From: a phage
Length of the DNA stretch: 64,000 nucleotides
Direction: 5' to 3' (one strand)
Sequence record: PZ212788.1
This document shows, in pieces, positions 1-64,000 of this stretch. A program made the translations under genes and the position numbers. Each line of letters opens with the position of its first letter. Positions within the stretch are counted from its first letter, which is position 1. The notes under the pieces were generated by a model. That model saw only the letters and a list, made by a program, of their open reading frames with translations, ran no database searches and was not told the DNA's origin.

Positions 1-182
1 CATGCCTTAACGGAGCTATCCTCCCAGAGTCCACTATTTATCTTAAAAGCAAGCAATATACAGGCTTCTATAAGGTGATCACGGTGCATCATAAGGGCAC
101 CATAGAAGGTGGTGATTACACTACAGAGCTTGGCCTTGGGGAAACAGTGGGTGGAGTTGTTGACAAAACTGAGGAGGTATGA
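1..182 (+). CDS. 3' end of an upstream ORF truncated by the window edge (hypothetical, probably tail-associated)
   Basis: Open frame from position 3 to TGA at 180-182, overlapping the ATG of the next gene in an ATGA arrangement; no start within window. Confidence 0.35.
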   Translation, partial: CLNGAILPESTIYLKSKQYTGFYKVITVHHKGTIEGGDYTTELGLGETVGGVVDKTEEV

Positions 183-859
183 TGGCAATAAATAGGAAAG
201 ATGCTGCTGTAAGATCTTTTATAGAAAAAATAATGAGGGACTACCACACCAGTATCAGGGCCAGAGTTGTCAGTGTAGACTACAGTATACCTTCTGCAGC
301 CGTGCAGCCAATAGCTGAAACTACGTTTGATGACGGAGATGTGGAGAGATACCCTCTTATCTATGACGTTCCAATTCAGGTGATGTCTGCAAACAGCGGA
401 AAGGCAAGGTTAACACTCCCTATTAAGGCTGGAGATGTTGTAGGATTGCAGTTTTCAGAGAGAAATGAAAACAATAACGACGATCAACAAACTCACGGCC
501 TGTTTCCAGGGTGGGCAATCACCTCTGTTCATTCAGACTCAAACGCCTTACAGATCGATCCTGATAACGTAGAGTTATGGAATGATAGGGTTTATTTTAA
601 ACTGACACCTTCTGGCGATTTTGAGCTTCAAACACCTGGTGGGACATTACGGTGCGACAGCAGCGGGGAGTTTTCTTTCACTAACGGGGCTGCCAATTTG
701 CGAGCTGCTGTGGATGGGAATATCAGAATGAATGGTGCTACAATAGACCCATCTGGTAGAATTATAACTGCTGCTGGCGTGGATTTGGATTCATTCTATG
801 CAGAATATAAAGGTCATACCCACTCTTGCCCTGATGGCGAGACAAGTGGACCGCACTAA
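179..859 (+). CDS. baseplate central spike protein (P2 gpV / Mu gp45-like)
   Basis: 226 aa; C-terminal apex contains GHTHSCPDGETSGP (HxH followed by Cys) as in metal-loaded spike tips; sits at head of a tail gene operon. Confidence 0.5.
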   Translation: MMAINRKDAAVRSFIEKIMRDYHTSIRARVVSVDYSIPSAAVQPIAETTFDDGDVERYPLIYDVPIQVMSANSGKARLTLPIKAGDVVGLQFSERNENNNDDQQTHGLFPGWAITSVHSDSNALQIDPDNVELWNDRVYFKLTPSGDFELQTPGGTLRCDSSGEFSFTNGAANLRAAVDGNIRMNGATIDPSGRIITAAGVDLDSFYAEYKGHTHSCPDGETSGPH

Positions 860-871
860 TAGAGGGCTTTC

Positions 872-1588
872 ATGGCTACGCTTTATAGTGATATATTGAT
901 GGACCCGCAGACAGGCGATTTGGCGATAGACAAAGGTCTTGAGTTGATAGATTCAAACCAGGTAAGTCTGCGCCAGCGCTTGTGGATGAGGTTTAATACG
1001 TGGAAGGGGAGCTGGTACTTTGACGAGCTGTTTGGCTTCCCTTATATGGACTTTCTCAGCAAGAAGGTCATGAAGACTGTTCTTGATAACAAGATCATGG
1101 AAGTGGCAAGACAAGAGCCGGATGTGCTAAACATCATAAACTTCCAGTCTACCATGGACCGAAGATCGAGAACATACCAAGCGTTCTTCGAGGTTGTTAC
1201 CAAAGAGAACGAGATTGTAAGGCTGGCTTTCGTAGGTCTTGATCAGTTCACCTACCCACAGCCTGATTCTGGGACAACCTCTCTCTGTGATGATGAGGGT
1301 TGGATTAAGTGGGCTAATAAACTGTACTATCTGATCAACTTCAGATTGCCTAGAACAGGAGATGCCACATGGTGGAACCAGTATGCTGGCCCTGAGATGG
1401 AAAACCCGATCCCTGTAGGCTCTCTGTTGACTCAGGATAAAGATCTGCTGATGACTGAGGCAGAACAAACCATTAACCGCAATACCTGGACGCTTGCTCC
1501 AGATGAGCGCGAATACTCTGGTGTTATTGCTACCTCCAATGATGAGGCTATTGCCAACCAGTCTGGTCGTGCTATTGATGTTAACTAA
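872..1588 (+). CDS. baseplate wedge protein, gp25/GPW-like N-terminal domain
   Basis: N-terminal segment LIDSNQVSLRQRLWMRFNTWKGSWYFDELFGFPY resembles the gp25/GPW signature; 238 aa is longer than classic gp25. Confidence 0.45.
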   Translation: MATLYSDILMDPQTGDLAIDKGLELIDSNQVSLRQRLWMRFNTWKGSWYFDELFGFPYMDFLSKKVMKTVLDNKIMEVARQEPDVLNIINFQSTMDRRSRTYQAFFEVVTKENEIVRLAFVGLDQFTYPQPDSGTTSLCDDEGWIKWANKLYYLINFRLPRTGDATWWNQYAGPEMENPIPVGSLLTQDKDLLMTEAEQTINRNTWTLAPDEREYSGVIATSNDEAIANQSGRAIDVN

Positions 1589-1597
1589 GGAGAAATC

Positions 1598-2266
1598 ATG
1601 GCTGTAGCTTATCCTACAATACCAATTCCAGATCTTGAAGATGCAGAAACAGTCCTGAGTGATGACTTCTTGGTTGTCAACCAGACTGATGGGACAAGAA
1701 AGGCTAAGATTGACGATGTTGTCAACGATCTTAGTATTACTAAGATAGTCTATTTCACAGAGGGTGGTTATCTTAAGAGCAAGAAGGACTTTGCTTATGA
1801 CCCAGAGACTAAGCGCTACTACACGTGGAACGGGGATTATCCTAAAATAATCCTCCCAGACTCCACCGTAGAGGGTGCTGGGGGCGTGTCTGCAAATGCC
1901 TGGTCTGTTTTTGGTGAGCTTGCTGCAACTTCTTCTGGCAGAATAGTTGATTACGGATCTATCGGTGGTCAGCTTGATATGGATCTTGAAGTTGCGGATA
2001 CCTTTAAGGTTCGACTAACTTCAAATACCACAATCTCTTTTGAAAATCAAACAGAAGGTCTTGAAGGGGTGGCGAGAACTATAACCGTATGCATTACTCA
2101 GACCTCTGGCGGCAACAAAGTCTATTGGCCTGGTAATGTTAAATGGTCCTACGGAAGAGATCCTATCCTAACATTTACAGCTGGTGCAACAGATATTTTC
2201 AAGTTGGAAACCTACGACAACGGGTTAACTTGGTACGGGGCACTGATTATCGCAGGAGCTATCTAA
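1598..2266 (+). CDS. tail fibre-related protein sharing an N-terminal anchor domain with the 4901-8713 fibre
   Basis: First ~100 aa align with the N-terminus of the 1270 aa fibre (LVVNQTDGTRKAKIDDVV vs LVVQQPDLTRRVKIGDVV; FTEGGYL...DFAY vs FKEGGKL...DFAY); AGGAG RBS. Confidence 0.5.
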   Translation: MAVAYPTIPIPDLEDAETVLSDDFLVVNQTDGTRKAKIDDVVNDLSITKIVYFTEGGYLKSKKDFAYDPETKRYYTWNGDYPKIILPDSTVEGAGGVSANAWSVFGELAATSSGRIVDYGSIGGQLDMDLEVADTFKVRLTSNTTISFENQTEGLEGVARTITVCITQTSGGNKVYWPGNVKWSYGRDPILTFTAGATDIFKLETYDNGLTWYGALIIAGAI

Positions 2267-2267
2267 G

Positions 2268-4865
2268 ATGCGTATTCAACATAACATTGATAACGTATTT
2301 CAGATGATTGAGGGGCACAGGAAGTGCCTCGATAACAACACAGGTATTACCAACACCTCTACACAAAATAAGCTAGTAAACCCTGATGGTCTTATAGCTG
2401 CAGGGTGGGCAGGTAATAAGATAAATAATGATTGGGCAATGCATGAGTCCCAAGCTGTGTTGATTCTGGGATACATTGAAGCATACAGGGCATCGAAAAG
2501 CGATTTCTATCTGGATAGGGCAAAAGATGCTTGGGAAGCTTACAATAGCCATCTTCTGGGTGCATATGCAGTAGAAAGTAAAATGCAAAGATTGTCCCAC
2601 TACCCTCTATCCACAGATGGGGTTCCATCACATGGTGGGTTTAAAGATGTGGTGGTGTCTTTTACCAACGGTAGAGGAAAAATCCCAGCTGGATCTCCGA
2701 CATGGGGGGAATACCTTGACAAGGCATTCCAAGCGTATAACGGTGTGTTAGGAAGAAACACTGTAGACTCTGATGTTTACGGTGGCACAGATGCTAACCC
2801 AGATTGGACAACATCCGGATTAAGTTGGTGGGTTGAGTGGTACATAGCATGGGATGGTAACCGCTATTGGGCTAACGGTAGCATAGCCGACAGTGGTCAT
2901 ACGTCTGTAGAGTTCGGCACAATCCAATTACAAGATAAGGGTGTTACAGGCAGCCACAAGGTGACCTATTGTGTAAGATTACCTCAAGAGCAGGGCGGAT
3001 CGGTGATACCTGCAGGATCCCCTGTAATTGTAAATCCTATAAACGTGGTTGCAGATAATCAGGCCCCAGAGTTGGACGGGGAAGAAATGTGGTGTGACGC
3101 TTGTTATCAACTCTACACCTTGACAGGTGAGGAAAAGTATTACACCGCGTTTAAACAGTCTTACAACAAATTGCTTAATTTCAGTGATATAAACGCCTAC
3201 GACAAACTGTTTAGGAAGACCACGTTGATTAAGGCACCGTTTACAGATGGTACTTGCCTTGTTGCAGGAACAGTTCCTGCCATGAGCAGGGACAGTGACG
3301 GGTATATCAATTTTAGAATGAACGCACGCCAGCCTTGCGAAATAATTCAAAAAGGGACTACATACAAAATAGGCAGAGATGCTGAAATTGTTATGAATTT
3401 CGGAGGAGAAGGGGTTCTGTTCCAGCCACATTTCATCCTTAATGATGGCAACAATAACAAAAAACAGTACAGGATAGGGGTTCCTTTTGGAGGGGCAGAG
3501 GTAACAGAAATAGTTGCCAAGGTTACTGATTTCGTAGAGGTAGTTGGTAAAGACGGTAATCCGTATCTCTTACCTAAAGAGGAAAACATTGTCGTAAGCG
3601 GTGGCGCTAGTGTTAGTATGCAGTATGATACCGACATTTACAACCACTCTGACAACTTCACCCGTTGTAATATAGCAAGAGGTAAAGTAACTTTCAATTT
3701 TGGGAGAGAGATTTCTTTAAACTCAGTAACTTATCGATCAGATGATGAGATGGTAAGGGTCAAATTTCTTGACAAAGATAGGTGGTTATGGTATGCTGAT
3801 CTATATGCCACTAATGGACAATGGATAACAGAAACTCTTACTCTAGGAGATTTCAAACTAGATCCGACACAACCTCATCACACCGAAGAAGAGATTAAAC
3901 CTTTCTTTGCTAATCCTAAGGGGCTCACCTCTGTAGATTTCAGCCTAAGCGACAGGCAGATAGGTAATGGCTTGTTTGATCTGTACTGCGTAAACACGCT
4001 GCCGCAGTTCTATATTGCAGATAGGGATGCTTATCTGATCTGGTTTAGCGTATGGATGGCAAGCAAGACAGAATCAACCGCTAAGGTTGGTGATTGCTAT
4101 GTCAGAAACTACAAGCAAGGTGCATACAGGCACACACCAGGTGTGTTCCCTGCCGGAAAGGTGATAGATAAGGAAAACTATCTCTTAGAGGAAAGGCCAA
4201 ATTGGCCCTACCCTGGCATGCAATACCCAGCAGTCTACTGCATGGGTGCAGAAAACATAGATCGCCATAGATTGTCAAATACAATAGGCTTTCTGTATGA
4301 CTCTCAAGTCTGGTATAATAATACGTTTAAGACAGAGGGTCCAGTTGCCTCACGTTATGTATGGCAGAGAGGCAATGAAGGGTTGACTGGTTGGTGGGAG
4401 ATGGTAGATAACTCTAAGCTCCAGTCAAGATCTTTTGTTGCTGCGTGCCGCACAATATATGAGCTCAAGAAACATAAAGAACCTGTTGATGAAAGACTAT
4501 TCCTGTTCTGCCAGAAATGGGCATGGTTCCTCAACAGATTCCAGTCATCTCATTCAGGAAATCTGCCTACAGACTTTAACACCTCTGGGGGATATTCTTA
4601 TCAGGACAGAGGAGACAGGATGTGGGTGGTAGGTGAATGGCTTGCAGGTTGCTGCTGGCTAGGTCTGTGCGGGTATTCAGAGACAATACCTCAAATAGAT
4701 ATTGTTGTGGAAGCCTGTGTGAAGCTACTGCAAAAGCACCACTTCATTAATGGGGATAATATTTTAAACGGCTGCTGGGCAGTTTCTGATCCGGTAGGCT
4801 ATCACTCTGGCGAAATCCTTCGCGGTCTGGGCCTTTATGCTCAATACCGTGGATTGTACCTTTAA
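2268..4865 (+). CDS. large tail-associated protein, possible polysaccharide-degrading tailspike
   Basis: 865 aa ORF translationally coupled (TAAGATG) within the tail operon; no fibre-type N-terminal anchor; enzymatic nature is inference only. Confidence 0.3.
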   Translation: MRIQHNIDNVFQMIEGHRKCLDNNTGITNTSTQNKLVNPDGLIAAGWAGNKINNDWAMHESQAVLILGYIEAYRASKSDFYLDRAKDAWEAYNSHLLGAYAVESKMQRLSHYPLSTDGVPSHGGFKDVVVSFTNGRGKIPAGSPTWGEYLDKAFQAYNGVLGRNTVDSDVYGGTDANPDWTTSGLSWWVEWYIAWDGNRYWANGSIADSGHTSVEFGTIQLQDKGVTGSHKVTYCVRLPQEQGGSVIPAGSPVIVNPINVVADNQAPELDGEEMWCDACYQLYTLTGEEKYYTAFKQSYNKLLNFSDINAYDKLFRKTTLIKAPFTDGTCLVAGTVPAMSRDSDGYINFRMNARQPCEIIQKGTTYKIGRDAEIVMNFGGEGVLFQPHFILNDGNNNKKQYRIGVPFGGAEVTEIVAKVTDFVEVVGKDGNPYLLPKEENIVVSGGASVSMQYDTDIYNHSDNFTRCNIARGKVTFNFGREISLNSVTYRSDDEMVRVKFLDKDRWLWYADLYATNGQWITETLTLGDFKLDPTQPHHTEEEIKPFFANPKGLTSVDFSLSDRQIGNGLFDLYCVNTLPQFYIADRDAYLIWFSVWMASKTESTAKVGDCYVRNYKQGAYRHTPGVFPAGKVIDKENYLLEERPNWPYPGMQYPAVYCMGAENIDRHRLSNTIGFLYDSQVWYNNTFKTEGPVASRYVWQRGNEGLTGWWEMVDNSKLQSRSFVAACRTIYELKKHKEPVDERLFLFCQKWAWFLNRFQSSHSGNLPTDFNTSGGYSYQDRGDRMWVVGEWLAGCCWLGLCGYSETIPQIDIVVEACVKLLQKHHFINGDNILNGCWAVSDPVGYHSGEILRGLGLYAQYRGLYL

Positions 4866-4900
4866 CATAGGGGGCTGTTTGCCCCCTTTCAGGAGAAAGA

Positions 4901-7900
4901 ATGGCTGATATTAAAGTTGTCAGAATTGAATCTCTTCCTGCCACTACCGCAGTGACAGAGGATGATTACCTGGTTGTTCAACAACCAGACCTGACTCGTC
5001 GTGTAAAAATTGGCGATGTTGTCCATGTGGATGGGACTGTTTCTCATGTAATCTCCTTTAAGGAAGGTGGTAAGTTAAACGGCCCAATGGATTTTGCCTA
5101 CTTCGAAGAGGAAGACCTCTACCTGCGTTGGAAAGGCGAATTTCCACACACTGTTCCTGCACTGTCTTCACCGTACTCCGATGGTGGGATTACTGACGCT
5201 GCATGGATGGTATATACAGATCCGTCCTTAAGGGAGGAGCTGGAATCTACTATTGGCGCATCTATGATCATGACAGCCGAAGGGCAGTCTGTCCAGGATG
5301 TGATGGATGTTACGGTTCAGACAGCTAACGATGCTAAAGCACTTGCACAGCGGGTAGATTTTGGTACAGTACATACTGTAGGCGATGTTATTCACCTTGT
5401 CAACTTTGTGGGTCCTGCAGTTATTGAGGAGGGAAGAACCACCAACTACCCTTCCGTAGCAGCTGGTGAAAGATTTCTGAACGGTGTGGTATCTCGTCGT
5501 GATACTACAACTGTTGATGGTATTTTCCGTGGCGCTACCACCGGAGCCATGTACACCATTGCAGTAACCAACGGTGTAGCAACAACGAAAAGAATAGCAC
5601 TTCGTGATGAATTTAAACGCCTAGAGGCAAACAACCCAACAAGAACAGTTATCCGTGCTGGAGATGATTTAAATACGGCAGGGTACTTGCAGCTTGATGC
5701 AACAGGCCGTTGGGGTATGTGGAACCAACAAACAGCTTCGTGGCAACCTCTTGCTATAGAGCAAGGCGGCACAGGGGCTAGAGATGCCGCTGGAGTCCGT
5801 ATCAATATCGGTGCTTTCTATAAGCAACGTGCAGCCCTTGAGCCAAATTTCAATATCAATAACTTGACTGGTAATCAGGATGGTGTATACTATCAGCCAA
5901 TGACTGCTTATGCAACTGAGGCGAATGGTTACCCTGCAGGTTCTGGTGCGGGTCACTTGATTGTTTGGCAGAACAATGCTAACGGCGGTACAGGTTGTCG
6001 TCAGGAATACTATCCATTCTCTAACGTAGATGTTTGGTATTTGAGAACCTATCAGGCCAACACAAATCAGTGGACTGCATGGCAGCCGATGGTCAGACCT
6101 CGTAACGATGATACCTTCAGATCTCATATTGGCCTTGGTAAAAACAACTCGCCAGCCTTCGGGCACCTTTACTTAGCTCAATACTCGGGAGATGTTAAAT
6201 CGGCCTCAGGTATTCTCCATGGAGATAAATATAATACTGACGGTGTCCTTGAGCATGGATATAGGATCTATTCTGAGGTAAGAAACGACAATAAGGCTTG
6301 GTTGACAATCCACCTGCACAAAGGCGCAAAAGGATCTGAAACTCATAGATATTTAGGCTTCCGTGAGGATGGGGTCTTAGATTGTCCTAAATATATGCAG
6401 GTTGGTGATCTGAACGGTCAGATGGCAAACTGGGGACTTGGAGAATGGATCCGCAGTTCAGGAGCAGAAAGAGGTTTCTGGGGATCTAAGAAAGCCGCCA
6501 AGATGGTCATCTGGGATGGCGGTATGGACGAGCAAGGTGAAGGAACGCTTGAGTGGGGTGTTTATAACAACCGGAAAGCCAAATGGGAACCACTACCGAT
6601 AGCTTGTGGTGGTACCAGTGCCAGGACTGTAGGGGATGCTCAAGCACAATTCAGAATCCCTCTGGCAGCAGGTGCTAGACCATATGTAAACCTGCCTAGA
6701 ACTGCAGCTATGCAGGACGGTAAGTATTATCCTATTATCGTCAGAACTGACCCCAACTTTGCAGCAACTATCGGGACAGATTTAACCATTGTCACCAGAT
6801 CTTCTTCTGGCGGCGACCCAATGAACTGTGCTACACTACAGTGTCACTACAGAACTGGTGGCTGGACAGACAGAGGTGATTCTTTCCAAGGGGTTATTAA
6901 TTTCTACCAAAACGAGAAAGCAATCCTCGGATGTGTATCTCCAACCAGAGGTAAGCAGGAGTATGTTGCATTCTATGTAGAGGCACGTGCATTCCCTGTT
7001 ACAGTATATGCTGGCGCTACTGTAATAGAAGTGTCAACCAGGGAGGCTGATTGGCAGGTAGGCAACGTGACAGGTAACCAAGATGGTGTCAAGTTCTGTG
7101 CTCCTCTGGAATCTGCAGATTTGAGTCTTGCAATCAAAGGTGATGATGTAACAAACACCAGACCTCTGGTTGAGTTCAAAGGAACATCAGGTTTCTACAC
7201 TGGTGGTGGAACTATGTGGCACTACCTGGGGACTCCTGAACGCTATGCAGTGATGAGCAAAATGAACATGCCTAAAGTCGAGCTTTGGGCAGACGGTATT
7301 GACTACATTTGTCCTGGTAGTCAGACCACTAGAAAAGCACTGTTCTCTAACGCAGGGTTCCAAGCTGCATCGGAAGGAACAGAGGATCTGATCAACAACA
7401 CCTTTACCTCTAAATGTGGTAATGGTGCAAGACTGCAAGGCCAGGCAGAGTTCAGATCTACTCCGGAAGCTGGTCAAGTTATCGTTCGCGATGTTGTAGG
7501 TACAGCTCATAAGTTCTACAATTTCAACAAAGACGGCACATTTTTCCCTCCTGGAGGCTATGTTTGCCAGACAGGTGCTGACTGGAACAATCAGTTTGGT
7601 AATACAAACCCCTCCAAGATAATGGCTGGCAATGTCAACGGGCCGGAAGGTTCGATGGTTGTTGGTGGACTGTCTGTGGCGTTTTCTGGAAACTATGCTT
7701 TCCAAATGGCTGGTCGCCTTGATCAGTTATACACTAGGTCTATCGAAGGTGGTAACCATAGGGCATGGAACAAGGTTATTCAGCACCGTGGTCAAGGTCT
7801 GGGGACAGAAGACCTTAATGCCTACGATGGTAGCCGTGAAGGTTTCTATCACCAGGGTTCAAACGCTGACGCACTTGTAACAGATCGTCACTACCCTGCT

Positions 7901-8713
7901 CCGTACGCTGGTACACTGCTTGTTTACAAAAACACAGCTAACAGACCTCAAGGTTGTGTGCAGGAATATATCACCTATTTTGGTGACAGATATACTCGTG
8001 CTGGTAACTACGTTGGCGATGTCTTTACTTGGGAAGAATGGAGACACGATGCTGGTAAGGGCATCCAGTTAAGACCTAATTACACTTTTGGTGAAACCAG
8101 TAATCAACTGGAAATTCATATCGGTGCTAATGGTCTTCCCTCCAACGCAGATGGCTTACCTAAGGATGATGCTGTACTCCATTATTGGGGTAACGGCAGC
8201 ACAGGGGATCGTCCAAACGTGTTAGAGTTTAAGGTTCGTGACGAGTCTCAAGCAAATTGGGTATGGCATTGCGGTACCTTGCCGGATAAATCAAGATATC
8301 TTTCTGTAAACGGTGCTGTGAATTGCACATCTGTCAATCAGAGTTCTGACAGAGACCTGAAAGATAACATAGCTGTTATTCCTGATGCGTTAGAAGCTAT
8401 CCGGAAGATGAAGGGTTATACTTACACTCTTAAAGAGAACGGTATGCCTTATGCAGGTGTTATAGCACAAGAGGTGCTTGAAGCGCTGCCGGAAGCAGTT
8501 AGCTCTTTCGTGCAAAGAAAGGAAATCCCAAACCCTGATCAGGATGGAACTCCTTTAGTAACAGAGGAAAGATTCTACAGCGTGGATTACGCAGCCGTAA
8601 CAGGCTTGCTTGTCCAGGTTTGCAGGGAACAGGACGATAAAATAACCGCCCTTGAGGAGCAGGTTAAAAAATTGACAGAGGTTGTTACTGGGTTGCAAGA
8701 GAAACTTAAGTAA
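4901..8713 (+). CDS. long tail fibre with C-terminal intramolecular chaperone (peptidase S74-like) domain
   Basis: 1270 aa; C-terminus ...DLKDNIAVIPDALEAIRKMKGYTYTLKENGMPYAGVIAQEVLEALPEAV... followed by a coiled coil matches the endosialidase/T5 pb1-type autoproteolytic chaperone; N-terminal anchor shared with 1598 ORF. Confidence 0.7.
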   Translation: MADIKVVRIESLPATTAVTEDDYLVVQQPDLTRRVKIGDVVHVDGTVSHVISFKEGGKLNGPMDFAYFEEEDLYLRWKGEFPHTVPALSSPYSDGGITDAAWMVYTDPSLREELESTIGASMIMTAEGQSVQDVMDVTVQTANDAKALAQRVDFGTVHTVGDVIHLVNFVGPAVIEEGRTTNYPSVAAGERFLNGVVSRRDTTTVDGIFRGATTGAMYTIAVTNGVATTKRIALRDEFKRLEANNPTRTVIRAGDDLNTAGYLQLDATGRWGMWNQQTASWQPLAIEQGGTGARDAAGVRINIGAFYKQRAALEPNFNINNLTGNQDGVYYQPMTAYATEANGYPAGSGAGHLIVWQNNANGGTGCRQEYYPFSNVDVWYLRTYQANTNQWTAWQPMVRPRNDDTFRSHIGLGKNNSPAFGHLYLAQYSGDVKSASGILHGDKYNTDGVLEHGYRIYSEVRNDNKAWLTIHLHKGAKGSETHRYLGFREDGVLDCPKYMQVGDLNGQMANWGLGEWIRSSGAERGFWGSKKAAKMVIWDGGMDEQGEGTLEWGVYNNRKAKWEPLPIACGGTSARTVGDAQAQFRIPLAAGARPYVNLPRTAAMQDGKYYPIIVRTDPNFAATIGTDLTIVTRSSSGGDPMNCATLQCHYRTGGWTDRGDSFQGVINFYQNEKAILGCVSPTRGKQEYVAFYVEARAFPVTVYAGATVIEVSTREADWQVGNVTGNQDGVKFCAPLESADLSLAIKGDDVTNTRPLVEFKGTSGFYTGGGTMWHYLGTPERYAVMSKMNMPKVELWADGIDYICPGSQTTRKALFSNAGFQAASEGTEDLINNTFTSKCGNGARLQGQAEFRSTPEAGQVIVRDVVGTAHKFYNFNKDGTFFPPGGYVCQTGADWNNQFGNTNPSKIMAGNVNGPEGSMVVGGLSVAFSGNYAFQMAGRLDQLYTRSIEGGNHRAWNKVIQHRGQGLGTEDLNAYDGSREGFYHQGSNADALVTDRHYPAPYAGTLLVYKNTANRPQGCVQEYITYFGDRYTRAGNYVGDVFTWEEWRHDAGKGIQLRPNYTFGETSNQLEIHIGANGLPSNADGLPKDDAVLHYWGNGSTGDRPNVLEFKVRDESQANWVWHCGTLPDKSRYLSVNGAVNCTSVNQSSDRDLKDNIAVIPDALEAIRKMKGYTYTLKENGMPYAGVIAQEVLEALPEAVSSFVQRKEIPNPDQDGTPLVTEERFYSVDYAAVTGLLVQVCREQDDKITALEEQVKKLTEVVTGLQEKLK

Positions 8714-8720
8714 CTGTTTT

Positions 8721-8750
8721 GCCCTCGCTTCGGCGGGGGCTTTTTGTTTG
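8721..8750 (+). terminator. rho-independent terminator (GC stem with TTCG loop plus T-run)
   Basis: gccctcgc-ttcg-gcgggggc followed by tttttgtttg immediately after the fibre stop codon. Confidence 0.7.
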
Positions 8751-8752
8751 TA

Positions 8753-8781
8753 TTGCGTATTAACTCAAAATCTGGTAAAAT
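8753..8781 (+). promoter_or_regulatory. sigma70-like promoter with extended -10 (TTGCGT-17-TGgTAAAAT)
   Basis: -35 TTGCGT 8753-8758, 17 bp spacer, TGg TAAAAT 8773-8781; same TGnTAAAATA motif recurs at 14284, 20615 and 56290. Confidence 0.55.
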
Positions 8782-8812
8782 AGCTATCATGATTGTTTAA
8801 CCTGGAGGCACA

Positions 8813-9403
8813 ATGTTTTTATGGGAAAGGCCTAGATACCTTCCAGATATTAGATTAGAGCTGCTGGCAGATATTGTTACGTTTAAAAGTCCGTTTACAG
8901 GTAAAACGCAAAAAGTAACCTATGCCACACCTAACTGGAAAGGCACTTTGACGGTCTCCAATATCAGCGAATCCCAGTTGCTAGAGCTTAAGAGCTTTGT
9001 TGATCAGGTGTATAAAGATGGGAACATCTTTCTCATTAAAACTTACGGTCACTCAGTAACAGCTAATGAGCCAATCGCCCTTGGGCCTACTGGTAACGAC
9101 GATTTTTTGAAGACGGTCGGGTGGGAGCCAAACAGAGACATAGCCAGAGCTGGAGATAAAATATCTGTCAATGATGAATTGAAAGTGGTAACAGCTCCAG
9201 TGCGTAGTGATGGTGTTGGGTCTGCTGTTATAGGCATATCTCCAAGACTTAGAAAACCTATTGCCGCAGGGGACACCATGAAGATAATAACTCAATCTCC
9301 GAAGGGTAGGTTTCATATCAGAGATATTTATAAAATTAAGCAAAAAGTCGATGCTATGCAAAAAGGTGATAATATAGTTATCAACTTCTTTGAGGATTTC
9401 TAA
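8813..9403 (+). CDS. minor tail protein (possibly lambda gpM-like)
   Basis: 196 aa; FLW...TLTVS...LLELKSF segments loosely resemble lambda gpM; first gene after promoter, upstream of K-like and J-like genes. Confidence 0.3.
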   Translation: MFLWERPRYLPDIRLELLADIVTFKSPFTGKTQKVTYATPNWKGTLTVSNISESQLLELKSFVDQVYKDGNIFLIKTYGHSVTANEPIALGPTGNDDFLKTVGWEPNRDIARAGDKISVNDELKVVTAPVRSDGVGSAVIGISPRLRKPIAAGDTMKIITQSPKGRFHIRDIYKIKQKVDAMQKGDNIVINFFEDF

Positions 9404-9404
9404 G

Positions 9405-9956
9405 ATGATCAGAGCGCCATTAGATAATTTATTTCTTGAAAAGCTGGAGCTTGATGGTGTTGAGATCTTAATTGCTGCAAAGCTGGAGCTACCGACAGGA
9501 ACTGTCAGGGTGTGCTCAGGCACTGGTGTTGTAGTAATTGAGGGGCAACATTTTATAGGGATAGGTGGATCAGCAACATTGACCGCTGTGTCTGAGAAAG
9601 ATGCCACCAACTTCGGATCTGTGGTAGCAACATTGAACGGGTTTGATCCTAAGTATGTAGGTGATCTGCTGAAGACGGAGTATTCTGGTTGTCGTGCCAC
9701 GTTGTACATTACCGCTATGGAGAATGGTTTGCCTGTTACAACTAATGGCTTGTTTGACGGACTTATAACAGATATGGCTATTCAGACAGGCGAGAATAGT
9801 GCTTTGTCCATATCCATCTCTTCCATCTTCAACAGCTGGTTAAGAGGTTTTCCTTATCGGTACACGGAGGAAAGCCACAGCTCAAGAAACGATAACGACA
9901 GATTTTTTAAATATGTGGATCAGGTGGCGAGCCGCCCGATCATTTGGGAGGTTTAA
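9405..9956 (+). CDS. minor tail protein (tail-tip assembly position, L-like by context)
   Basis: Start trimmed to ATG 9405 directly after upstream stop; positional analogue only, no sequence signature recognised. Confidence 0.3.
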   Translation: MIRAPLDNLFLEKLELDGVEILIAAKLELPTGTVRVCSGTGVVVIEGQHFIGIGGSATLTAVSEKDATNFGSVVATLNGFDPKYVGDLLKTEYSGCRATLYITAMENGLPVTTNGLFDGLITDMAIQTGENSALSISISSIFNSWLRGFPYRYTEESHSSRNDNDRFFKYVDQVASRPIIWEV

Positions 9957-10381
9957 TGAGCACACACCCTCGTTTAGTGGATTGGCAAGAAAGATTGTGG
10001 AAAGTGTTTGACGAAGAGGCCACCATACCTTTTGAATGGGGATTCCACGATTGTTGCACCTTTGCAGCTAAGTGTGTTGATGCCCAATACGGAACAGATT
10101 TTCTTTCTAACTTTGAAGGAACGTATAAAACAGAGTTGGAAAGCAAGAGATGGTGCATGCTTCATTTCAAAACCACACATCTGCCCACTATTTTTGATTT
10201 CTTTATGACTCGACTGGACACTCCTAAACAGGTTCAGCGTGGTGATATTGTTATTTTCGAAGGCCTGAACGGGCTCACCGCTGGTGTGTTCTGGAACAAC
10301 CAGATTTGGGCGAAAGGGGATAAAGGGGTCTTTATGTTCGACATGAAAGATTCTATCGTTGTTGATGTCTGGAGGTATTAA
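9956..10381 (+). CDS. NlpC/P60-like tail assembly protein (lambda gpK C-terminal domain-like)
   Basis: FHDCCTF (catalytic Cys context) and downstream GDIVIFEG resemble NlpC/P60 motifs; start trimmed to ATG 9956 with GGGAGG RBS; TAATG coupling to J-like gene. Confidence 0.5.
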   Translation: MSTHPRLVDWQERLWKVFDEEATIPFEWGFHDCCTFAAKCVDAQYGTDFLSNFEGTYKTELESKRWCMLHFKTTHLPTIFDFFMTRLDTPKQVQRGDIVIFEGLNGLTAGVFWNNQIWAKGDKGVFMFDMKDSIVVDVWRY

Positions 10382-13300
10382 TGCCAATTGCAATGATTGA
10401 TAACATCGTTGCTTCTGCAAGATCTTCAAGTTATGACTGGAACGCATCCAAGGCAGCTCTGGCTGACAGCCTGAACACTGTTACCACCAGAACTCTGGAT
10501 AAGATTTTTGAGGGCAACAAATCTTACAGAAGTCAGCAAGATAGACAAAAGCTTCTCAGATCTTCTGCTGCACCTTGCTCTGTAGTGTATGGGAAGACAC
10601 GCACATCTGGATTACTTGCGTTTTTGGAGCAGGACAGGGACAGGACCCTCCATTGTGCTATTGTTCTTGCCAATCATCCCCTGGAAGGTATAGAAGATAT
10701 ACTCATCGACGGTAATCCTATTTCCTCGTATGGAGATTTGATATCGTGGGAGCTACATAACGACAGAAAAACATCTGATCCTTTCATGGGTACACACTGC
10801 CCGTCGTGGTCACCAGACATGATAGGTAGAGGGATCAGTTGGCTACGTGCCAGCTTCAGGTTTGACCCTAACAAGTTCCCTTTTGGGTTGCCAAACGTTA
10901 CACTCGTCAAGGTTGGTAAAAAATGCTATGATCCTCGTATCAGTAAAGAGGTGTATACCAATAACGCGGCCTTGGTGATTCTAGACTATTTAAGAACGTA
11001 CCTTAAATGTCCTGACGAAACCATCAACTGGGAGTCCTTCAAGGAGGCTGCTAACATATGCGATGAGGCGGTAAGAAACGCGGACGGAACTAGTGAGCGC
11101 CGTTACACCATTAATGGTGAGTTCGATATGGATGAGGCCCCAGCAAGTATTATGGCAGAAATGCTGAAAGCTTGTGGTGCAGATCTCAGCTATGTAGCTG
11201 GTAAGTATGGACTGCTGGTAGGTGCATATTATGGTCCGGCAACAATGACACTGAGTGAGGACTGTGTCTGTGGTGAGGTTAAGATCTATCCGGAAGCCTC
11301 GTTTGACAAAAGATCCAACACAATAACTGGCAGATTCACCAGTCCGACTAAAGGGTATTCTGAAACAGATTTTCCATCAGTATTTGTCCCAGAGTGGATA
11401 GAGAAGGATGGAGAAAGAAAGATAATCGATATAGACTACCGCTTTGTTACCAGTCCTTACCAAGCTCAGCGTGTTTCTGCAATCTTCTTAAGACGTGCTA
11501 GAGCTGGCAGGATTATTGAAGTCACCTGCAATATGCGAGGTTTTAAATTTAAGCCTGGTAGTTACGTTACAATGGACCTTCCAAGTATTGGTATAGTGGG
11601 CCAAGAAATGAGGGTTCTTGAGTGGGAGTTCACTAAAAAGGGTGGTGTTAAGGTAAAACTTCGCCAAGATGCTAAAGAGTGGAATGATGCCACAGGGCAA
11701 CTTCCTGATTCCGGCGATGTAGATATTCCGATATCCCCGTCCGGTGTAGCTCAACCGCAAAACTTCAGATACTCCGTTCTCCAAGCTGGGGAAGTAACTC
11801 ACGGTGTTTTGGCTTGGGACAACGTTGGAACTTACGCTCAAAATATTGTGCAGGTAAGAAAGAACGGAGAGATTGTTTGGACAGCACAGACAGTTGAGCA
11901 GTTTGTCCGAGTAGAAGGCTTGACCAAAGGGTCATACACAGCAACCGTGGTTGCAACATCTTATAAAGGTGGTGTATCTCCAGAAGCCTACTGCGAGTTC
12001 AACATTCAAGCACCTGAAGCTCCTGTTTCTGTAGAAGTTAAGCAGGGATACTTTGCTATCACCTTGATTCCGCATAGTAGGGATTTAGCAAGTGTTAGCA
12101 CCCAGTATGACTTTTGGACATCCGGTATGACAAGGTTGCCAGACACCAGTGATGCAACCGTTACTTCAAAAGCCACCCGTATGGGTGTTGGTTCAACTTG
12201 GACATCTGAAGGTCTGCAGAACGATAAGATTTATTATTGGTATATTAGAACCACAAACGCTTTTGGTAGTTCTCAGTTTGTAGAATGCGCTGCACGCTGC
12301 TACACCTCTATTGAGGATTTGATGCCTCAGATAGATGCTGAATTCAAAAAGACAGAAACTTATAAAGAGTTGATGAGTACTTTGGATTCCTCTATTGAAG
12401 AGGTTGAAAATCGTGTCACAGAACTTAACAGGTACATGGATGGTAGGGTAGATGAAGCGTTCCAGCAACTTGGGGACAGAATAGGTGCGGTAGTTACAGA
12501 AACAACTCAGAAGTTTGAAGATGTCAATGGTAACATTACAGCGCTGGATAGGAAACTTGTTGCTGCACAGAACAAATTCACCAACGATCTGAACACTGAA
12601 AGTGGCAGACTGGCATCTCTGATCGAGACAACCAATAAAGCAACTACTGATCTTCTGAACAAAAAGACAGAGGCTTTAGATGAGAAATTGGTTGCCGCCA
12701 AAGGTGAGCTGGTAGAGCAGATAGAGGGAGTTGAGAGCGGGTATTTAGCCGGAGATAAAACTCTGGATGGTAAGATCAATACTCAGAGAACAGAACTTGA
12801 CGCAAGCATCTTGAGCACTAACCAGGCAACTGTGGATCTTTTGAACAGGACATCTGAAACTCTGGATCAAAAGATCAGTCAGACAAACGCGACGGTATCT
12901 AAAAACTATACCACCCTGGATGGCAAGATAACCACCGCAAAAACTGACCTCAACACCTTGATTGCCAATACCAACAAGGCCACCACTGACTTGTTGAATC
13001 AGAAAACATCTGCACTGTCAGAGCAGATAACTTCTGCACGTGGGGAGATTTCTACCAACAAGCAGGCGATTGATGCTTTGGATGGAAAACTGACTTCCAC
13101 AAAAACAGCGCTGGATGCTACAATTTCCGATACCAACAAAGCTACTGTGGACCTTATCAACGGCACAGCGTCAGCTATTCGTCAAGAACTTGCTGTTGCT
13201 AAGCAGGAGATCATTGATGATGTTGGGGATGTGTCCGAAATCAGGGCTGCAGTAGCTACAACATCTAAGGCTGTAACCGACTTAGAGGGTAAAGTAAATG

Positions 13301-14220
13301 CTCAATGGGGCACAAAAATACAGGTAGACTCCGCAGGGAATAAATATGTTGCAGGTATCCAGTTGGGGATGGAAGGGTCTGGAGGCCAAGTTCAATCCTA
13401 CTTCATGGTTAGTGCAAACAATTTTGCGGTATACAACCCTGGAAATGGAACAGCAACCCTTGCTTTCGCAATCAAGAACAACCAAGCGTTCTTGAAAGAT
13501 GCTTTTATAGAGAACGGGACGATTTCATCTGCCAAGATCGCACAAGAAATTTCGTCAAACAACTACGATGGCAACGGGTACCATAAATACGGTTGGTATA
13601 TTAACAAGAACGGGCACGCCCAATTTATGGATGTATGGGTGAAAGGCAACATCAACGCCAGTTCTGGTAACTTCACAGGGGCAGTTAACGCCACTAGTGG
13701 TACCTTCCGTGGGGATGTTTATGCCAATAATGGTAGCTTTAGGGGCACCATAGATGCAACTGGAGGTACCTTCCGTGGACGTGTAGAAGCTTCCGTTATC
13801 CGTGCTAACCAGTTCGAAGGTGCAATCGTTGCACATAGGACCTACGGTGACTGTTCTCCAGTGTACAACTCGCAGCAAAGGGTTTGCCGTTGGAGGTGGA
13901 GATATGTGGACAACGTGCAAGGCCAAGGTAAGAACGTAACATTCTTCTTTAAACTGAATGGTACTCTTGCCAGCTCACAACTGAATGCATGGATAGCTGG
14001 TCATCAGATCCTTGCTGGCAAGAAGTATTTTAACGACAACAACGGCATGTGTGCGGTAGGGATAACAGGTCTGGGTGAACAAACTATAGACATTGTTATC
14101 GAGATTTACACACCGTGGTCAACGTCTAGCGTGACAGGTGTCACAATCTCCTGTCCTACTGTGATCGTTAGTCGTTCTAACTCAAGCTTCCAGGGACCTT
14201 GGAACGAGTCTCACGACTAA
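10381..14220 (+). CDS. central tail fibre / host specificity protein, lambda gpJ-like
   Basis: 1279 aa; colinear matches to lambda J (YFAITLIPH vs YFQITATPH; YYWYIRTTNAFGSSQFVE vs YYFYIRSVNTVGKSAFVE; KYVAGIQLGMEG vs HYVAGIGLSMED; SYFMVSANNFAVYNPGNG vs SQFLVAANRIAFIDPANG). Confidence 0.8.
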   Translation: MPIAMIDNIVASARSSSYDWNASKAALADSLNTVTTRTLDKIFEGNKSYRSQQDRQKLLRSSAAPCSVVYGKTRTSGLLAFLEQDRDRTLHCAIVLANHPLEGIEDILIDGNPISSYGDLISWELHNDRKTSDPFMGTHCPSWSPDMIGRGISWLRASFRFDPNKFPFGLPNVTLVKVGKKCYDPRISKEVYTNNAALVILDYLRTYLKCPDETINWESFKEAANICDEAVRNADGTSERRYTINGEFDMDEAPASIMAEMLKACGADLSYVAGKYGLLVGAYYGPATMTLSEDCVCGEVKIYPEASFDKRSNTITGRFTSPTKGYSETDFPSVFVPEWIEKDGERKIIDIDYRFVTSPYQAQRVSAIFLRRARAGRIIEVTCNMRGFKFKPGSYVTMDLPSIGIVGQEMRVLEWEFTKKGGVKVKLRQDAKEWNDATGQLPDSGDVDIPISPSGVAQPQNFRYSVLQAGEVTHGVLAWDNVGTYAQNIVQVRKNGEIVWTAQTVEQFVRVEGLTKGSYTATVVATSYKGGVSPEAYCEFNIQAPEAPVSVEVKQGYFAITLIPHSRDLASVSTQYDFWTSGMTRLPDTSDATVTSKATRMGVGSTWTSEGLQNDKIYYWYIRTTNAFGSSQFVECAARCYTSIEDLMPQIDAEFKKTETYKELMSTLDSSIEEVENRVTELNRYMDGRVDEAFQQLGDRIGAVVTETTQKFEDVNGNITALDRKLVAAQNKFTNDLNTESGRLASLIETTNKATTDLLNKKTEALDEKLVAAKGELVEQIEGVESGYLAGDKTLDGKINTQRTELDASILSTNQATVDLLNRTSETLDQKISQTNATVSKNYTTLDGKITTAKTDLNTLIANTNKATTDLLNQKTSALSEQITSARGEISTNKQAIDALDGKLTSTKTALDATISDTNKATVDLINGTASAIRQELAVAKQEIIDDVGDVSEIRAAVATTSKAVTDLEGKVNAQWGTKIQVDSAGNKYVAGIQLGMEGSGGQVQSYFMVSANNFAVYNPGNGTATLAFAIKNNQAFLKDAFIENGTISSAKIAQEISSNNYDGNGYHKYGWYINKNGHAQFMDVWVKGNINASSGNFTGAVNATSGTFRGDVYANNGSFRGTIDATGGTFRGRVEASVIRANQFEGAIVAHRTYGDCSPVYNSQQRVCRWRWRYVDNVQGQGKNVTFFFKLNGTLASSQLNAWIAGHQILAGKKYFNDNNGMCAVGITGLGEQTIDIVIEIYTPWSTSSVTGVTISCPTVIVSRSNSSFQGPWNESHD
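12530..13230 (+). repeat. intragenic tandem repeats (about 42 aa / 126 bp period) encoding a coiled-coil insert in the J-like fibre
   Basis: Recurring units ...LDGKI.T..T.L......TN.AT.DLLN..T..L...I... at least four times; not present in lambda J. Confidence 0.55.
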
Positions 14221-14227
14221 CCTTTAA

Positions 14228-14255
14228 AGCCCCGCTTCGGCGGGGTTTATTTTTA
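14228..14255 (+). terminator. rho-independent terminator (same family as 8721)
   Basis: agccccgc-ttcg-gcggggt followed by ttatttttat after the J-like stop. Confidence 0.7.
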
Positions 14256-14263
14256 TGCTCAGA

Positions 14264-14292
14264 TTGACTATTGTTACAAAATTTGGTAAAAT
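14264..14292 (+). promoter_or_regulatory. sigma70-like promoter with extended -10 (TTGACT-17-TGgTAAAAT)
   Basis: -35 TTGACT 14264-14269, spacer 17, TGG TAAAAT 14284-14292; near-identical spacer/-10 to promoter at 8753. Confidence 0.6.
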
Positions 14293-14325
14293 ACCTTGTA
14301 GAGATTTTCATACCGGAGGAGTGAC

Positions 14326-15816
14326 GTGGCTAAGTATGGATTGACAGAGGCTGGTTTCGTTATACCAACCCTAAATGACCTAATCGTTGAAACTAAGCAA
14401 AGCCTGATCCGTGCTTTTGGCGAAAACTTCAACGTACAGAGTAACTCCGTTGCAGATAAGCTGACCACTATCTTCAACGAGCGAGAGTATCAACTTATTC
14501 TTATGGCAGCATCTGTATACGCATCACAGACGCTGTATGGGGCAGAAGGTATCTACCTAGATGAGCTTCTTGGAAGACAGGGTATTTACCGAAGAGGCCG
14601 TTCTAAATCATCAGGTACCTGCCAGTTGACAATCAACACAACTGTGCCGTACAATATGATTTATGATTCCAAAACTTATACGCTGGACAGTGGCAACTTT
14701 GTTCTTAGCAACGATGTGCAAGTAGCAGGGAATCTTATTGCTCACAGAATAAATGCTCCAGACCTAAGGATTGGGAAATACAACTTCCAAATTACCAACC
14801 AGACAGATGGAAGTATCAAAACAAAAAGTCTGGTTTTAACAGATAAGTCTCTGGACTCTTCTGATTTGCCAAGCTTTTACGGAGAGATTAAGCAATTCAT
14901 TGTCGATAATACAACCCTGTTGAACGACGATTTGATTCAGGTCGATATGTTGACAGGAACGTTGTGGATAGGGTACAATTCGAATCTTGATCAAGTTGGA
15001 CTTAATAGTAGAGTAGATTTCAGAGTATCCCCGATTGTAGGGGAAAGAACTATCACCCTGGATGTTATCGCTAACGAGGCTGGTGAGCTGTCAAGAGAGG
15101 CAGAAACCGTGACAACAATGTCACCTACTCCCAGTGGATTTATCAAGCTTACCAACCGAGAAAGATTCAACGAGGGCAGGGATGTTGAGAAAGATTCCGA
15201 GTATCGCTTAAGAGCTTCCAGCACAAAACAGTTAACATCGAAGGCTACCCGTCCTGCAATCCTTAGCGCTGTAAGCGAGGTGAAAGGTGTTGAGAAAGTG
15301 AGAGTGTTCTCCAACAACACTGATAAAACTGATGCTAAAGGTATACCTCCTTACAAGTTCCAAGTGGTTGTGTTTGGTGGTGCAACGGAGGACATTTGCC
15401 AAGCACTTTACCAAACTATAGCCTGTACGAACAGGACTTATGGTAATATTTTCTACGATGTCACTACATCTGACGGTCAAACTGAAAGAATTTATTACTC
15501 CAAGGCAAATACCTACCGCCTAGATGTAAGAATTACCTATTCCGGCGCTGCGCTTTCCACAACCGAAAAAGATGCCATTGTAGAGGCTCTTTTGCAGGTT
15601 GTTAACGGACTGGATGTTGCAGATACGTTGTACAATATCCAATTGGTCGGTGCTGCATCCGCTGCTGTGTCGATAGGTAGATTTAATAGACTGGTAATTC
15701 AAGTTAAACCAGTAGGAGCTTCTGATGAAGCTTACACTACAAACGATATTGTTGCGAACATGACCGAGGTGTTTGACCTCGACGAAAGTAATATAACTTT
15801 CCAACAAACTATTTAA
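14326..15816 (+). CDS. baseplate J-like (gp6/P2 gpJ-like) wedge protein
   Basis: 496 aa; GTG start with GGAGGA RBS; domain order and C-terminal beta-rich segment resemble Baseplate_J proteins; assignment by motif impression only. Confidence 0.4.
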   Translation: MAKYGLTEAGFVIPTLNDLIVETKQSLIRAFGENFNVQSNSVADKLTTIFNEREYQLILMAASVYASQTLYGAEGIYLDELLGRQGIYRRGRSKSSGTCQLTINTTVPYNMIYDSKTYTLDSGNFVLSNDVQVAGNLIAHRINAPDLRIGKYNFQITNQTDGSIKTKSLVLTDKSLDSSDLPSFYGEIKQFIVDNTTLLNDDLIQVDMLTGTLWIGYNSNLDQVGLNSRVDFRVSPIVGERTITLDVIANEAGELSREAETVTTMSPTPSGFIKLTNRERFNEGRDVEKDSEYRLRASSTKQLTSKATRPAILSAVSEVKGVEKVRVFSNNTDKTDAKGIPPYKFQVVVFGGATEDICQALYQTIACTNRTYGNIFYDVTTSDGQTERIYYSKANTYRLDVRITYSGAALSTTEKDAIVEALLQVVNGLDVADTLYNIQLVGAASAAVSIGRFNRLVIQVKPVGASDEAYTTNDIVANMTEVFDLDESNITFQQTI

Positions 15817-15827
15817 GGCGGCGAGAT

Positions 15828-16514
15828 ATGGCAGAGATTAAGTCGGATGTTAACCACATCCACACTCTGCCAGATTTTGTTCAGGGAGGTCTTGACTACC
15901 TGCCTGGAGATTTTCTGGCTGAGAAGGTTAATTTAGTCACATTCTTAACCGTATACCTTAAAAGGTTGGAGGATGTTGATAAGATGCTGGTAGGTTTGGC
16001 TGAAGGAAGATTGCTTAACAATGCCAGCGGAAGATACCTTGACGAAGTTGGTAATCAACTTGGTATTCTTAGGAATGGACTTTCAGATGCTGATTTTCGT
16101 GCCACACTAATTATTCAGCAGGCCGCAGCATCAAGGGGCGGGACTCGCGAAGATGTCATCTCCACCTTGCGACAATTGTTCGGAAGAGACAATTTCGATA
16201 CGTGGAAAGGAGACAACTTCAGGTTTGACATAAATATTAGAAAAACTTGCTTTGACATATTGCAGTCTATCGATCAGATCTTAGATATGCTACCATTGCC
16301 TTGTCATTTGCGTCTTACAGAATCGCAAGGGCAAGCTTTTGGTTTTGAAGGGGACTCTACAGCTCTTGGCTTCGGATCAGTATGGGAAGAAAACCAGTTT
16401 GGAGTTGGTGGGCTGGCTACTTTGCTGTATGTTCCTGACGTAAGACCTGATTGGGACACCACAACCATTTATTGTGAAAGTATTACAGTAAACGCAACTA
16501 GACAGGAGGGTTAA
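15828..16514 (+). CDS. tail/baseplate protein (gpI-like position)
   Basis: 228 aa ORF following J-like baseplate gene; no recognisable signature. Confidence 0.3.
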   Translation: MAEIKSDVNHIHTLPDFVQGGLDYLPGDFLAEKVNLVTFLTVYLKRLEDVDKMLVGLAEGRLLNNASGRYLDEVGNQLGILRNGLSDADFRATLIIQQAAASRGGTREDVISTLRQLFGRDNFDTWKGDNFRFDINIRKTCFDILQSIDQILDMLPLPCHLRLTESQGQAFGFEGDSTALGFGSVWEENQFGVGGLATLLYVPDVRPDWDTTTIYCESITVNATRQEG

Positions 16515-18586
16515 TGGCAACAGCTGTTTTTAAACCTTACCGTGATTACTCTACAATGGCTGCACGGTTTCATTACCGAACAGTTCAGGATACTGCCGTT
16601 CCTGGTAGGGATTATGATCATGTTGAGGGCGATGTAACTATCCCAGTTGGGGCAACCAGTATTGAGATCCCCGTGGAAATTGTTGACAAATTACCCAACA
16701 GGTTGCCAAGAAGCTTCTTTATGGAGTTTTCATCAAAATCTCAAGGGGTGATGATTGGAACACAAAGGGCGAAATGTACAATAGTTTCAGATGAGAATCT
16801 TGACAGGATATCTTGGGATACTGTTGAGGAGAGAATGTTTCACCCAAGATATTGGGTTACAACCACTCAGCAGACTGAAAGTACCTGTATTGTTGCAGAT
16901 AACAACTGTTGTATTAACCGTTTAGTGTCAAGAACATATGGAGGTATGGCTGGGTGCATTTGGGAAACAGTTGACAAGTATGACCATTTCGGTATTGGGT
17001 TTGATGATCACTATGAGATGAGAAACACCAAGCTTTGGTTCAGAATGTCAATAACCAATGCCAGCAACTTCTCCACCCCTGAAAAGATGATTATGACTGT
17101 AGACCTTGTTGATGGCACAATCATCTATGTTCCTTTAGCTCAATATGCTGTCAGCATCTCAGAGGATAAGAATGTTGCAGAGATTCATATTGATTTCGAG
17201 GACTGCGTCGGGATGGATCAGAACAACAACATGATGGGTGTTGATCCTCGACAGGTGAGAAGGATTTTAATACCGCTTATGCCTAAAGACTGGGTAAGTA
17301 ATAGCACAGACCCGAGAACGGAAAATGTAGAGTGTGAGTTGCGCCTAGATCTGCTCCAGCCAGACACAGGCTGGAAAATGATGCAACTTAACAATATTCA
17401 GGTTAAAGAGCACGACGTTGGGATCTGCACCGCATATGACGATATGTGGAACGTATCTCCTTTAAGGGTGTTGAACAATATCAAGCGTCTGGGCTATACC
17501 GGAACCATAAACCATTATGTTGGTATGAGTCATTATTATGACTACACATGGTCAGGAACCCAATGGTCTATAAACAGAACAGGGGCGCTAAACGCTGCAG
17601 CTTATAAATGGCATGATGATTTTATGTACAATGCCAAACGACATAACTTCGACGTTATGCAATCTGTAAGTTTTGAGCTTTTCAGCGATGCCTGCCCGTT
17701 GGAATGGACCCAAAGAGACTGGAACGATAACTACGCTAAAACAGGGTATACACCCTGTAGCTACCTCCTGTCTCCAACCATTGAAGAGGGTATGAATTTC
17801 CTTACTGCAGTATTTAAGAATTTTGCATCAGCCGCTATGAGAAACAACCTGCCAGTGATTATGCAGGTTGGTGAACCGTGGTGGTGGTACAATACCGATA
17901 CTCGTAGACCTTGTATTTATGATTACCCTACAAAGCAGGCGTTTTATGATGAGACAGGTGAGTATGCATTAGATATTGGGACTATTGACGATCCTAAAAC
18001 TGGCGGTGTTTACGACAAGTATGTAGCATTTTGTCGTGGTAAGCTTGGCGCTCGTATTGCGGCTATTTCAAAGGCAATAAAGGCACACGCTGCATCAGCT
18101 CAGATGACAGCTTTGCTGTTTTTCCCAACCATCATGGAAACCGAGCTTACGCAAAAGCTGAACCTTGCTGACCAATATAAAAAGGAAGCAGGTGCTCTTG
18201 ATTTCTTCTGCACCGAGTGCTACGATTGGGTGATGCAGGGAGGTATTGAAAAGGCAAAAGAGTCTGTAAACATACCTATCGTTAAGTTAGGTTGGCAACC
18301 GTCTGAAATACAATACCTTGCAGGGTTCGTTCCTAGTAAAGAGCTTGCTCCGGTATATGGCTACGACCCAACCAGGAATTACCAAGAATTTTTATGGAGA
18401 TGTATCTGCGGAAACATGGCAACCATAGAGTATAGATACCCTGAGGTAAAACAGTATGTGTGGGCATACCCGCAAGTAATGTCTGACAGCATCACTGTTA
18501 CAGCCAGAGATTCTACCGTGCTTCATATGGGGCAGGTTGCTCTGAAAGGGTATGTAGAAGATGTTGTCCCTCCAGACTTCTCATAA
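16514..18586 (+). CDS. tail-associated protein with possible glycoside hydrolase (TIM-barrel-like) domain
   Basis: 690 aa; central region with FELFSDACP ... MQVGEPWWWYNT patterns reminiscent of acid/nucleophile strands of clan-A glycosidases; translationally coupled in tail operon. Confidence 0.35.
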   Translation: MATAVFKPYRDYSTMAARFHYRTVQDTAVPGRDYDHVEGDVTIPVGATSIEIPVEIVDKLPNRLPRSFFMEFSSKSQGVMIGTQRAKCTIVSDENLDRISWDTVEERMFHPRYWVTTTQQTESTCIVADNNCCINRLVSRTYGGMAGCIWETVDKYDHFGIGFDDHYEMRNTKLWFRMSITNASNFSTPEKMIMTVDLVDGTIIYVPLAQYAVSISEDKNVAEIHIDFEDCVGMDQNNNMMGVDPRQVRRILIPLMPKDWVSNSTDPRTENVECELRLDLLQPDTGWKMMQLNNIQVKEHDVGICTAYDDMWNVSPLRVLNNIKRLGYTGTINHYVGMSHYYDYTWSGTQWSINRTGALNAAAYKWHDDFMYNAKRHNFDVMQSVSFELFSDACPLEWTQRDWNDNYAKTGYTPCSYLLSPTIEEGMNFLTAVFKNFASAAMRNNLPVIMQVGEPWWWYNTDTRRPCIYDYPTKQAFYDETGEYALDIGTIDDPKTGGVYDKYVAFCRGKLGARIAAISKAIKAHAASAQMTALLFFPTIMETELTQKLNLADQYKKEAGALDFFCTECYDWVMQGGIEKAKESVNIPIVKLGWQPSEIQYLAGFVPSKELAPVYGYDPTRNYQEFLWRCICGNMATIEYRYPEVKQYVWAYPQVMSDSITVTARDSTVLHMGQVALKGYVEDVVPPDFS

Positions 18587-18598
18587 TCAGGAGATAAA

Positions 18599-19639
18599 AT
18601 GTCAAAACCTAGTTTTCCATTAGAGATTTGGGCAGAGGAGGATCAGGTTCTGCCTAACACCCACAGACAGAACAGGCTACGCCCGATTGATGATTTGTGG
18701 AGAAAAGGTTGGGATCTTGGTCAAAAGCCATCCTGTGAAGAACTTAACTATATTTTCAATATGCTCGGAACTTGGGCAAAATACATTGCTGACGAGCAGA
18801 TCCCCGCTCAAGAAGGCCGTTATCTGGTACGTGATAATAACTTGAGCGATCTTTTGAACATCCCTGTTGCCCGTAGAAACCTTGGGATTATCACTAAGGA
18901 AGAGGCAGACGCCAGGTATGTAAAAGTTACAGGTGATACAATGACAGGCCCCTTGGGGTTGCAACGTATCAACTTTAAAGCTGCCGAGACAGATAAGGCT
19001 TGGATAGAGACAACTATTGGCCCAGATAAGACAACTCTCGACTTTGGGTTAAGTGATAATACCGGGTCGTTTGATGATGGTGGTACATCTACAGTAGATG
19101 CGTTTCGTTGGAGATTCCAGCCAACTCAGCCGGATATTAATCCAGAGTTCACTTTGATGTACCTTAACGCGATCACGGCTAATCGTGCGCTGTTGAAAGT
19201 GGTAGGCAATGTTGAAGTTGTCGATAACATGAGGTGCAATAACCTTACTATCAGCAATACAGCAACATTCACCAACTGTAATGTGGCTAGTCAGTTGACG
19301 GCTGGGTCAGTATATGTTAATGGTGGTGCAAGTTGTGACAGTATGGTTGTAAGAAGCCAGCACTGTGTTGTCGGTAACAGAAATGTGGTGCGCTCCGTGA
19401 ATGGAGTGACGGCTAACGGTAACGGTGATGTAACGATCACTATCCCGCAGACAGGTGTGCAAGACATCAGAATCGGTGCAAGACTTGTGGACGGCGTTTC
19501 TGAATCTCCAATCCGCAACGGCTACGTTGTCACAGGCTGGCATTTCGGTGACAAAAAAGAGATGCGTGGTTCAACCTACTGGGCAGGACCTTTACAAAAA
19601 CTTGTAAATGGTCAATGGATCACTGTTAATTATGCATAG
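18599..19639 (+). CDS. tail fibre protein (paralogue A)
   Basis: 346 aa; N-terminal ~200 aa and C-terminal YWAGPLQKLVNGQWITVNYA shared with 20654-21697; followed by a Tfa chaperone gene. Confidence 0.6.
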   Translation: MSKPSFPLEIWAEEDQVLPNTHRQNRLRPIDDLWRKGWDLGQKPSCEELNYIFNMLGTWAKYIADEQIPAQEGRYLVRDNNLSDLLNIPVARRNLGIITKEEADARYVKVTGDTMTGPLGLQRINFKAAETDKAWIETTIGPDKTTLDFGLSDNTGSFDDGGTSTVDAFRWRFQPTQPDINPEFTLMYLNAITANRALLKVVGNVEVVDNMRCNNLTISNTATFTNCNVASQLTAGSVYVNGGASCDSMVVRSQHCVVGNRNVVRSVNGVTANGNGDVTITIPQTGVQDIRIGARLVDGVSESPIRNGYVVTGWHFGDKKEMRGSTYWAGPLQKLVNGQWITVNYA

Positions 19640-19653
19640 ATCGGAGGACTAGC

Positions 19654-20238
19654 ATGAAAATACTTCAAGAGTTTAAACTTTACCAACCGGGATCTGGCGA
19701 ATACCACTCCAACAAGGAAACCAAGGAGCTGACCCCTCAAGAGGTCGAGGATTACACCGCATACACTGGGTATTTTTTACGTAATGATGATGGTGATTGG
19801 TATGTGCAGTCACGAACATTACGACAAGAAAATCCAGGGTGTATCTTCCTACTTGTTGACGAGAAGGGAATTCTTAAGACATCTACAGAAGAACCTGATG
19901 CCTTATGGCCTGCTCCAGGTCTTCGTGTGGTTATCGCCAAAAAAGAAGAGGTACCAGAAAACATTATGCTTCACCACGACGCTTTGCGTTTAGTTGGTGA
20001 TGAATTTGTCACAGACAATGAATTCTTTGTTCAACAGGCAGAGGGTGTCATAGAGACAGAACTTGCTTGGGCTACTGCTAGAATTGGTGCCTATCAAGAC
20101 ATGATTGACCTTGAATATGATCTTACTGATGACCAGAAACGTAACATCAGAGATTTGAAAATGTACAGGGTAAAACTTCTTGAAATAGATACATCTAAAG
20201 CCCCTGACATTTTCTTCCCGGAGCGACCTACCCTCTAA
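19654..20238 (+). CDS. tail fibre assembly chaperone (Tfa/gpG-like)
   Basis: C-terminus ...DLKMYRVKLLEIDTSKAPDIFFPERP matches the conserved tail-fibre-assembly protein C-terminal motif (KxYRVxLxxxDxSxAPDIxWPxxP). Confidence 0.7.
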   Translation: MKILQEFKLYQPGSGEYHSNKETKELTPQEVEDYTAYTGYFLRNDDGDWYVQSRTLRQENPGCIFLLVDEKGILKTSTEEPDALWPAPGLRVVIAKKEEVPENIMLHHDALRLVGDEFVTDNEFFVQQAEGVIETELAWATARIGAYQDMIDLEYDLTDDQKRNIRDLKMYRVKLLEIDTSKAPDIFFPERPTL

Positions 20239-20249
20239 GAGGAGGTGTT

Positions 20250-20564
20250 GTGGAGTTGGATTTGGCGGCATTGTACGGTATCTGCATGGGTACCGTTGTC
20301 CCGATCTGTGTATGGGCTTTCAACCAGTGGCACACCAAATGGAAAGGCATTTCCAAGAGGTTGGATGAGCTGGAGAAAGACCTCATCTTAGTGAAAAACA
20401 GTATGGTTACAAAAGATAGACTTGATTCCGTTATCGAGACTCGGTTAAGCAAGCTAGAGGCCGATATTAACGACCTTAAGCAGGATGTCAGGACAGATGT
20501 CTCCGGCATCCGAGCTGATGTACAAAAGATTTTGCACATGCTCGTAGAGCATAGTAAAAGGTAA
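20250..20564 (+). CDS. membrane-anchored coiled-coil protein (holin- or spanin-like candidate)
   Basis: 104 aa; hydrophobic N-terminal helix (ALYGICMGTVVPICVWAF) then charged heptad-like region; GAGGAGG RBS. Confidence 0.3.
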   Translation: MELDLAALYGICMGTVVPICVWAFNQWHTKWKGISKRLDELEKDLILVKNSMVTKDRLDSVIETRLSKLEADINDLKQDVRTDVSGIRADVQKILHMLVEHSKR

Positions 20565-20572
20565 ACAAAGGT

Positions 20573-20607
20573 CAGAACGGAAAGGACTCCGTTCTTGCAT
20601 TTTGTTC
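20573..20607 (+). terminator. rho-independent terminator
   Basis: cagaacgg-aaaggact-ccgttcttg followed by cattttgttc. Confidence 0.55.
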
Positions 20608-20623
20608 TCTAAAGTGTTAAAAT
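20595..20623 (+). promoter_or_regulatory. sigma70-like promoter with extended -10 (TTGCAT-17-TGtTAAAAT)
   Basis: -35 TTGCAT 20595-20600 overlapping the terminator stem; TGt TAAAAT 20615-20623; shares TAAAATAG with other promoters. Confidence 0.5.
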
Positions 20624-20653
20624 AGTCCTAAGGAATTTTCTCAGGAGAACGTG

Positions 20654-21697
20654 ATGACTAAACCAGTTATCCCTCTTGATATTTGGGCCAATCAGGATGT
20701 TGTGCTTGAAAATACGGGAGAGTTGAATAAGTCTCAACCAAAAAAAGAAGAGAGATTGAAAGGTTGGGATATGACACAAAGAATGGCATGTGAAGTTGTT
20801 AACTTTGAACTTCACATGCTTTCTGCGTGGTTGAAGCATTTAACAGAAGATGTTGTCCCAGGATGGGATAATAGATTCTTAAAGGTCACTAATAATCTAG
20901 CAGACGTTCCAGACAAAGCTGCTGCACGTCAAGTTCTCAATGTATACTCACCTGAAGAAATGGACGATCTATATGTTGACAAGTCTGGAGACATAATGAC
21001 TCAGACTCAAACTTTAGGTCTCCAAAGAATCGAGTTTGCATCTGCGTCAACAGACAGTGCGGCAATATATACCACCATAACGCCAGACAAGACGACGATG
21101 GATTTCTGGATTATGGACAACATCGGTGGTGCTGACGGCACAGACCTTGATGATCCTTCTCACCAAATAGACGGGTTCCGTTGGAGATTTCAACCTTCTG
21201 GTGGGCAGCCTGTGTTTTCGGCTATGAAGCTCAATGCTATAACTGCCAACCGTGCAAGACTGGCTATCCAAGGAAATCTTGAATGCAACGATGCAAAAAG
21301 TTCCTCTGCAAATGCCAATGCGGTCACGATACCAAGAGCCACTGTTAACGGACAACAATCCTGCGGAAGCGCTCAAATAGGTGGAAGAGTTGATTGTAAC
21401 GATGAAACCGTTAGAGGCCAATATGCAACCGTTGGTGGAAGAAACGTGGTCCGCAGGGTAAACGGTAACAGCGCAGACGGTAGTGGTAACCTTACTGTCC
21501 CTATGCCCAGTAGAGGGGTTGACGATGTAAGGATAGCAAACCGTTTCAAAACCACCTACAGAGAGTCAAGAGTCTACCCTGGACATGTGATGTGCTCTGG
21601 TAACTACGCTTATAAACACCCTTATCAAGGTGATTACTGGACAGGTGCTATCCAAAAACTTGTAAACGGTCAATGGATCACTATATCTTATGCTTAA
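20654..21697 (+). CDS. tail fibre protein (paralogue B)
   Basis: Start trimmed to ATG 20654 (AGGAGA RBS); N-terminus and C-terminal YWTGAIQKLVNGQWITISYA homologous to 18599 ORF, central region divergent. Confidence 0.6.
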   Translation: MTKPVIPLDIWANQDVVLENTGELNKSQPKKEERLKGWDMTQRMACEVVNFELHMLSAWLKHLTEDVVPGWDNRFLKVTNNLADVPDKAAARQVLNVYSPEEMDDLYVDKSGDIMTQTQTLGLQRIEFASASTDSAAIYTTITPDKTTMDFWIMDNIGGADGTDLDDPSHQIDGFRWRFQPSGGQPVFSAMKLNAITANRARLAIQGNLECNDAKSSSANANAVTIPRATVNGQQSCGSAQIGGRVDCNDETVRGQYATVGGRNVVRRVNGNSADGSGNLTVPMPSRGVDDVRIANRFKTTYRESRVYPGHVMCSGNYAYKHPYQGDYWTGAIQKLVNGQWITISYA

Positions 21698-21708
21698 AAA
21701 GAGGGTAA

Positions 21709-21975
21709 ATGAAACTAACTCAGTTTTTATGGGGACTGGTTGCGGCATCTGATGACCCTACGAAAGTATCCCAATCTAAGCTATGGTCGAACATAGGCAT
21801 GGCGGTGATGACTGGGGTGTTTATTCATATGGGGTATAATGATACGCTTCCTGAATGGTATGCGTGGATATATGCACCTTCAGTAGCCTGCCCCCAGCTT
21901 ATTAGCAAATTCATCTCGCTCCGGTGGGGTTGCCAGCACCCTGACCACGTTAAAAACGAAGAGCAAAAAGCTTAA
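21709..21975 (+). CDS. small membrane protein downstream of fibre paralogue B
   Basis: 88 aa with one hydrophobic segment (IGMAVMTGVFIHMGY); RBS AGAGGG. Confidence 0.3.
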   Translation: MKLTQFLWGLVAASDDPTKVSQSKLWSNIGMAVMTGVFIHMGYNDTLPEWYAWIYAPSVACPQLISKFISLRWGCQHPDHVKNEEQKA

Positions 21976-21984
21976 GGAGAAATC

Positions 21985-23730
21985 ATGGCGCAAGACATGA
22001 CAAGCTTCGAGCAGGCGGTAGATCAAGTAATTGTTGATTCTGAACGTTTGCACTTGATTGTCAACGGTAACGCTGTGGATGAAGTTGTCGTAGAGGATGG
22101 GACCACTATCCCTACGGTACGAAAAGCCATGCTTGACACCCTTTATTTTAAAACGCCACCAATCCCTTGGGCGTATGGTGCATCCACAACAGTTTTTAAC
22201 CAGTTGTATGAGTTTAAAGGGGATACAGGCACTCAGTGGTGGTACGCCCCAGCAGCATCAAAATCTAACCCGGTTAGAATGCCAGCAGATCCTTCACAAT
22301 CTCCAAACTGGAGATTATACACCGACTCTGCAGTAATGGCAAAATACTACGCAAAACTTAACAGCCCAAGGTTCGAAGGTGACCCGCGAGTACCTACACC
22401 TCCAATGGACGACAAATCCGAGTCTATAGCAAACACAGAGTTTGTTGTTGACTATGTGGATAGCATATTTGAAGCCATGGAGGGAATGAAAGTTACTGTA
22501 GGGTCTTTGGTGGTAAAAGGTCTTACAGAACTTGCTAACACTATAGTTGGTGGCACACTCACCTTACATGGGCCTGTTAATGGAGCAGATTCTACTGCAC
22601 GCTTCAGGAACCTAATCCTCACGGCAAATACTTCTACACTTACTTTTGCGTGGAGTGATCCTAAGCATGCAGACTGGAGAAGCACAGAGCTGCAACCTCA
22701 TGAAGTGTCCACCCACAGGGTTATAGCTGACACTATAACTTCTGGGAAACCAGTGGCTAATAATAACGATGTGCATTTTGATGGTCTAGGTAATAACTTT
22801 TTTGACTACGTGTACATTCGTGGTAATGCCATGAAGGCAGCAACCGAACCGACATTGCAGGTAGATGGAACCACCAGGGTTAAGAACCTTGAGGTGACAG
22901 GCACTGTTACAGGGATAACCTACTCTGTCGATGGCACCATGATTTACCCTAGCTATATTGAAAGCACGGGGGACGCATTAATAAATGGTGATTTAGAAGT
23001 TGGCGGATCTGTAGTTATTCGAGGTACAGCCTCTATCCAAAACATAGCTCTGAATACCCTAAGAGTCAATGAGCGTGCAACTTTTGAAGGGGAAGGGCTT
23101 ACAGCCAACAAAGGTGTAATTACCGAGCTGACAACCACTACTTTAACTGCAACAACTGCAAACTCTGAAAACTGCAACGTTACCAGAAACTTGCAGGTAA
23201 ATGGAGATGTTAGTTTAAACGCAGCAGGGACGGGCACCACCTACCTTCACAACCTTGAAATATCCGGCACAGTGACTGGGTGGCTGCCAGACTTCTCTAA
23301 TGTCAACTTTGTTTGTAATGGCATTAACTCCAGTGGCAAGATAACCACCTCTCAAGAAATTGAGGCGGGTAAAACCATTACTGCCCCTACTTTCCACGCA
23401 GGAAAGGTAGATTTTGATTTAGAGGAGGTTGACGCGTCCAGTGGGACATGGACACCTAACGGGCAGGCCAGTATGTATGTTGTCCACGCGAAAGGGGATT
23501 TTACAATAGGACAATGGCCTGGTACATCAGCGGAAGATAAACCTTATCCATTCACTGCGGTTATCTATGTCATTCAGGATGCTGTAGGTCACAACGTGAC
23601 TTTGCACGATAAGTATGCTATCCTGTCGGCAACGCCTGTTATTAATAACAAGGCTAATAGTGTTACCTTGCTGCAATTAACATATTGTGGTGTTGGTGAT
23701 ATCGTAGACGTAGTAATTGCACAACGTTAA
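21985..23730 (+). CDS. tail fibre protein
   Basis: 581 aa; N-terminal region contains the fibre collar-type motif PRFEGDPRVPTPPMDDKSESIANTEFV seen in side tail fibres; AAGGAG RBS. Confidence 0.55.
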   Translation: MAQDMTSFEQAVDQVIVDSERLHLIVNGNAVDEVVVEDGTTIPTVRKAMLDTLYFKTPPIPWAYGASTTVFNQLYEFKGDTGTQWWYAPAASKSNPVRMPADPSQSPNWRLYTDSAVMAKYYAKLNSPRFEGDPRVPTPPMDDKSESIANTEFVVDYVDSIFEAMEGMKVTVGSLVVKGLTELANTIVGGTLTLHGPVNGADSTARFRNLILTANTSTLTFAWSDPKHADWRSTELQPHEVSTHRVIADTITSGKPVANNNDVHFDGLGNNFFDYVYIRGNAMKAATEPTLQVDGTTRVKNLEVTGTVTGITYSVDGTMIYPSYIESTGDALINGDLEVGGSVVIRGTASIQNIALNTLRVNERATFEGEGLTANKGVITELTTTTLTATTANSENCNVTRNLQVNGDVSLNAAGTGTTYLHNLEISGTVTGWLPDFSNVNFVCNGINSSGKITTSQEIEAGKTITAPTFHAGKVDFDLEEVDASSGTWTPNGQASMYVVHAKGDFTIGQWPGTSAEDKPYPFTAVIYVIQDAVGHNVTLHDKYAILSATPVINNKANSVTLLQLTYCGVGDIVDVVIAQR

Positions 23731-23739
23731 TATATCTAA

Positions 23740-23765
23740 CCGCTCCTGACGGGGCGGTTTTCTTA
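23740..23765 (+). terminator. rho-independent terminator
   Basis: ccgctcc-tgac-ggggcgg followed by ttttctt. Confidence 0.55.
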
Positions 23766-23778
23766 TCTGGAGAACACA

Positions 23779-26700
23779 ATGCTTCCAATCCCTTTGCTAA
23801 AACTTGGTCGTCATTTCCTCGATAAGAGGGGTGGAATTAAGGAACTTGCTGTTCTGTCATACCCAATAGACAACAGTGATGGTACAAGCAACACAGTATC
23901 CTATGTAAATAGCTTAGCTATACTTTTTGATGATGGTCAGCTTAATATTACTGGCTATAATAGGTTCGGAGAGTGTCGGACTGGAGATCTTGATACAATA
24001 AACTATCCTAATGAGGCAGCTTGGAACGTAGACCATGTTTGGAGAGCTGACCGTGCATTTGTAATCCGCACATTCGATAATAAATTTTTCTATATTGGTT
24101 GCACAGCTGGTCTTATCGGATCGGAGGCAGCAGGTGGAAACGATGTTTGTGTCAGAGAGTGGACACCTTTGCCGGAACAGATCGTAACAGGGTTGCATTT
24201 GGACACCCATCCTGAGAGACTTGTTGAAGTAATGGGTGGCGTAAACAATACCGTGTGGGTAATTGCTGCACCAGAGGCTGATGGTATGCTTCACCTGTAC
24301 GGCTCTGGCAATAATACTTACGGCTCTCTTCATGTTGACAAAAGTCAACACGCTACTCCAGTTAAGATCGGTGAAACATCTGAAAGTCCAGAGACAGGTC
24401 CTTGGAAAAATCCAAGAATTAATTGTGAAGTTCATGACAACTCGGTTATTTTTGGTGGTCCTAACGGATTCTGGATTGCAGGTTACGACTTTCTGAGAAA
24501 TAACAGTAGAAACGACCTTGTTTGGCCTCCTGTGCAGATTACTCGTAACGATTTGAGGGGCATTCCTGCAGATGAGGAGTGGAAAGGGTTTATGTGTGGT
24601 CCTAACGGGGCAGTAATTGCTACACAGAGGATGCATAGACCCGATGACCAGCAGCTTGTTAACGTATTTTATGGTCAAAACATTTGGGGAGATGATACAT
24701 GGCGGGAACTGAATATCACCTACACCCATGAGGTAATGATGGCTCGTGGGTACGGCACAAGTGGCATTTTCTTCAATAATGGCACCAAGCAGTATCGTGG
24801 ATTCTCTCGCAACTTGTGTAATGATATTGGTGCACAATCTGCAAACAATAGTCCTAGGTCCGATTTTATCCACTATCAAGCTCTTGCTACAGCTAAATAT
24901 GTTGAGCAACGCCTGCCAGTTAGCTGGACAGAGAGTGTTTATTTCCAAGGCATCCATAGAGAAGGTTTCTTAGGGACCTTTACTGTTGTTAATGGTAAAC
25001 TTTGGTGGTCAGGCATCCCAAGGGGAAGTTTTGCAGGCTCTAACAACCTGTTTGGAGGCAGACTTAATAGCCAGGGGTTCACAGAGGTTCCTGAGAATTG
25101 GTATAAAAATGTCCCGGTAGACAGTTGGGGTGTTGAGGATATTTTCGACGTTAACGGTGTTAGCAGCGTTAGCAATATTTACATTGGTGACACGGTCAAG
25201 ATGAAGTTGAAGCCTCAGCCAGAGGGGGCTACGTTCATTATTGACAAGATTGAACTGGTAAATGCTGCAGGTACGGTTGTTACAGATGCAAATTACCAAT
25301 TCTCCACCAACTGGAACCACGGAGGGGCCAATGAAGTTGTTGTCACCCAGTATAACAGAAATGTTAACAGACGTGGCCTGTACTCTGTAAAAATAACCTA
25401 TCATGACAAGCATGGCACAGGCAGAACCCATACGACAAGGACTTTGAACTGGAACACCATAGTTCCTGCGTACCCGTCTGATGGTAAATGGCATACTGTC
25501 GGTAGAAACAAACAGTTCCATGTCAACGATACTGTATACTTTGGGTTGAATGCGGCTCAGCCTGCAGTAGAAGGGGATACATCGTATATGGTCAGACTCC
25601 ATAGAATGGATGCCGGATCAGTAACTTATGATGTTACCCAAGAGATTTATAATCAGCGACGAAATACCTATGATAACTTGGTGCAGACACAGGCCTTATG
25701 GGAGTTCAACCCAAACGGCAGAGGTGGTAAAATGTTGCAGGTCAATGAACAAAACGGGACATCGTTAACTGTTCACGAACACCCAAACCCTTGGCCTGAT
25801 CCTGGAAAACCTAACTCTGGTGCTCGTACACTGAAAATTGTCAGCCATGATGTAGGATATTTCGGAATACGCTGGGAAGCTACAGTAAGATATGCCGACG
25901 GGACAACAAACAACATAGGGATCACTCTTGGTGGCACTAGTGAGGATAACTCACTGAAAATTGCCTACACCCCTAGAGGCATCTCTATTGACAATATGGA
26001 TGTTGTTCGCAACGGTTACGGCGATGTGAATGTCAAAGTTACTCTTGGCGAACATCTTGGTGGGGAAAGGATCATCATGTATGCCTTTGATCATGACCCT
26101 CGCACCAACGGAACCTATGCAGACCAGGCGTGGAGCTACCTGATAAGCGCACCTGAGCCAAATACTAAAGAGTTCTACTACGGTATGAAGCGAGATGTGT
26201 GCAAGAAAACAGGAACACATGACTGGATTGCTATCTGCGTTAAAGATGAGCGCACAGCTTGGGACGAGCCTGTTAACAGATGGTTCATAGGGATTCCTAC
26301 CAGAAGTGATAAATACGTTGAAGACTATATCGTGTGTATGGGCGGCACCAACCTCAACATGTGTTGGAACGAGGATGCTGCAAACAAATACTCTGACTAT
26401 GACTATATGAGGGACTACTCTTGCAATCAATGGTTTAACCAATCCGGATATGCTAATCGACAGTCAAGAGTAAATCCTGCAATCTTTACAGATACGCAGG
26501 TTTTCTTGTTGAAACAGGCAAACGAGGTTCAGACCTTCAAGAATAACTATGACCCTAATAAGTGGTTCTACAACTGTTACGGGGCATACTTTTGGGGACC
26601 TGCTGAACTGCCTGACAGCGGCTCTTGCTTCGAGGCTGCAACCTACGGCAGCGACTATATCATGGGACAGGTCAAGAAGTACAAGATGATCCCAGGGCCT

Positions 26701-29406
26701 GAAACTTTAGGTAACGCTGTTGACCCATACATAAATTTCGCAGCTTTGCATGCGAATATGGATGGTGCAAGGTATCCGTTCAACGTTCCAGTCGCCAATG
26801 GGTACAGACGTGTCGTGATGATTATCAAATGCGATCTGATCGGAAAGCAAGTTCTTGCAGAAAACGGAACATCCACACATCCTTTTGAAGTTGCTCTGCA
26901 CTACCAGTTTGCAGACTCACCATATGCGGGAGATAAAAGAATCTCCGACACAGACTCTAAGCGCTGTAAGAAAGTTTTACTTGGAGCCGGGTGGTGGTGG
27001 TACGAGTTTGATTTAACAGATAAGTTCACAGATGATACCAAAACTCTCACAGGTATCCGTCTGGACCTTGGTGAGAACATGCACAAAGCTGTTTGTGATG
27101 GCACCTACGGTGATCCTACAGTATACTTGAAGTATGTCTCTCTTGAGCATCCAGAGGATGCCGTAATCGGTCCTAAACTGAAATTGTTCGGCTCATGGAT
27201 TGCCAAGGATAGAGTAGGAATGGGTAAGAAAGTGAGAGGATTCCTGATAGACGCAGGGACAGAGGACATGCTGGTTAATGCAGTGTGGCCTACGCTAGAA
27301 GGCACTGCCTACAACAATGCAGCTAGGTCTATAAATTGGTTCAACATTCACAGAGCTATGTGGACCACTAACTGCTACTTGTGGAGAGAGCTTAACGATC
27401 AGGCCTTTGGCTTTAGTGACGGCAGAAGGATGGCGATCATTTGCTGGACAACACTGCAAAGATGTTATGACCATGACTACGAGATTGGCGGTAGAGCATG
27501 GAAAGATATCAGAGATAGAATCATATACAATTTTGCAGATGATAATGGTGGCGGGGCATATAACTTTGGCACAAGCCGACTTATCCACTTGAACGGATCT
27601 TTAGCCTACAAGAAAGAAGGTTACTCTGGGTCCATGATCGAGTGGGGCCTGGTAAAAGATGCTCGTATATTGATGGGCCAGCAACTTGCTGCCGCAATAG
27701 GACCTAGCGCAGTGCAGTCTGTTAAACCAGCGTGGTTCGATATTCCATTGTGGTCACCTGGAACACCAGGAACTGCTGCAATCAACCCTACCACTGGGGA
27801 TCTAGAAATCTCATGGGAGGACTTGAAGCAGGTCGGTGGTTGGGATAAAACAGGGTATCAGGTTCAGTGGTGGAGGCCTGATGGATCTTTAGCCGCTGAT
27901 GAGTTTGTTAAGGACAATTTCTACACTATGTCTTCTGCAAAAGCACAGCAATTGTTCGGTCAGGCCACTCCGTCAACGATCACCATGTCTATGTGCTGTA
28001 AAGACAACAGGACTGGAGCTCTGGGACCGAGGGTTGCTAAGGTTTTCTCAGGTATTAAATGGAATCTTCCTGTTCAAAGTGTTTCATGGAAGCAAATAGG
28101 TGATAACAAGCTGCTGGTTACCCCTGCCTGTCAGTTCAACGCAACTCTTAACGTTGATCCTGCTGTTGCGGCAAACTCAGCTAAAGCTTCTGACTTCTCT
28201 GTGTCTAACACTGCTATGGCAGATGTGAGGAAGATTGACACACTGAACGCCAGAATTACCTGTAAAAACACTTATGGCACATTCCAAATCATCAACAACT
28301 TCACAGATGCTGATTCTAAGGTAGTAAGGACAGCAAGCCAGACTCTGAGTTTAGGGACTCTGGCCTATGCGGCCCTGATCACCGAGCAGTCGGCAACACT
28401 CCAAGGAGGTGGTGTAGGCAAGTCCATTGCAACACCTGTGTGGAAGCCAAATGAGTGGGTTGTGTTTGATTTGACTGTGGACTTCTCCAGCGATAATAAC
28501 TGGACATGGGTAAGGAATTGTTTGTCACAATTGATGGGAGGTCCAAGCTCCGTTAGTGATAGTCACGACTCTACTGACCCGAGTGTGTTCCAGGTAGGTA
28601 AAACTCACCCAGAGACTGGAGAAACGTTGCCTGACAGGAAGTATGCGTTGGTTTGCATCTCTTACGGGAAGGCAGATGTCACCTTCTCGGGGACACACAC
28701 TTATAACGGAACATACAATTTCTCAAGGAAGTATAGTCTCAAAGCAGGGAACATTATAGACGAGGTTGGTGCACTGTATAATCCTGGAAACGGCATAGGG
28801 ATTGTGGGTGGTCAACTGCAGATGCAGGAACCTTCTATTACCCCTTCCAACGTATCTGGGATTAGAAAGACTTGGGAAAGTAGCAATACCAACATTGCAA
28901 CAGTGGATGCTACCACAGGGCTGGTAACATTTAAAGCTACTGGGAATGTCACCATAAAGTTTGTAGTTACAGATGATGCAGGCCGCAAAACGTCCTCAAC
29001 ATCATTCACTGTCAAACAGATGGCACCTCAGTGGTTTATTTGGGAAGGAAATCCTCTTGACGGGGCCTACCCTAGACCTGCAGGAACGTCTAATATGAGG
29101 GTCTTTACCGGTCCGGTAATGAACAATCCGACCACAACCACCAACCCTACATTTTTTGGTGCTTACATACCTGAAATTATTGGCCTACCAAGGAACCAGA
29201 TACAACTGCTTTTCGGAGCAGGTGTTGATGGTCTAGCCACTTTTGGGTACAGTGACAACATTGATGCAGCCAGAAGCTCTGGTTGGATTGGATTTAAGTT
29301 TCAGTGGAACCCTGGTGGTAGAACATTAGGTATTGCAAGCATAGGTGTTATGCTACCTGGTAACCAGCAATACCATCTCGAAGCTTATACAAACTTCCCT
29401 AGTTAA
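23779..29406 (+). CDS. giant tail fibre/adhesin-like protein with bacterial Ig-like (Big_2-type) domain
   Basis: 1875 aa; C-terminal segment ITPSNVSGIRKTWESSNTNIATVDATTGLVTFKATGNVTIKFVVTDDAGRKTSSTSFTV resembles Big_2 domains; last gene of late operon. Confidence 0.5.
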   Translation: MLPIPLLKLGRHFLDKRGGIKELAVLSYPIDNSDGTSNTVSYVNSLAILFDDGQLNITGYNRFGECRTGDLDTINYPNEAAWNVDHVWRADRAFVIRTFDNKFFYIGCTAGLIGSEAAGGNDVCVREWTPLPEQIVTGLHLDTHPERLVEVMGGVNNTVWVIAAPEADGMLHLYGSGNNTYGSLHVDKSQHATPVKIGETSESPETGPWKNPRINCEVHDNSVIFGGPNGFWIAGYDFLRNNSRNDLVWPPVQITRNDLRGIPADEEWKGFMCGPNGAVIATQRMHRPDDQQLVNVFYGQNIWGDDTWRELNITYTHEVMMARGYGTSGIFFNNGTKQYRGFSRNLCNDIGAQSANNSPRSDFIHYQALATAKYVEQRLPVSWTESVYFQGIHREGFLGTFTVVNGKLWWSGIPRGSFAGSNNLFGGRLNSQGFTEVPENWYKNVPVDSWGVEDIFDVNGVSSVSNIYIGDTVKMKLKPQPEGATFIIDKIELVNAAGTVVTDANYQFSTNWNHGGANEVVVTQYNRNVNRRGLYSVKITYHDKHGTGRTHTTRTLNWNTIVPAYPSDGKWHTVGRNKQFHVNDTVYFGLNAAQPAVEGDTSYMVRLHRMDAGSVTYDVTQEIYNQRRNTYDNLVQTQALWEFNPNGRGGKMLQVNEQNGTSLTVHEHPNPWPDPGKPNSGARTLKIVSHDVGYFGIRWEATVRYADGTTNNIGITLGGTSEDNSLKIAYTPRGISIDNMDVVRNGYGDVNVKVTLGEHLGGERIIMYAFDHDPRTNGTYADQAWSYLISAPEPNTKEFYYGMKRDVCKKTGTHDWIAICVKDERTAWDEPVNRWFIGIPTRSDKYVEDYIVCMGGTNLNMCWNEDAANKYSDYDYMRDYSCNQWFNQSGYANRQSRVNPAIFTDTQVFLLKQANEVQTFKNNYDPNKWFYNCYGAYFWGPAELPDSGSCFEAATYGSDYIMGQVKKYKMIPGPETLGNAVDPYINFAALHANMDGARYPFNVPVANGYRRVVMIIKCDLIGKQVLAENGTSTHPFEVALHYQFADSPYAGDKRISDTDSKRCKKVLLGAGWWWYEFDLTDKFTDDTKTLTGIRLDLGENMHKAVCDGTYGDPTVYLKYVSLEHPEDAVIGPKLKLFGSWIAKDRVGMGKKVRGFLIDAGTEDMLVNAVWPTLEGTAYNNAARSINWFNIHRAMWTTNCYLWRELNDQAFGFSDGRRMAIICWTTLQRCYDHDYEIGGRAWKDIRDRIIYNFADDNGGGAYNFGTSRLIHLNGSLAYKKEGYSGSMIEWGLVKDARILMGQQLAAAIGPSAVQSVKPAWFDIPLWSPGTPGTAAINPTTGDLEISWEDLKQVGGWDKTGYQVQWWRPDGSLAADEFVKDNFYTMSSAKAQQLFGQATPSTITMSMCCKDNRTGALGPRVAKVFSGIKWNLPVQSVSWKQIGDNKLLVTPACQFNATLNVDPAVAANSAKASDFSVSNTAMADVRKIDTLNARITCKNTYGTFQIINNFTDADSKVVRTASQTLSLGTLAYAALITEQSATLQGGGVGKSIATPVWKPNEWVVFDLTVDFSSDNNWTWVRNCLSQLMGGPSSVSDSHDSTDPSVFQVGKTHPETGETLPDRKYALVCISYGKADVTFSGTHTYNGTYNFSRKYSLKAGNIIDEVGALYNPGNGIGIVGGQLQMQEPSITPSNVSGIRKTWESSNTNIATVDATTGLVTFKATGNVTIKFVVTDDAGRKTSSTSFTVKQMAPQWFIWEGNPLDGAYPRPAGTSNMRVFTGPVMNNPTTTTNPTFFGAYIPEIIGLPRNQIQLLFGAGVDGLATFGYSDNIDAARSSGWIGFKFQWNPGGRTLGIASIGVMLPGNQQYHLEAYTNFPS

Positions 29407-29416
29407 CAGGAGGAAA

Positions 29417-29449
29417 ATAAAAAAGGGGCCAAACGGCCCCTTTCTTTTT
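29417..29449. terminator. bidirectional rho-independent terminator between convergent operons
   Basis: A-run, GGGGCC-aaac-GGCCCC hairpin, T-run; lies between the + strand giant gene and the - strand block. Confidence 0.75.
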
Positions 29450-29453
29450 ATAA

Positions 29454-29654
29454 TTAGTAATATTCCCAACATGCCCCATCTTCAGACGGCTTGACGCGCT
29501 TACCTTTATGGTCAACATAGGTATAGCCACAACCTTCACAAATAACAGGTGCTGCATAGCCTTCCTTCCACTGATCCTCAGTGATCAGACCTTCCAAATC
29601 TTTGCAGTCAAAGCCAAACAACTCTTCAGAGCAATCTTTACAAAAATCAGCCAT
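29454..29654 (-). CDS. small Cys-rich (putative zinc-binding) protein
   Basis: 66 aa with CxxC...C...CxxC pattern; RBS present. Confidence 0.4.
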   Translation of the reverse strand: MADFCKDCSEELFGFDCKDLEGLITEDQWKEGYAAPVICEGCGYTYVDHKGKRVKPSEDGACWEYY

Positions 29655-29657
29655 TTC

Positions 29658-30065
29658 TCAGTCCTCGCATTTAACAAATTTTTCTATAGATCCACCAAGC
29701 ACAGCTTGTTGTTTGATGGCACTTTCTTCATCATAGTGGATAGACTTATGTTCCGTACCTCCAAACTTACCTGTGTGGAAGGTGTGCACCCAAATCTCTT
29801 TAGGAAGGGATTTATTCTCTTCCTCCACCAACTCCCACATACCCCACAAGTGATCTGTGATATCTCTGATGAAATATCCCTCGCCGAGGTTTGTATTCAC
29901 ACTGTAAGCTGATTCGTGATCTCCGCAAATATAACGGAAGGCAGTGTACTCTTTACCTGGTGTGAAGTGAGTATCCATTAGTATGGCTGTTAAAGAATAA
30001 GGGTCTCGAAAGCCCAAGAACTTTAGTTTAACAATTTCGACATTTACATCTGCAAGATTATCCAT
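29658..30065 (-). CDS. hypothetical protein
   Basis: Start trimmed to internal ATG (MDNLADV...) preceded by GAGGAG RBS. Confidence 0.4.
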   Translation of the reverse strand: MDNLADVNVEIVKLKFLGFRDPYSLTAILMDTHFTPGKEYTAFRYICGDHESAYSVNTNLGEGYFIRDITDHLWGMWELVEEENKSLPKEIWVHTFHTGKFGGTEHKSIHYDEESAIKQQAVLGGSIEKFVKCED

Positions 30066-30226
30066 GACGATCTCCTCTGTTTGGTTGGTGAGAATTATAT
30101 ATAGATCTGGTGGTGGTGTCAAGCTTAATTTTAAGAGATCTGAGAGGGTATTTTATTCAGGAAGGCAATCGCACAGGGTGGAGAAATTTATGAAGGCACA
30201 GGCCTCGTTTGAGGCCTTAAATTCTA

Positions 30227-30607
30227 TTATGACACTTTGACATAGCGCTCTGACAAAGCTGGGAAGCCAAAAGTAGTGCCTATACTACCATAGGCTATCC
30301 ACCATTGGAGTTCATCGTGACACCATTTTCCGATCAGGAAGGTGCTGGGATAGCGGGTCAGTATTTTGGCATAAGCTTTAGGATCTGCATCTTCTGGGAT
30401 AATGATGCTTGGAATATCTTTGTTATGACCACAGCAGCAGTTTAGCGTTTTCAAACCTGCTGCCCACAAACTCATGATAGGCTTAGCCATACACTTATCA
30501 AGGCACACACGTTTTTTGCCGTCACGAAGATTTTTAGGCACATCAACGATAACATTTGGATGCTTGGCACCTTTCACTTTCCAATTATAGGATTTACACT
30601 TGCACAT
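30227..30607 (-). CDS. Cys-rich hypothetical protein
   Basis: 126 aa, multiple Cys including CCCGH cluster; GGAGA RBS. Confidence 0.4.
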   Translation of the reverse strand: MCKCKSYNWKVKGAKHPNVIVDVPKNLRDGKKRVCLDKCMAKPIMSLWAAGLKTLNCCCGHNKDIPSIIIPEDADPKAYAKILTRYPSTFLIGKWCHDELQWWIAYGSIGTTFGFPALSERYVKVS

Positions 30608-30833
30608 TTAATCAGTCTCCGTCTAGAAAGCCGCACTATACGTTTTTGAGGTATACTTTACTTAAAGTCTTTATCACCTGCCACGATTGCATGAATCCAC
30701 TCATTGTGATGCTCAATAGCGGTGAGATGTAACATGATGTAGTGATCGTCATTGCCAAACATGATATGATAGGCTTTGGCAGCATTTTGATATAACTTCC
30801 ACATCAGGTAATGATATCTTCGCCTCATGGCTC

Positions 30834-31298
30834 TTACTCCGGTGCAGGATCTGGGTAATCTTCAATAATAAAGGGCCATCCGTTCCGCTTAGCCTCAGAC
30901 TTATACTCAATCTCCTTCATTGCAAACTCTAACTGATTCTTAGCCGGAATACATGCCGGAGAATCATCAATCCAGATATCTGGGTAGATATCAAACTGCG
31001 CCAGGTAGGCTGCCTTCTGAACACCACCTGTGTAGAACACACCAACATCGAGCTCCTTGCGCCAATACTCAATGTCTACATTGTCTTGAGTAATGAATCG
31101 GAAAGTCACAAGGTAGACTGTCCACCCCTCCTTCTTCAGATCCCTGATCAGGCGGGAGAAGATGAAAGGGCTCGCATTAAACGTTCCATCAAAGTCGATG
31201 GCAATGATGTGCGTGCCGTGGCGAGTCTCATATGGATTGCTCGTGGTAAGATTGCTGTAATTAAAAGGGACTTCTTCCCCGCAGTAGCTGTAGTCCAT
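30834..31298 (-). CDS. HAD-superfamily hydrolase (putative nucleotidase/phosphatase)
   Basis: IAIDFDGTF (HAD motif I DxDGT) and IWIDDSP (motif IV DD); start trimmed to ATG 31298. Confidence 0.5.
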   Translation of the reverse strand: MDYSYCGEEVPFNYSNLTTSNPYETRHGTHIIAIDFDGTFNASPFIFSRLIRDLKKEGWTVYLVTFRFITQDNVDIEYWRKELDVGVFYTGGVQKAAYLAQFDIYPDIWIDDSPACIPAKNQLEFAMKEIEYKSEAKRNGWPFIIEDYPDPAPE

Positions 31299-31300
31299 AT

Positions 31301-31576
31301 TCACACCTTCTCGTTGATAAATTTACGGGCGGTTTGGTGAGTTGTTTCTGCTGTCTTCAGAATGATATTAATTTTATCGTCAAGATCATTCATCTCGGCA
31401 GTTAATTCAGGAATCTCTCCGGCATGCATGGTGAAATCATACATAGACATGCCCAAGATCTCATTGATGCGGCGGTTGCATTCTGCAGCACGCTGGTTCA
31501 TTTTCCAAGCTAACACCAAAGCCTCCTGCGTAGCCTCTAGTGCAAAATCTAATACGTCGGCCTCTTCTTTCGTCAT
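31301..31576 (-). CDS. hypothetical protein
   Basis: 91 aa ORF with AGGAGA RBS. Confidence 0.4.
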   Translation of the reverse strand: MTKEEADVLDFALEATQEALVLAWKMNQRAAECNRRINEILGMSMYDFTMHAGEIPELTAEMNDLDDKINIILKTAETTHQTARKFINEKV

Positions 31577-31633
31577 CTTAGTCTCTCCTGTTGTATTGTT
31601 GGTAGGTGTATGAATACCTTATAACTCACCTTT

Positions 31634-32200
31634 TTATTCAAACTGCAATAGTAAGTCCACCACCGCGCTAGGTCTGTCAACAAATTCCCCAGGTCCACAT
31701 GCCCACAGAGGGTATCCGTCTACATACCGCCAAATCCAACCTGCAGTGTGGAGTTCGAGCAGGGCAGTACCGTCCTTACTGTCAACCACTCTTTCCCACA
31801 GTGTCGGGCAGCGAAGCTTGAGGATCGGATCCCCTCCCTTATACCCATCCATGTAGATACCCATTGCAAAGTTCAGCATCATCTTTTTGTGCACTGATCT
31901 TTTACTGAGGGTACTCATCACTTCCTCTTTGTGAATGTTTGTAAGCTTCTCCTTGGCTACCCGCAGATCGTTGCAACCATTGTTCAGCAGATCTTCCAGA
32001 CACTTGATCCGAAGGTCGTGAATGTCTTTGTCGTGTACCGTTGGCACAGGGTCGTAGCGGTATAGCACTGTTGATACAAGGTTGCTCGGGTGTGGGTCTG
32101 ACAGCAACCCATAACCCCAATACTCTTCTGTATCTGAAAGGACAAGACACCCAATGTCTCTGTCAAGCTTTCCTGTGTTGTAAGCCACATTGACCGCCAT
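31634..32200 (-). CDS. hypothetical protein
   Basis: 188 aa ORF with RBS; no motif recognised. Confidence 0.4.
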   Translation of the reverse strand: MAVNVAYNTGKLDRDIGCLVLSDTEEYWGYGLLSDPHPSNLVSTVLYRYDPVPTVHDKDIHDLRIKCLEDLLNNGCNDLRVAKEKLTNIHKEEVMSTLSKRSVHKKMMLNFAMGIYMDGYKGGDPILKLRCPTLWERVVDSKDGTALLELHTAGWIWRYVDGYPLWACGPGEFVDRPSAVVDLLLQFE

Positions 32201-32202
32201 GA

Positions 32203-32448
32203 CTATAGCTCCACTAGCAAAGTGCTTTCAAAGTGCCGTTCATGCAAACCGTTGTAAGGGACCACTTCTACAACGCCATCACGGACATATGGGGCCATCA
32301 TGGTGGTATAATCTCCAAACGGGTTGGTATTGTCACTAACCACAACCACCTTCTGCCCTTCCTTGGCAGAGTGCCAAATAGATCTGCACTTCATCAGGTG
32401 TTCGAGAGCTCCAGGTAAAATTTTGTTACGTTCTTTACGGGTCTTCAT
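32203..32448 (-). CDS. hypothetical protein
   Basis: 81 aa ORF with AAGGAG RBS. Confidence 0.4.
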   Translation of the reverse strand: MKTRKERNKILPGALEHLMKCRSIWHSAKEGQKVVVVSDNTNPFGDYTTMMAPYVRDGVVEVVPYNGLHERHFESTLLVEL

Positions 32449-32894
32449 AACAGATATAGCTCCTTATGAAAGTGGTCTTTTAATTTCTCACTGAGAAACT
32501 TCTTGATACCTTCCTCTAAAGTGTTTTCGATGTAGTCCAGCTTAACTGCTTCGATGGACATATCATAGATCGCCAGCTCTAAGCTGTCAAGTCCCATCAT
32601 AGCATGAACCATAAGATTTTCATCTTCAGATACATTCAGGGGGCTTCCTATAACATCTGGAGGCAGAATAGTTTCCCAATTATTCTGGGCGGTAGTTCTC
32701 CCTCCCTCTACTTTACGGCGCAGTTCGAATGTGTTCTTAGTGTAGAACACTTCATAAGAAACGATACGACTGTCGCTCTCGTAATAAACGAAGTTCAGGT
32801 AGGAGCCTAGCCGCAGTCGGCAAACTTCTACCCCAAACCATTGTTTCTTATAAGAATTCAGGCTAATGCTGTCGCATTCACGTTTGCTCAACAC
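32445..32894 (-). CDS. hypothetical protein
   Basis: 149 aa ORF, GTG start with AAGGAGAGA RBS. Confidence 0.4.
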   Translation of the reverse strand: MLSKRECDSISLNSYKKQWFGVEVCRLRLGSYLNFVYYESDSRIVSYEVFYTKNTFELRRKVEGGRTTAQNNWETILPPDVIGSPLNVSEDENLMVHAMMGLDSLELAIYDMSIEAVKLDYIENTLEEGIKKFLSEKLKDHFHKELYLL

Positions 32895-32910
32895 GGCTCT
32901 CTCCTTTTTG

Positions 32911-33147
32911 TTAATCTTCGTAAATCAGGATTTCTGCTTTAGGTTTTCGTGCTTTCATGTCCAGCTCTATCCAGTGCACCATAGCTGTTTCAAGAAAAAC
33001 AGCCTGGATGCATCCGTCCTCAGCAGCGTGTCCTAGCAGCATAACAAGATCTTCTCCTTCGTCATCTGCATCACGAACATACAGAATCTCCCCGGGTTCA
33101 AAATCTTTAACAACCTGATTGTTGGATAATTTACGAATTTTCGCCAT
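32911..33147 (-). CDS. hypothetical acidic protein
   Basis: 78 aa ORF with RBS. Confidence 0.4.
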   Translation of the reverse strand: MAKIRKLSNNQVVKDFEPGEILYVRDADDEGEDLVMLLGHAAEDGCIQAVFLETAMVHWIELDMKARKPKAEILIYED

Positions 33148-33148
33148 A

Positions 33149-33412
33149 TCAGAAACCCTCTAAAAAGCTCTTGTAGAAAACAATCTCAGTATCCACACCA
33201 GTCACAATCTTGTCGTTCCTGATTTCATCGGTAAGATAGGTGTCAAAACGCAGAACCTGTGTGGTGTTGTCACACATCCACTCAGCTGTGACCATTGCGA
33301 AAATCTTAGCATCTTCATTATCTGGTGTGAATGTTACCACCTCACCGCACTTAAACTTTTCGATAGGCTGAGTGTTAGCTTTCGGTTCTGCGATAGTGAT
33401 TTTTGTGGTCAT
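33149..33412 (-). CDS. hypothetical protein
   Basis: 87 aa ORF, coupled to upstream gene. Confidence 0.4.
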   Translation of the reverse strand: MTTKITIAEPKANTQPIEKFKCGEVVTFTPDNEDAKIFAMVTAEWMCDNTTQVLRFDTYLTDEIRNDKIVTGVDTEIVFYKSFLEGF

Positions 33413-33669
33413 TACTCTTCCTCCATAGTTTCACCAAATACTTCGATACGAGCATCGAGCTCGGTTGCTTTCAGCTCCCCAACAAAATCTTTTAGTTCTT
33501 TCTCGTCCAGATCGTAAGCCCACACACAAGAAGAACATGCAGATTTCACAATCAGTAGAGTAGATACACGACCTGACTCTGTGATCATGCTCACAATGGT
33601 CCCCACAGGGAACGTGTTGATAGCTTTTTTAACTGGGCGTTCAGCTTTAATTACTACCTCTGTTGCCAT
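33412..33669 (-). CDS. hypothetical protein
   Basis: Start trimmed to second ATG (MATEVV...) with better RBS spacing. Confidence 0.35.
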   Translation of the reverse strand: MATEVVIKAERPVKKAINTFPVGTIVSMITESGRVSTLLIVKSACSSCVWAYDLDEKELKDFVGELKATELDARIEVFGETMEEE

Positions 33670-33684
33670 AAATAACATCCTCTC

Positions 33685-35145
33685 TTACTTAGCGTACTCG
33701 ATTAATTCCACAGTTTTACCAAAGCTAGGGATATAATTTTTATTATACCCTTCGGTGAGAACCCATAAAGTATCGTACTTTTTCCACCTGTTGTCAACAG
33801 CCTTTTGTTCAAAGTTATGCTCAAAGTATAGGTCGGTCAGGACGATGACATCTTTTGCATTTGGTATGTTGGCATCCAGATACTCGAACACGCAAGCAGC
33901 TGTTGTGCCCCATGTTGAGTGGACCTCATAGTTGATCATCTCGTCTATGTTGCCGCGAGTATATACTTTAACCTCTCCGACTTCAGTTGACCAACAGAAC
34001 ATTGTAACCTTAAACTCTTTATACAGGTTGCACAATCCGGTGATTTCATTGAACATTTTCTTTAAAGTTCTTTGAGAGATCGAGCCAGAAACGTCTAAAG
34101 CCACCACAATATCTATAGTGTTTTCCGGATTACGACCCGGAACAATAACGTGTTGGTTCTTGTTTATAGCTCCAACTTTTCGCATTGTGCTGGTCAAAGA
34201 CCCAGATCGGCGACCAGGTTTTCTGTAGGTCAGTTCGGCCTTTCGTTTAGACAACATGCGTTGCTTGATGATGTCTATATAATTGATTACAGGCTTACCT
34301 CTGTTCTTGACAAACTCACGAACCGCCTCAGGGCAACGACCTCCGGAAGCTTGCATTGCTGCCTCCAGCATGTCACCAGAGTCCTGCATGGCCTGATCTT
34401 TATCAGATTGGCTGATTACAGGTTGTGGCTGATCATACCCCATAGCCTTTCCAAGATCATCACTAGTGCCACCGTTCCCACTCATGTGATCATCGGTTTG
34501 TCGCTTATCACCTTGAAAGTTCTCACCTTTACCGTTCTTACTTTTACCGTTATTTTGATCTCTTTGCTTATCAAGAACTGCATAAACGTTCTCAGCAATC
34601 CATCCATGAAACTTCATGTCGCAGTAGCAGCTGGCTAAGAAGCCAAAAGGCTTACCTTTTACGAACGTAGTGCTTTTCCCTTTTGGGAAGAAAACACAAG
34701 GAGGCTTGCTAAAGTCAACCACAAGGCCTGTGTTGATGACGTGATCACAAGCAATGTTGAACAGTTCCGGTTCAAAGCTTTTACCACGGACCAGGTGATC
34801 ACAGATAATATGCCCCACCTCATGTGACAGAAGAAAGGCCACCTCTTTCACAGATTTGGGGGAATAGAAAACCTCAGCCATCTCAAACTGCTCGTCAGTT
34901 AGAGAAGCCTTAAGAATAGCCTTGCGTTCATCAGCCAACCCCATAATGAACTCAGGACTGTAATAGATGCGTTTATGGTCGGTTGCCATGGTGGAGCACC
35001 ATGTGTGGTTTTCTACGAACTGCAACCCTGACAGTAGTGTGCCATAAAACGGCAGCTTTTCAAGGAGATACATACGTGCAGCCTGCAACATTCTCAGGGC
35101 ATCATCTTTCTGTGAGGCAATGATTTCTGAACTTCTGCTATCCAT
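33685..35145 (-). CDS. metallopeptidase-like (HExxH) plus von Willebrand factor A domain protein
   Basis: HEVGHIICDH zincin-type motif in N-terminal half; VVALDVSGSIS (MIDAS DxSxS) in C-terminal half; start trimmed to ATG 35145. Confidence 0.6.
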   Translation of the reverse strand: MDSRSSEIIASQKDDALRMLQAARMYLLEKLPFYGTLLSGLQFVENHTWCSTMATDHKRIYYSPEFIMGLADERKAILKASLTDEQFEMAEVFYSPKSVKEVAFLLSHEVGHIICDHLVRGKSFEPELFNIACDHVINTGLVVDFSKPPCVFFPKGKSTTFVKGKPFGFLASCYCDMKFHGWIAENVYAVLDKQRDQNNGKSKNGKGENFQGDKRQTDDHMSGNGGTSDDLGKAMGYDQPQPVISQSDKDQAMQDSGDMLEAAMQASGGRCPEAVREFVKNRGKPVINYIDIIKQRMLSKRKAELTYRKPGRRSGSLTSTMRKVGAINKNQHVIVPGRNPENTIDIVVALDVSGSISQRTLKKMFNEITGLCNLYKEFKVTMFCWSTEVGEVKVYTRGNIDEMINYEVHSTWGTTAACVFEYLDANIPNAKDVIVLTDLYFEHNFEQKAVDNRWKKYDTLWVLTEGYNKNYIPSFGKTVELIEYAK

Positions 35146-35178
35146 TAAAACTCCAGAAGGGGACAATGGCCCCTGTCA

Positions 35179-36156
35179 TTATTTAACGTGTTTGAAAATA
35201 CCTGCCAACTCGGTCATTGTCATGCGGGTGGTCTTCATAAGATCTGTCATAGCTTTCTCCATAATTGGAGATACTACCATAAAGTTTCCTTTAGTGAAAC
35301 CTTTATTCCAGTCGGTCACCAACAGTGGTTTAAGTCCAGCTCCGAGACGTTCACCAGTTAAAGCACAGCATTTGCGAATATACGAACTCTTAAATTGGCT
35401 GAACGACAGATCAACTTTCATACCTGCATCGTAGAACGTTTGACAATAGAAAGTGTAAGCCTTAGCAATCTCAACATCATCAGGCAGTGCAGGAACTTCT
35501 TCTGTAATATCCTCTTCGACCTCCTGAGGATCTTTTTCCTCTTCAGAGTTCTGTTCTTCAATTTCTTCTGTCACAGTCTCGTTTACGATGTCTGAAATGT
35601 GTTTGTTGGCTGCACGATCAGCCATGAAATTTTTAAAGTCCTGCATTGGTGACATATCTTCCTCCTCTTCGTCAAATAGTGCTAGTTTATCTTCTTCTGT
35701 CCCGTATTGCAAGATGAAATCTTCAAAAGTATAATCACCTTTCAATTTCTCCATACGCTCTTCGCTCAGGTGGAGCATCATCTGCTGGACAATTTTTCGA
35801 TCAGTTTTATCTTTTATCAAGATTGCAGTCTTTTTATCTACCAGACAGTCCTTCAGAGCGTTGCACCTCAATCCCACCACACAACAATTATCAATTGAGT
35901 AAGGACCTTCATCATCTATCCGCTCCAGAGATGGATAGAAAGGATTTCCCAGCCCGTTTTCATCTGTGTGCATGTCAAAAGGTATAAGGGTGTAATCGCA
36001 CACTCCATCTCCTAAAAGTTTTTTACCAAATAGGAGGTATTCTTCCCATGACAGGTTGAACTCTATATCCCGTTTCCGTGCATTATTCTGTTTGCGTCTA
36101 TATTTTTTGAGCAGGCGCTCTAACTCTTCTGGTGTATAATATTTTTCAAGATTCAT
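35179..36156 (-). CDS. HNH-like nuclease/DNA-binding domain protein
   Basis: N-terminal region ...SLERIDDEGPYSIDNCCVVGLRCNALK resembles HNH-type loops; acidic central linker; track start is TTG without RBS, trimmed to ATG 36156. Confidence 0.35.
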   Translation of the reverse strand: MNLEKYYTPEELERLLKKYRRKQNNARKRDIEFNLSWEEYLLFGKKLLGDGVCDYTLIPFDMHTDENGLGNPFYPSLERIDDEGPYSIDNCCVVGLRCNALKDCLVDKKTAILIKDKTDRKIVQQMMLHLSEERMEKLKGDYTFEDFILQYGTEEDKLALFDEEEEDMSPMQDFKNFMADRAANKHISDIVNETVTEEIEEQNSEEEKDPQEVEEDITEEVPALPDDVEIAKAYTFYCQTFYDAGMKVDLSFSQFKSSYIRKCCALTGERLGAGLKPLLVTDWNKGFTKGNFMVVSPIMEKAMTDLMKTTRMTMTELAGIFKHVK

Positions 36157-36187
36157 GAGTTGTCTCTTGTGCTCTGTAGGTGAAGAA

Positions 36188-36216
36188 ATCTTATCAAGTG
36201 CCTCAACAGATGTCAA
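36188..36216 (-). promoter_or_regulatory. leftward early promoter (TTGACA-17-TAAGAT on minus strand)
   Basis: Reverse complement of 36211-36216 is TTGACA; 17 bp spacer; TAAGAT; about 25 nt upstream of trimmed start 36156. Confidence 0.5.
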
Positions 36217-36229
36217 CCTCAAAAACGTG

Positions 36230-36258
36230 TTGACTTTACCCTAAATCCACGATATAGT
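36230..36258 (+). promoter_or_regulatory. rightward early promoter (TTGACT-17-TATAGT)
   Basis: -35 36230-36235, spacer 17, -10 36253-36258; 40 bp upstream of ATG 36299 with AGGAG RBS. Confidence 0.6.
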
Positions 36259-36298
36259 GCACCCATTCGAAAGAAAACGAACACAGGAGTACTTAATC

Positions 36299-37198
36299 AT
36301 GGCAAATCTTAACAGCTTTAGCACTCGGTGGAAACAAGATATCACAACCAATCTCTCAGCAGGCGATATCCTTTCTGCAATTTACGAGGCTTTGGATGAT
36401 AAAGCTACTTCAAAAGCGGTTTGTACCAACCCACTAATTCCTGTAGTGATGAAGGTTATTGAGCGTAGATTGGTATCCGGGTCTGATAAGTGGACATATT
36501 TAGATAATGAAGGACACACCTATTCCAATGGGTACGTCGATATAAAAGTAGAATACGCGGTATCATACCGCCGGAGCGGTTCTGTAACTTTCAACTTCTC
36601 TGGAGGTTTTCGATCTCTGGCTACCTCACCTTTTGTTTCCTCAGAGGAGAAGTATGAGCTTCCATTTCTTTGGATGATGGCTAACGCGACAGGAAAAACC
36701 CCCGTTAGCATCCGAGTAAAATACAACTACAACGGATCTAGTAAGATCTATGCCGAGAGTGTCTCAGCAAGTTTTTATTTTGTGATGGGGGATGGAATCC
36801 TCAAACATATAAAGATGTGCGATATGCATGATGTTATAAATGAAGTGACTGATAAGAATGTTCTGGTGAAGGATCTCAACAATTTTTATACACCCGGAGA
36901 CTATTACGTCAGCCGTCCACTGTGCATCTTTAATGCCGCACACCCTCTAGGTGAGTATTTGATCGCCAATAGCGATATTGCCAATAACCGCTTCGAGGTA
37001 GCAAGAGTACAGAATGAGGTATTGACATCTTGCAAGAGCGGTGATAAGTTTACCGAAGAAGAGATGGGTGTTTTAGAAATGATGGGATATAAGTGTAGCC
37101 TTTGGGTAGATGAGGTGTTTAATGATTGCATCTATGGACAGGATATTTACCCATTAAAGAAGTATACTGATTCCAGTTTAATTTACGCGGAGATTTGA
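36299..37198 (+). CDS. hypothetical early protein
   Basis: Start trimmed to ATG 36299 (AGGAG RBS); 300 aa, no motif recognised. Confidence 0.5.
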   Translation: MANLNSFSTRWKQDITTNLSAGDILSAIYEALDDKATSKAVCTNPLIPVVMKVIERRLVSGSDKWTYLDNEGHTYSNGYVDIKVEYAVSYRRSGSVTFNFSGGFRSLATSPFVSSEEKYELPFLWMMANATGKTPVSIRVKYNYNGSSKIYAESVSASFYFVMGDGILKHIKMCDMHDVINEVTDKNVLVKDLNNFYTPGDYYVSRPLCIFNAAHPLGEYLIANSDIANNRFEVARVQNEVLTSCKSGDKFTEEEMGVLEMMGYKCSLWVDEVFNDCIYGQDIYPLKKYTDSSLIYAEI

Positions 37199-37200
37199 CT

Positions 37201-37473
37201 ATGATGAAGTCATGTGGTAGTGTATATTATGTTGGTGAGAATGTTCAGGCAGATAGTGTGTGGAAATCCATTAAGTCCACCACCGATGATGCCTTTCTGA
37301 GCGGGTTATGCTTTCCCAGCCCAGGGGACACTCTCCCTTACCCTGGAGATTTTGTTGTCAACAAGATGGACGGTTATACCGTGTGCCTGATGGTTGAAAA
37401 AATCTTTTTAGACACTAGACACAATCACCGTCTTGTGTTAAAATTTCAAGAATGTAAAATGACAATTTCCTAA
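37201..37473 (+). CDS. hypothetical protein
   Basis: Start trimmed to ATG 37201. Confidence 0.4.
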   Translation: MMKSCGSVYYVGENVQADSVWKSIKSTTDDAFLSGLCFPSPGDTLPYPGDFVVNKMDGYTVCLMVEKIFLDTRHNHRLVLKFQECKMTIS

Positions 37474-37486
37474 GGAGACCTTGCCG

Positions 37487-37843
37487 ATGTCTAAAGTTAC
37501 TTATCGTGCAGCTATTTACTGCAATGAACACCCAATCTATAATGATGGTCACTGCCTTTTTAAAGAAAATCAATTGGGCTGTATTGTCCTACCTGATGAA
37601 GGGAAAGGTTATCTGATTGCATTGACAGGGTTCGAGCCTGAAGCTCTGGAAGCCAATCTGGACTATCTGGTAGAAGAGGGTGCTGCAGACCTGGTTTCCA
37701 ATGGCCTCGCCATAAGCCTTGACGAGGTGGAGCGCTTCATGGGCAATTACCGTGTAGTGCGTGAGTTTACTATCGAGGTGGAAACTCCAGAGTGGGGTAG
37801 CACTGAAACTAACGCCGAAGAAAAAGAAGAGGAGGCAGAATAA
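37487..37843 (+). CDS. hypothetical protein with acidic C-terminus
   Basis: Start trimmed to ATG 37487 (AAGGAG RBS). Confidence 0.45.
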   Translation: MSKVTYRAAIYCNEHPIYNDGHCLFKENQLGCIVLPDEGKGYLIALTGFEPEALEANLDYLVEEGAADLVSNGLAISLDEVERFMGNYRVVREFTIEVETPEWGSTETNAEEKEEEAE

Positions 37844-38100
37844 TGAAAGTGCAGATCTTGACTAATGCCGAGAAGATGTTTATTGAAGATACACCTTTTG
37901 AAGCTGGTGAGCTACAGTTCGTTTATTTTGTTGACTTAGATAAGGTGTTCCCTGCACTGAATCTGGGTCTGGATGAAGTCCCTCATAAAGTTTTGTGCCA
38001 AGTTGTTCGTGCCTTAGCGGCAGATGGGGATTTCCACACCCTTGAAGATATCCAGACCTACGGGTATCTTGAACTGCAACGAGAAGAAGAGGTGGACTGA
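37843..38100 (+). CDS. hypothetical protein
   Basis: 85 aa, translationally coupled. Confidence 0.4.
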   Translation: MKVQILTNAEKMFIEDTPFEAGELQFVYFVDLDKVFPALNLGLDEVPHKVLCQVVRALAADGDFHTLEDIQTYGYLELQREEEVD

Positions 38101-38102
38101 TA

Positions 38103-38483
38103 ATGGCCCGGTGGAAGACAACAGTTGACCTTCATGATCAGTGGTTAGGACGCATCGCTGAAGACGGGAAACTAGTAGAGTGGGACAATAAGCATGTTAG
38201 CGAGTTGGCAAGCATTGTGGCTGGCAAGTTACGCTCCAAGTTCCCTGAACAACTGGATCCTGATAATTCAAAGTTCGATCCTGAGTTGGAGGATGTTGTA
38301 TACTACTTCGATACCGTGGATGACTACGATGCGTGGCTTGCAGCACGGGAGCTTTACCCACAAGGCTCTGCTATGCGCCAGATGGAAGAAGATTATCCTC
38401 CGTGTGAGCAATTCAATAGCGCAATGACTTGCCTCTATGATTGGGCAGATAAGAACCTTGTCTGGATTCGGACTGCATTTTAG
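38103..38483 (+). CDS. hypothetical protein
   Basis: 126 aa ORF. Confidence 0.4.
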   Translation: MARWKTTVDLHDQWLGRIAEDGKLVEWDNKHVSELASIVAGKLRSKFPEQLDPDNSKFDPELEDVVYYFDTVDDYDAWLAARELYPQGSAMRQMEEDYPPCEQFNSAMTCLYDWADKNLVWIRTAF

Positions 38484-38527
38484 TGGGCAGGAATGGCGGC
38501 AAGGATGCCGCTTAAGGAGTAGTAGAG

Positions 38528-38797
38528 ATGTTATACCAGCAATATGAACTTCGTGCAGAAAAAGAGTTAAATTTTGACAAAGATATTCACAGATATTATT
38601 ATGGGAAAGTTAGAGGGCAAGCAAGAAAGTGTACTCCAACACTCTTTTATGCCAGCAGACGACTAGCGCCAGAAGAGGCAACAGCAGAAAGGGTTGCGTA
38701 CAACTGGAGAGTCACGTATGATATTGACAGATTCGATGTGATATCTGTTTTGGAAAACTTTGAAAACACTTACACACAAGTAGAGGACTTTTACTAA
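38528..38797 (+). CDS. hypothetical protein
   Basis: 89 aa ORF with GGAG RBS. Confidence 0.4.
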   Translation: MLYQQYELRAEKELNFDKDIHRYYYGKVRGQARKCTPTLFYASRRLAPEEATAERVAYNWRVTYDIDRFDVISVLENFENTYTQVEDFY

Positions 38798-39981
38798 TGT
38801 CAAGAAACGTATTCGAAAGTGGTCAAATCACTGTCCGTGAGTTGCCAGCTATTATTCAGTTTGCCCAACGTCATAGCCGATCTGTCCTAATTTTGGGACC
38901 AATGGGTGTGGGTAAAAGCCAGGTGATGAAGCAGATCGCTGATAATATGTTCGGTGAGCGAGATGACAACCTTGTTGACGTGCGACTGTCAGATAAAGAT
39001 CCTGCCGACTTATCTGGGCTACCTATCCCTGTAGAAGCGGATGGAACTACACGTACAGTGTTTGCAATTCCAGAATTTTGGCCTGCGGATCCTGACTGGA
39101 GCGGAATTATCTTTCTGGATGAGCTCACTCATGCAGATAACTACCTGCAAAAGGTTGCAATGCAAATTATGCTTGACCACAAGTGCGGCACCTATGCATT
39201 CCCTAAGGGTTCTGTTTTTGTGGCTGCGGGTAACCGTTCTACAGATGGTGCGGTTCTTTCGGCGCTCGAAGCCCCTCTGGCTAACCGTTTTATCATTGTA
39301 GAGGTTACAAGCAATGCAGAGGTGTTTATTGAGGACTACGCATTCCTCAACGGGGTTCACTCCTCTGTAATTGGGTATCTGAAAAGAGTTCCATCAGCTA
39401 TTGATAATTATGAGGCTATGGCTGAGATTAATTGTCCATCTTTTGCCACACCACGATCTTGGGTTGCTGCATCTGACATCTTGCACGATTTTGACAGCGG
39501 TATTATTTCTGACGCTATGGCCCGTGTTCTTCTGCAAGGTGCTATTGGTCACACTGCAGCGGTAGAGATCTGGACATACCACACCAAGAAACGCAATTTA
39601 CCGGAAATCGGTCGGATTATGGCAGGTGGCTGCAAAGAATACGTAGGTCCTAAGCAGCCAGACATTTTGTGGATTCTTGGATCTGAAGGTTGTATCGCTA
39701 TTCGTAATATGATGGAAAATGCAAGTATCTCAGACGAAGATCTTGTCAGCTGTGTGGCAAACTTCCTCGATTTCCTTTGGGAAAACTTCAAGGACGAGAA
39801 CCGAGATTTTGTATTCTCAGTCTTTATGGCGATGATGAAACCTAATGCCTTAGGAAATGCCTTGCTTATCGGTAAAGGGCGTGACAAGATTGTTGCTCAG
39901 CTGATCAAAGCATACCCAAACCTGATGAAGATTGTAAAAGAGTTTGGTGAAGAGTTTAGCGCCATTTTGGCTAAAGCTTAA
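38797..39981 (+). CDS. AAA+ ATPase, MoxR/AAA_5-like
   Basis: Walker A LILGPMGVGKSQ; Walker B IIFLDELTHA; 394 aa. Confidence 0.7.
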   Translation: MSRNVFESGQITVRELPAIIQFAQRHSRSVLILGPMGVGKSQVMKQIADNMFGERDDNLVDVRLSDKDPADLSGLPIPVEADGTTRTVFAIPEFWPADPDWSGIIFLDELTHADNYLQKVAMQIMLDHKCGTYAFPKGSVFVAAGNRSTDGAVLSALEAPLANRFIIVEVTSNAEVFIEDYAFLNGVHSSVIGYLKRVPSAIDNYEAMAEINCPSFATPRSWVAASDILHDFDSGIISDAMARVLLQGAIGHTAAVEIWTYHTKKRNLPEIGRIMAGGCKEYVGPKQPDILWILGSEGCIAIRNMMENASISDEDLVSCVANFLDFLWENFKDENRDFVFSVFMAMMKPNALGNALLIGKGRDKIVAQLIKAYPNLMKIVKEFGEEFSAILAKA

Positions 39982-39991
39982 GGGGGGTTGT

Positions 39992-40372
39992 ATGGCTAAA
40001 GTAGGTAAGCGGGGAAACTACCTGGTGGTATTGACCGAGGAGCCGGAGAAGGAGTACGAATGCAGCTCCACTTGCGTGATCGATATCCGAGAAAAAGATG
40101 TAGATGAAATCTGGTTTAAAATATTGGACGCTTGCGATAGCAGTGATTATTTCTTCATTTATGTCAACGATAAGGCTGGATTCTTCCATGACGACGGAGA
40201 GTTGCCGTATGAAATCTATGAACTTGTAGAGGCTTGCCATCGTGGAGATGCGGAGTTGTTTGGCCTACGGCTGAAAAGCGGTAAATTCTTCTATCAAGAT
40301 GAGTGCATGAATCTTCATAACTTTGTAGAGGGAACTTGCAACGATGGAGAGATTTTGGCACACTACGATTAA
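39992..40372 (+). CDS. hypothetical protein
   Basis: Start trimmed to ATG 39992 after GGGGGG RBS-like run. Confidence 0.4.
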   Translation: MAKVGKRGNYLVVLTEEPEKEYECSSTCVIDIREKDVDEIWFKILDACDSSDYFFIYVNDKAGFFHDDGELPYEIYELVEACHRGDAELFGLRLKSGKFFYQDECMNLHNFVEGTCNDGEILAHYD

Positions 40373-40383
40373 TTTCTAAGACC

Positions 40384-40411
40384 TCCCCCGCTTCGGCGGG
40401 GATTTTCTATT
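40384..40411 (+). terminator. rho-independent terminator (TTCG-loop family)
   Basis: ccccgc-ttcg-gcgggg followed by attttctattt. Confidence 0.65.
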
Positions 40412-40421
40412 TGGAGTCATT

Positions 40422-40922
40422 GTGAAAATTAAGATCTTTGCTATTATTTTGAGCGCACTTTTATCGCTGCCTGTTGTTGCAGCACCAAAACAAAAAGTAT
40501 ATCATACTTGCAAGCCCTCAGATACTAAGGAAAACATTCTGGCATGCAATATCTACAGGGAGGCTAGAGGGGATGGCACGATGGGTATGCTGGCATCAGG
40601 GTTTGCCACACTAAACAGGAAATCTCACCCCAAATACCCAGACACTATAAGAAACATTGTCTACCAACCTAACCAGTTTTCGTGGACAAACCACGGCAAA
40701 ACTTTTAAGGTGACAGAAAAAGATTCATGGGATCACGCTAAAAGTCTTGCAAAGATGCTTCTAAAGGTCTATAATAACAACCATGTTGCATACATGGCTA
40801 TGGACATAACAGGTGGAGCAACACACTACCATACAACCAAAGTACGACCGAAATGGGCAAAAAAGATGCAGAGGACAGCTCAATTCGGGAGTCATATCTA
40901 CTACAAGGAGCGCAATAAATGA
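40422..40922 (+). CDS. secreted cell-wall hydrolase, SleB/CwlJ (Hydrolase_2)-like; candidate signal-peptide endolysin
   Basis: N-terminal signal-like peptide MKIKIFAIILSALLSLPVVAAP; catalytic-domain motifs NIYREARGDG ... GFATLNR ... IVYQPNQFSW; GTG start with GGAG RBS. Confidence 0.6.
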   Translation: MKIKIFAIILSALLSLPVVAAPKQKVYHTCKPSDTKENILACNIYREARGDGTMGMLASGFATLNRKSHPKYPDTIRNIVYQPNQFSWTNHGKTFKVTEKDSWDHAKSLAKMLLKVYNNNHVAYMAMDITGGATHYHTTKVRPKWAKKMQRTAQFGSHIYYKERNK

Positions 40923-42901
40923 TTGTAAACAGTAATGAAACTAAAGCAGTACTAACCGGAAATATGGAGGTCACCAGGGGCTCAATTTCTCTGAACAAAG
41001 AGACTTTTGGGCTAATCATTAAAGGGATTTACGAAGATAAGGTGCTGGCAAGCTGCCGTGAACCAATCTTCAATGCTGTGGACTCCCATGTTGAGTCTGG
41101 ACGGGGTGATGTACCTATCATCATTCACTCTCCTACAGACCTTGAACCATACTTCTTTGTGCAGGACGTTGGATTGGGCATGTCAGAAGAGATGGTCCGC
41201 AACACTTTCATGAATCTCGGGGAGTCAACCAAGCGCAACAGCAACGCTCTGGTAGGTAATAAAGGTGTTGGTTCAAAGGCTCCGTTCAGTATGGTGGACA
41301 CTTTCGATGTTATCAGTGTGCACAATGGTGTTGAAAGCACATATCTATTGTTCTTGGATCAGGGTATCCCAAACGTTACCAAGATCCGCGAGCGAAAGAC
41401 TGAAGAGCACAACGGGGTAAAAGTTCAGTTCCATGTTAAGAAAGAGCATGTTCTGAAATATCGCACTGCTATTGCGTCATGCCTACGCTATGCAAAGTTT
41501 CCGTTTACCGTTACCGACCCTATGACCAGTAAGATGCTGGAAGGTGACAAGGTTGAGGCGCAGTATCGCTACGAGAAAGATGGTTGGAAAATGACTATCC
41601 TGAAAGGTTATACCAGCTCTGATGAGAGCCGTGTGGTGATGGGACACCAACCTTACCGCTCTAAGTTTCTGGAAACATTGACAGACTACCCTGCAATCTG
41701 TGTAGAGATCCCTATCGGGGATTGCAATATTAACCCTGGGCGCGAATGGACCATAGAGGGGCACGACGATGGTGGATTCCAGGATCGCCTGGAGGCCTTT
41801 GTCAAAGAAGGTATACGTCTTCGTGGGGCAGAAGTTGTTGCGGAATTGGAGACAGCAAAAACATCCTCAGAAGCACGTGAGATGATGAAGAACAGTGGAG
41901 TGTTCGGACACATCTTCGGCAAAAACTTTATGTGGAACCGTTGGGAAGAAACAGGGCTTGGCGACTTAGGCGATTGTGAAATTTTCGCTGGCGGCTTAAA
42001 TAAAGGCCGCATAGGCTATGCTCGTTACGGAAAGTCGGAGTTCTTACGAGGTGTATACCTTGTATTTAACGACGGAGACGGCAAATATAACCGAAATAAG
42101 TGTAACTACTTAAGCGAGATCACCGGACGCAACGTTTTCTATTGCCGTAACACGGATCTGATGGAAGAGTTTAAAGAAGCGGCACACCACCCGTTCTTTG
42201 CAGATACGGTCAAATTGTTATCAGAGCTCCCTCGCCGTCCTGTAAAGAAAGGTGAAACAAAAACTCACTATGAGCCAGGGTATTGGGTTAAAAAACTTGA
42301 GAAAGATGGTTACTTCCGTCGTGAGCGTATTACTAAGGCAGAGTTCAAGAAGATTAAGCACTGCATTCCTTATGAGGGTGATATCCAACGTGGAAGTTGT
42401 TGGCTGGGACAGCTAAGTAACATCTACCAGCAAAATTATGACCGTGTGCGTGCGGCACTCAAGATTCCTGAAGGGGAAGATCTGTACCTGGTATCAGAAT
42501 CTCGTCTGCTTTGGACTGATCCTGATTGCCAGTATGTTACAGAGAAAAATGTGGAACATTTGTTGAAAGAGGACGCCTGGAAATTCTTACTGACTCGCGC
42601 AGCAAATGAAACTTCATATGACAGCCTGTATAGACAATTAGGGAAAATTATCCCCATGCAAGATTTTGGAAATTATCGGCCACATTTCCACAAGTGGGAA
42701 GGTAACACCGCGTGGAAGCACAGTGAGCTAAATCATCGTGCCAAAATCTTAATCGCCAACCGAGTCAAGTGCGGGAAGGCCTATATTGCAAGATTGGAAA
42801 AGAAATATCCACTTTTGAAGCATGTGGGCTTGAAATATTGGGACACTCCTGCTATGATTGAATACCGTGAACTGATCGACGCAAAGAATAACACCAAATA
42901 A
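40919..42901 (+). CDS. GHKL-type ATPase domain protein (rIIA-like)
   Basis: N-box REPIFNAVDS, G1 box QDVGLGMS, G2 box GNKGVGSKA in N-terminal region of a 660 aa protein. Confidence 0.5.
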   Translation: MIVNSNETKAVLTGNMEVTRGSISLNKETFGLIIKGIYEDKVLASCREPIFNAVDSHVESGRGDVPIIIHSPTDLEPYFFVQDVGLGMSEEMVRNTFMNLGESTKRNSNALVGNKGVGSKAPFSMVDTFDVISVHNGVESTYLLFLDQGIPNVTKIRERKTEEHNGVKVQFHVKKEHVLKYRTAIASCLRYAKFPFTVTDPMTSKMLEGDKVEAQYRYEKDGWKMTILKGYTSSDESRVVMGHQPYRSKFLETLTDYPAICVEIPIGDCNINPGREWTIEGHDDGGFQDRLEAFVKEGIRLRGAEVVAELETAKTSSEAREMMKNSGVFGHIFGKNFMWNRWEETGLGDLGDCEIFAGGLNKGRIGYARYGKSEFLRGVYLVFNDGDGKYNRNKCNYLSEITGRNVFYCRNTDLMEEFKEAAHHPFFADTVKLLSELPRRPVKKGETKTHYEPGYWVKKLEKDGYFRRERITKAEFKKIKHCIPYEGDIQRGSCWLGQLSNIYQQNYDRVRAALKIPEGEDLYLVSESRLLWTDPDCQYVTEKNVEHLLKEDAWKFLLTRAANETSYDSLYRQLGKIIPMQDFGNYRPHFHKWEGNTAWKHSELNHRAKILIANRVKCGKAYIARLEKKYPLLKHVGLKYWDTPAMIEYRELIDAKNNTK

Positions 42902-42911
42902 GGAGACAGCT

Positions 42912-43493
42912 ATGATTTTCATCTACGAACATTTCAAAACTCGTAAAGAAGCACGCGACCGCCGTGCAGAACTTGAGAAGAAGGGTTTCACATGTGCTAT
43001 TGAGAAAGGTACTACAACATGGACACTGGCAGTAGGTGCCCCAGAGCTGTTTGATCCTGACCGAGACAGTGTCTGCTATACCCGTGAGGATTTTGAAACC
43101 CGCGAAGAGGCCCGTTTATTCCGCTACGGACTGGAAGACAACGGTAAGTACGCCATGATCTTAGATTCAGGTGAAGGTTCCGTTAAACGTTGGGGCGTGG
43201 TATACCCACTGTGTGTTGTTCACGGTGTGGGGGTCACTGGGGTAGCAATCAAGTCAGAAGAACCTTTAGTAGAAGTCAAAGATCCGGTGCTGGAAGTGGT
43301 GAGCAGTGTGTCTCAGCAACAGTCTCGAAGCATCGAGCCTTTGGTAGTTATTTGCGGGGAACTCCTCCAGATCACCTGCAACGAAGGCATTTTTGAAATT
43401 CGCCGCAGCGAAAGTGAGGAAGTTTACCAGAAAGTCTTCGACCATATTTCTGTTCAGGAATATGATGAGGCAATTGGTGAAATCCTTGTCTAG
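42912..43493 (+). CDS. hypothetical protein
   Basis: 193 aa ORF with AAGGAG RBS. Confidence 0.45.
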   Translation: MIFIYEHFKTRKEARDRRAELEKKGFTCAIEKGTTTWTLAVGAPELFDPDRDSVCYTREDFETREEARLFRYGLEDNGKYAMILDSGEGSVKRWGVVYPLCVVHGVGVTGVAIKSEEPLVEVKDPVLEVVSSVSQQQSRSIEPLVVICGELLQITCNEGIFEIRRSESEEVYQKVFDHISVQEYDEAIGEILV

Positions 43494-43538
43494 CTGGAAC
43501 GCAAGAATGAGTTCACCACACTTGCAGACAACCTGATC

Positions 43539-44117
43539 ATGAAAGATGGTAAGCTCTACTACTACGGTGTAGAGATGCGATCCACCATTGCAAAGAAAAT
43601 TGAGAAAGATTATGCAGACGGAACGCTGGATGACCGCTATGTGAAATTCCTCGTTCGCCTGCTACGCAATCCTTCTGCAAAATCTGTAAACATGCTCTAC
43701 GATTTTATGCAGGCCAACGATATCCAGATTGCAGAAGATGGTCGAATCATTTGCTACAAAGGGGTTCAGTTTAACGGCAGCAAGTGGGTAGATTGGCACA
43801 GTGGTAAAGTTCCACAATACCAGGGTGCTTTTGTATCCATGCCTCGTAACTTTGTAGAGGATGATCCGGAAGCTGCGTGCTCCTATGGCTTACACTGCGC
43901 CAGCAAAGAGTATGCAAAGAGCTACGGCACTGTAATGACTGTCATGGTTGACCCTGCAGATGTGGTTAGTGTGCCATACCAACACAATAGCGCCAAGTGC
44001 CGTGCATGCCGCTATGAGATTGTGGTAGCTCCGGAAGCACGCAAAGATGGAGACCCTATTGAATATGTAGTTGATCGTGACGGTAACACTATCGACATTC
44101 TTTACGAGGAGGCGTAA
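43539..44117 (+). CDS. hypothetical protein
   Basis: 192 aa ORF; weak RBS. Confidence 0.4.
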   Translation: MKDGKLYYYGVEMRSTIAKKIEKDYADGTLDDRYVKFLVRLLRNPSAKSVNMLYDFMQANDIQIAEDGRIICYKGVQFNGSKWVDWHSGKVPQYQGAFVSMPRNFVEDDPEAACSYGLHCASKEYAKSYGTVMTVMVDPADVVSVPYQHNSAKCRACRYEIVVAPEARKDGDPIEYVVDRDGNTIDILYEEA

Positions 44118-45487
44118 TGGAAAAAGGGCAGTATGATGTAGGCACAGATGCTGCCCTCGTTGCAATCATGAGCGGTGAGAATGTCTTCGTTTCAGGACCT
44201 GCAGGTTGTGGGAAGACGTATCTCATCAACATGATCCAGTCGATGTATGGAGACTCTTGCATAACGGTTGCCCCGACAGGGGTAGCCGCTTTAAACGTTA
44301 ATGGAGCAACAGCACACCGAACCTTCGATCTTGCAGCAGGTGTGAGCATGGAGTCAGACTGGACCGCAATAAGGGCAAAAACAGCAAAGCCTTTGAAAAG
44401 CAAGGCATTTACCATCCTAATTATCGATGAAATCTCTATGATCCGTGCTGATAAGTTTATAGAGATGGATAGGAAACTCCGCTTCCTTCGAAAAAATGAC
44501 AAACCTTTCGGAGGCATACAGGTCATATTGTTTGGCGATTTTTACCAGGCACCTCCTGTTGTCTCTTCTATGGAGAAGGAAGCCTACTTCAACTTCTACC
44601 ATACGGACCTGTGTTGCTATACCGAATCTTGGAAAGAGCTTGACCTCCACAACATAGCCCTAATAGATCAGTTCCGACAGGAGTCTATTCGATTTGCTAC
44701 AATGCTCAACTGTGTTCGTGAGGGTCGTCGCATAAAAGAGGTTGTAGCAGAACTTAATGCTCGCTGTTACAAAGGAGGTGTACCAACAGACGCTCTCACA
44801 ATTTGCGCCACCAACAAACAAGCAGAGGAAGTGAACAGAAGGTTCTATGATGCCATCAACGCCCCAGAGAAGGTATACACTGGTGAAATGAAGGGTAAGT
44901 TTCCCTCCACCCTGCCAGTTGAGCAGGAGATGAAGTTGAAAATTGGCATGAAAGTTATGATAACCGCCAACGATGTTGACCCGACGCACAAAGTACCTTA
45001 TTATGTTAACGGAACACGTGCTACAATTGTTAAATTTAAGAACAAGGCGGTGGTGGTAGAGCTTGAAGATGGAACACAGGTTGACATAGAGCAGAGGTTG
45101 TGGGAGAATAACGAGTATAAGCCATCCCAGAGATACAACATTGCAGAAAGGAAGATGGAGAAGTTTATAGAGAGGGTAGTGATTGGGTCATACAAGCAAC
45201 TTCCTCTGAAATCTGGGTACGCTGTAACATCTCATAAAAGTCAAGGACTTACACTAGATTGTTACAACCTAGACCTTGGAAAGAACGGAGCTTTCTCTCC
45301 TGGGATGACGTATGTCGCTTTGAGTAGAGTTAAGACAATACAAGGAATAAACTTGTTGCGTCCACTAAGAGAGGTTGACATTATTGTTGACCCGCGAGTC
45401 GTAGAGTTTTACAATACAACATTCCCTGACTTAGACAAAATTGTCAGGAAAGATTTTGAAACCAGAGCAGAAGAGGGGGACGTATGA
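44117..45487 (+). CDS. Pif1/RecD-like (Dda-type) DNA helicase
   Basis: Walker A SGPAGCGKTY; IIDEISM; ILFGDFYQAPPV; VTSHKSQGLTLD; YVALSRVK. Confidence 0.75.
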   Translation: MEKGQYDVGTDAALVAIMSGENVFVSGPAGCGKTYLINMIQSMYGDSCITVAPTGVAALNVNGATAHRTFDLAAGVSMESDWTAIRAKTAKPLKSKAFTILIIDEISMIRADKFIEMDRKLRFLRKNDKPFGGIQVILFGDFYQAPPVVSSMEKEAYFNFYHTDLCCYTESWKELDLHNIALIDQFRQESIRFATMLNCVREGRRIKEVVAELNARCYKGGVPTDALTICATNKQAEEVNRRFYDAINAPEKVYTGEMKGKFPSTLPVEQEMKLKIGMKVMITANDVDPTHKVPYYVNGTRATIVKFKNKAVVVELEDGTQVDIEQRLWENNEYKPSQRYNIAERKMEKFIERVVIGSYKQLPLKSGYAVTSHKSQGLTLDCYNLDLGKNGAFSPGMTYVALSRVKTIQGINLLRPLREVDIIVDPRVVEFYNTTFPDLDKIVRKDFETRAEEGDV

Positions 45488-45825
45488 GTTTGTGGAGAAA
45501 TATCGTTAACTACGTGTGCGGCAATCCAACTCCTGAAGAGAAGGATGTTGTGATTCACGATTTTACTAAAAGATCTCGTGAAAAAGATCTACTGCTAACA
45601 AAGGTGACTGATAAAGATCCTGCAGTAGGGGACTGGGCAGGTTTTGCGTTTACATCGGACAAATACACCTTTAACAAAGGTGACTACCTTGTTGTGGATT
45701 TTAACGAAGACATTGAGGGTGCTGAACCTTACTATCAAACCCTTATTGTTGCAGGGTGTGTTGATCTCTCTGCAGGCATGCACAGTTTGATTCTTTTTGA
45801 GCTTGACTCTGAAGACCTTGAGTAG
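45484..45825 (+). CDS. hypothetical protein
   Basis: 113 aa, coupled to helicase gene. Confidence 0.4.
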   Translation: MSLWRNIVNYVCGNPTPEEKDVVIHDFTKRSREKDLLLTKVTDKDPAVGDWAGFAFTSDKYTFNKGDYLVVDFNEDIEGAEPYYQTLIVAGCVDLSAGMHSLILFELDSEDLE

Positions 45826-45885
45826 TAAGATGTGAGTATAAAGGGGAGGCACTCCTCCCCACAAAAACTAAGGAAGCACTAAACG

Positions 45886-46188
45886 ATGAAACGTTATAAA
45901 CCATACACTTTTGAAATCGATTTCGAACTTGACGATATGTTTACTGTGGAAGCTCAGGCAGTTGTCCAGTTGCCAGACTCGGAGTGCCGTGACTCTGATG
46001 TTGACTATTACGGGTTTAGACAAATTACCGATGTGCGTGTTTACCACAACGGTGAAGAGGTGGACTTCCACCAACTGCCAAACGATATGCGCCACTCAAT
46101 TTACAAACGTGCAGCCCGTGAACTAGAGTCCTATCTGGATGCAGCGACGACAGCAGCTGCATTTGCTGAAGAAGTGGGAGGTTTCTGA
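45886..46188 (+). CDS. hypothetical protein
   Basis: 100 aa ORF with RBS. Confidence 0.4.
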   Translation: MKRYKPYTFEIDFELDDMFTVEAQAVVQLPDSECRDSDVDYYGFRQITDVRVYHNGEEVDFHQLPNDMRHSIYKRAARELESYLDAATTAAAFAEEVGGF

Positions 46189-46583
46189 TGATTACAGGTG
46201 TGAAGATTATCCAATACCACTTAACCAAATTGGAAGATGCTGAAAAAGAGCTTGCAGAAGTTCTGAATAGTGGATATACTTTGCTATCATGCGCCTGCTC
46301 AGACACATACGCTGTGTGGACACTTATCCGGAAGGAAGAGCCTGCGGGGATCTTGGTGCCAAACCCTAAGATCATTAGTGAGGTGGATGACTACGCTCAG
46401 GACGGCCTGCCAGAAGGCTGGGAAGTATGGGAAGGTGGTGAAAACCCTGCACCAGGTAAGTGGGTAAAATACAAACTGCGTAGTGGCGCACAGTACGCTG
46501 ACTATTCTGATGACCTGGACTGGAGTCATTCTTCACCAGAATCATCTGCAAGTTCCTATGATATCATAGCTTTTAAGGAATAA
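46188..46583 (+). CDS. hypothetical protein
   Basis: 131 aa ORF, coupled. Confidence 0.4.
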   Translation: MITGVKIIQYHLTKLEDAEKELAEVLNSGYTLLSCACSDTYAVWTLIRKEEPAGILVPNPKIISEVDDYAQDGLPEGWEVWEGGENPAPGKWVKYKLRSGAQYADYSDDLDWSHSSPESSASSYDIIAFKE

Positions 46584-46595
46584 GGAGAAGGTGGT

Positions 46596-47078
46596 ATGTC
46601 AGATTTTATGTGGAAAGTTGGTTATTCCTCCCCTGAAATGTGTAAGGCCTGTTTTGTGAAAATAGGTCGCGAGGATATCGACAAAGTGATTCTTAAGTTT
46701 CGTGATGTGGCTGTAATCGGCAACCGAGTGCTTAAGCACTTAAAGAATCTGAAGCTCACCAAAAAGAAGTTCTTTGGACTTTTCGAAGAGAAGGTTGATG
46801 CTTGGACCCATTGCATTCAGGAAGCTAAATCTCACTACAGTGCTATCATTACCCCAGAACGGGTAGCCAAGATGGAAGGATTCATCAACAGCACAGAGTT
46901 TGAGTGCCTGAAAGCTGCACTTGATAGTTATCCGAAATGCCTCAAGCACTTGGACAAGTATGTAGAAAAGGATGGGGAAATGTACCTAACCCTGGACGCA
47001 TATTATGAGATGCAAGAAATTTTAAATTTAGATTTGACATTGGTATCCACCGAGTATACAATAGGTATCCAGGTTTAA
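46596..47078 (+). CDS. hypothetical protein
   Basis: 160 aa ORF with AAGGAGAAGG RBS. Confidence 0.4.
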   Translation: MSDFMWKVGYSSPEMCKACFVKIGREDIDKVILKFRDVAVIGNRVLKHLKNLKLTKKKFFGLFEEKVDAWTHCIQEAKSHYSAIITPERVAKMEGFINSTEFECLKAALDSYPKCLKHLDKYVEKDGEMYLTLDAYYEMQEILNLDLTLVSTEYTIGIQV

Positions 47079-47084
47079 CACTAG

Positions 47085-47112
47085 GCCCTGCCCGAAAGGG
47101 TGGGGCTTTTTG
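47085..47112 (+). terminator. rho-independent terminator (GAAA-loop family)
   Basis: gccctgccc-gaaa-gggtggggc followed by tttttg; identical stem-loop recurs at 58590. Confidence 0.7.
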
Positions 47113-47129
47113 CATTAGGAGACAGCAAA

Positions 47130-47894
47130 TTGAAATTCATCTACAAAGAACACTACCACAAAGGTGTTGTGTGGAGTCTATTTGACGGGTCTGGTGGTGC
47201 AGTTATTGACTGGGCAAAAGCTGGGTACCTGTGCCTGTGCTTTAATGCAGAAGGTGCTGACCACGGCAGTTATGCAGAGGTGATAACCGATCATCCTAAC
47301 ATTCACTATGTGGATTATTGGATTGACCCATGGTTCCCTCAGGAAACTTTTTGCATGTATCCAGCTCCAGACTTTATTCTTGCATTTCCTCCGTGCACGC
47401 ATTTAGCGGTATCAGGTGCTGCACATTTTAAGAAAAAGCTGGCTAAGGATCCTTTGATCCAAATTAATGCTGTAAAGGATGCTCGGGTTGCGGAAGAGTT
47501 GGGAGAGATTTACGATTGCCCGTGGCATGTAGAGAATCCTGTAGGGGTTATGTCCACACTGTGGCGAAAACCTGATTACCGTTTTCATCCTTCGGATTAT
47601 GGTGGGTATTTACCGGAGGATGATGTAAACCCCTGGTTTCCTGAATTTATAGCTCCACGTGATGCCTATCCAAAAATAACTTGCGGCTGGATAGGCAATG
47701 GATTTATAATCCCGGCCACAAAACCTGTCCCGCAAATAGTTGACGCGGTTAGCGGGTATTCCATGCAACACGCCAAGCTGGGTGGAAAGAGTGCAAGAAC
47801 GAAGATGATCCGAAGCCTCACGCCACGTGGCTGGGCAAAAGCCGTATTCTTAGCAAACGAGCCTGTAGTAAGGAGCAGAATTAATGGGAAGTAA
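47130..47894 (+). CDS. C5-cytosine methyltransferase-like enzyme with variant catalytic motif
   Basis: Motif I SLFDGSGG, motif IV-like FPPCTH (PC-T instead of PCQ), motif VI-like HVENPVG; track ORF start lies inside the terminator, so start placed at TTG 47130 after AGGAGA. Confidence 0.5.
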   Translation: MKFIYKEHYHKGVVWSLFDGSGGAVIDWAKAGYLCLCFNAEGADHGSYAEVITDHPNIHYVDYWIDPWFPQETFCMYPAPDFILAFPPCTHLAVSGAAHFKKKLAKDPLIQINAVKDARVAEELGEIYDCPWHVENPVGVMSTLWRKPDYRFHPSDYGGYLPEDDVNPWFPEFIAPRDAYPKITCGWIGNGFIIPATKPVPQIVDAVSGYSMQHAKLGGKSARTKMIRSLTPRGWAKAVFLANEPVVRSRINGK

Positions 47895-49962
47895 ATTTAT
47901 GGCATCTGCATACAACCGTTTCGGTGAGCCAAACCCGAAAGCAACTAAGTATAAAAGTGGGGGAAGTGTGAAACGAGACTATCGTGATGAAAAAGAGGTT
48001 GAAACTGTAGAGACTGTTTTAGAAAATACTAAAATTGTCCCTGTCCCACAACAAAATATCGGTCTGATGGCTGCACAATATTTTGGTGTGCGATCAGCAT
48101 TGTCACAAGAAGACGGTGTGACAGTCACTGCAACATATTTCCCATATTACGACCGCTACGGAAATCTGTCCGGTTTCAAAAAGCGTGACTGGACTATTCC
48201 TAAAGAACAAAGGGGCCACTTCTCCGTTGTTGGCATCGTAAAGGCCAACTCCCAGATGTTTGGTCAAAAGCTGTGTGCATCTTCCAACAACCGTAAGCAG
48301 ATTAACGTTTGTGAGGGAGAAGGTGATGTTATTGCAGCATGGCAGGCTGCATATCAGATACAAGTAAAAGGGATTCTCACCAACGCTAAAGCCCCGGCAA
48401 AGGTGAAGCAGTGGGCTAAAGAGGTCCAGGACGGGATCGACGCAGTTATCAACGGTGGTGATCTGGCAGGAAAACCCTGCCTGCCTTTTGTTGGAATTAA
48501 CTGTGGATGTGCAAACGCAGTAGATACTTTTGCAAACAATGAGAAGTTTATCCGTAGCTATGGAACAGTTGTGCTGGCAATGGATAACGATGCAGCTAAC
48601 GAGGTAGAGAAGCAAAAACACGTCATTAAAGGTGTTGAGGCCACGCACAATATCGCAGCATTTTTGATGGCTGATAACGTTTACCACGTAGAATACCCTG
48701 GTGAAGTAAATGACCCTGACGGGGTAAAAGATATCCGTGACATGCTGAAGGCTAAAAAGCTGGAAGATATTGTCAACATGTTCCGGCATCCTGTTAAATA
48801 TGTGCCTGATGCTGTGTCGGACTTAGAAGACTTCTCTATCGAGTCTTTGCGGAAAAAGACTTCCAACGGGGTAGATATCAGCGCAGAGTTCCCAAAACTG
48901 CAAAAAATGCTAAAAGGCTTGCACAAAGGGACACTCGTAATGCTTACAGGTCCATCAGGCGGTGGTAAAACAACCGTGGCTAAAAAACTGGAACACTGTA
49001 TTGCAAGATATCTAATGGACCCGACATGCCCGAAGGCTGATGACTATGAAGAGGATGATCGTCTATGTATGATCCATCTTGAGGAGGACCCAGAGGAAGC
49101 AATTAACTCCTTGTATGCAAACCAGTTAGGGTTTGATGTTAAAGAGTTTGTTGAAGATCCTAGCCAGTTTTTAACTGATCAAGAACACGCAGAGATTCAC
49201 CAATCATGGGCAAAAGCTGGAAAAATCAAAGTGTTCAAACATTTCGGATCTATTCCGGTGGACGAGTTGATTACTAAGCTTAAGCAAATGGTTTGCCTGT
49301 ACCATTGTCGTTATATTGTGCTGGATCACCTGTCCATGGTAATTTCAGGGCTTAATGTTAAAGATGAGCGAAAAGAACTGGACATGGCTATGACCCAACT
49401 GGCTGCGTTTTGTAAGCAGTTTAACGTGTTTATCTTGGTGATCGCTCACCTCAAACGTACAGAGATTGTGCCTCCTAAGGACAAGGATGGTAACCCATTA
49501 CCTTTCTGGTATCCTGTGCGAAAAGAGAATTTGCGAGGATCGGCTGGGCTTGAACAGTTGAGTTGGGTAGTCATAGGTGTCGAGGCCGAAGAAATGGTGG
49601 ATCGTTCTCGTGGGCGTGTCCGTCTGGTAGGTCTTAAAAACCGTCCAGCAAAAACTTTAGGTATTGCTGACACTTTAGTTATGGATCCGCATACAGGTAA
49701 GTTCCATGATGCCAGTAATTGGTACTGGGACAAAGAAATGCAGATGTTTACAGACGGAGAAGGTGGGGAGGTTGTTTGGAGACCTCAGGCCATGTTTGAG
49801 GACCAAGAGCATGCAGTTGTAGAAACACCTATGGGCAAGGTTGTAGCCGATAAGGTTGTAACTCCTACTATTAAGCCTGTTGACACGCAGGAAGACCTCC
49901 AGTACGATGATCCATCCTCTGACCCGGTCCCTGGTTTTGAGGATGATGAAACGCCTTTTTAA
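47884..49962 (+). CDS. DNA primase-helicase (TOPRIM primase plus DnaB/T7 gp4-like helicase)
   Basis: TOPRIM motifs NVCEGEGDVIAA and LAMDNDAANE; Walker A MLTGPSGGGKTT; acidic C-terminus ending DDETPF. Confidence 0.8.
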   Translation: MGSKFMASAYNRFGEPNPKATKYKSGGSVKRDYRDEKEVETVETVLENTKIVPVPQQNIGLMAAQYFGVRSALSQEDGVTVTATYFPYYDRYGNLSGFKKRDWTIPKEQRGHFSVVGIVKANSQMFGQKLCASSNNRKQINVCEGEGDVIAAWQAAYQIQVKGILTNAKAPAKVKQWAKEVQDGIDAVINGGDLAGKPCLPFVGINCGCANAVDTFANNEKFIRSYGTVVLAMDNDAANEVEKQKHVIKGVEATHNIAAFLMADNVYHVEYPGEVNDPDGVKDIRDMLKAKKLEDIVNMFRHPVKYVPDAVSDLEDFSIESLRKKTSNGVDISAEFPKLQKMLKGLHKGTLVMLTGPSGGGKTTVAKKLEHCIARYLMDPTCPKADDYEEDDRLCMIHLEEDPEEAINSLYANQLGFDVKEFVEDPSQFLTDQEHAEIHQSWAKAGKIKVFKHFGSIPVDELITKLKQMVCLYHCRYIVLDHLSMVISGLNVKDERKELDMAMTQLAAFCKQFNVFILVIAHLKRTEIVPPKDKDGNPLPFWYPVRKENLRGSAGLEQLSWVVIGVEAEEMVDRSRGRVRLVGLKNRPAKTLGIADTLVMDPHTGKFHDASNWYWDKEMQMFTDGEGGEVVWRPQAMFEDQEHAVVETPMGKVVADKVVTPTIKPVDTQEDLQYDDPSSDPVPGFEDDETPF

Positions 49963-50020
49963 TGTTTAACAAAGAGTGGGAGGGGTAGTACAACCGCCTC
50001 CCCTTTAAGGAGAACACTTT

Positions 50021-50755
50021 ATGAACGAGTTCAGAGATCACTGTGTAGCCAATCACTTGTGGTCAGAAATATTGGAGTATGACGGTCAAAATCTTTTTTG
50101 GAAGATAGACATTCTGGCAGGTAGCGGTGTAGGATATGTTAAAACTTCAGCAGGCTCCAGAGCCGACAAGGGGCAAGATGCTGATGGCAGGCCTGTGGTT
50201 AGCCTAGGAAAGCATTGCACTAAAGGTGCCCACGTCATAATTTGGGAAATGTTTAACGGTCCTGTACCGGAAGGGTATGAGGTTGACCACATCAAGGAGA
50301 TAAGGGAAACAGGTGGTGTGGCTGATAACAGTATTCAAAATTTGCAACTACTCGAGCCCACAGATAACAAAAAGAAAAGTTGCAAGATACCTCGTAGCAA
50401 CAACAAATCTGGCAGGGTCGGGGTGCACTATTCTGAAGAAAGAGAGGCATGGGTAGCTCAAGGCACAGACTCTGTAGGGGAAAGGGTCTGGCTAGGCCAG
50501 TACAGAACTTTCGAAGAGGCAGAGTGGGCAAGAAAGTTCTTCGAAGATAATGGTTTTTCGCACAAGAGTGGAAGAGCCGTGCAGTATAATAACACCAGCG
50601 GTTGCTCAGGGGTGAATTGGGATAAAACCCATGAGAGATGGGTAGCCAGAATTTATGTAGATGGTAAAAGGAAATGCCTTGGGTATTTCAAGAATAGGGA
50701 CGATGCAATAGCTGCAAGAAAGAATGCTGAGAAGAAACAGGAGGAGACAGTATGA
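50021..50755 (+). CDS. HNH homing endonuclease with tandem AP2-like DNA-binding domains
   Basis: HNH core around GYEVDHIKEI; two AP2-like repeats (SGRVGVHYSEEREAWVAQ..., SGCSGVNWDKTHERWVARIYVDGKRKCLGYF). Confidence 0.65.
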   Translation: MNEFRDHCVANHLWSEILEYDGQNLFWKIDILAGSGVGYVKTSAGSRADKGQDADGRPVVSLGKHCTKGAHVIIWEMFNGPVPEGYEVDHIKEIRETGGVADNSIQNLQLLEPTDNKKKSCKIPRSNNKSGRVGVHYSEEREAWVAQGTDSVGERVWLGQYRTFEEAEWARKFFEDNGFSHKSGRAVQYNNTSGCSGVNWDKTHERWVARIYVDGKRKCLGYFKNRDDAIAARKNAEKKQEETV

Positions 50756-53529
50756 GTAATTGGTGCTTCGATCTGGAGGCCTCCGGGCTTTTGGAAGACC
50801 CAGATCTTTATTATCACTGCGGCCTGTTTAAAGAGCTGAATAAGAACCGTTTTATGCTGTTCCTTCCTCTAAATGACCGCACACACTACTCCGAGGAGGA
50901 TATAGAAAAGGCTAAGAACTTCATTCTGGCAAAGAAAACTCTTTATAAAGATTTTGAAGTTCGCATAGCAGATTTTTCAGAGTTGGAAGGTTGGCTTACA
51001 GGAAATTCTGACTGGTCACCAACAGCTTTGAACTGCCATAACTGCTACAGTTATGACTTTATGCTGATGGAAAGATTATCTGGTATTCATTTTGATATGT
51101 TCCGTGATCCTAAATGTATGGGGACTATCAACGATCACCAGGTTAACCTGTTTGATACGTTGGCGATGAGCCGAATCTTGTGGCCTGATCGCCCTTTACC
51201 AAAAGGTTGTCCGGACTCTGTATTCAACCCGGTTACTAAGAAAATGCAACCTGTTGGTCCTCACGGCCTTATGGCATGGGGCTACGCCCTTGGTAACCAG
51301 AAAGTTCAAATTGATGACTGGCGCGATCTTCCGTTGTGGAAGTATGTGGATCGTGTATTCGAGGACGTTATCATCCAGGAGCTGCTCTGGAAAGAGCTGG
51401 TAGCGGAATCAAAAGGTGTATTCTACGGCAAATCTGACATGCAGAACTTTATGTACGATCCAGCCAAAGAGAAGCCGAAAGGGTTCAAGAAAATCACCTG
51501 GAAGAACGCATTACGCCGAGGCATGCTGCAGCACTTCCTGATGGAGCTGCAGGCCCGTCAGGGTGTGTATTTCGACATAGATGGGGCTATTGCTTTACGT
51601 GACCGTTGCGATGCGTGGATGAAAGAGATCGCTGATCGTGTTGAACCTCAACTTCCTTTAAAAGAGTTGTCAATGTCTCAGCGGCCCAAGTTCCCTGAAA
51701 AGCCGTTTAACCAAGATGGGACAATCTCCAATAATGGTTGGAAATGGTTAAAAGATAAGCTTGGCTATCCTGTAGACATGAGCGCTTTAGAATTCAAAGC
51801 CCCGCCTAAGCGAGCATTTACCTCCACAGGAGATGTCAGCAAGATGGGGATAAAATGGTGCGAAGAGATGGGCTGCAAAGACCCCGACAAGATGGCTGAT
51901 TTCTTGAGAGGTTATATTAAGGGCACCTCCACACCACAACCTTTACCTAAAGAGCTGATGGATCAGGCAATAAGTGATCTGCAGCAGAAGCGAATGCCTG
52001 ACTGCAAGATACCTATGAAAATCAGCAATCAGGACGACATTAAGCGATACCTGATCAGTGCTGGTTGGCTCCCAACAATGTGGAGAACTAAGGATGTAAC
52101 TAAAGACAGCAAGAAGAAAGCTCTACCTGATGCAGATGTTGATGCACGAGTGTATGCATATATGGACGAGCTTTTAGAGTCAGAGTATTGTGACCTAATT
52201 ATCAACTTCTGGAACAAAACTGATGCTAAGTTCCAGACAACCGTGCACAAGTTCCGAAGCTTTCCTAACTCCGAAAGGATTAAAAAGGAAGTATTCGGGA
52301 AAATACGTAGAAAAGCTAGGGCACTTATTACTTCTCCGCAACTGAAAGATACGTTTGGACACCTATGCCCGAATCTTGAAAAATTGAACGGAGAGATGGC
52401 TAAAGATATCGTCTTGTGGTTATCATTGCGAAACCGCAGATCGGTCCTTGATCCAATTAAGGAGGATAAGGTTGATACTGGTCTTCTTAATCACCCACGT
52501 TTGAAGATTGACCATAAGCTTCCTGCTAAAAGCTCTGGATTAACAAACACTTCCAGACAGAAACACAGTATTTGTGCAAACATGCCTAAACCATCTCCTA
52601 AAGTGGTTATGGGTAAAGAGATGCGTAGTCTGTGGGGTGTTCCTCCGGGATACTTTGAGATCGGTATTGACGGGTCCAACTTAGAGCAGCTTATCGGGGC
52701 TTGGGGTGCCTTTGAGTTCGACAACGGCTTGTATTATGATGTTGTAAGTAACGGAGACGCACACCAAAACAATGCTGAGGCATATACAAAAGTGGCAGGC
52801 AGAGAGGTGTCCCGTAACGACGGTAAACCTATCACGTATGGGGTTATGTACGGGGCACAAAAAGATAAAGTTGCAGATATGCTGGACATCTCCCCAGAGT
52901 TGGGACAAAGGGTAATCGATGCACTCTGGGATGCCAACCCAGGTCTTAAGGGGCGCAAAGAGGATCTGGAGAAATTCTGGGAAGCAACAGGTAAGAAGTT
53001 TATCTACTCTTTTGATGGTCATGCTATCTGGACCCGATCTAAACACTCTTTACTTAATGCATACCAACAAAATGGCGGTGCATCGTTGTGTGACTTAGTT
53101 GGAATACTCATGCACCACCAGATGGTGAAGCGTGGGTGGTACGATGAAGGTGTTCGTCGTATTATCTATTACCATGACGAATATCAGCTTCAAGTCCCTG
53201 ACACACCGAAGTATAAGACTGTGTACACCTTCGACACAATCGAAGAACTGGAAGCATTTAAGGCAGAGCAGGAGGCCAAACTTCATGTGTTCGACGGTCA
53301 TAAGTACAAAAAGGCACGCAAGGATGAGGACGGAAACGAAGTGGTTGACAGAGACGGAAACACGGTGTACGATCCTATCCTGAATGATGACGGAAAGCTT
53401 GAACTTATCTGGAGCCCTGTGGGTGAAATGGTGGTGCATTGCTTCTGGCAAGCTTCTAAAATGATGGGCGTCCCGTTCCAGATCACAGGTGAATACTTGT
53501 GTGGTCGTAATTGGGGCGATTGTCACTAA
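50752..53529 (+). CDS. DNA polymerase, family A with 3'-5' exonuclease domain
   Basis: Exo I FDLEASGL; motif A-like IGIDGSNLEQLIG; motif B-like R..GKPITYGVMYGAQ; motif C YYHDEYQL. Confidence 0.8.
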   Translation: MSNWCFDLEASGLLEDPDLYYHCGLFKELNKNRFMLFLPLNDRTHYSEEDIEKAKNFILAKKTLYKDFEVRIADFSELEGWLTGNSDWSPTALNCHNCYSYDFMLMERLSGIHFDMFRDPKCMGTINDHQVNLFDTLAMSRILWPDRPLPKGCPDSVFNPVTKKMQPVGPHGLMAWGYALGNQKVQIDDWRDLPLWKYVDRVFEDVIIQELLWKELVAESKGVFYGKSDMQNFMYDPAKEKPKGFKKITWKNALRRGMLQHFLMELQARQGVYFDIDGAIALRDRCDAWMKEIADRVEPQLPLKELSMSQRPKFPEKPFNQDGTISNNGWKWLKDKLGYPVDMSALEFKAPPKRAFTSTGDVSKMGIKWCEEMGCKDPDKMADFLRGYIKGTSTPQPLPKELMDQAISDLQQKRMPDCKIPMKISNQDDIKRYLISAGWLPTMWRTKDVTKDSKKKALPDADVDARVYAYMDELLESEYCDLIINFWNKTDAKFQTTVHKFRSFPNSERIKKEVFGKIRRKARALITSPQLKDTFGHLCPNLEKLNGEMAKDIVLWLSLRNRRSVLDPIKEDKVDTGLLNHPRLKIDHKLPAKSSGLTNTSRQKHSICANMPKPSPKVVMGKEMRSLWGVPPGYFEIGIDGSNLEQLIGAWGAFEFDNGLYYDVVSNGDAHQNNAEAYTKVAGREVSRNDGKPITYGVMYGAQKDKVADMLDISPELGQRVIDALWDANPGLKGRKEDLEKFWEATGKKFIYSFDGHAIWTRSKHSLLNAYQQNGGASLCDLVGILMHHQMVKRGWYDEGVRRIIYYHDEYQLQVPDTPKYKTVYTFDTIEELEAFKAEQEAKLHVFDGHKYKKARKDEDGNEVVDRDGNTVYDPILNDDGKLELIWSPVGEMVVHCFWQASKMMGVPFQITGEYLCGRNWGDCH

Positions 53530-53578
53530 TGTAAACTATCAACACATGGAAGTGTTGTTGAGCAAAGAGGAGACTTTT

Positions 53579-53863
53579 ATGGTAGTAGAGCCAACAAAAA
53601 CATTTACATCCATGACCATTCCTGTTATTATGCAGGTGGAGTGTGTTCAGGTATCTCAAGTGTGGCCTGGCACCAAAATCCCAACAGGGCCTGATTTCTT
53701 TCAGGTTGGGAAAGTGTACAATGTCTGGAAGGCACCAGATTGTTACCCTTTCATTAAAGATGACCGTGGGATGCTGTGGTATCTTGGAAATGACTTGACA
53801 CTGCACCTTGGGAATGCTATTATTGCAGTATTCAGACTTAACAAGAAGGAGACCGATCAATGA
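53579..53863 (+). CDS. small protein, member of a local paralogous family
   Basis: Start trimmed to ATG 53579 (AAGAGGAGA RBS); contains FIKDDRGMLWYLGND matching the family (K/E)DD.G..W motif. Confidence 0.45.
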   Translation: MVVEPTKTFTSMTIPVIMQVECVQVSQVWPGTKIPTGPDFFQVGKVYNVWKAPDCYPFIKDDRGMLWYLGNDLTLHLGNAIIAVFRLNKKETDQ

Positions 53864-54087
53864 CGACTTTGGTTAAAGCTACCTTTGTAGAAGAAAAGAT
53901 GACAGACCTGTCATTCTTTAAAGAAGGAAAGACCTACGAGGTTTATTACGATAAAGCTCGTGCAAACAAAATGATTAAAGACGAGGAAGGGGTTGCCTGG
54001 TATATCTCTCACCTGGCAAACGGTGAGTATCATATCTACGGAACCACTTTGCTTGCCAAGTTTGTAGTTGTTGAAGAGGACCTATGA
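53860..54087 (+). CDS. small protein, paralogous family member
   Basis: 75 aa; MIKDEEGVAWYISHLANGEY. Confidence 0.5.
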   Translation: MTTLVKATFVEEKMTDLSFFKEGKTYEVYYDKARANKMIKDEEGVAWYISHLANGEYHIYGTTLLAKFVVVEEDL

Positions 54088-54278
54088 AAGTAAAGTATCT
54101 TGCTGAAGGTATGAATAGGTATTTTACCCTTGGGGAAGAATATTGGCCCTTTACAAACAACGGTGATGTCTACGTGAAAGATAATTTCGGCACGCCGTGG
54201 TTTCTGCACTCTAATGGGCTGGGATACTCCATTTACTGCGGTGCAGTGAACAACACAACTCTTGCAGAGTTCGTTTAG
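54084..54278 (+). CDS. small protein, paralogous family member
   Basis: 64 aa; YVKDNFGTPWFLHSNG. Confidence 0.45.
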   Translation: MKVKYLAEGMNRYFTLGEEYWPFTNNGDVYVKDNFGTPWFLHSNGLGYSIYCGAVNNTTLAEFV

Positions 54279-54288
54279 AGGAGGTAGG

Positions 54289-54660
54289 ATGTTAGTAAAA
54301 GGTACCCACACAGTCAAACAACGTATTGAAGTTGAGATTGATGATTGTGAGCTGAAGCATATTTTACGGTCATGCTCCAACGTTTTGCTCCTTAGTATTC
54401 TTCAGGAGCGAGCGGAGAACGAGTTCTTAAATGCATTGGCAGGCCGTCCCGGTGACTTCTGTGTGCGTAAGCGTGGTGACAACAAGTCGTGGTTGTGGGA
54501 GATCGATGCCGACTGGGATTACCACAAAAATGAGGGTATAGATGAGCCTATTCGTGAACTGACGGACAAAGAGATTCAGATGTACAATGAAGTTTGTCAT
54601 TGGGCAACACGCCAACAAATTTACCTAGACCCTGTGTGGCTGATTGAAAATAGTCGTTGA
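54289..54660 (+). CDS. hypothetical protein
   Basis: Start trimmed to ATG 54289 (GAGGAGG RBS). Confidence 0.4.
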   Translation: MLVKGTHTVKQRIEVEIDDCELKHILRSCSNVLLLSILQERAENEFLNALAGRPGDFCVRKRGDNKSWLWEIDADWDYHKNEGIDEPIRELTDKEIQMYNEVCHWATRQQIYLDPVWLIENSR

Positions 54661-54736
54661 CAAGAAGTAAGGTTAGATGTAAGATACTCCTCACAAACAG
54701 AGTATTGATTGTTAAATAATTAAGGAGACCTCTAAG

Positions 54737-54991
54737 ATGAAAATCATGTTGAAACCAGAATGCGTTGCAAACGACCGAGCTTTTAAAGATTGCACACTTG
54801 GCGCTACTTATGAAGCAGAGTTTTGTGAGAACCCTTTGGTAAAAGCCCTTTTGGAAGAAGGGGCCCCTCTATCACAAGAAGAGCTTGATGAGCTGGAAAA
54901 CTCAGCACAGTGCCTTACCTTTAAAGATGATGAAGGAGACTCTGTCTGGTGCACTGTTAACGAAGTAGTTTTTGTAAAAACTGAACATTAA
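54737..54991 (+). CDS. small protein, paralogous family member
   Basis: 84 aa; KPECVANDRAFKDCTLGATYEA ... FKDDEGDSVWCTVNEV, clearly alignable with 55055 ORF. Confidence 0.5.
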   Translation: MKIMLKPECVANDRAFKDCTLGATYEAEFCENPLVKALLEEGAPLSQEELDELENSAQCLTFKDDEGDSVWCTVNEVVFVKTEH

Positions 54992-55054
54992 TACTTGACA
55001 ACAGCGATAGGACCTAATACAATGGTCCTATCAAAACGAAAGGGGACCACAGCA

Positions 55055-55315
55055 ATGACCAAACAATATCAACGAATTAAAGCCAAGGTTAAGCCAGACT
55101 ATCTAGAGAAGGACTCTGCTTTTCGGGACTGCACAGCTGACAAAGTTTACACAGGGGCCGTCCTGTTGAACGATAAACTTGAAGTAGATGTGCTGGGTAA
55201 AGAGGCCGTTATCGAGGATGACAACGGTGACTGTGTTTTCTGCACCACACGAGAGCTAGAAGTCTTAGAATATTTCGGTGAAATCTTCAACTCCTTAGAC
55301 GACGAGGAAGCGTGA
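55055..55315 (+). CDS. small protein, paralogous family member
   Basis: Start trimmed to ATG 55055; KPDYLEKDSAFRDCTADKVYTG ... IEDDNGDCVFCTTREL. Confidence 0.5.
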   Translation: MTKQYQRIKAKVKPDYLEKDSAFRDCTADKVYTGAVLLNDKLEVDVLGKEAVIEDDNGDCVFCTTRELEVLEYFGEIFNSLDDEEA

Positions 55316-55704
55316 TGAAAAATATTTGGGATATCGATATCTTTGAAGCCTCTAAGCTTGACGGTGCTGATGGAGTGATTATGGTGTCTGATGGCAAGGC
55401 AACACTAACTTCCGGAGATATCATCTATGCCTTGGACGAGCTGGCGCTTCTGAAATCTACCGGTAACACTTTGGAGGAGCGTCTTCAGGGATTCGCTTTC
55501 AAAGAAGGTACAAATACAGCCATGATGTGCACCACACGGACAGTTCAGGTTGGTAACGGTGTCTATATGATTATTGCTGTGTGTCCTAAATTCAGCAACG
55601 TCAACAAAGATGATGCTGACGCGGTCAACGATGTGGTTGTTCTCTTCGTGGGTGACGCTATGGCAGATCTGATGAATGCAGGAGAAGCAGCAAATGAAGA
55701 CTGA
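55315..55704 (+). CDS. hypothetical protein
   Basis: Start at ATG 55315 overlapping upstream stop. Confidence 0.4.
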   Translation: MKNIWDIDIFEASKLDGADGVIMVSDGKATLTSGDIIYALDELALLKSTGNTLEERLQGFAFKEGTNTAMMCTTRTVQVGNGVYMIIAVCPKFSNVNKDDADAVNDVVVLFVGDAMADLMNAGEAANED

Positions 55705-55996
55705 AAACATCACCCCAGCAGGGTTCTTAAAAGTATACCGTGAACTGCTATATACTACAGAGGACAGTGTTCTAGAGTATCCAGAATATCTTTTGCTGTA
55801 TAAGTATCTGCAGGAGGCTGGTGAAAATCTGCCAGTTAGTGCAGAAGGTGGTCCAAACTGGATATACAGCGCATGGAGAAAGGTTGACATTCTCCCAGAC
55901 CCAGGTAAAGATATGGTAGTTTGGCAGCTTATCAACAACATCGGGATTCCAATCTTTGATGAAGCTGTTAAAATCTATTTTGAACTTGACGATTAA
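55694..55996 (+). CDS. hypothetical protein
   Basis: Start trimmed to ATG 55694 with AGGAGA RBS. Confidence 0.4.
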   Translation: MKTENITPAGFLKVYRELLYTTEDSVLEYPEYLLLYKYLQEAGENLPVSAEGGPNWIYSAWRKVDILPDPGKDMVVWQLINNIGIPIFDEAVKIYFELDD

Positions 55997-56013
55997 TATC
56001 AGGAGACCTTAAG

Positions 56014-56259
56014 ATGACTGAAGCAGTTGCTCGCGCAGGACAGAAAGTACGTTGTGTTGAAGTAGGTTTTGGTGGCAAAGGGTGTCAAAACTTGACTCAA
56101 GGCAAGGAATATGCTGTTATCTCTGGTGGTGGCGACGAAAGTATTGTGTTCGAGGGCCACATCCTGGATGCTGAAAACTTTGAAATCTTTGACGACGATG
56201 GGGATCCGATCACCTGCCTGCTGGACGGGAATTGGGGAACTTTCGAAGTGATTGGCTAA
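56014..56259 (+). CDS. small protein, distant paralogous family member
   Basis: 81 aa; IFDDDGDPITCLLDGNWG; CAGGAGA RBS. Confidence 0.4.
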   Translation: MTEAVARAGQKVRCVEVGFGGKGCQNLTQGKEYAVISGGGDESIVFEGHILDAENFEIFDDDGDPITCLLDGNWGTFEVIG

Positions 56260-56269
56260 CAAATACCTA

Positions 56270-56298
56270 TTGTAATTTACAGAAGGGGATGCTAAAAT
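56270..56298 (+). promoter_or_regulatory. sigma70-like promoter with extended -10 (TTGTAA-17-TGcTAAAAT)
   Basis: -35 56270-56275, TGc TAAAAT 56290-56298, followed by AG as in the other TAAAATAG promoters. Confidence 0.5.
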
Positions 56299-56342
56299 AG
56301 TGTCTCCTTCTATGTTGTTCAAATAAAATCGGAGATTCCATA

Positions 56343-56711
56343 ATGGAACAAATGAACGATCAAGAGTCGGTTGCGATGAACGAGCAAGAACAACCTCAAG
56401 AATTTTTCTTAGGGTTAAGTAAAGATCAAGTGTCTCTTTTGCTAGTGCTTTCTTCTTTCATGGGAAGACTTCAGGAGCTCACACAACAACCGGAGGCTGA
56501 ACAATTATTTCAGGCTCTGCGTGAAGAAGAAAAATATCGTCGTTTGGACTATGCCTTAGGTTGGGTAGCTCAACAACGAGATATGTTGATGGCCCTCTCT
56601 GGGACCACAAGTTTTGCAATGGGCCTGTTGGCTCAAGTTCAGGACAAATTAATTCAAGCAGGGTTTGCACACACGGCAAACACTAACGAAGAACAAGGAG
56701 ACAAAGAATGA
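56343..56711 (+). CDS. hypothetical protein
   Basis: 122 aa ORF. Confidence 0.4.
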   Translation: MEQMNDQESVAMNEQEQPQEFFLGLSKDQVSLLLVLSSFMGRLQELTQQPEAEQLFQALREEEKYRRLDYALGWVAQQRDMLMALSGTTSFAMGLLAQVQDKLIQAGFAHTANTNEEQGDKE

Positions 56712-57979
56712 GCGTTATTCAACAATTCGCTAACCCGATGAATCCGCGTGAAACTGTTTTACTGGCTCACGGCATGATTAAACGCGTCAGCATCAAGCCT
56801 ATCAAAGGTGCTGATCCTACAACAGGTATTAAAACCACTGTGTGGCAAGGTAAGAAAATTGAGTCCAGCCACACCATCTCTTTACTGATTTCTGAACTGG
56901 ATTCCTCTGATAACCTACTTCAAGGTGGTGAAGAAGTTTGGATCAGTATGGGCGATAAGCTGCTTAAACCGGGTCATCAAGACTCTGTCTCTGTTAAAAT
57001 TGATGACAAGTGGGAAACCGTAACGCCAGGATGGATCGTAAATATCCCTTTGAAGGCAAACGAGCATAACGGTAAGACCTACTACAAAGGCTCACTGGCT
57101 AAGATGGTTAAGCTGGGTGCAGGAGAGGCTCCAGCAGCGACTCAGCAGCAAAAACAGCAACAAGGTGCACAATCACAAGGCCAGAAGCAGAAACCTCAGC
57201 AGAATGCCAATCAGGACGTTTTACGCATCTATGGTGATGTGACTCAGATTGTTGGCAACGTGGTTACTGTTAATGACCACAAGATTGGCGAAGGTGCTAT
57301 GGTTGTAACTGATGAGCAGCTTAAAGACCTGGTGGTAGGTGGTCGTGTTGCAGCCATTGTTGACAAAGACACCGGAAACATTATCAGTGGTTTCAAAGCC
57401 TATCCTCCTAAGGCAGAGAACGGCACTCAAGGCTCTGGTGGCAAGCGTAAATCCTCTTACGACCCTATCGGTGTGGAGACGGGACATAGCATCAATGCGT
57501 TGCAGATCATCCTGGATCGCGGGTTTAAGGTAGACGACCCACTGGGCGTGGCTAAAACACTGCACGTAGTCACCATTGAGCTTAAGAAAGAGTATGCTCA
57601 AGCCACCAACCGAACTGAAGATGAAGTAGGTGCCAGTGTCGGTAATGCGGTGTTGAACGCTTGTCGCCGTATTGACAAGAAAACGAAAGTTGATGATTTT
57701 GCAGTGGCAATTACTGCAGAAGCAAAAGATGTCTTGACTAATCTAGCTGAGCCGTTGTACGATTGGATCAAGAACGGTGCTGAGTCCACTGACCATCAAG
57801 AACCTCAGGCTGCCAAACAGGAAGCAGCTCCACAGCAAAACACTGTAGACGCTCCTCCTGTAAATGATGGGGAAGATGACCCGATGGATCAGAATCCAGC
57901 ACAGTATGACTTCTGTGATGACATACCTTTCGCTCCGGTGGGTTTGCAATATGGAAAAAGCAGAATCCACGCATTGTAA
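56708..57979 (+). CDS. single-stranded DNA-binding protein-like, with internal acidic DDIPF motif
   Basis: Gln-rich linker ([26 protein letters not shown]) and acidic region ...[19 protein letters not shown] typical of SSB C-terminal tips, but followed by 15 extra residues before the stop. Confidence 0.5.
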
Positions 57980-58574
57980 GAGGTGCATCAAGTGCGGAGA
58001 GGTGAAAAACCTCTCCGAGTTCTACAAACACCCAAAGATGTCTGACGGTCATCTTAATAAGTGCAAAGAGTGTTGCAAGAAGGCCAGCAGGGAGGCTGAC
58101 AGGTTTTCCCACGACTCTTCAGAAAAAGGTGTAATACGCGTGCTGTACAAGGCTCAAAAGTGCAACAGCAAGCAAAGAGGCCACCCTCCTCCGACTTACA
58201 CCAAAAAAGAGTTTAAGGAGTGGCTATACCTGAACGGTTACAAAGAGTTGTATGATCAGTGGGTAGCCAGCGGATACGACAAAAGGAAAAAGCCTTCTTG
58301 TGACAGGATAGATGATTTCAAAGGGTACTCTTTTGATAATATCCGTTTAACGACTTGGGGAGAAAATAAAGACAAGCAGACGGAGGATATTCTGTTGCAT
58401 AGAAGCACCAGCGGTAGACGGTGTAAAAATGTAAGAAGGCTGGACATGAATGGAAACGTTCTTAAAGAATGGGTATCCCACAATTCTTGTAGAAGAGAAA
58501 CCGGAATATGTGTTGATTACTACATTCATGAAAAAATTCCAGCCCCCGATGGATACCTCTATGAATACTTTTAG
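57951..58574 (+). CDS. HNH-family endonuclease (free-standing, zinc-finger N-terminus)
   Basis: [10 protein letters not shown]...CKECC cysteine cluster; [27 protein letters not shown]-like core; start trimmed to ATG 57951, overlapping the 3' end of the SSB-like gene. Confidence 0.5.
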
Positions 58575-58589
58575 CACCTAACTAACATA

Positions 58590-58618
58590 GCCCTGCCCGA
58601 AAGGGTGGGGCATTTTTG
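58590..58618 (+). terminator. rho-independent terminator (GAAA-loop family, copy 2)
   Basis: gccctgccc-gaaa-gggtggggc followed by atttttg. Confidence 0.7.
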
Positions 58619-58636
58619 TATAAGGAGATCTGAAAA

Positions 58637-59053
58637 ATGACATTAGAAGATATCATTGTTAAACCTGAGAACTATGACCAATACAACCTGTCAACTCAAT
58701 CTGTAGACCTTGGATGCGCCACAGTTAGTGCGTGGCTGGTTAACGGAAAAGAGCTGGACAAGTGCTTAGAAGCTCACATGTCTGTTAACAAGTTTCTGGA
58801 TGAAAATACTCACTGGCTTGAGGGTGCAGGAGTATATGCTTCATGGTTGGAAAGTATGGGATTCGACTACCAATCTGAAGAAGGGTGGTGGAGCTATTTA
58901 GCTATCTGCCCAGAGACGCTGCAATGCTTCATGAAATATTCTGAAGATTTGGAGTACCGGGCGGTGGTTGATAGTGCTATTGCCCGTTATAGCCGTAAAC
59001 CTTTTTCCCACGACATTAAAACTGTGGAAGAGTTTGTTGAAGTTTTCTGTTGA
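58637..59053 (+). CDS. hypothetical protein
   Basis: 138 aa ORF with AAGGAGA RBS. Confidence 0.45.
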   Translation: MTLEDIIVKPENYDQYNLSTQSVDLGCATVSAWLVNGKELDKCLEAHMSVNKFLDENTHWLEGAGVYASWLESMGFDYQSEEGWWSYLAICPETLQCFMKYSEDLEYRAVVDSAIARYSRKPFSHDIKTVEEFVEVFC

Positions 59054-59078
59054 CACAGGTGGAAAGGTGTGCAATTAT
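59050..59078 (+). promoter_or_regulatory. possible promoter (TTGACA-17-TGcAATTAT)
   Basis: Consensus -35 59050-59055; weak -10 with upstream TG. Confidence 0.3.
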
Positions 59079-59149
59079 AACTTCATAGAACGGGAGGACG
59101 TGATGAACGAAGAAAACTGGGATGTATAACTAACAGGAGGCCACTGCCC

Positions 59150-59347
59150 ATGATTTATCGAATCCGTGTAAGAGAAGATGCACCAGGCTGTTACTTTGAC
59201 TGGCGTGGGTGGTGGTTTCTCCACCCAATGGATGGACTCACAGATAGAATGCTGGATGCTGCCCTTTATACAGATACCGACATAGAATATAATCTCTATC
59301 TGAAGGACGGTATAGATAACGGCCTGTTTGAAGCAATTCCTGTGTAA
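59150..59347 (+). CDS. hypothetical protein
   Basis: 65 aa ORF with AGGAGG RBS. Confidence 0.4.
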   Translation: MIYRIRVREDAPGCYFDWRGWWFLHPMDGLTDRMLDAALYTDTDIEYNLYLKDGIDNGLFEAIPV

Positions 59348-59415
59348 GAGACTGTGATAGCTATGTTTTATGATCTTCCTGTAGCACCACCACCTGTTGA
59401 ACCCGGAGAACTAAG

Positions 59416-59841
59416 ATGATCTATGAAATGCCAAAACTGATTCGTGACGATGCCCAAAACGCCCACACCTTTATCATGGGCAAGCGCATGGATATTATTT
59501 GTCATAAAGATTTCTGGGAAGGTAGTTACTTCACAGAATATTTTGGTAAACTGGATAATGGTCTGCTGATCCAGTTCTACACCGATGCGGAAAACAATAT
59601 CTGCTGGGAGTTCGAAACTGAAGATATCCATAAACTTTTCACCTTCCTAGGTATTAAGGTTGAGGCCAAGTTTGAAGAAGGCGAGTGCGACGATTGTGGA
59701 TTCTACGAGGTAACAGATTTCTATCTCCCAAGTGGTGAGAACCTTTACTATGAAAGCCACTTCGGCAACTCAAATATGCCACAAGGTTGGGATGAGTTTT
59801 TTGAAATTGCGGAAGAGGAGCTGACATACCGTGATTATTGA
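59416..59841 (+). CDS. hypothetical protein
   Basis: 141 aa ORF with GGAGAA RBS. Confidence 0.4.
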   Translation: MIYEMPKLIRDDAQNAHTFIMGKRMDIICHKDFWEGSYFTEYFGKLDNGLLIQFYTDAENNICWEFETEDIHKLFTFLGIKVEAKFEEGECDDCGFYEVTDFYLPSGENLYYESHFGNSNMPQGWDEFFEIAEEELTYRDY

Positions 59842-60289
59842 TACTGTAGCGGGAGATTTAATCTCCCTTTTTAAGAGCGGTGCTGGTCACCTGATCCACG
59901 GTTGTAACTGCTTTCATACAATGGGTGCAGGCATAGCGAAAGATATTGCCCGTGAGTTCCCTCAAGCACTGGCAGCCGACAAAGAGACTGCCTATGGTAA
60001 TCTGGACAAGCTGGGTATGTTTTCTTGTTGGGAGCATTTTGCCAAGAACAGGGTCGTATATGGAATCAACCTGTATACCCAGTTCTACCCAGGGCCCAAT
60101 GCTGAATACTTCTCAATAATGAAAGGTTTTGAGCGAGTCAACGAGGTATTCAAAGGTGTGTCATTGCCGTTCTACATTCCTAAAATTGGATGCGGTATTG
60201 GCGGTCTAAAGTGGGAACATGTAGAAGATGTAATTAATCTTGCAACCACAGATATTGATGTGGTTGTAGTAGAGTACAAAAAGTGTTGA
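59831..60289 (+). CDS. macro domain protein (ADP-ribose binding/processing)
   Basis: HLIHGCNCFHTMGAGIAKDIA matches the macro-domain NAAN..L..GGGVA.AI region; later KIGCGIGGLKWEHV matches the G.GI.G motif; GTG start. Confidence 0.6.
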   Translation: MIIDTVAGDLISLFKSGAGHLIHGCNCFHTMGAGIAKDIAREFPQALAADKETAYGNLDKLGMFSCWEHFAKNRVVYGINLYTQFYPGPNAEYFSIMKGFERVNEVFKGVSLPFYIPKIGCGIGGLKWEHVEDVINLATTDIDVVVVEYKKC

Positions 60290-60343
60290 CGACCATCTTC
60301 TGAGGTGATATAGTTTCCACAACAACTAAGAGAGGAGAGCACT

Positions 60344-60514
60344 GTGGAGACTAAAATCTTAATTCTTGCTGTGGTAGATACAACCGAAGGAGCTATATTC
60401 GAATCTGCAGGGGGGTATTTCTACCTACCATACGGAAAAAGAACTTCCGAGCCAAGTAAAGATTCAATCCTCAAGGTGTTCCCGTGTGCTTTCTGGCTGG
60501 AGATTTTGGTATAA
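60344..60514 (+). CDS. small ORF (56 aa) not in supplied track
   Basis: GTG start 5 nt after AGAGGAGAG; open to TAA 60512-60514. Confidence 0.25.
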   Translation: METKILILAVVDTTEGAIFESAGGYFYLPYGKRTSEPSKDSILKVFPCAFWLEILV

Positions 60515-60540
60515 GATTGCAGAGGATTTGGGAGAGAATT

Positions 60541-60735
60541 ATGAGAAACAAGAAAGAGCTTTACTCTGGTGAGTGGATCAACGATCAACAGGTGGGAGAG
60601 GTAACCTGCTTCCGATGTTTTACCAGGTACAATCTTAAAACTGCACCAAAAAGTGTTCCAAAGACTGATGGTTATTACATAAAAGAACCTCATTGCCCAA
60701 AATGTAAATGCCGATTATACTGGAGTAACCTGTAA
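60541..60735 (+). CDS. small zinc-ribbon protein
   Basis: Start trimmed to ATG 60541; CFRCF ... CPKCKC pattern. Confidence 0.45.
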   Translation: MRNKKELYSGEWINDQQVGEVTCFRCFTRYNLKTAPKSVPKTDGYYIKEPHCPKCKCRLYWSNL

Positions 60736-60798
60736 AAGATTGACATCTGAAAACTGCAGTGTATAATATATGCATAAACTAACAGAGAGTGATGTATT

Positions 60799-60990
60799 AT
60801 GGTAATTTTTAACCGGGATGGTATCATAGTTAGACAGCACCCCTTCCTTGAATACTATCAAATTGAGCAATGGTGCTACGGGGATTGCAGTCACTCCTAC
60901 GGGCAAAGTTGGGGATATCGCACAGTTTTTGAATCAACAGATCTTGATAAAGTAAAACAGAAAGTTTTAGAACTTCTTAACAACAAGTGA
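60799..60990 (+). CDS. hypothetical protein
   Basis: 63 aa ORF. Confidence 0.35.
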   Translation: MVIFNRDGIIVRQHPFLEYYQIEQWCYGDCSHSYGQSWGYRTVFESTDLDKVKQKVLELLNNK

Positions 60991-61000
60991 GTATCGTGCC

Positions 61001-61333
61001 ATGGTAACTTTGGAAAGACGTAAAGCTATCGCCGCCACACTGGCAGACATCTTTTGGGATTGCAACTTAAAAGATACCCGAAATTGTGGTGCATCTGTAG
61101 ATGTATTATTCCCACGGCCTACTATTGTTGCAATGGGCAACCTGCTCGATGTGGTATATGGAGCATGGGACAAGGAAGGTGGATTCTATATCTGGCAACC
61201 TGACTACGGGACTTGGAAAGAGGTTAGTGGTTCTTCGGACTTCACTCCTGCAGTGGCTAAAATGGATGGCTGGAAAATCTATGTCGGTAACGACATGGAA
61301 CTGAAAGGCGAAATTGTTTACTGGTTACCTTAA
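61001..61333 (+). CDS. hypothetical protein
   Basis: 110 aa ORF. Confidence 0.4.
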   Translation: MVTLERRKAIAATLADIFWDCNLKDTRNCGASVDVLFPRPTIVAMGNLLDVVYGAWDKEGGFYIWQPDYGTWKEVSGSSDFTPAVAKMDGWKIYVGNDMELKGEIVYWLP

Positions 61334-61354
61334 GAAAGTCCAGGAGATAAAGTT

Positions 61355-61600
61355 ATGAACAAAGGGTGGACATTTGTAGACGGCGTTAAAAACATGCCTC
61401 TAGGAAAGTATATTGTAGCCATGGCAGATGAGAATGGAAAGGTTGATTTCGGAGTTTGCGAGGTTGTTCTTGCAGGATCTGGTGACTATGCTCACAAAAC
61501 TGGGATAATTAACGGTCATTTCTACTTTGATTACAACCCTGTTGTGGCGTATATGGCTATGCCAGAGTTCGAGCTCCCAAAGGAAGGTGCAGATGTTTAA
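61355..61600 (+). CDS. hypothetical protein
   Basis: 81 aa ORF with CAGGAGA RBS. Confidence 0.45.
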   Translation: MNKGWTFVDGVKNMPLGKYIVAMADENGKVDFGVCEVVLAGSGDYAHKTGIINGHFYFDYNPVVAYMAMPEFELPKEGADV

Positions 61601-61790
61601 GCTTAAATCTGCATGGAACATCGCTGTGGGGGACGAGATCCGTATCCCAGGTGGAAAGACCATTATGAAAATATCTCGTATCGAGTACGAAGGTGATCGT
61701 GTATTTCATATCTTTGCAGAAGATGGTCGAGAGATTTATATACAGGCAGGATCTCACATCTATATTCGTAAGAAAGAGGAGGACAAATGA
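61593..61790 (+). CDS. hypothetical protein
   Basis: Start trimmed to ATG 61593 (AAGGAAGG RBS). Confidence 0.4.
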   Translation: MFKLKSAWNIAVGDEIRIPGGKTIMKISRIEYEGDRVFHIFAEDGREIYIQAGSHIYIRKKEEDK

Positions 61791-62116
61791 CAGAGATCAT
61801 CATTTCAACTGCAGGGTATGTATTCCTGACAATCATTGCACTGGCTATTTTGGTGACAGTGTATGGGTTTGTTATCCTTCCTATCCTTGAGACATTTAGT
61901 TTGTGTCGGTGTTGGAGAAAAGCTTACGGTCCACAACCATGGAAGGACTGGCCCCACCTGGTGCGCTTAGCGTTCTCTTATGCTTACGATCACTCCAGTA
62001 GTGCATGCATAACCGGATACCACGCCCACAACTGGAGCTGGGAAGGGTTGAGGAAATGGAATGTTACAAAGACCATACCTCTGCGCATGTACAAACCTAA
62101 AAACAAAGACAACTGA
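61787..62116 (+). CDS. membrane protein
   Basis: N-terminal hydrophobic helix AGYVFLTIIALAILVTVYGFVILPIL; GAGGAGG RBS. Confidence 0.45.
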   Translation: MTEIIISTAGYVFLTIIALAILVTVYGFVILPILETFSLCRCWRKAYGPQPWKDWPHLVRLAFSYAYDHSSSACITGYHAHNWSWEGLRKWNVTKTIPLRMYKPKNKDN

Positions 62117-62640
62117 TACTTGAAAATTCCTGGCATATCAAGTATAAGGGGGATTTCTAAAATGGATTTCCTCCTTTTGATATTTCACCGGGCTGGATAT
62201 TTTAAAATTCTTAGAAAATCAGAAAATGGATCGAAAACTAAAATGGATTTTTCAGAGTAGGCGCGACAAGCTGAATAACTCATCCTATCGTTTGCACCAT
62301 ATTCCAGGCCACCATTATAGATTTCCCACACATGCTAACCTCTCTCTACTAGAACTTCCTCCACTTACCCTTGACCTTCTATGGTAACAATCTAACCGCT
62401 ATCTTGAAGTTGCGGTGCAGCTTTCCAGGTACTCGATCTACTTTTCATTTCAGGGCTTGGATTTTCTGAAAATTTTTCTCGATAAATTTCTCAGTACTCG
62501 ATCTGTTTTTCGTTTTCTGAATCGGATTTTCTGGAAATCGTTCCGGCTCTCAACCTGAAATTTTTGGGGACGAAATCGATTTTTCGTTTTCAGAAATGGA
62601 TTTTTAAAATTTCTATATGGGAATATTTTAGTGGATACTA
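62116..62640. repeat. repeat-dense non-coding region (iteron-like direct repeats and hairpin), candidate origin or terminus
   Basis: No ORF over about 600 bp; AAAATGGAT(T/C) at 62158, 62221, 62238, 62591; ACTCGATCT twice; GGATTTTCTG(A/G)AAAT twice; TTTCGTTTTC(T/A)GAA twice; inverted repeat ATACTTGA/TCAAGTAT at 62116-62145. Confidence 0.55.
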
Positions 62641-62665
62641 TTTTATAGTAAATTGTTACGGAGGG

Positions 62666-62683
62666 TAATTAGCGTGCTAATTA
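62666..62683. promoter_or_regulatory. perfect 8-2-8 palindrome TAATTAGC-GT-GCTAATTA (operator-like)
   Basis: Read directly from sequence; lies about 40 bp upstream of the first Fur-box-like site. Confidence 0.35.
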
Positions 62684-62720
62684 AATTTATTAAATGCGAG
62701 GAGTTCTCATTTAGAATTTT

Positions 62721-62735
62721 GAATGATAATCATTC
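62721..62735. promoter_or_regulatory. Fur-box-like palindrome GAATGATAATCATTC
   Basis: Perfect 7-1-7 palindrome; core AATGATAATCATT identical to the centre of the enterobacterial Fur box GATAATGATAATCATTATC. Confidence 0.5.
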
Positions 62736-62851
62736 TCGTTTGCAGAATAACGGGCAGGCCCGGTGATTGTCTCCCGGCCCCTGTTGCCCCGGCTTGTTAT
62801 TATAGTATCACACAGGACAAAGAAAGCAAGGATTTTTTGCATAAATTTTTA

Positions 62852-62866
62852 AATGATAATGATAAC
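62852..62866. promoter_or_regulatory. second Fur-box-like element AATGATAATGATAAC
   Basis: Tandem GATAAT/GATAAC hexamers, preceded by TTGCAT at 62837-62842; followed by TTCTC..TTT..TGCAG as after the first element. Confidence 0.4.
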
Positions 62867-63278
62867 CGTTCTCATTTTATGCAGCGCCCATCCCCAGTGG
62901 TTGTCTCCCCCGTCACCGGTGCCTGCCGTCCTTTCGATAGGTATATTGTGCCACCTGGCGGGGCCGCTGTCAACACCTTTCAAAAAAAAAAAATTATAAC
63001 CAGGTGCGCCCACTGCCAGGACCTGGCGGGGGAGAGTGAAAGCTTGCAAACCTGGTAGGGCTATGCTATAGGGTAGGCAACAACTGGAGAGGAGGTACAA
63101 AAATGAAAGGTAATATAATCCCCTGGAAAATGTAGCGACTAATGACGCTGAGGCTATCGCCATGGTTGAAAAGGCTATGGCGGGAGCGTTGGAACATAAA
63201 GAAGAGTACGAAAAAATGGTGGTTAACCTGGCGGGGGCGGCAGGTGGATTCTATCATAAAAATAATTTAAAATAGTCG

Positions 63279-63306
63279 TTGACAACAAGGTTAATCATGG
63301 TATTAT
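63279..63306 (+). promoter_or_regulatory. strong sigma70-like promoter (TTGACA-16-TGgTATTAT)
   Basis: Consensus -35, extended -10 TGg TATTAT 63298-63306; about 50 nt upstream of ATG 63357. Confidence 0.6.
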
Positions 63307-63356
63307 TACCCTACAAGGTGAACAACACCGCACTAACCAGTAAAGAGGATAAATTT

Positions 63357-63554
63357 ATGAACGCATACGGGATCAAAGTACGTCGCAACACTCGCCAGGT
63401 GGTCACCAATCAAGTGATTTGCCGGGTGGATGTAACCATCAACAACGGGCAAGGCCTTTATAAATTTCGTCGCGGTCATAGCTATACCCTGCAACAGCTT
63501 AATCGTTGCGCCCTGACAAAAGGTCAGATCAACCACTGGTTTAATAAAAAATAA
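63357..63554 (+). CDS. small basic protein (66 aa)
   Basis: Track ORF trimmed to ATG 63357 (AGAGGA RBS) downstream of promoter. Confidence 0.45.
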   Translation: MNAYGIKVRRNTRQVVTNQVICRVDVTINNGQGLYKFRRGHSYTLQQLNRCALTKGQINHWFNKK

Positions 63555-63557
63555 GTA

Positions 63558-63586
63558 TTGACATACAGTCAGACACCAAATACACT
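63558..63586 (+). promoter_or_regulatory. sigma70-like promoter (TTGACA-17-TACACT)
   Basis: Consensus -35 63558-63563; -10 63581-63586; upstream of ATG 63619. Confidence 0.5.
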
Positions 63587-63618
63587 AAAAGCACAAAAGA
63601 CACTAAGAGGATAAAATC

Positions 63619-63999
63619 ATGAAAACCACTACCTTTAATTTTGATAATGCAGACTTTTCTTTTTCTGATGTCAAGAACTGCCGCCGTGATCGTGGATTTT
63701 ACAAGGCTTATAATCTGGTGGGCCTGGACGATGACAATAATTTGCACGAAGTAGCTGAGATCCGGTATTATGCCGCCGCCAGCGGGAACACTTACTACTG
63801 CGTTTTTTGGATACACGACAACAAGAACAACAAGTACGGCTATACTGGCGGCAAGGCGAGCGGTCACGGTTATGATAAAGCTAACGCAGCACTTGAGAGC
63901 GCATTAAATGCTATGGGGATCACTGCCGACGGCTGGATCTACGAAGAAGAGTTTTTGTCGGCACTTGCTGACCACCTAGGCTATAAAAAGCACATTGTA
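63619..63999 (+). CDS. hypothetical protein, 3' end beyond window
   Basis: ATG 63619 with AGAGGA RBS; open frame (MKTTTFNFDNADFSFSDVKN...) runs to window end; not in supplied track because no stop codon. Confidence 0.45.
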   Translation, partial: MKTTTFNFDNADFSFSDVKNCRRDRGFYKAYNLVGLDDDNNLHEVAEIRYYAAASGNTYYCVFWIHDNKNNKYGYTGGKASGHGYDKANAALESALNAMGITADGWIYEEEFLSALADHLGYKKHIV

Positions 64000-64000
64000 A

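Follow-up and report, generated by a model that had tools for sequence, protein, structure and literature searches.

The DNA analysed is a 64,000-nucleotide stretch of phage record PZ212788.1 (the window). The phage is a Vequintavirus. The window contains a non-coding gap of about 1 kb (62117-63103), which is bounded by an ORF ending at 62116 and by the next credible genes from about 63100. The genes around the gap are all small early genes on the + strand. The gap is left blank in the annotation of relatives or is covered by short spurious or doubtful ORFs, and the rV5 genome paper has neither a promoter nor a terminator at the position equivalent to the palindrome locus described here. A 111-aa ORF on the + strand and a 104-aa ORF on the - strand across the region, as well as peptides of 8-12 aa over the palindromes, were rejected as genes, since start and ribosome-binding site were not conserved. 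The proteins flanking the locus had no Pfam domain, or only NADAR, DUF7170 and Gp30.7, and no conserved DNA-binding gene was found adjacent to it. The flanking genes are all of unknown function and give no functional clue. The ORF at 59831-60289 is annotated in relatives as a macro-domain protein, and in phAPEC8 a NADAR-domain protein lies directly upstream of that phage's own copy of the module described below; both are ADP-ribose-related early genes near the locus.

The left part of the gap is an AT-rich stretch with imperfect direct repeats (Table 1). The repeat unit reads ..CTCGATCT..TTTTC..GGATTTT and was also written ..ACTCGATCT..TTTTC..GGATTTTCTG.. The GC content of the stretch is 0.24-0.45, with the minimum of 0.24-0.30 at 62550-62749. 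Other genera carry analogous repeat arrays in this slot, built of GGTCTCGATCG.. or ACTTGAGAGGTTTTTC.. units. In appearance, it resembles iterons or an unwinding element.

To the right of the repeats lie several palindromes. An earlier note on this DNA had described a perfect 7-1-7 palindrome, GAATGATAATCATTC, at 62721-62735, with a 13-bp core equal to the centre of the enterobacterial Fur consensus; this core, AATGATAATCATT, corresponds to positions 4-16 of the consensus GATAATGATAATCATTATC. It had also described a GATAAT/GATAAC tandem, found here at 62855-62866, and an 8-2-8 palindrome. All three were read directly from the sequence and confirmed in place. The proposal that the two units, termed A and B below, are related was upheld by two direct repeats that connect them in the repeat search: D4 (62709-62741 vs 62845-62877, 73% identity) and D8 (CCCGGTGATTGTCTCCC at 62759 vs CCCAGTGGTTGTCTCCC at 62893; 62759-62775 vs 62893-62909, 88%). 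The centres of units A and B are 136 bp apart.

Table 1. Coordinates of the features of the non-coding locus in the window.
Feature	Position	Strand	Description
AT-rich non-coding region	62117..62650	.	65-81-nt imperfect direct repeats (D1-D3)
8-2-8 palindrome	62666..62683	.	TAATTAGC GT GCTAATTA; about 57 bp left of main centre; not Fur-like
Auxiliary palindrome	62693..62711	.	AATGCGAGGAGTTCTCATT; degenerate; 29 bp left of main; right half alone intact
Main Fur-type palindrome	62722..62740	.	AATGATAATCATTCTCGTT; centre 62731; includes GAATGATAATCATTC; same position in every genus
Leader block, unit A	62745..62774	-	+ strand GAATAACGGGCAGGCCCGGTGATTGTCTCC; - strand RNA GGAGACAAUCACC-N5-UGCCCGUUAUUC
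Predicted promoter P(-)A	62802..62829	-	-35 TTGCTT (62829..62824), 16-nt spacer, TG-extended -10 TACTAT (62807..62802)
Unit B boxes	62852..62876	.	AATGATAATGATAACCGTT and AATGATAACCGTTCTCATT; two overlapping Fur-type boxes, centre 62867
Leader block, unit B	62887..62908	-	CCCATCCCCAGTGGTTGTCTCC; diverged copy
Predicted promoter P(-)B	62945..62973	-	TTGACA-17-CACAAT with TG, 10/12 by scan; conserved 17/17
A12 tract	62982..62993	-	T-run on - strand, just upstream of P(-)B -35; UP-element-like

The frequency of these sequences in the window was investigated. With up to three mismatches, AATGAKAATNATTMTCATT was found three times in 64 kb, all at the locus (expected 0.18), and none of 100 shuffles reached three. 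The 7-1-7 Fur core TGATAATNATTATCA was found once with up to two mismatches, at 62724-62738. With up to one mismatch, GGTGNTTGTCTCC was found in the window only in the two units (0/100 shuffles).

The likeness to Fur boxes was examined by consensus and by matrix. Natural Fur boxes are written as the 19-bp GATAATGATAATCATTATC or the 7-1-7 TGATAATnATTATCA, with GATAATGAGAATCATTATT and TGTAATGATAACCATTCTC as examples (PMC10665472). Against the 19-bp form, 62719-62737 matched at 15/19 and 62855-62873 at 16/19, compared with 13-17/19 for eight natural boxes; the match to the 7-1-7 core was 12/14. A matrix was built from the eight natural iron boxes (PMC10665472). The top three scores in the window were 21.1, 18.3 and 17.5 bits, against 9.3-19.2 bits in leave-one-out scoring of the natural boxes, and the top six of 127,964 positions in the 64-kb window all fell within the two sites. 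The best match was GATAATGATAACCGTTCTC of unit B (16/19 to consensus, 21.1 bits), followed by the main palindrome in the 62719 register (18.3 bits) and the 62725 register (17.5 bits). Both variant half-sites, GAGAAT and ATTCTC, are present in natural boxes (PMC10665472). The family consensus of the phage sites, AATGAGAATCATTCTCATT, is identical to the Xanthomonas campestris Fur-box consensus AATGAgAATcATTctCATT, and the variable T/G position of the phage sites is a lower-case, less conserved position in the Xanthomonas and Bacillus Fur consensuses (PMC1790865). Phage 4MG carries a perfect enterobacterial TGATAATCATTATCA. The earlier description of the palindromes as Fur-box-like was thus borne out by every sequence test applied, with consensus matches and matrix scores equal to those of natural boxes. 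Judged by sequence, the window sites are equal to real Fur boxes. When the conserved blocks were compared by eye with the consensuses of sigma-54 (GG-N10-GC), IHF, ArgR, Zur and DnaA-box sites, none fit.

The region matched 122 phage records with 80-99% identity, nearly all of them Vequintavirus (rV5-like E. coli myophages), and a sensitive search with the region matched 251 phage records. Outside the rV5-like clade, the match narrowed to 62686-62777 (62681-62838 in phAPEC8-like phages) with 71-88% identity. The core, 62686-62790, could be aligned between genera with 79-88% identity in most genera and 71% in phAPEC8. The relatives sharing it include phages of Klebsiella, Proteus (Mydo), Cronobacter (GAP31, CR8), Pectobacterium (CB7, POP18), Serratia, Salmonella and Enterobacter, and the E. 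coli phages 4MG, phAPEC8/ESCO13 and W70. When 4 kb of the window were compared locally with the syntenic loci of 11 of these phages, alignment was limited to the core, fragments of the AT-rich repeats (62469-62530) and a single 32-nt stretch (63257-63288). An alignment of 22 distinct sequences gave the nearly invariant block TTGAATGAkAATCATTCTCATTTGCAGAATrrCrGGCA-N5-GGTGwTTGTCTCC. Seventeen MG0656xx records titled 'Campylobacter phage', with C. jejuni given as host, are 93-98% identical to rV5-like coliphages across the region; their hosts are probably mislabelled, or they are contaminant records.

The conservation of the core across genera whose flanks no longer align was the strongest evidence that the motifs are more than chance, and by this measure the core is a functional non-coding element rather than a chance match. 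The element had no E. coli homologue, and its leader block was not found in any bacterial genome searched. A host origin was rejected on this absence, and on the searches made the module is phage-specific. A 14-mer scan of viral contigs lacked specificity and returned mostly random loci. Judged by its distribution, the element is core DNA of virulent myophages of two subfamilies, Vequintavirinae and Stephanstirmvirinae.

The palindromes form phased arrays. Among 18 representatives, 32 distinct palindromes were found, with 1-4 copies per genome. They occupy slots at relative positions -10, -39, -68 and -97, exactly 29 bp apart, with the outermost Certrevirus copy (-105/-106) as the only exception. 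The window has the main palindrome in slot -10 and the half-degenerate auxiliary one in slot -39, where rV5_ev156 has AATGAGAAAAGTTCTCATT and other genera have near-perfect palindromes. The 8-2-8 palindrome lies near slot -68 (centre 1.5 bp off), where relatives have a third Fur-type palindrome; it is conserved only inside the rV5-like clade, where two strains have a T>C change that breaks a pair. Outside the window, four further Fur-type palindromes, free of the leader block, form a second cluster in a 2.5-kb region marked 'non-coding' in the rV5 paper (L151 11229-11400 and 11740-11880; Murica about 103230-103880). It is accompanied by about eight 11-bp TGTTTACAT-like repeats, and the region is another candidate for an origin or control region. 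The palindromes are confined to these two non-coding loci of the genome.

The half-site of the family is AATGA[G/T]AA[T/C]. Among 64 half-sites, the variable position was G in 44 and T in 18, and the last was T in 41 and C in 16. The family consensus thus prefers GAGAAT where the E. coli consensus has T (GATAAT). The auxiliary palindromes show a relaxed inner AAT/ATT. At the main site, the most frequent form joins a left-hand GATAAT to a right-hand ATTCTC, which in RNA would give a U-C or G-A mismatch; some copies differ at two adjacent positions, and the changes are not compensatory. Such mixed, non-compensatory half-sites suggested recognition of DNA half-sites by a protein rather than an RNA stem.

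Two sigma-70 promoters on the - strand were predicted in 17/17 representatives. In the -35 element TTG was always kept (TTGCAA, TTGATC, TTGACC, TTGCTT, TTGACA, TTGACG). The spacers were 16-18 nt long and free in sequence, and the -10 element was TAtaaT-like and often TG-extended. The distance from start to palindrome was 61-66 nt across representatives. In the window, the predicted start of P(-)A is at about 62795, with the palindrome centre 64 nt downstream, and that of P(-)B is at about 62938, with the palindrome centre 71 nt downstream. P(-)A is weak in the window (7/12 plus TG, below the listing of the promoter scan), and its support comes mainly from homology: its homologues score 8-10.5 in the 15 non-rV5-like of the 17 representatives, and at least 9 in all of these except phAPEC8. 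The A12 tract upstream of P(-)B varies in length among close strains (about 6-17). No terminator was found on either strand by scan of 62650-63000, and the palindromes lack the features of an intrinsic terminator, having stems with at most two G-C pairs and no U-run. A face-to-face promoter switch of the coliphage 186 pR/pL type was also considered, and only the - strand partner was conserved.

Two further observations concern these promoters in relatives. To the right of the core in relatives (L004-L007, L021, L025), a GTAAA-N5-GTAAA direct repeat, identical to the CpxR-box consensus, adjoins the P(-)A -35 on its upstream side in 7 of 11 representatives; it is absent from the window. In Mydovirus and Seunavirus, a small - strand DUF7170 gene lies upstream of P(-)B (L004 1826-2011, L005 1817-2008) and forms a short leftward transcription unit inside the rightward early region.

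Read on the - strand, each unit has the order sigma-70 promoter, leader and 19-bp palindrome(s), the last 64-71 nt from the start. The leader (GGAGACAAnCAC..UGCC.. on the - strand RNA) begins about 20-30 nt past the predicted starts. The leader block of unit A is near-invariant across genera except for its N5 spacer. Unit B, a diverged duplicate of unit A, is restricted to rV5-like phages. At its place, about 140-230 nt right of the core, other genera have a GC-rich segment, some 85 nt long and very conserved (..CTACCGGCGATCCACCTTCCGACC..GTTAGCCCCGCCTTTTCGCCGTGGGGTGGCG).

The module also occurs elsewhere. Certrevirus has a second module with promoter, leader block and palindrome, which is co-directional with the flanking genes and lies upstream of a homologue of T4 Gp30.7. 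Outside the window, rV5-like phages carry the leader block a third time, in inverted orientation (Murica 106087; L151 13960-14230, Murica 105959-106229). This copy, GGCAGGCCTGGTGATTGTCTCC, is identical to 62753-62774 at 21 of 22 positions and is not accompanied by a palindrome. It is flanked on one side by a terminator-like hairpin and on the other by the published rV5 promoter P168, and lies just upstream of the latter. Since the leader occurs in one place without the palindrome and the palindromes in another without the leader, the two elements are separable and their functions may be unrelated. On this evidence of separate occurrence, palindrome and leader block are independent elements that co-occur at the locus.

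The earlier note had also suggested small RNAs and a covariance analysis of the two units. The small-RNA idea was not supported, as searches for an Rfam match, a terminator and significant covariation all came back negative. Rfam gave no match with E<=1 at the loci of five relatives, and two chance-level matches elsewhere in the window (E 1 and 5.3) were to eukaryotic families. No credible tRNA was found in the window or in the five relatives. Folding z-scores were -0.8 to -2.0, and the alignment-wide consensus folding energy was only -3.2 and -1.4 kcal/mol. The 5'-terminal helix of the - strand RNA was 84.6% paired, against 33-55% with the partner slid, with no double-sided changes; shuffles gave equal values. 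The G-U asymmetry pointed mildly toward the - strand (19 unpaired cells vs 28 of 128). The GC-rich segment between P(-)B and P(-)A (L003-L008, L017, L020-L025) had no Rfam match, and a common secondary structure for it was rejected because its helices differ by clade and the alignment-wide fold is negligible; the segment may be an undescribed non-coding RNA. Like the RyhB-type small RNAs, the locus has a Fur-type box adjoining a short GC-rich, possibly structured transcript, which is here predicted. Unlike them, it has neither a sequence or covariance-model match nor a terminator, its box lies off the conserved promoter, and no promoter-to-terminator unit with conserved structure was found. 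Transcription here most likely runs on the opposite strand.

The best explanation of the locus, with a probability of about 45%, is a conserved phage module of promoter, leader and Fur-type operator, which would direct transcription leftward into AT-rich repeats and be gated by host Fur. The palindromes would serve as DNA operators, not RNA hairpins, and the dimeric protein of Fur specificity that binds them would most probably be host Fur-Fe2+. Transcription from P(-)B and P(-)A would run against the early genes into the AT-rich region (GC to 0.24) with its 65-81-nt repeats. Because the operators are phased (29 bp in the array, 136 bp between A and B) and sit within the transcribed leader, a dimer bound in the path would act as a roadblock or loop for leftward transcription. 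The A-B distance corresponds to about 13 helical turns, which makes looping around P(-)A geometrically possible. With host Fur as the ligand, read-through would depend on iron and rise when iron is scarce. The leftward transcripts could activate an origin in the manner of T7 or T4 oriF, or control the early genes upstream as antisense RNA.

Iron sensing would make sense for this phage, since its genome codes for iron-dependent ribonucleotide reductases. Titration of Fur by hundreds of replicating genomes is conceivable, by multicopy analogy with the plasmid Fur titration assay. The fuller proposal is that virulent Vequintavirinae and Stephanstirmvirinae have an iron switch, in which Fur gates leftward transcription, couples origin firing or antisense control to iron and may be titrated late. 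As a whole, this is distinctly unlikely. Several points tell against host Fur gating the module: the family consensus prefers G where E. coli has T, and the inner AAT/ATT is loose in the auxiliary sites; the sites lie off any conserved promoter, whereas Fur sites usually overlap one; the P(-)A match in the window is weak; leader and palindromes are separable; and a roadblock lifted by iron starvation offers no obvious benefit to the phage.

The phage sites share the 9-1-9 / 7-1-7 inverted repeat of Gram-negative Fur boxes. However, Gram-negative Fur boxes overlap the -35/-10 of the promoter they repress, whereas the phage sites lie 61-71 nt downstream of the predicted - strand starts (about 60-100 nt downstream of conserved promoters), and these candidate sites stand in 29-bp-phased arrays in non-coding DNA of a virulent phage. 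Phage DNA under the host iron regulator, for which the present locus is a candidate, has precedents in temperate phages. A Fur box is also found at the stx1 promoter. Temperate lambdoid coliphages carry Fur boxes upstream of sitABCD (PMC6969025). Those boxes are at promoters of prophage cargo or virulence genes, whereas the present ones belong to a conserved core element of a virulent phage with no cargo gene. Use of a host nutrient-stress regulator by a virulent phage, as would be the case here, resembles the cyanophages that use PhoB. In cyanophages, pho boxes precede auxiliary metabolic genes; here the regulator is another one and the sites are in a non-coding module. No description of the element, nor of Fur boxes in Vequintavirinae, was found in the literature. 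The element kind itself is known; what appears to be new is candidate Fur-type sites in virulent phages, in core non-coding DNA, in phased arrays and downstream of promoters.

Phages like rV5, phAPEC8 and PVP-SE1 have a broad host range and are candidates for therapy and biocontrol. If host Fur occupies the operators, virulent infection would be wired to iron supply, which varies sharply in the gut, in infection and in inflammation. Apart from Fur, the locus carries a multi-copy module of promoter, leader and operator that is unannotated and is conserved across more than 250 sequenced genomes.

The palindromes could instead be operators of a phage-encoded dimeric regulator resembling Fur, with host iron irrelevant. 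The consensus favours GAGAAT over the E. coli GATAAT, and together with the relaxed inner AAT/ATT this leaves room for a phage protein of similar specificity. The strict 29-bp phasing is like that of cooperative phage repressor arrays, and the confinement of the palindromes to two non-coding loci and the phage-specific nature of the element fit the same idea. However, a near-invariant site amid unalignable flanks is easier to explain with a conserved host partner than with a co-evolving phage protein. The absence of an adjacent conserved DNA-binding gene and scores equal to those of natural Fur boxes also argue against a phage regulator, which is considered somewhat unlikely.

The 1-kb gap was also considered as an origin of the T7 or T4 oriF type, with the palindromes modulating its firing. 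This is compatible with gating by host Fur. The T7 primary origin has two tandem promoters and an AT-rich region, and T4 oriF and oriG are transcription-activated origins. In both, tandem promoters read into non-coding DNA that is AT-rich and bears repeats, as is predicted here. The architecture of a transcription-activated origin is present at the locus, where the promoters are predicted and the repeats uncharacterised. The two tandem leftward promoters would make a G-rich nascent RNA and then enter DNA with GC of 0.24-0.30, with the 65-81-nt repeats, and such arrays are kept in other genera. In addition, rV5 encodes a primase-helicase of the T7 type, and its origin could not be located in the rV5 paper. 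The resemblance is purely architectural, however, since here the promoters are predicted host sigma-70 promoters and operators are interposed. The GC skew has no inflection at the gap, the larger non-coding region with the 11-bp repeats is at least as good a candidate, and the module copies elsewhere merely precede genes. By its architecture the gap is a candidate origin, and an unlikely one.

The earlier note had implied rightward transcription units with the box over the promoter. Driven by a sigma-70 promoter, these would express either a short RNA under Fur repression, like RyhB, or the early genes downstream. The candidate promoter, TTGAAT (62720-62725)-18-CAGAAT (62743-62748), encloses the main palindrome, as is classic for Fur, and TTGAAT is conserved in most genera. 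However, it matches at 8/12 only and is absent from the output of the promoter scan. Its -11 base is A, T or G depending on genus, and the -35 is missing in phAPEC8 and W70. In the second Certrevirus module copy, the candidate is split by a 33-nt insertion that parts the palindrome from GAAT. Unit B lacks a counterpart of this promoter, and a terminator, an Rfam match and strong folding z-scores are all missing. The promoters that are conserved are on the - strand, so the rightward units were not supported and are very unlikely.

RNA hairpins in leftward (or rightward) transcripts, serving processing, termination or protein binding, are highly improbable: the palindromes would be transcribed if P(-)A and P(-)B are active, have A-rich and T-rich flanks of terminator-like outline and toggle G-C, G-A and U-A at one stem position of the main site, but a central mismatch in the commonest form and two in some copies, changes that are not compensatory, AU-rich stems and the lack of a U-tract and of a scanned terminator led to their rejection.

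In the right part of the gap, ACCTGGCGGGG occurs twice, at 62953 and 63021, and ACCTGGTAGGG occurs at 63050. The interval 62990-63060 is the indel-richest part of the gap among rV5-like strains.

Follow-up and report, generated by a model that had tools for sequence, protein, structure and literature searches.

The early regions of T4 (early), T7 (class I) and T5 (pre-early and early) carry host sigma-70 consensus promoters in series, placed before small homologue-less genes and all on one strand. The interval described here looks the same in these respects; it differs in sitting inside the genome and in adjoining DNA-metabolism genes, and it bears no resemblance to the first-step-transfer terminal segment of T5. 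A second group of described systems comprises origins that are primed or activated by transcription, namely the T7 primary origin (tandem promoters 1.1A/1.1B), T4 oriF/oriG and ColE1 RNA II. As at those origins, tandem promoters would here be directed into repeat-bearing, A/T-rich non-coding DNA, and the predicted transcript opens with conserved stem-loops, whereas the promoters at this locus are host-type, the start of replication is hypothetical, and none of those origins has anything equivalent to its Fur-box-like palindromes. A third comparison is with the UP element of rrnB P1, since an A/T-rich tract at approximately –38 to –56 directly precedes a consensus –35 box here also. The UP consensus attributed to Estrem and colleagues in 1998 reportedly spans an A/T-rich stretch from approximately –40 to –60 and reads AAAWWTWTTTTnnAAAA.

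The window (the whole stretch of 64,000 nt of phage DNA under analysis) belongs to an rV5-like phage of the genus Vequintavirus, with 92–98% identity to its relatives (98% to E. coli O157 typing phage 14). A tRNA scan of the window found none. Literature searches turned up no transcriptome for Vequintavirus or this phage group, and neither origin mapping nor any mention of Fur boxes for these phages. The A12 run, open reading frames, ribosome-binding sites and promoters listed in the original prediction are all located where it had placed them (Table 1). The interval would constitute a junction within the rV5-like genome, between rightward cassettes and a leftward, non-coding side. We consider it probable that ordinary rightward promoter cassettes are combined here with an A12 run that forms the UP-like part of a leftward promoter directed into the non-coding region; overall, these are ordinary promoters plus one lead, the leftward promoter, of moderate interest.

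Table 1. Coordinates of the features of the interval, in window positions
Feature	Coordinates	Strand	Description
Fur-box-like sequence GATAATGATAACCGTTCTC	62855–62873		16/19 to E. coli Fur consensus GATAATGATAATCATTATC; downstream of P_B
Hairpin "unit B", apical loop GGAGACAACCAC	62881–62926	minus	First structure of predicted leftward transcript; paralogue of unit A
Predicted leftward sigma-70-type promoter P_B	62945–62973	minus	TTGACA-N17-TGG-CACAAT; 10/12, extended –10; start predicted near 62938
A/T tract (A12 at 62982–62993, read T12) plus GAAAGGTG	62974–62993	minus	Abuts leftward –35 box; UP-element-like
Long, indel-rich, CCWGG-rich inverted repeat	62999–63056		Minus-strand hairpin, then UAUAA and U12; terminator-like
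RBS and frameshifted 57–58-aa accessory gene, PHROG 21957	63086–63275	plus	Intact in Gotham; C-run break
Predicted rightward promoter, rV5 P195A homologue	63279–63306	plus	TTGACA(63279)-N16-TGG-TATTAT(63306); 11/12, extended –10
Strongly basic 65-aa protein, PHROG 7119	63357–63554	plus	RBS AAGAGGA at 63343–63349
Predicted rightward promoter, rV5 P195 homologue	63558–63586	plus	TTGACA(63558)-N17-TACACT(63586); 10/12
First 127 codons of 132-aa protein, PHROG 7028	63619–64000	plus	RBS AAGAGGA at 63605–63611

The lead is a strong, conserved and unannotated promoter predicted at 62973–62945 (P_B), which the original prediction had missed. Promoters were scored as matches out of 12 to the TTGACA and TATAAT hexamers, which sigma-70 promoters carry 16–18 nt apart, and P_B is one of only three minus-strand sites reaching at least 10/12 between 36 and 64 kb. 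All 14 Vequintaviruses retain it, although it is annotated in no record; among 13 relatives its –35 box is invariant, and its –10 varies only at position 3 (C, T or A). In 15 of 15 more distant phages, drawn from five other genera (Phapecoctavirus, Mydovirus, Seunavirus, Certrevirus and Henunavirus), a counterpart occupies the same relative place, with a 9–11/12 minus-strand promoter and an upstream flank of 58–79% A+T positioned 17–22 nt before a conserved non-coding block. Both the hexamers and the spacer differ between these phages, indicating that function, and not sequence, has been conserved. Each distant genus examined also carries a second leftward promoter, ahead of the hairpin termed unit A; that of the window has a poor 19-nt spacer. 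The rV5 genome paper (Kropinski et al. 2013, PMC3606486) restricted its promoter search to DNA upstream of genes, which accounts for the absence of P_B from its predictions. The leftward transcription that we infer would proceed away from all neighbouring genes and into the conserved non-coding region of ~1 kb.

In the minus-strand sense, the A12 run falls within T12-GAAAGGTG-TTGACA-N17-TGG-CACAAT and has the look of an A/T-rich element upstream of this unannotated promoter; it would thus belong to the opposite strand, as the T-rich half of an UP-like element abutting P_B, with a putative UP function. The order of a distal T-run, one or two bases and a proximal A-run (T12-G-AAA(A/G)-GTG-TTGACA) is that of an UP element, and the resemblance to the consensus extends over T7–14 (or A4–6T5–7)-G-AAA(A/G)-GTG, although the register is shifted by 1–2 nt from the published consensus and the length of the T-run differs between phages. 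The tract occurs in 14/14 Vequintaviruses, as T7–T14 or A4–6T5–7, and in every one of them it is followed by the constant flank GAAA(A/G)GTG and then TTGACA. Other strong promoters of the window share this flank, for example AAAAAGTG-TTGACG at 60286. Two other uses of the run were considered and rejected: a rightward promoter, as suitable hexamers are absent, and a plus-strand terminator, as there is no T-run.

The same T-run sits exactly where the UP element of a leftward promoter belongs, a reading to be set against the leftward terminator raised in the original prediction. In the latter, the A12 run would supply the U-tract, and the GC-rich hairpin at 62999–63056 followed by U12 would halt antisense or leftward transcripts before they reach the non-coding region, a role that could coexist with that of an UP element. 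The imperfect hairpin said to precede the minus-strand T-run is real and has a counterpart in relatives. It contains the densest CCWGG cluster of the window, and the 95-nt minus-strand segment around it folds at –24.5 kcal/mol; when 13 relatives were folded alongside the window, their hairpin proved comparable or stronger, with a stable minus-strand hairpin before the T-run in 13/13 (–20 to –38 kcal/mol for segments of 89–95 nt). The stem can be extended to within 1 nt of the run in several relatives, and its base switches from CCTGG/CCAGG to CCAGG/CCTGG between lineages with pairing kept. In addition, Mydo, SSE121 and ESCO5 carry a real leftward gene of ~60 aa whose end coincides exactly with their corresponding A/T tract, but this gene is absent from Vequintaviruses, and the genera that possess it have, on hand reading, no hairpin before the tract. 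The features expected of an intrinsic terminator, a G+C-rich stem-loop followed by a U-run, are represented by the conserved hairpin and U7–14; however, the window stem is unusually long and irregular and is separated from the U-run by 5 nt (UAUAA), the terminator scan did not call it, and the run takes the form A5–6T5–7 in half of the relatives, leaving only 5–7 U. Vequintaviruses have no leftward gene to its right, and the window has no leftward promoter of at least 10/12 there, the best reaching only 9/12 (63737), such that there is no evident transcript to terminate. The leftward terminator is a possible, and fair, reading of a conserved hairpin with a T-run, albeit one that we hold to be rather doubtful as an account of the A12 run.

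The DNA downstream of P_B behaves like leftward RNA-coding sequence. Positions 62680–62980 are nearly invariant, while the flanking genes are ~10% different, and the region of unit B is almost invariant across Vequintaviruses; between genera, only a core survives. Units A (~62745–62805) and B, paralogous through repeat families D4 and D5, tend to favour the minus sense: unit B folds at –17.9 kcal/mol in the minus sense versus –11.3 kcal/mol in the plus sense, unit A has an outer stem in which 40/42 cells pair in the minus sense (8 G-U) versus 34/42 in the plus sense, and 13/17 sequences fold more stably in the minus sense. The non-coding block of the other genera shows 94% pairing, with compensatory double changes at four pairs, and its covariation score is 0.209 compared to 0.074 in shuffles (0/500) and at most 0.063 when slid; the G-U strand test for this block gave a tie. 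Raw automatic alignments, in which variable hairpins misalign, yielded only weak consensus structures with RNAalifold and were nearly uninformative, and the helices were therefore specified by hand. One further helix in this block, CCACC/GGUGG, was rejected on hand reading, as variants disrupt its pairing. The whole predicted leftward RNA of 249 nt folds only modestly better than shuffles (z = –2.1), and the terminator scan found neither a terminator nor a defined 3′ end for it. An open reading frame of 111 aa at 62723–63058, annotated as a gene in some relatives, was judged non-coding: its frame is broken by the variable A/T run and by a 1-nt deletion in one relative (L006), and its conservation follows no codon pattern.

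Database searches placed the region outside known RNA families and host DNA. Rfam 15 gave no match at gathering score in the window and none at E ≤ 1 in five distant loci, with chance-level matches only at 61900–63400. Neither RyhB nor any E. coli chromosome resembles the region, and blastn of 62680–63080 against all complete E. coli genomes returned no match, so that it is not captured host DNA; in a plasmid search, the sole match was one "plasmid" of 137.6 kb, the size of a phage genome. A 16-mer of the other-genus block found only chance matches, in unrelated G+C-rich bacterial genomes, and a search of the window for complements of the conserved loop gave nothing above chance.

The region also contains palindromes resembling Fur boxes such as that of the ryhB promoter, with 15–16/19 matches to GATAATGATAATCATTATC; Fur binding at them is putative. 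The site at 62855 is the best match to the consensus in 64 kb, followed by 15/19 at 62719, and the remaining sites reach 13–14/19; shuffled windows average ~20 sites at 13/19 or better. Other genera carry a perfect 19-bp palindrome, AATGAGAATCATTCTCATT, in one to four tandem copies. Unlike the arrangement at Fur-repressed promoters such as ryhB, the boxes lie 60–85 nt downstream of the predicted leftward starts and over no clear promoter. They overlap just one rightward promoter, a weak one (TTGAAT-N18-CAGAAT) that unit B has not retained. A leftward transcript would pass in order through the conserved-loop hairpin, the Fur-box-like palindrome, a second unit of promoter, hairpin and palindrome, and three iteron-like repeats. 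Our preferred guess for this RNA is a structured transcript, non-coding or priming, that belongs to a control or origin region.

A different view of the same DNA is that the tract and positions 62120–63100 act as DNA and not as RNA: they would form a replication origin in which iterons and protein-binding palindromes are joined by an unwinding tract rich in A/T, and at which promoters serve only for transcriptional activation or priming. Three iteron-like repeats of 47–57 nt, spaced by 65 and 74 nt and with counterparts in other genera, one to four tandem palindromes per phage, and two tandem promoters directed toward the repeats would all fit an origin, as would a non-coding gap of 0.7–1.3 kb at the same place in all genera and the failure of the rV5 authors to locate an origin by skew analysis. 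However, twelve A/T pairs would make a short unwinding element, no initiator protein was identified, and the compensatory changes and G-U asymmetry point to RNA helices. We regard a purely DNA-level origin as unlikely.

Equally, the A-run could have no function of its own and be a homopolymer liable to slippage, set in the A/T-rich spacer that parts divergent units, with the adjoining promoter-like site incidental or vestigial. The length and composition of the tract are free to vary in close relatives (A7 to A14, or mixed A/T runs), a range of 7–14 is loose for a position-dependent element, homopolymers may vary without function, and the DNA just right of the run is indel-rich and decayed-looking. 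Against this, the neighbouring –35 box, spacer length, TG and key –10 positions are more conserved than the adjacent genes, five other genera, although their sequence has turned over, again have a promoter with an A/T-rich flank at this relative position, and an A/T tract is present in 29/29 phages examined. An idle run beside a chance promoter consequently seems improbable, and an UP-like part of P_B remains the reading that we prefer.

To the right of the tract, the picture is that of ordinary promoter cassettes. Between 36 and 64 kb the plus strand carries 24 sites of at least 10/12, compared to 4.4 ± 1.9 per strand in shuffles, which places the array beyond chance; its orientation follows that of the genes, the leftward site at 62973 being the exception. 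The near-consensus promoters reported at 63279 and 63558 are present at scores of 11/12 plus TG and 10/12, above chance, and conserved: neither –35 TTGACA varies in 13 relatives, and –10 changes in the sigma-70-type promoters of the interval retain A2 and T6. Both had already been predicted in the 2013 rV5 paper, as P195A and P195 (PMC3606486, Table S4). The rV5 P195A sequence (TTGACAGCTCGGACAGTTCTTGTTATTCT) is identical to that of relatives at the site aligned with 63279, and the window version differs in its spacer and has a better –10 (TGG-TATTAT, N16); rV5 P195 (TTGACATATAGTCCGACACCAAATACACT) is identical to two relatives (L003 and L006) at the site aligned with 63558. The cassette layout is the same in relatives, where nearly every small gene has a promoter predicted ahead of it. 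From 63279 rightward, in the ordinary manner of the long rightward transcription unit of this phage, predicted strong host sigma-70 promoters with A-rich upstream flanks are each followed by a strong ribosome-binding site and a small group-specific gene, with starts predicted near 63313 and 63593. No terminators intervene between the cassettes, and the transcripts would therefore be nested and additive.

A phage early region usually looks like this, as a long one-directional run of promoter, ribosome-binding site and small gene. By analogy with T4, T7 and T5, the cassettes would be expressed early by unmodified host RNA polymerase, and early timing and host takeover are suggested only through that analogy; the promoters are predictions, and their firing, as well as its timing, is what we infer from them. 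As for the early region envisaged in the original prediction, the sigma-70-type promoters, the small genes with strong ribosome-binding sites and the one-directional array stand, but two of its small genes are one broken gene, as described below. The basic protein is a real open reading frame, listed as 66 aa because its 66 codons include the stop; it contains 12 K+R versus 1 D+E, and its AF2 model (pLDDT 76) is a small beta-barrel for which a structural search gave no significant match. Many database entries stretch this gene to 85–91 aa, in which case its start falls inside its own promoter. The larger frame said to run past the window end does so from an ATG at 63619, and its full length is 132 aa in relatives. 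Both genes are restricted to this phage group, sequence and structure searches gave no informative homologue or fold for either protein, and the small proteins show no similarity, in fold or sequence, to known host-shutoff proteins, nor does any other finding tie them to host takeover.

The two shortest frames had been presented as small genes with strong ribosome-binding sites; coordinates and sites are right, and the frames are not separate genes. The first, a stub of 10 aa, has the site GGAGAGGAGG at 63086–63095 and runs from an ATG at 63103 to a TAG at 63135, and the second, of 37 aa, spans 63162–63275. Comparison with relatives indicates that they are two halves of one gene of 57–58 aa, divided by a C5-to-C4 frameshift: the break lies in a C-run at 63120–63123, which is C4 in the window and in typing phage 14 and C5 in most relatives, and in phage Gotham the gene is intact (57 aa). 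LL12 lacks it through deletion, and two other relatives have deletions inside it; the PHROG 21957 gene is evidently dispensable, and appears to have been lost from this phage lineage through a one-base deletion in the C-run. That the frames are instead distinct working micro-genes of an early host-takeover set is very improbable: Shine-Dalgarno-like sequences precede both (GGAGAGGAGG before 63103, GAGG 9 nt before 63162), but fusing them in one frame gives the protein that is intact in most relatives, their split is a single-base difference common only to the closest relative, and other relatives have the gene deleted or truncated. Reading them as a single broken gene avoids a false micro-gene annotation.

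The rightward promoters, predicted since 2013, and the small genes are routine; what is new is a predicted, unannotated leftward promoter bordering a non-coding region of ~1 kb. No other DNA in this part of the genome is as conserved as that region, which is common to at least six genera of therapeutic-candidate phages, with relatives in common collections (rV5, BASEL Bas48–59). We tentatively propose, as a broader and less probable extension of the UP-like reading, that two tandem leftward promoters, the outer of them marked by the tract, are conserved across several Vequintavirinae genera and a Phapecoctavirus (Stephanstirmvirinae). They may make unannotated structured non-coding RNAs, with GAGACAAYCACC-loop hairpins and, in other genera, a covarying element of ~90 nt, that pass through host Fur-binding palindromes toward iteron-like repeats, forming an RNA control or replication-priming locus that could couple development to host iron status. 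If this is true, the "non-coding box" of rV5-like phages would be an RNA-based control or priming locus, possibly one coupled to iron.

For the A12 run, the best explanation is that it forms the A/T-rich upstream element of a leftward promoter that is conserved but unannotated and would border a conserved non-coding control region. Read on the minus strand, the sequence runs T12-GAAAGGTG-TTGACA-GCGGCCCCGCCAGGTGG-CACAAT, and only two other minus-strand sites in 28 kb reach the score of this promoter. All 14 Vequintaviruses share the –35 box, a 17-nt spacing, the TG and –10 positions 1, 2, 4, 5 and 6; variation is confined to –10 position 3 (C/T/A). The tract itself is variable (between T7 and T14, or A4-6 and then T5-7) and is always followed by GAAA(A/G)GTG; an A-rich 'AAAAGTG' flank also lies ahead of other strong promoters of this phage (e.g. 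60286 and 36230). A T-run, one base, an A-run and three bases ahead of the –35 box come close to the published UP-element consensus, from which the register of the tract is shifted by 1-2 nt.

Features of the region and of its counterparts in phages ESCO5, Mydo, SSE121, CR3 and Hena1 (loci L014 to L018, respectively)
Feature	Coordinates	Strand	Details
Three iteron-like direct repeats	62419-62604		47-57 nt, spaced 65 and 74 nt; core GTACTCGATCT..TTTTCGTTTT..GGATTTT
Fur-box-like palindromes	62693-62745 and 62849-62878		15/19 and 16/19 to the Fur consensus, respectively
Hairpin unit A	62745-62805		plus-strand loop GGTGATTGTCTCC
Hairpin unit B	62881-62926		plus-strand loop AGTGGTTGTCTCC
Leftward promoter	62973-62945	-	TTGACA-N17-CACAAT with TG; promoter scan
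A12 run	62982-62993		plus-strand A
Inverted repeat	62999-63056		indel-rich, CCWGG-rich; right of A-run
GGAGAGGAGG then 10-aa ORF	63103-63135	+	
37-aa ORF	63162-63275	+	
Rightward promoter	63279-63306	+	TTGACA-N16-TGG-TATTAT; 11/12, extended –10
65-aa protein	63357-63554	+	12 basic vs 1 acidic residue
Rightward promoter	63558-63586	+	TTGACA-N17-TACACT; 10/12
ORF	from 63619	+	exits window five codons short of end; 132 aa in relatives
~90-nt covarying element	L014:2645-2760, L015:2673-2788, L016:2640-2755, L017:2638-2753, L018:2645-2755		CTACCGGCGATCCACC ... GCCCCGCCTTTTCGCCGTGGGGTGGCG, variable apical hairpin

Outside Vequintavirus, a sensitive search revealed that the upstream non-coding DNA is kept only in a core of ~60-150 nt, always unannotated. 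A gene-free gap of 0.7-1.3 kb occurs at the same place in 5/5 representative genomes (ESCO5, Mydo, SSE121, CR3 and Hena1). Further viral contigs were retrieved with a 16-mer from the conserved block in this gap, yielding nine true relatives beyond these five. In 15/15 such phages, a minus-strand promoter (9-11/12) lies 17-22 nt ahead of the conserved block, downstream of a flank with 58-79% A+T, while on the plus strand of these 140 nt the score stays below 9/12 except in two phages that reach 9/12. Counterparts include TTGACA-N17-TATACT in ESCO5 and TTGACG-N17-CATAAT in CR3; such a constant position despite differing hexamers and spacer is the hallmark of a functional promoter. Distant genera possess a second leftward promoter, 6-7 nt ahead of the unit A hairpin base; the window's version of this promoter has a poor 19-nt spacer.

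The original prediction had alternatively considered the A12 run as the U-tract of a leftward terminator. This also fits and may coexist with the upstream-element role, as the two are not mutually exclusive. The minus strand of 62999-63056 would form a stable hairpin with UAUAA-U12 behind it in the window, a place taken by UAGAA-U7-14 in relatives; however, a gap separates stem and U-run, half of the relatives have a run that is half A, a terminator scan made no call at the site, and Vequintaviruses possess neither a good leftward promoter nor a leftward gene right of the site. Mydo, SSE121 and ESCO5 do have a real leftward gene of ~60 aa, whose end lies at the equivalent tract; it has no counterpart in Vequintaviruses. 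The Vequintavirus hairpin may therefore be a remnant of that unit. The gene (MENxxVxTSETMVTL...) is conserved between Mydo (L015:2826-3011, minus strand) and SSE121 (L016:2794-2976, minus strand), where it is the immediate right-hand neighbour of the A/T tract in an array whose other genes point rightward; the leftward ORF found there in ESCO5 (L014:2779-2991, minus strand) is 70 aa long and has no evident similarity to it. As a separate observation, 62954-63122 holds the window's densest cluster of CCWGG (Dcm/EcoRII) sites, 7 in ~170 nt, which form the inverted-repeat arms and part of the leftward promoter spacer; CCWGG is not depleted across the whole window (107 vs 86 expected).

All features listed in the original prediction were found where it had placed them. 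By megablast, 62000-64000 matches 122 phage records, all rV5-like myoviruses (Vequintavirus) and 113 of them spanning most of the query, with E. coli O157 typing phage 14 at the top (98% identity). Annotated relatives have the same layout throughout: a long series of small rightward genes, nearly all 'hypothetical', most with a predicted promoter before them. Chance does not account for the rightward promoters: from 36 to 64 kb, the plus strand carries 24 sites of at least 10/12 versus 4.4 ± 1.9 per strand in shuffles, and the minus strand only 3. TTGACA of both (63279 and 63558) is unchanged across 13 aligned relatives. Both are already known predictions, not new; P195 and P195A in Table S4 of the rV5 genome paper (PMC3606486) are identical to the relatives' sequences aligning with window 63558 and 63279, respectively. 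That paper proposed host sigma-70 promoters genome-wide and a T4-late-like motif for structural genes (PMC3606486), and our literature search found no transcriptome for any Vequintavirus. An early region, as originally suggested, is reasonable but unproven, its 'early' timing being inferred from promoter type and gene content. In many database entries, the 65-aa gene is annotated as 85-95 aa long, with an ATG or TTG within its own promoter as the start; in 63279-63356, conservation of the 5′ leader, ACAAGGTGAACAACACC, exceeds that of the promoter spacer.

The 10-aa and 37-aa ORFs are not separate small genes, as had been implied, but a frameshift artefact of one. In phage Gotham, 63103-63275 is a single 57-aa gene belonging to PHROG 21957, and alignment revealed CCCC at 63120-63123 in the window and its closest relative, and CCCCC in most other relatives. 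The shorter run splits the gene into a 10-aa stub and a remainder, which the ORF finder, restarting at an internal Met, reported as 37 aa; the window's copy is a pseudogene, or possibly owes its break to a sequencing error in the homopolymer. In the same alignment, LL12 lacks the gene, JohannBauhin has lost 39 nt of it in frame, and ECML-10 shows a 3′ deletion; it is a dispensable accessory gene.

Two sets of records deserve mention. Sixteen GenBank entries (within MG065646-MG065674) named 'Campylobacter phage', host C. jejuni, share 93-94% identity with E. coli Vequintaviruses across this region, which suggests misassigned hosts or contaminating coliphages. A 'non-mobilizable E. coli plasmid' (CP057073.1; 137,565 bp), Vequintavirus genome-sized and matching the conserved non-coding core, probably represents a phage genome that entered the database as a plasmid.

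The leftward promoter would read into 62680-62980, a stretch that hardly varies between Vequintaviruses with ~10% difference in their flanking genes. It holds a pair of paralogous units (repeat families D4 and D5), each comprising a leftward promoter, a hairpin with the conserved loop GAGACAA(U/C)CAC, and a Fur-box-like sequence. The unit B 5′ arm is complementary to the unit A 3′ arm, such that these arms, in one leftward transcript, could pair to close off a domain of ~170 nt. Across genera, the unit A outer stem undergoes A-U to G-C exchanges and pairs in 40/42 cells in the leftward sense (8 G-U) versus 34/42 in the rightward, and the leftward fold is more stable in 13/17 sequences. The counterpart of the window's leftward promoter in other genera precedes a ~90-nt block with good covariation (94% pairing, four pairs with double changes), with a covariation score of 0.209 compared to 0.074 in shuffles (0 of 500) and ≤0.063 when slid. 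This element was found in Phapecoctavirus, Mydovirus, Seunavirus, Certrevirus and Henunavirus; Vequintavirus has a duplicate of unit A in its place. No Rfam family was found for the unit hairpins or the ~90-nt element.

Two ORFs were rejected. The 111-aa ORF 62723-63058, a CDS in several relatives (Gotham F10B_0202; ECML-10 'ORF 198'), is very probably not coding: its frame is broken by the variable A/T run and by a 1-nt deletion in rV5_ev156, and the region is conserved without a codon pattern. The 30-aa rightward ORF at 62674, after GGAGGG, is probably not a gene; it starts with GTG in the window and ATG in most relatives, crosses the first Fur-like box, shows non-synonymous changes (EE to KK) in relatives, and is absent from other genera.

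The two Fur-like sites are the best Fur-consensus matches of the whole 64 kb, and the gaps of the five other-genus phages hold a perfect palindrome, AATGAGAATCATTCTCATT, in 1-4 tandem copies; no similarity of the Fur-palindrome region to any E. coli chromosome was found. Farther left, TTTCTAAAATGGATTT occurs in four copies across 62154-62603, and triple repeats like the iteron-like set are also present in SSE121, CR3 and Hena1. These repeats are a possible replication origin; the rV5 map marks a 'non-coding' box, and its authors were unable to place an origin (PMC3606486). For the conserved non-coding region, a structured RNA, replication priming and an iron-linked switch are all candidate roles, and this control region is the only part with real potential for novelty.
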